DNA from: Fonticula alba ATCC 38817
Taxonomy: Eukaryota; Protista; Nucleariida
Strand: one strand, 5' to 3'
Assembly: GCA_000388065.2 (NCBI GenBank)
Contig: KB932235.1
DNA: 10,577 nt
Shown: in pieces, positions 1-10,577 of the stretch
Position numbering within the stretch: position 1 is the stretch's first letter
How the letters are laid out: every line of letters starts with the position of its first letter
Notes under the pieces: generated by a model
Seen by the model: only the letters and a program-made list of their open reading frames with translations
Database searches by the model: none
What the model was told of the DNA's origin: nothing
Position numbers and translations under genes: made by a program

Positions 1-67
1 CCCCCCCCCCCCCCCCCCGCCCCGCCCCCAGCCGCTTGTCCAATGCTGCACACATGTGCCGGCGCAC

Positions 68-248
68 CATGGCGAACAACGGTCAATGCCGTGTGCTCGG
101 TCGGCCGGTCGACGATCCGGGCACCGAGGGCCCGGAGCCGATCCAGCGCATTGGCCCATGCGCCAACTCCTTCCGATGCGAGGTCAAGGCCTTCATGCTG
201 CGGCAGGGGAACATCCAGCGCGCACACTTCGCACCCGGACAGCGGCAG
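68..248 (-). other. N-terminal part of a BRCT-like domain of LIG4
   Basis: The last exon translates LPLSGCEVCALDV...ANALDRLRALGARIVDRPTEHTALTVVRH, matching the BRCT pattern (l.G..f.v ... l...l...Ga.iv......t.lvv). This frame is absent from the ORF track because it has no start codon. Confidence 0.65.
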
Positions 249-3200
249 GGAACAGCCACTCCCCGGCAGGGAGTCCACCGCAGGGTCCGCCAGTGGCCCT
301 GCACCCTCGACCTCATGCAGAGACCGCCCTCGCAGGATGTCCCCTACCCGGCGGCTATCTTGGGCAAAAGCCAGCATGGGCACTGGCGGACCTTCGGTCG
401 GAGGCCTTCTCGCTGCCGAGGGCGGCCCCTCCAAGCCGTCCCAAGAGCAGGGGACGCGAAATGCCGGCCACCGCGAGGCGCTGTCGAGGCAGGACAGCAG
501 CTCGGCCACGGTCGGCCAATTGGGTGTCCCGCCGCCGGTGCCCGGCAGCCGGGGGCCCGGGGCCACGCGCCACGACACCGGAACCCGAGTCCCTGAGGAG
601 CCTGCCCTCGCCGGGGCCACCAGGGCCAGGATGTCTGGAAAGTCGGACAACATCAGTGCCAGAGCCCATGGCCGAGCAGCAGCCAAGTCCACCGGCGAGC
701 ATGTGCGAACCTGGGAGAGTGGCCACATCGAGGTGCGTCTTGGAGGTCCACCGAATACGAGTCACCAACACCGGCGGCGCGAGGAAAACCCCCGCCGGGA
801 CGCCCACAGACGGCAGGGCCCCATCGAGCGGGCGACCATCCGCCTCGGCGACGCGCCCGGCGCCAGCCGGATCCCGGAGAAGTCCGGCTCCTGGGCTGGA
901 CACCGTCAAGACAAGGGATCTGCTCGGGTTTGGCAAGCGGGTCAATTGCCGCGCCGGCTCCTGGCACCGGGCCTCCCACATGGGGCACATACCTTTCCGG
1001 GGGAATGCGCCAGCTGTGTGCCAGCGGTCCGTCGGTTGCCACATCAGGCCGGGCATCCTGCCCGGCAAGCTCCTGAACATTCGCCGCGAGAAGACGCCTG
1101 AGGACGGGTGTCAGGAAAAGGGAGCCAGCCAAAGGAAGAGGAGAACCCGCCCTCACCCTCGCCCAGTGCCCATGTGCTCGGTCTAAGACCAGCATACGGG
1201 CACTTGAACGTACGCCAGCGCCTCCCGATCGCCGTCCGTCAGGCCGGATTCCCGGTCCGTCACGCGAGCCACCGGCCGGACACTTGGGACACCATGGGGG
1301 AGGGGGGGGGGGCGGAGAGGAAGTCAGCAACCCAAGGCCGGGGTACCATGCACATGGCGCGCACATGCCCAATGCACAGCACGCAACGCACCGGCCGAGG
1401 GTGTCCCGGCAGCCAAGGTCAAACCACCCCAACAAAGGGGATCCCGATGCATCGGTGCCCCAGGGACCCCCACCAACCACCACAAGATCCACATCCTGGG
1501 CTGTCCACTCGATCGGCGGGGCGGCCAGCCGCACCGGGGCCAATGTGTCGACGGGCGCCGACGGCTCCTCCCGCGGGCGCTTCATGTCGCGACTCGATCG
1601 CGGCAGGATGGCGGAAGCCGGCCTCTTGGAAGAGGCGTCGCCCGATGTGGCCGACAACTCTCCCACCGAAGGCCCCTCGAGCAGCAGGTACTCCGGGCGG
1701 ATCTTCATCCAAGACCCGATGGACCGGCAGTTCGGCTCATACATCGAGTGTCCTGGTTTCAAGACGATGCCCTCATCGCTGGTTCATGAGCAGCCATGGC
1801 ATTCCGGGCATCAGGCAAATGGCGGACACATGGCATCGCCGCGAGGAGGAGAGGGGAATCGAAAAAAGCGTACCCCTCGGCCACGGCGCGATTCACACAC
1901 CGGGCGATGGCCTGCTCCACGGCCGGAAGTCCACCTGGCAGCGGCAGTACAAGGGTGTTCTGACGGTCGTCCGGCAACTCCAGCATCACTCGCCCGGGCA
2001 CCGGCGCAAGCACCCGTCGCAGATGTTCCCTTTCAGTGGCGGGGGTTAGAAAGGGGCATGGTCCAGCCGGAGTCGCGCGAATGTGGAGGCTTGTGCGCAC
2101 TTCCGCCGGTCAAGCGGCACCGATGCCATGGACCGACCATCCAAGTAGACGACATCGAAGACCACCATGCATGAGTGCGCATGCCCGGCGACTGACCGAT
2201 TGATTAGGCCCAGCATGGGGAGGGGGCGGGGGTCAACCAGAGGGAGCGGATGCCTTGCGTACCGCCAGACGACGCCGGTCGCACAAAGGAGAATGGCAAG
2301 ATCCGCCGGGCCACGGGACACCAAGCAATCAGTTCCCCATCGAGGATCACCTGCCGACCGAGGCGGCGAATGTCAGGAACCCAGGAGACAAGGCCCGCGC
2401 GCTGGCAGGACGAAAGCCGGTGGCATGCAGCCGGAAGGCACGCACATCGGTCACCGACCCGGCCAATGCGGCCGTCAAATGGTCGGCCAGCACCCTTCCG
2501 GCCAGGCGTGCTGTCCAGTCGACCCCGCGCCGGGACCAAAACCGCCAGCCGGCGCCGAGGCCCGAGCCCGTGCCCGGACGGGCAAAGTGCGCCTGGAGGC
2601 GCTCGCCGTCATACTTCCGCTCGACCAGCAGGCGGCCTTTCATGGACAGGAGAGCAGCGCGGAAGGATGCACCGGAGGCCGGCCGAGCTGACAGGTGGGG
2701 CCGGAAATACTGAAAGAGGGCCACCTCATCCGAAGGAACGGAGCGGGCACCGCGATAGAGATCGCCCGATGCCCTCGCATCGTCGGGCAGCCCGGCGACT
2801 TCCCGACCAAGGGCATCCACCAAGGCCAGGGCGAAGCCCGCTGCCTGGGGCACGTCTGTCAAGAGTGCACACTCAAGGGGGTTATTTGCTCATTCACGGG
2901 TGGGCATATGTGGGCGAGAGGGGGAGGGGGAGCCGGATGGAACACAGACGAGGGCGACCAGTCGCGTCGTTTGAGAGGGCCGATCTTTCCAGCCGGGCCA
3001 GAGGACGCACCACCCGCGAGCATCCGACCGAACCAAGTCACAGTTGTGTCATCCTCCGGGGGAATCGCCGCGCTTATAGCACGGAGCCGATCCAGGAGTA
3101 GCCGATACTCCGGGCTGGTGGAACGTGGACGGCCAAAGGGCATGTCAGACCCAGGCAGCAGGCCGCCTCAAGGAGGGGAAAGCACCCGCGGCAAGGGAAC

Positions 3201-3810
3201 GCACTCGGCACTGGCCTGGAGGAGTGTGGTGCAGCGCCCGCACACCCGGGTCAATCGGCCGAGAGCCTCGGCTGCTGCGTCGGCCAGTGACGGGAGCTCA
3301 TGGGCATGGTGAGGCTCGGCCTGGCGGAGAAAGGCCCGAGAGGCATGCTGACGAACGGGGTGCGGCCCTGTCGCCGGGTGGGTGGCCGCATGGCCGCGAT
3401 TGCCCAGCACCTGGGGGCATGGCTCCCCCGCCAAACAGACACCGGAGCAGGTTGCACGCGTGAGAAGGGGAAGGGGGACAGAGAGCAGGCCAGGGCGAGG
3501 AAGGAAGCAGGAAAGGGAAAGCACCCGGGCCAAGGGCCAACGCAAACACGCACGCCGCCGGTCATGAGGGTGAGGGTCAGGGAGAGGACATCCTGGTCCT
3601 GCTGCTCCTGCGGGGCGAGCAGACGTGGCCGTCAGCGGGGGAACCAGTCAATCGGGCACCGCAACCAGAGACAAACCTCGGTGCCTCAATGCACACTTCA
3701 CGCACACGAAGAAAGGAATGAAGAAGGCGACGCCGAGCGTGCCGCCATCTGGAGGCCCGCTCCAGCCAGCGACACACAGCCCCCAGCTGGCCAGACGCCT
3801 CAGTGTGCAT
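68..3810 (-). CDS. LIG4: DNA ligase IV (ATP-dependent NHEJ ligase), divergent; 3'-partial, continues past the left edge
   Basis: Frame-consistent exons (minus): 3810-3706, 3607-3554, 3410-3205, 3114-3011, 2855-2446, 2350-2263, 2191-2101, 2029-1874, 1778-1392, 1282-1214, 1097-993, 919-711, 634-68 (850 codons plus 1 nt). Nucleotidyltransferase motifs occur in order: I ERKYDGERLQAH (adenylated Lys at 2614-2616), Ia FWSRRG, III VILDGELIAW, IIIa CMVVFDVVYLDG, IV DEGIVLK, V WMKIRPEY. The (K/R)PEY ending resembles LIG4 rather than the KKDY of LIG1/LIG3. An OB-fold follows (DLVVVGG.WG, WRIPPERSLVLTV, VTRIRW), then a BRCT-like segment. ATG is in GCCATG context. The exon 3 acceptor and the true N-terminus are less certain. 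Confidence 0.9.
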
Positions 3811-4438
3811 GGCCGAAGAGGCGAAAGGGGGAGGGAGGGGGGGGAGGGGATCAGGCGGCGCCGGCAGGGGGAAAGGGGGCGTCCGGGCACGTGTCAGGCC
3901 GAGTGGGGGAGCAAGCCGAGCGAAGCTACTGAGGAGTACCGAGGAGCGTCGTGTCAAACAGGCCCATGCCGTCGGAGGCGAGGCCCTCCTCTTGGAGCGA
4001 TCGGGTCTACTCCTCCCCCCGAACCAGCCGGCCCCGGAAGGTGGGCCGACGGCAATTTTTTTCCTGCAACGCAGGGCGTCCTCGCCCGGAGCTTCTGGTC
4101 GATCACCAGCCAACGCAAGGGGCCGATCGCTTCTCCGGAGCGCGCGATCTCAAGCCGCGCCAGATTGCCAACGGACGTCCGTCCCCGTCCAGCGGCCGCC
4201 ACCCGAAGAGTGGCTGGCTGACCGAATGAGCTGGAGCAAGGAAAAAGAGACACTGTGTTGGGGCGCCCCCAGGCCAATCAGACATCTGCACCATCTTTCC
4301 TCCTCCCCCCACCGCCCTTGCCCTTGTGTCATCCTGCCCCCTCGTACGTGCGCGTCCTCCCCCCTCCCCCCCTCCCCTCCTCCCGTCCATCCTCCTGCTA
4401 CTCCTTTCAAAGGGATACCAGGTGCCCGCTCCCTCGCC
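3811..4438. promoter_or_regulatory. Divergent (head-to-head) intergenic region, likely shared promoter and 5' UTRs of LIG4 and membrin
   Basis: 628 bp lie between two outward-facing ATGs, both in GCCATG context and both preceded by pyrimidine-rich tracts on their sense strand. A CCAAT lies near 4274. No specific elements are established. Confidence 0.5.
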
Positions 4439-5882
4439 ATGGACCCGACGGAGTCCATGTTCAATAGCGCCCTCTCACTGGCCACCACGACCGGGGGGAT
4501 GCTCGACAGCATCGAAGGCCAGCTTAATTCCGGTTCGTGACCTCCCGCCCGGGAGGCGTCCGCTGCTCCCCTGCCATCCATCCTCGCTGGTCCCCCTCTG
4601 ACCCGCGTCACACCCAGGCGGGCCCGGCCTGCTAGACGGTTCGCTTGATCGATCGCTGGCGCGCGTGTCGCAGCAGTTGAGCGAGCTCCGGTCCATGCAC
4701 TACAATCTTCGCGACGCCGCCAAGCGGGAGATTCTCTCCGAACGGCGCGACCGCGCACAAAGGTGCGCCCCACCCCTCAAGCTGGGCCTTTGGCTTCATG
4801 TCATACGAGGCGCCTCCCCCCCCCCCACCTCCGTCTCGGATCTCTCCCGTGTCTGATCGCCTCTCTTCGTCTCCTCACCGGCGGGGGAAATGCCTGGCAG
4901 CCGCGCGCATTCCCTCAATGAGCAGCATACCGGTCTCCAGCGGCGCCTCGAAAAAGCGCAGCATGCCCTCGCACAGGTTCGCTCCCATCCTCCCCCCCCC
5001 CCCCCCTCTTCCCCCATGTGCCTGGGCACTTCTTCCCGGCCGTGACTCCCGGGAAGGCGCGTCACTGACATTGGCCACGCTGTTTCCCTCGCCATGCACC
5101 CAGACACCGGGCTCGCAGGCGTCACACTCTTCCAGTGCGACCATGCCCCTGGCTTCCACCGAGGACGCCACTGCCCTGCGGCAACGCCCGGCCCCCTCGT
5201 TGTTTGACAATCGCGCCAGCCAGTCGGCCCCTCAGAGCCTCTTCCCCCCTGCGGGCGGCTACCCGGGGGCCGGCCTGCCCAGTGGCCCAGGGTCCGGCTT
5301 CGCCCGGACGGGAGCCACCTCAAGCGGCGTACGTGGCTCTTCCTCCTCCTCCCCCTTCCTCCTCCCGCCGGCGCCCTGCACATGTGTCGCCATCCGTTCT
5401 TTCAACTGATCCCCACCTCGCCTCCCCCCTCTCCCACTTCAGTCACTCCTACCAACAAGCTTTGTGCCGCAGGATTTCGTCGATCGGACAGCTTCGCAAC
5501 TCGACGATTACATCGGTGCCGGGATGAACGCCCTGCGCAGTCTGTCGGACCAGCGGCAGCGCCTTGAGGTAATGCTCGCGCGACTCCTGGCATGATCCAC
5601 CCACCTTGGTCCTCCCCCTGCCTGACTCTCCACTGACCATGCCCCGCTCCTNNNNNNNNNNCCCCCCCCCCCCCCCCCCCCCCCCGCCCTGGGCGGCCTC
5701 CCCGCCGTGCGCACGCACAGGCGTCCCAAAATAAGCTGTTCACCACTTTGACGTCCATCGCTTCCGGGTCCGGGCTCATGCGAAACATCGAGTCGCAGAC
5801 AATCCGCTCGACGTGGATCATCCGCGGGGCGATCCTCCTGTCGATGACCATCGTCATCTCCGTGTGGTGGTTCTTCAAGTAG
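4439..5882 (+). CDS. GOSR2: Membrin / GS27 / Bos1-type Golgi Qb-SNARE, 265 aa
   Basis: Exons 4439-4532, 4618-4762, 4901-4976, 5104-5328, 5473-5568, 5721-5882 (798 nt, ends TAG). An N-terminal three-helix region (MDPTESMFNSALSL..., LARVSQQLSELRSMH..., RAHSLNEQHTGLQRRLEKAQ) precedes a SNARE motif QLDDYIGAGMNALRSLSDQRQRLEASQNKLFTTL...LMRNIE with zero-layer Q. This resembles membrin MDDLI..G..IL..LR.QR.TLKG.QKK.LD. A C-terminal tail anchor follows: WIIRGAILLSMTIVISVWWFFK*. Confidence 0.88.
5652..5661. other. Assembly gap (10 N) next to a C24 run in membrin intron 5
   Basis: Ns at 5652-5661 are followed by poly-C at 5662-5685. The flanking exons join in frame inside the SNARE motif (RLE|ASQ), so no coding sequence seems to be lost. 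Confidence 0.95.
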
Positions 5883-6041
5883 ACGCCCCGCTCCCCCCTC
5901 TTTCCTTGTGCTTTTCCCTTCCCCCTTCCTTTCCCTGGCGCGAGCGTCGGTCGGATCCCAGTTCTGCCCCCCGACCTCTTCCCCCTTGTCTCGTGTACAC
6001 TCCCCGAATAGGTCCCTCCTTCCCTCCTCCTCCCCCATCTT

Positions 6042-6061
6042 TCTCTCTCTCTCTCTCTCTC
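6042..6061. repeat. (CT)n microsatellite between convergent genes
   Basis: About 10 TC units in the 362-bp gap between the membrin and SOD-like stop codons. Confidence 0.9.
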
Positions 6062-6244
6062 CCGACCGGCGCTGGGGCTCGAGTTTTTCCTGCCTTCGAG
6101 GAGGCCCCAACTCGCGGGCGACCATTGGCTCGAAGAACAAGCAAGGGTCAATTGTTCGGGGAGGCCCTGATTGTGGGGGCCGACGAGTGCACGGTCGATT
6201 GCATGCAGGGCACCAGTGTGTGAGGAACAGAAAAAAAAAGTCAA

Positions 6245-7517
6245 CTAGGCCCAAATCAGGAGAGCGGTTGCCGTGGCCATGGCGAGCCGCATGGCCGCGA
6301 GGAGGGTAACACCGGCCGGCAGCCACCCTGATGCTCCGTTGGGCCGCCTTTCCGGGAGAGCTTGGTCCTGGTCCGAGGCGTTGGTATCGCGTGGCTTGGT
6401 GCCCAATTTGGGGCCCCCTTCAGGCATGGGCCGGCCCGGGGGGTCGGTGCCCCGGTCGAGGTCGGTCTCCTCATAGGTGATATTGCCATCCTCATCCTGT
6501 TCCCCGATCGGCACCGGCTCCGGCCAGTCTGTGTCGAGGTGGGAGGGAGGCGAGGGGGGGGGGGGACGGGAATGTGCGTGTGAGACTTCTCCCCCCGGTA
6601 AAGTTGTCCTGACCCCACCCGAGCCGCCTGTCTCGGCCCCGTGGCCGGGGCAGCGGAGGAGGGCAATGGTCCCAGGCGCCGGACGCCGGACGCCGGACGC
6701 CGGACGCCGGACGTCGGCAGCCGCTTTGACACACGTACATGGGTTCCGGACGCCGATGACCCCCAGGTGGACGACCATCTCATGGTCTCGCATCGGTTGG
6801 TAGGGCCGCGGGCAGGGCACGATGACCGGGGGCTTGCGCTTGGGCAGGGCCCACTCCCACCGGGCATAGGGCGACTTCGGGGGGATGACCTGGCTTGGAT
6901 GGGTCTCATCTGCCTCGGCCAGGTTGATCCACGGGTCGGAGTAGCGATAGACCGTGGCCTCGCTGCCGGCTGGCCCGGCAGCGCCCTCATCCTCGGCCCC
7001 CTGGTAATCGTAGTCTTCGGCCTGCGACCGGTCCAGCAGGGGGTTCTCCCCTTCGTGGCTGTCGGAATGGGCGTCGGCCTGGGCCCAGCGCCGGGCCCGC
7101 TTGCCGGGGCCGCTGCCGGCAGGCCGCGTGCCAATCGCCCCGTAGTCGTAGCCGTCCTCCTCGCTGTCCTCCTCGTCGTCCTCAGGGAAATAGTACTCCT
7201 CATCGTAGTAATACTCCTCGTCGAAGTAGTAGTACCAATCCGGCGACAGGGGCTTCAAAGTCAAGCGCAGGCCGTATGCCCGCCCGAGGATCGACCGGTC
7301 GCCTCGGTCAAAAATGCTGGCCCAGGCCCATAACCAAGGGTCAGCGGGGGGCCGAAGGCCGGAGCCGGGCAAGGCGGGGCGTCAAAAGAAGTGTGTTCGT
7401 AGAACGCACGTAAGCCCACCGATGCCCGTCGTCTCCGGAGCACCAAGGGTCGTCGGGAGTGTGAGGTTGGCAGTGATGGTTCCCGTGGCAGATGACACCA
7501 TTCGTCCCTGTGTGTGT

Positions 7518-7563
<46 letters not shown>

Positions 7564-8139
7564 ATAGGGGGGGGGCGGGAAGGTGGGGGATGGCCGTAAA
7601 AAGAATGTCAGATGCTGGTTGTGGGTGCTGTCATGGTCGGCCGCCAGCCCACATGAATGTCCTGCCCCTGGGGACCTCTCTCCCCTCCCCCCGCCAGCCT
7701 GTGGGCATTGGTTCTTCCACATGCGCACCAAATCGCCAGGCTTTCGGATGAATGGGCCTACAAAGCGACAAATCTGCATCTCACGCTCTTCGTCGTCGTC
7801 CTCGCGATCTTCTTGATCCTCGCGATCTTCCCGGTCCTCGCGGTTCTCCTGGCGCCGTTGTCGGACCCCCGCAGCAGGGGCATGGATGGCCTCCCCCTCC
7901 TCGAAGGGAAAGGTGGTTGGCGACACCGGGGCATTCGGCAACAGCGAGGTCGACTCGCCGGAGTGAGACGACACCCCGGTGGGCTTGCGGGCCAGGGTCC
8001 CCTCCAAGGAAGCCGGCAGGAAGATGTCCCCGGCGAAGATGGCCCCGCCGCTGTAGATGTCGCCAAAGGTATGCACCGAGGCAGCGTACAGGTTCTTGGG
8101 CCGGAGGTTCCGGTGGTGCATGCGCACGCGAAGGAACTG

Positions 8140-8173
<34 letters not shown>

Positions 8174-9773
8174 TGCGCCCATCCAGACAGGCAGTCAGTC
8201 AGGCAGTCGAGCAGTCGCTGATCCACGCCCAGCCAGGCATCCCTGCATCCCTGCACCCAGCCATCCATCCAGAACCAGATGACCCGACTCCTTGGTCAGC
8301 TCAGCCCAGCCGGCGGCCAAGCTGGCAGGGCCCCGGCACGCCCGCGCACCTCCTCCCGGGCAGAGCCCTCGGGCGACACCTCGCTGCCGGGCAGTATGTC
8401 AAAGTAGGCGATGCCATTCGGGCTGGGCTCCTTGTCCAGGAAGAAACTTGGCCAGCGCTTTTCGTACTTGGGAGCGGGTTCGGTCCGGGGCTTCATGGAT
8501 TCGACCATGTGCGCGATCTTGGCGGTGTCCCACGACGTGACGGCCACCGCGTGCTGGACCTTGAATGGTGCTGTGGCAGGGGGCAGGCGTTGAGTGCATG
8601 TTAGCAGCCATCCTCGGTACCCTGCCGCCAGGCGGGTCCGGTGCCCGCGGGCAAGCGCTTGCGCAAGCTCCGAGGCCCGGGCCCGGGGGGCAAGGAGGGC
8701 GAGATAAAAGGGACGCGAAAAAAAGGAAAGCACGCACGCGGGTCTGCCACTTCCACCGTCCCGGGAACCGAATGGACGGTCGGGCTGTTCTCCAGGCCGA
8801 TGACCCCGGCCAGGGCAATGCGGCCGGGATGCGCGCGAGCCGGGCCGCGCTGGGGGACCCGCAGCCGCCCGGCATACGTGCGTGCTGCCTCTCGGGATGA
8901 CCTTGCCTCCTGCACGGTCATCTCCTCGAAGAAGGCCCGCTCCACCTCGGGGTCCGAGTAAGCCGGCGACTGGAGCTCCGCATATTCGGGCCAGCCGGCG
9001 GCAAGGGCGTCGGAGCCGTCGTCGTACGACGAGTCGGCCGCCGGGCCGAGCGGGTCATTCTCACGCCCCTGGCGTTCCCACCGGTCGCGGCCCAGCTGTG
9101 TCATGAAGTTCGGCCGGGTCGGGCAGTCGACCCGGCGGTCGTAAAGGACCACGCTCCGGCCGATGATGTAATTCGGGCTATTCGGGTCCAGACTACGAGA
9201 GGCCGGCGAGGCAGCATGGGCGACTTGTTGCGTTAGCGACTCAGTGTGCGGGTTTTTTTTTGACGAGATTCAAGCCTCCCCTCGGTCCTCGGACCGGGCC
9301 TCGCTCGCTCGCTCGCTCGATCAGGGCCTCGGGCGTGTACCTGGCTGTCCGGCTCTTGAGGACGGTCTTGGCTCGACCGGTGGAGTCAATGGTGATGTGG
9401 CCCTGAGGCGGCATGGGGCATGGAGACACAGCTGGCAAGTTAGATTCACCGAGTCCTTCGCCGCTCGATGGGGATGGCCCGGCAACCGACGCACAAAGTC
9501 CCCGACATGCTCCTCGAGTGTGCCATTGCACATGGCCAGCTCATTTTCCATGTTGTCTGGTCCCTGCAGCGGGATGGTCCGGAAGAAGGGCCCGACCGAC
9601 CGCGCGCGCGGGTTGGCCACATTCTCATCCCCGGTGAAGACCCCGCGCAGGTCGCCGTAGGTGTGCAGGTGCAGCGATAGCTCGGTCCCTGGCGAGGCGT
9701 CAGGGGACAGCAGCCGGGCGTGTGGGTGTCAGCGCCGAGCAGGCTGCCAATGCTCGTGGGAAACAGTGCGGCG

Positions 9774-9804
<31 letters not shown>

Positions 9805-10510
9805 AACACACAAGCCCCCCTGCTCTGCCAGCGGCGGGGGACGCGCACCAATCGGGAAGACCGTGATCCGAACATCGATCGCTGCGGCCACATGCTGCGC
9901 CGGGGCGAGCATGGATCCAAGGGAGGGTTAGTATCGCGGGGCCGAGCGGCAGGTCGCGAAGGGGCATCCGCACGTCGCCATTGTCCCAGAATTCGATCGT
10001 CCCATTGCAATGCGGGCAGGCCGATGTGCGTGTCAAGACCGCAAAGCCCGCGGGCTTGGTCGGGTCGACGAAGCGCTCCAGGGGGAAGTCCTTGTCCTCT
10101 TCTTCCTCTTCCTCGTCGTCCTCCTCCTCTTCTTCCTCGTCGTCGTCATCGTCACGGGCATGGCGCGCGTGGCTGGCCCAGCTTCTCTGCCGGTCCAGAT
10201 GGCGCGCGTGCAGCGCCAGCAATGCGAAGGGGACTGGCCTCGGGCGGGCATGGGGTCAGTGTCGCCGCTGGAGCGTGTGCCCGGGGTGCCGGTGTGTAGG
10301 GGCGGCGAGGCTGGAGTGCGTACGTGGCAGGCCGGATTCCGGCTTGGCGTCCTTCTCGGCATCGGCCAAAGCCAACTGAGTCAGCCTCGACTGGGGGATG
10401 CCATATTCGGTGGGCTCGTTCGAGGCCGCGTGGGCAATCGCCAAAAGGCATGCCGAAAGCAGCAGGCATAGGGCCGCGCCCAGGCGCCCTGCCGGCGAGG
10501 CCTGTGGCAT
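6245..10510 (-). CDS. Secreted, probably GPI-anchored protein with two tandem Cu/Zn-SOD-fold domains lacking canonical metal ligands, 930 aa
   Basis: Frame-consistent exons (minus): 10510-10324, 10233-9974, 9894-9849, 9688-9495, 9402-9341, 9192-8738, 8570-8350, 8136-7729, 7507-7410, 7316-6739, 6528-6245 (2793 nt). SOD1 landmarks occur twice in order. D1: FAVL, NGTIEF, LHLHTYGDL, SVGPFF, EEHVGDFGHITIDSTG, NYIIGRSVVLY, RIALAGVIG. D2: HAVAV, NGIAYF, ASVHTFGDI, FAGDIFLP, RKPGDLGRM, SILGRAYGLR, HLGVIG. Intron 2 has a TACTAAC branch site. There are five N-glycosylation sequons (NGT twice, NLT, NIT, NAS). Confidence 0.82.
6248..6340 (-). other. C-terminal GPI-anchor signal (or tail membrane anchor)
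   Basis: NGASGWLPAGVTLLAAMRLAMATATALLIWA* has small residues (candidate omega site N/G/S), a short spacer and a hydrophobic tail ending at the stop, with no cytosolic tail. Confidence 0.65.
6674..6715. repeat. Heptamer tandem repeat (GGACGCC)n in intron 10 of the SOD-like gene
   Basis: Four perfect units at 6681-6708 plus degenerate flanking units. Confidence 0.9.
7509..7562. repeat. (TG/CA)n microsatellite abutting the intron 8 acceptor of the SOD-like gene
   Basis: About 27 dinucleotide units with two interruptions; the sense strand reads ...ACACACACAG|GGA. Confidence 0.95.
8141..8172. repeat. (AGCC)8 microsatellite abutting the intron 7 acceptor of the SOD-like gene
   Basis: Eight perfect units; the sense strand reads (GGCT)n-GCAG|TTC. 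Confidence 0.95.
9301..9319. repeat. (TCGC)n short repeat in intron 5 of the SOD-like gene
   Basis: tcgctcgctcgctcgctcg. Confidence 0.85.
9775..9812. repeat. C17 run plus (CA)n tract in intron 3 of the SOD-like gene
   Basis: Read directly from the sequence. Confidence 0.9.
10427..10510 (-). other. Signal peptide of the SOD-like protein
   Basis: MPQASPAGRLGAALCLLLSACLLAIAHA has a basic n-region, a hydrophobic h-region and an A-H-A (A-X-A) cleavage site. Confidence 0.8.
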
Positions 10511-10577
10511 GTCACTGGCCAAGGGGTCGCGAGACACGCGGCGTCCTCCTCAAAGAGCCGTGGCAGCGGGGGGGGGG

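What the first reader, a model, noticed from the sequence alone, without database searches (positions are those of the whole stretch)
6245..10510. Cell-surface tandem SOD-fold protein with a dismantled active site in both domains (candidate SOD pseudoenzyme family)
Seen: the spliced product has a signal peptide, two complete SOD1-like beta-barrels and a GPI-type tail. By manual alignment to human SOD1, D1 keeps H46, H48, H80 and D83. It has H63->F (GPFF) and H120->Y (VVLY), and no His in the H71 region. D2 has H46->S, H63->I, H80->K and H120->R, keeping only H48 and D83. C57 and C146 are absent in both; R143 is shifted by one in D1 and absent in D2. Established: canonical Cu/Zn SODs need all four Cu histidines. 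Copper-only SODs (Candida Sod5, animal SOD-repeat proteins) keep those four and lose H71, H80 and loop VII. CCS domain II is a non-catalytic SOD fold but is intracellular. This protein fits none of these patterns. Inference: the SOD barrel has been repurposed as an extracellular scaffold, metal or redox sensor, or adhesion module. The gene is intact across 11 exons, arguing against a pseudogene.
Basis: partly seen in the sequence, partly recalled or inferred. Interest (0 to 1): 0.85.

Follow-up and report, generated by a model that had tools for sequence, protein, structure and literature searches.

The report
Surface protein from two dead SOD domains
A slime-mould-like relative of fungi (Fonticula alba) has a gene for a probably cell-surface protein made of two much-altered copies of the copper/zinc superoxide dismutase fold that both lack the full copper site, so it is most likely a non-enzyme; similar "dead" extracellular SOD relatives are already known in other organisms.

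Summary
On the minus strand, 10510-6245, 11 exons with uniform GT[AG]C donors give a 930-aa open frame. It is identical to the database protein H696_06238 of Fonticula alba. Domain 1 (aa ~122-392) is a firm Cu/Zn-SOD homolog by Pfam and by my own profile. It keeps H46, H48, H80 and D83, and has H63->F199 and H120->Y267. Domain 2 (aa ~403-840) is very diverged. Five weak lines agree that it is SOD-derived, and it shares intron positions and phases with domain 1, so it is an internal duplicate. It keeps only H48 and D83.

The signal peptide and GPI-type tail are plausible from sequence features only. No homolog of the whole protein or of either domain was found in five searches, so there is no "family". 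No transcript was seen: four RNA data sets hold the neighbouring SNARE gene but not this one.

The most likely reading is a non-catalytic, acidic, SOD-fold surface scaffold. The idea is not new: pernin, cavortin/dominin, the copper-less CSRP repeats, CCS domain II and YojM are precedents. I rate it a new variant of a known kind, of moderate interest. The scan had not noted this gene before.

The parts
6245..10510 (-). Whole coding gene H696_06238 (Fonticula alba): 11 exons, 10 introns of 79-221 nt, 930 codons plus stop
   Evidence: Model built. It is identical to P0001. The gene is called at the same place on scaffold KB932235.1.
10324..10510 (-). Exon 1: signal peptide (aa 1-28, 10510-10427) and the start of the mature N-terminal region
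   Evidence: An in-frame stop lies 13 codons upstream of the ATG. The hydrophobic core aa 10-26 has Kyte-Doolittle mean 2.58, and the cleavage motif is AHA|A.
9974..10233 (-). Exon 2: two HARH motifs, a 23-residue Asp/Glu-rich stretch (22 acidic), then D1 strands 1-2 including the CPHC hairpin (10018-10007)
   Evidence: Translation. Composition is 32% D+E for aa 29-121.
9849..9894 (-). Exon 3: D1 strand 3 (HVAAAIDVRITVFPI)
   Evidence: Aligned to the SodC profile. A TACTAAC branch-site-like motif lies upstream of the acceptor.
9495..9688 (-). Exon 4: D1 metal-site core with H171 and H173 (= H46, H48), F199 (= H63), H225 (= H80) and D228 (= D83)
   Evidence: Pfam Sod_Cu covers aa 139-273.
9341..9402 (-). 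Exon 5: D1 strands 5-6 (GHITIDSTGRAKTVLKSRTA)
8738..9192 (-). Exon 6: D1 strand 7 with Y267 (= H120), an ~85-aa insert in loop VII (9101-8847), R374, strand 8 (GRIALAGVIG) and the linker
   Evidence: The insert shows coding-type GC periodicity of 0.75/0.55/0.84.
8350..8570 (-). Exon 7: start of D2 (aa 402-475)
   Evidence: AF2 (alignment-guided) puts a strand at aa 453-460. The assignment of strand 1 is uncertain.
7729..8136 (-). Exon 8: D2 strands 3-4 with S495 and H497 (= H46, H48), an acidic ~82-aa loop IV insert (8013-7768), C598, VGPFI, K607 (= H80) and D610 (= D83)
   Evidence: Pfam sub-threshold hit on aa 475-522. hhalign, MAFFT and the D1-D2 alignment.
7410..7507 (-). Exon 9: D2 strands 5-6 (GRMVSSATGTITANLTL...)
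   Evidence: hmmsearch with the SodC profile aligns aa 607-631 to profile positions 126-150. AF2 pLDDT is 91-92 here.
6739..7316 (-). Exon 10: D2 strand 7 with R661 (= H120), a 146-aa Tyr/Asp/Glu/Pro-rich loop VII insert (7243-6806), C812 and strand 8 (EMVVHLGVIG)
   Evidence: The insert GC periodicity is 0.69/0.48/0.86.
6245..6528 (-). Exon 11: Pro/acidic stalk with NIT and NAS sequons (6517-6341), GPI-type signal (aa 900-930, 6340-6248) and the stop codon
   Evidence: Small residues N900-G-A, a spacer, then a hydrophobic end LPAGVTLLAAMRLAMATATALLIWA with Kyte-Doolittle mean 1.61. No predictor was run.

Best explanation
H696_06238 encodes a secreted, probably GPI-anchored, strongly acidic (pI ~4.7) glycoprotein. 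It is built from two tandem beta-barrels derived from Cu/Zn superoxide dismutase.

The two barrels arose by duplication of a block of exons. The copy-number event came after the bridging histidine was probably already lost, since both copies read RxVGPF[FI]R where SODs read AGPHFNP.

Neither barrel can form the canonical copper site. D1 has 2 of 4 copper histidines and D2 has 1 of 4. The zinc site is half gone in D1 and nearly gone in D2. The C57-C146 disulfide is absent. The protein is therefore not a conventional superoxide dismutase.

Most likely the barrels act as rigid, Ig-like spacers on the cell surface. The positions that form the zinc loop and the electrostatic loop in SODs carry 82-146-residue acidic, Tyr- and Pro-rich inserts. 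An N-terminal HARH/HARH plus Asp/Glu-rich segment is also exposed. I infer that these parts bind cations, metals or matrix partners, as the inactive bivalve SOD homologs pernin and cavortin bind metals.

Shown: the gene structure, the SOD ancestry of D1, the duplication signature and the ligand substitutions. Inferred: surface location, lack of activity, and the binding or scaffold role.
For: - Gene model identical to the database protein.
- D1 is Sod_Cu: Pfam E 2e-10, hhalign probability 97% and P 2e-10, ESMFold model TM 0.74 to a SOD cluster.
- D2 is SOD-derived: Pfam E 0.008 at the expected profile positions; hhalign score 27.4 with 0 of 150 shuffles reaching it; D1 core against D2 core reached by 2 of 1000 shuffles; ESMFold TM 0.68 over 153 residues; all 100 nearest Atlas clusters are Sod_Cu; an alignment-guided AF2 model has all of its top 50 PDB matches in Cu/Zn SODs or close SOD-fold homologs, TM 0.51-0.65 by target.
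- Intron positions: both domains have a phase-0 intron right after GD[FL] and before G, and a phase-2 intron in the codon 11 residues before the GR of strand 7. A third phase-0 intron before strand 3 matches within 0-2 residues.
- Ligand mapping.
- Coding-type GC1/2/3 of 0.68/0.49/0.81 in every part, inserts included, against flat introns at 0.69/0.67/0.67.
- Precedents for inactive, metal-binding extracellular SOD homologs (PMC6530089, PMC9118643) and for copper-less repeats in surface CSRPs (PMC13017621).
Against: - No transcript evidence. Eight RNA runs with the species label gave no real reads on the gene. Four of them also gave none on the neighbouring SNARE gene, so those runs lack the organism.
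- Four small 2012 RNA data sets hold 36-47% of the neighbour's words, but none held 5% of this gene's words.
- No ortholog was found anywhere, so purifying selection cannot be measured.
- No atomic model could be inspected, so other residues (Y267, H231, H371, C218) could complete a different metal site in D1.
- The signal peptide and GPI signal were not run through predictors.
- The AF2 support for D2 depends on a SodC alignment. AF2 without an alignment failed (pLDDT 34).
Confidence: 0.6

Rival explanations
1. D1 keeps a remodelled metal site. H171 and H173 would combine with Y267 and/or nearby H231, H371, C218 or the Zn-site remnants H225 and D228. The protein would then be a surface copper/zinc binder, sensor, chaperone or a different redox enzyme rather than an inert scaffold. 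The HARH motifs would feed metal to the site, as the His-rich N-terminal extensions of some bacterial SodC proteins do (that comparison is from memory).
For: - Four of the seven canonical ligand residues survive in D1.
- R374 at the channel arginine position is kept.
- There is a His-rich, acidic N-terminus and a CPHC motif.
- Inactive pernin and cavortin do bind several metals (PMC6530089).
Against: - The bridging His63 and His120 are replaced by Phe and Tyr.
- One missing Cu histidine is enough to abolish Cu binding in human CCS domain II (PMC13017621). YojM, whose copper site is disrupted, binds no Cu (PMC10432803).
- No 3D coordinates were available to test the geometry.
Confidence: 0.15
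2. The gene is silent or decaying. It would be a lineage-specific duplicate drifting under relaxed constraint, kept open only because GC-rich DNA has few stop codons. The annotated protein would then not be made in meaningful amounts.
For: - It is an orphan with no homolog.
- No RNA data set holds it, while four hold its neighbour.
- D2 is degraded to near-random similarity, and about 40% of the protein is low-complexity insert.
- Long chance ORFs exist on all frames of this window.
Against: - All 10 introns keep consensus donors and acceptors, and the frame is kept across 11 exons.
- About 22 stops would be expected in 930 random codons at this base composition (my estimate).
- A strong GC3>GC1>GC2 pattern is present in every segment, while the introns are flat.
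- The signal peptide and C-terminal anchor signal are both intact.
- The RNA sets are small and come from unknown life stages.
Confidence: 0.17
3. D2 is not SOD-derived. It would be another beta-sandwich or a largely disordered region that resembles SOD only through a few short motifs. The protein would then be a single-SOD-domain protein with a long tail.
For: - D2 is below the Pfam threshold.
- It has no PDB sequence hit.
- hhalign probability is only 22%.
- AF2 without an alignment failed.
- Atlas feature scores of 0.85 are 'lead only'.
Against: - Collinear matches of five motifs.
- The shuffle tests.
- The alignment-free ESMFold match at TM 0.68.
- Above all, two intron positions and phases identical to D1.
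Confidence: 0.06

Closest known systems
Pernin, cavortin (Cg-EcSOD) and dominin of bivalves
   Same: They are secreted Cu/Zn-SOD homologs without SOD activity. Pernin has three tandem CuZn-SOD domains and binds several metals. They have been proposed to act in metal handling, binding and matrix formation (PMC6530089, PMC9118643).
   Different: They are animal plasma proteins, soluble and particle-forming, and not GPI-anchored. They lack giant loop inserts. No sequence relationship beyond the SOD fold was found here. Origin is most likely independent.
[quoted passage not shown]
   Same: Both are opisthokont proteins with a signal peptide, tandem SOD-fold repeats and a GPI or secretion signal. 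[quoted passage not shown]
   Different: CSRPs have 4-12 repeats, linkers of 5-9 residues, a conserved disulfide, a short loop VII and the E110/D113 signature, and their C-terminal repeats have intact Cu sites. Here there are 2 repeats, none Cu-competent, no canonical disulfide and a greatly expanded loop VII. D1 keeps His at the E110 position.
Fungal Cu-only SODs (Candida SOD5 type)
   Same: Both are extracellular, GPI-anchored SOD-fold proteins of the fungal side of the opisthokonts. The Asp equivalent to D83/D113 is kept (PMC13017621).
   Different: SOD5-type enzymes keep all four Cu histidines and the disulfide, and have a shortened electrostatic loop. This protein meets none of these.
CCS domain II
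   Same: It is a SOD fold that lost Cu binding through loss of a Cu histidine and is used for protein contacts (PMC13017621).
   Different: CCS is intracellular, is flanked by an ATX1-like domain and a CxC domain, and in human CCS keeps the Zn site and the disulfide. None of these features is present here (Pfam).
Bacillus subtilis YojM
   Same: It is a CuZnSOD-like protein whose copper site is disrupted, so it binds no copper and has no activity (PMC10432803, citing Banci 2005).
   Different: It is bacterial, has a single domain and has no large inserts.
Canonical Cu/Zn SOD (SOD1/SodC, Pfam PF00080)
   Same: D1 passes the Pfam gathering score. It keeps H46, H48, H80, D83 and the arginine, and it has a full-length zinc loop and loop VII.
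   Different: H63 and H120 are lost, H71 is lost, there is no C57-C146 disulfide, and loop VII carries an 85-aa insert. D2 is far more degenerate.

Membership tests
Pfam Sod_Cu (PF00080) domain family | Profile match above the gathering score (28.9 bits) | tested here: met
   The whole protein scores 54 bits and D1 alone 41.6-43.5 bits. D2 alone scores 17 bits, below the cut-off.
Pfam Sod_Cu (PF00080) domain family | Greek-key beta-barrel fold in each domain | tested here: inconclusive
   ESMFold model parts match SOD clusters at TM 0.74 (D1) and 0.68 (D2), but the model's mean pLDDT is 0.48. AF2 for D2 gives SOD matches only with a SodC alignment and fails without one.
Active Cu/Zn SOD | Four Cu histidines (H46, H48, H63, H120) | tested here: not met
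   D1: H171 and H173 kept, F199 and Y267 substituted. D2: only H497 kept, with S495, F604 or I513, and R661.
Active Cu/Zn SOD | Zn ligands H63, H71, H80 and D83 | tested here: not met
   D1 keeps H225 and D228 only. D2 keeps D610 only.
Active Cu/Zn SOD | C57-C146 disulfide | tested here: not met
   The C146 position is A378 in D1 and L828 in D2. C598 may sit at the C57 position, but its canonical partner is missing.
Fungal Cu-only SOD | Intact Cu site together with a shortened loop VII and the E110/D113 pair | tested here: not met
   The Cu site is incomplete. Loop VII carries inserts of 85 and 146 aa. The E110 position is H225 in D1 and K607 in D2, while the Asp is kept. Features are as defined in PMC13017621.
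Fungal Cu-only SOD | Signal peptide and GPI anchor | tested here: inconclusive
   Sequence features fit. No SignalP or GPI predictor was available, and there is no experiment.
CSRP | 4-12 tandem Cu-only SOD repeats with 5-9 residue linkers, a conserved disulfide and Cu-competent C-terminal repeats | tested here: not met
   There are two repeats and a linker of about 10-25 residues. There is no canonical disulfide and no Cu-competent repeat.
CCS | ATX1/HMA domain I and a CxC domain III flanking the SOD-like domain; cytosolic location | tested here: not met
   There is no HMA hit in Pfam, and an N-terminal signal peptide is present.
Inactive extracellular SOD homologs (pernin/cavortin type) | Lack of SOD activity and binding of several metals, shown biochemically | not testable with these tools
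   This needs recombinant protein. Only the ligand losses are shown here.

The most novel reading that the evidence does not exclude
D1 carries a new kind of mononuclear metal site built on the SOD barrel: two surviving histidines, a tyrosine at the H120 position, and a histidine recruited from the electrostatic-loop rim or the Zn-site remnants. The protein would then be a cell-surface copper sensor or a non-SOD redox catalyst in the closest amoeboid relative of fungi. D2 and the acidic loops would serve as metal-gathering antennae.
Probability: 0.1. Interest if true: 0.7.

Novelty: new variant of a known kind. Interest (0 to 1): 0.36.

Why it matters
Cu/Zn SOD is a textbook enzyme whose fold has been re-used several times: in CCS, in Cu-only SODs, in CSRPs and in bivalve plasma proteins. 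Fonticula branches at the base of the fungal side of the opisthokonts, the group in which extracellular GPI-anchored SOD derivatives are thought to have arisen. Its two-domain, fully copper-less, GPI-type SOD-fold protein is one more, probably independent, case of this fold becoming a surface scaffold. It could inform how Cu-only SODs and CSRPs began.

The value is limited. The protein is a single-species orphan, it is not shown to be expressed, and non-catalytic extracellular SOD homologs are already documented.

Tried and rejected
- Exon-by-exon Pfam and PDB searches found no SOD. The pieces were too short; the spliced protein does hit.
- RNA evidence. Two read-laying runs on eight runs with the species label gave only poly-G/C artefacts, also on the neighbouring V-SNARE gene. 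Those runs do not contain this organism and test nothing.
- Homolog hunts:
  - The representative library with the C-terminal ORF gave itself plus one low-complexity hit.
  - The full-length search was swamped by acidic words and found only itself.
  - D1 as a stand-alone query gave none at E<=10.
  - The D1 region against long proteins gave only itself.
  - The metagenome scan gave two loci. One is a chance DPNSPNYI match inside a phage tail-sheath-like ORF and one is a 16-residue match.
- AF2 of D2 without an alignment gave pLDDT 34 and was useless.
- D1 against D2 over the full domains was not above shuffles (47 against 39.7 +/- 6.2).
- Apparent similarity of the two loop VII inserts (RW..., YSDP...) was not significant (98 of 1000 shuffles), so shared ancestry of the inserts is not claimed.
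- The inserts as unrecognised introns: rejected. They have coding-type GC periodicity, they almost lack donor-like motifs, and the real introns are flat.
- A bacterial SodC HMM alone does not detect D2 convincingly (2.6-6 bits).

Full report
**What is there.** The window is GC-rich eukaryotic DNA (62-70% GC). Translating the minus strand between 10510 and 6245 in three frames shows stop-free pieces that carry Cu/Zn-SOD-like motifs in the canonical order. I joined them at GT...AG sites. All ten donors read GT[AG]C (mostly GTGCGY). All acceptors are CAG or TAG. Introns are 79-221 nt long. The result is an 11-exon, 2793-nt open frame of 930 codons. An in-frame stop lies 13 codons upstream of the ATG.

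A HMMER search of 1.84 billion representative proteins with the last long ORF returned a 930-aa protein, P0001. It is identical to my model. One source names it hypothetical protein H696_06238 of Fonticula alba, and UniRef names it a 'Superoxide dismutase copper/zinc binding domain-containing protein'. The gene lies 67 bp from the end of the 31.4-kb scaffold KB932235.1. Its neighbours are a V-SNARE_C gene and a DNA-ligase gene.

**Is it coding?** GC at codon positions 1/2/3 is 0.68/0.49/0.81 overall. The same pattern holds in every part, including the three long inserts (GC3 0.80-0.86, GC2 about 0.5). The ten introns are flat at 0.69/0.67/0.67. The inserts are therefore coding-like and are not overlooked introns.

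**Domain 1 (aa ~122-392).**
- Pfam Sod_Cu scores 54 bits (E 3e-14) on the whole protein and 41.6-43.5 bits on D1 alone. The cut-off is 28.9 bits.
- phmmer finds PDB SOD1s, best E 9e-6.
- I fetched bacterial sodC loci by a degenerate HGFHIHE pattern and built a profile from the 102 SodC proteins kept. hhalign of that profile to D1 gives probability 97% and P 2e-10.
- The ESM Atlas model of this part matches a SOD cluster at TM 0.74 by target.

Three alignments agree on the residues:

| SOD1 position | D1 residue |
|---|---|
| H46 | H171 |
| H48 | H173 |
| H63 | F199 |
| H71 | no His in that region |
| H80 | H225 |
| D83 | D228 |
| H120 | Y267 |
| R143 | R374 (one-residue register shift) |
| C146 | A378 |

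Loop VII carries an insert of about 85 aa.

**Domain 2 (aa ~403-840).** D2 is very diverged. Pfam gives 17 bits (E 0.008), at the expected profile positions 16-57. There is no PDB sequence hit. Several independent weak lines nevertheless agree:
- hhalign of the loop-trimmed core to the SodC profile gives a collinear 109-column alignment with score 27.4 (P 1e-3). None of 150 shuffles reaches it (mean 11.8, maximum 21.5). The untrimmed domain scores 28.6.
- D1 core against D2 core scores 54 against 30.8 +/- 4.9, reached by 2 of 1000 shuffles. The two share HT[YF]GD, RxVGPF[FI]R, I[IL]GR and GVIG.
- All 100 nearest Atlas clusters by language-model features are Sod_Cu. The alignment-free ESMFold model of 402-840 matches a SOD cluster at TM 0.68 over 153 residues.
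- AF2 with a SodC-containing alignment gives core strands at pLDDT 70-93, and all of its top 50 PDB matches are Cu/Zn SODs or close SOD-fold homologs. This line is partly circular.
- Gene structure, the strongest line. Both domains have a phase-0 intron exactly between GD[FL] and G (F229|G230 and L611|G612). Both have a phase-2 intron in the codon that lies 11 residues before the GR of strand 7 (S250 and T644). MAFFT puts that codon pair in the same alignment column. A third phase-0 intron before strand 3 coincides within 0-2 residues.

D2 is therefore an internal duplicate of a D1-like exon block. Its residues are:

| SOD1 position | D2 residue |
|---|---|
| H46 | S495 |
| H48 | H497 |
| H80 | K607 |
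| D83 | D610 |
| H120 | R661 |
| R143 | V825 |
| C146 | L828 |

Loop IV carries an acidic insert of about 82 aa, and loop VII carries a 146-aa Tyr/Asp/Glu/Pro-rich insert.

**Ends of the protein.** The N-terminus has a basic residue, a hydrophobic core (aa 10-26, KD 2.58) and AHA|A. The C-terminus has small residues N900-G-A, a short spacer and a hydrophobic end of 21-25 residues. It is preceded by a 59-aa Pro/acidic stalk with two N-glycosylation sequons. This fits a signal peptide plus GPI signal, but no predictor was available. The mature protein has pI ~4.7. Its N-terminal segment has two HARH motifs and a 23-residue Asp/Glu-rich stretch (22 acidic).

**Expression.** Eight RNA runs that carry the species label gave no genuine reads on the gene. 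Four of them also gave none on the adjacent V-SNARE gene, so they do not contain this organism and are no test. As a control, I searched the index with the V-SNARE gene. Four small 2012 RNA(?) data sets hold 36-47% of its words. The earlier search with the SOD-like gene stated that no served RNA run holds even a twentieth of its words. No transcript is documented, which is weak negative evidence.

**Relatives.** Four protein searches returned only the protein itself (one search added one low-complexity hit). The metagenome-contig scan returned only chance hits. There is no detectable family, so selection cannot be measured.

**Mechanism.** With 2 of 4 (D1) and 1 of 4 (D2) copper histidines, half or less of the zinc site and no canonical disulfide, conventional SOD chemistry is very unlikely. 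Loss of a single Cu histidine abolishes Cu binding in human CCS domain II (PMC13017621). YojM, whose copper site is disrupted, binds no Cu (PMC10432803).

I therefore read the protein as a non-catalytic surface scaffold. Its SOD barrels display long acidic loops and a His/acidic N-terminus, plausibly for cation, metal or matrix binding. This is by analogy with pernin and cavortin/dominin, which lack SOD activity and bind metals (PMC6530089, PMC9118643). It is an inference, held at about 0.6.

The rivals are:
- a remodelled metal site in D1 (0.15);
- a silent or decaying orphan gene (0.17);
- D2 not being SOD-derived (0.06).

**Comparison and novelty.** For those three that is right. It fails the defining features of each (see the membership table).

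The literature, however, already holds extracellular, catalytically dead SOD homologs. One is a three-domain protein (pernin). [quoted passage not shown]

What is particular here:
- the lineage, which is the deepest holomycotan branch;
- that no domain is copper-competent;
- that D1 keeps Zn-site remnants while D2 has its zinc sub-loop cut to three residues;
- that both SOD functional loops have become giant low-complexity inserts;
- the GPI-type anchor.

I class it as a new variant of a known kind, of moderate interest. An earlier scan note guessed a holomycotan genome (s1-066025), and the database name agrees. The scan had not reported this gene before.

Noticed in passing
window 10018-10007 (minus strand), aa 135-138: D1 has a Cys-Pro-His-Cys motif in the strand 1-2 hairpin. 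From memory, this is the same tetrapeptide as the DsbA active site. It could be a redox or metal CxxC, or just a local disulfide. The mature protein has six Cys in all (135, 138, 218, 273, 598, 812). C218/C273 and C598/C812 each pair a loop IV Cys with a loop VII 'CP(x)RP' Cys, so they may be replacement disulfides.
   Followed up: no
window ~10300-10090 (minus strand), aa 70-109: The N-terminal segment LHARHLDRQRSWASHARHAR is followed by a 23-residue Asp/Glu-rich stretch (22 acidic). It is a possible metal-capturing extension.
   Followed up: no
window 7243-7150 (minus strand), aa 669-700: The stretch DWYYYFDEEYYYDEEYYFPEDDEEDSEEDGYDYG is a dense Tyr/acidic run inside D2 loop VII. From memory, it is reminiscent of tyrosine-sulfation or cation-binding sequences.
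   Followed up: no
window 9765-9820, 8134-8212, 7501-7568, 6650-6720: Microsatellites and homopolymers lie inside introns 3, 7, 8 and 10: (GT/CA)n, (CAGC)n, poly-G/C and (CGGACG)n.
   Followed up: no
window ~4400-5880 (+ strand): The neighbouring gene is a tail-anchored SNARE (V-SNARE_C, weak Pfam hit). Its annotated product of 275 aa has no Pfam hit on record. A run of 10 N sits inside it near 5650.
   Followed up: partly
window 650-3810 (minus strand): The ATP-dependent DNA ligase gene is annotated as only 341 aa (window ~2204-3810). ORF pieces further downstream (656-1783, with ...DEGIVLK...WMKIRPEY...) look to me like later ligase motifs but gave no Pfam hit. The annotated model may be truncated.
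   Followed up: partly
window 10511-10577: The gene starts 67 bp from the scaffold end, which ends in poly-G. The promoter and 5' UTR are therefore not in the assembly.
   Followed up: no
runs X1-X21: The 21 RNA runs offered under the 'same species label' (organism A) appear not to contain this organism. There were zero genuine reads on either the SOD-like gene or the housekeeping SNARE gene. The runs that do hold the neighbour are labelled as another organism (D).
   Followed up: partly
window 9935-9925 (minus strand), intron 2: A perfect TACTAAC branch-site-like motif lies about 30 nt upstream of the first AG, which is the acceptor. This is in line with an earlier scan note on first-AG selection in this genome.
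   Followed up: no
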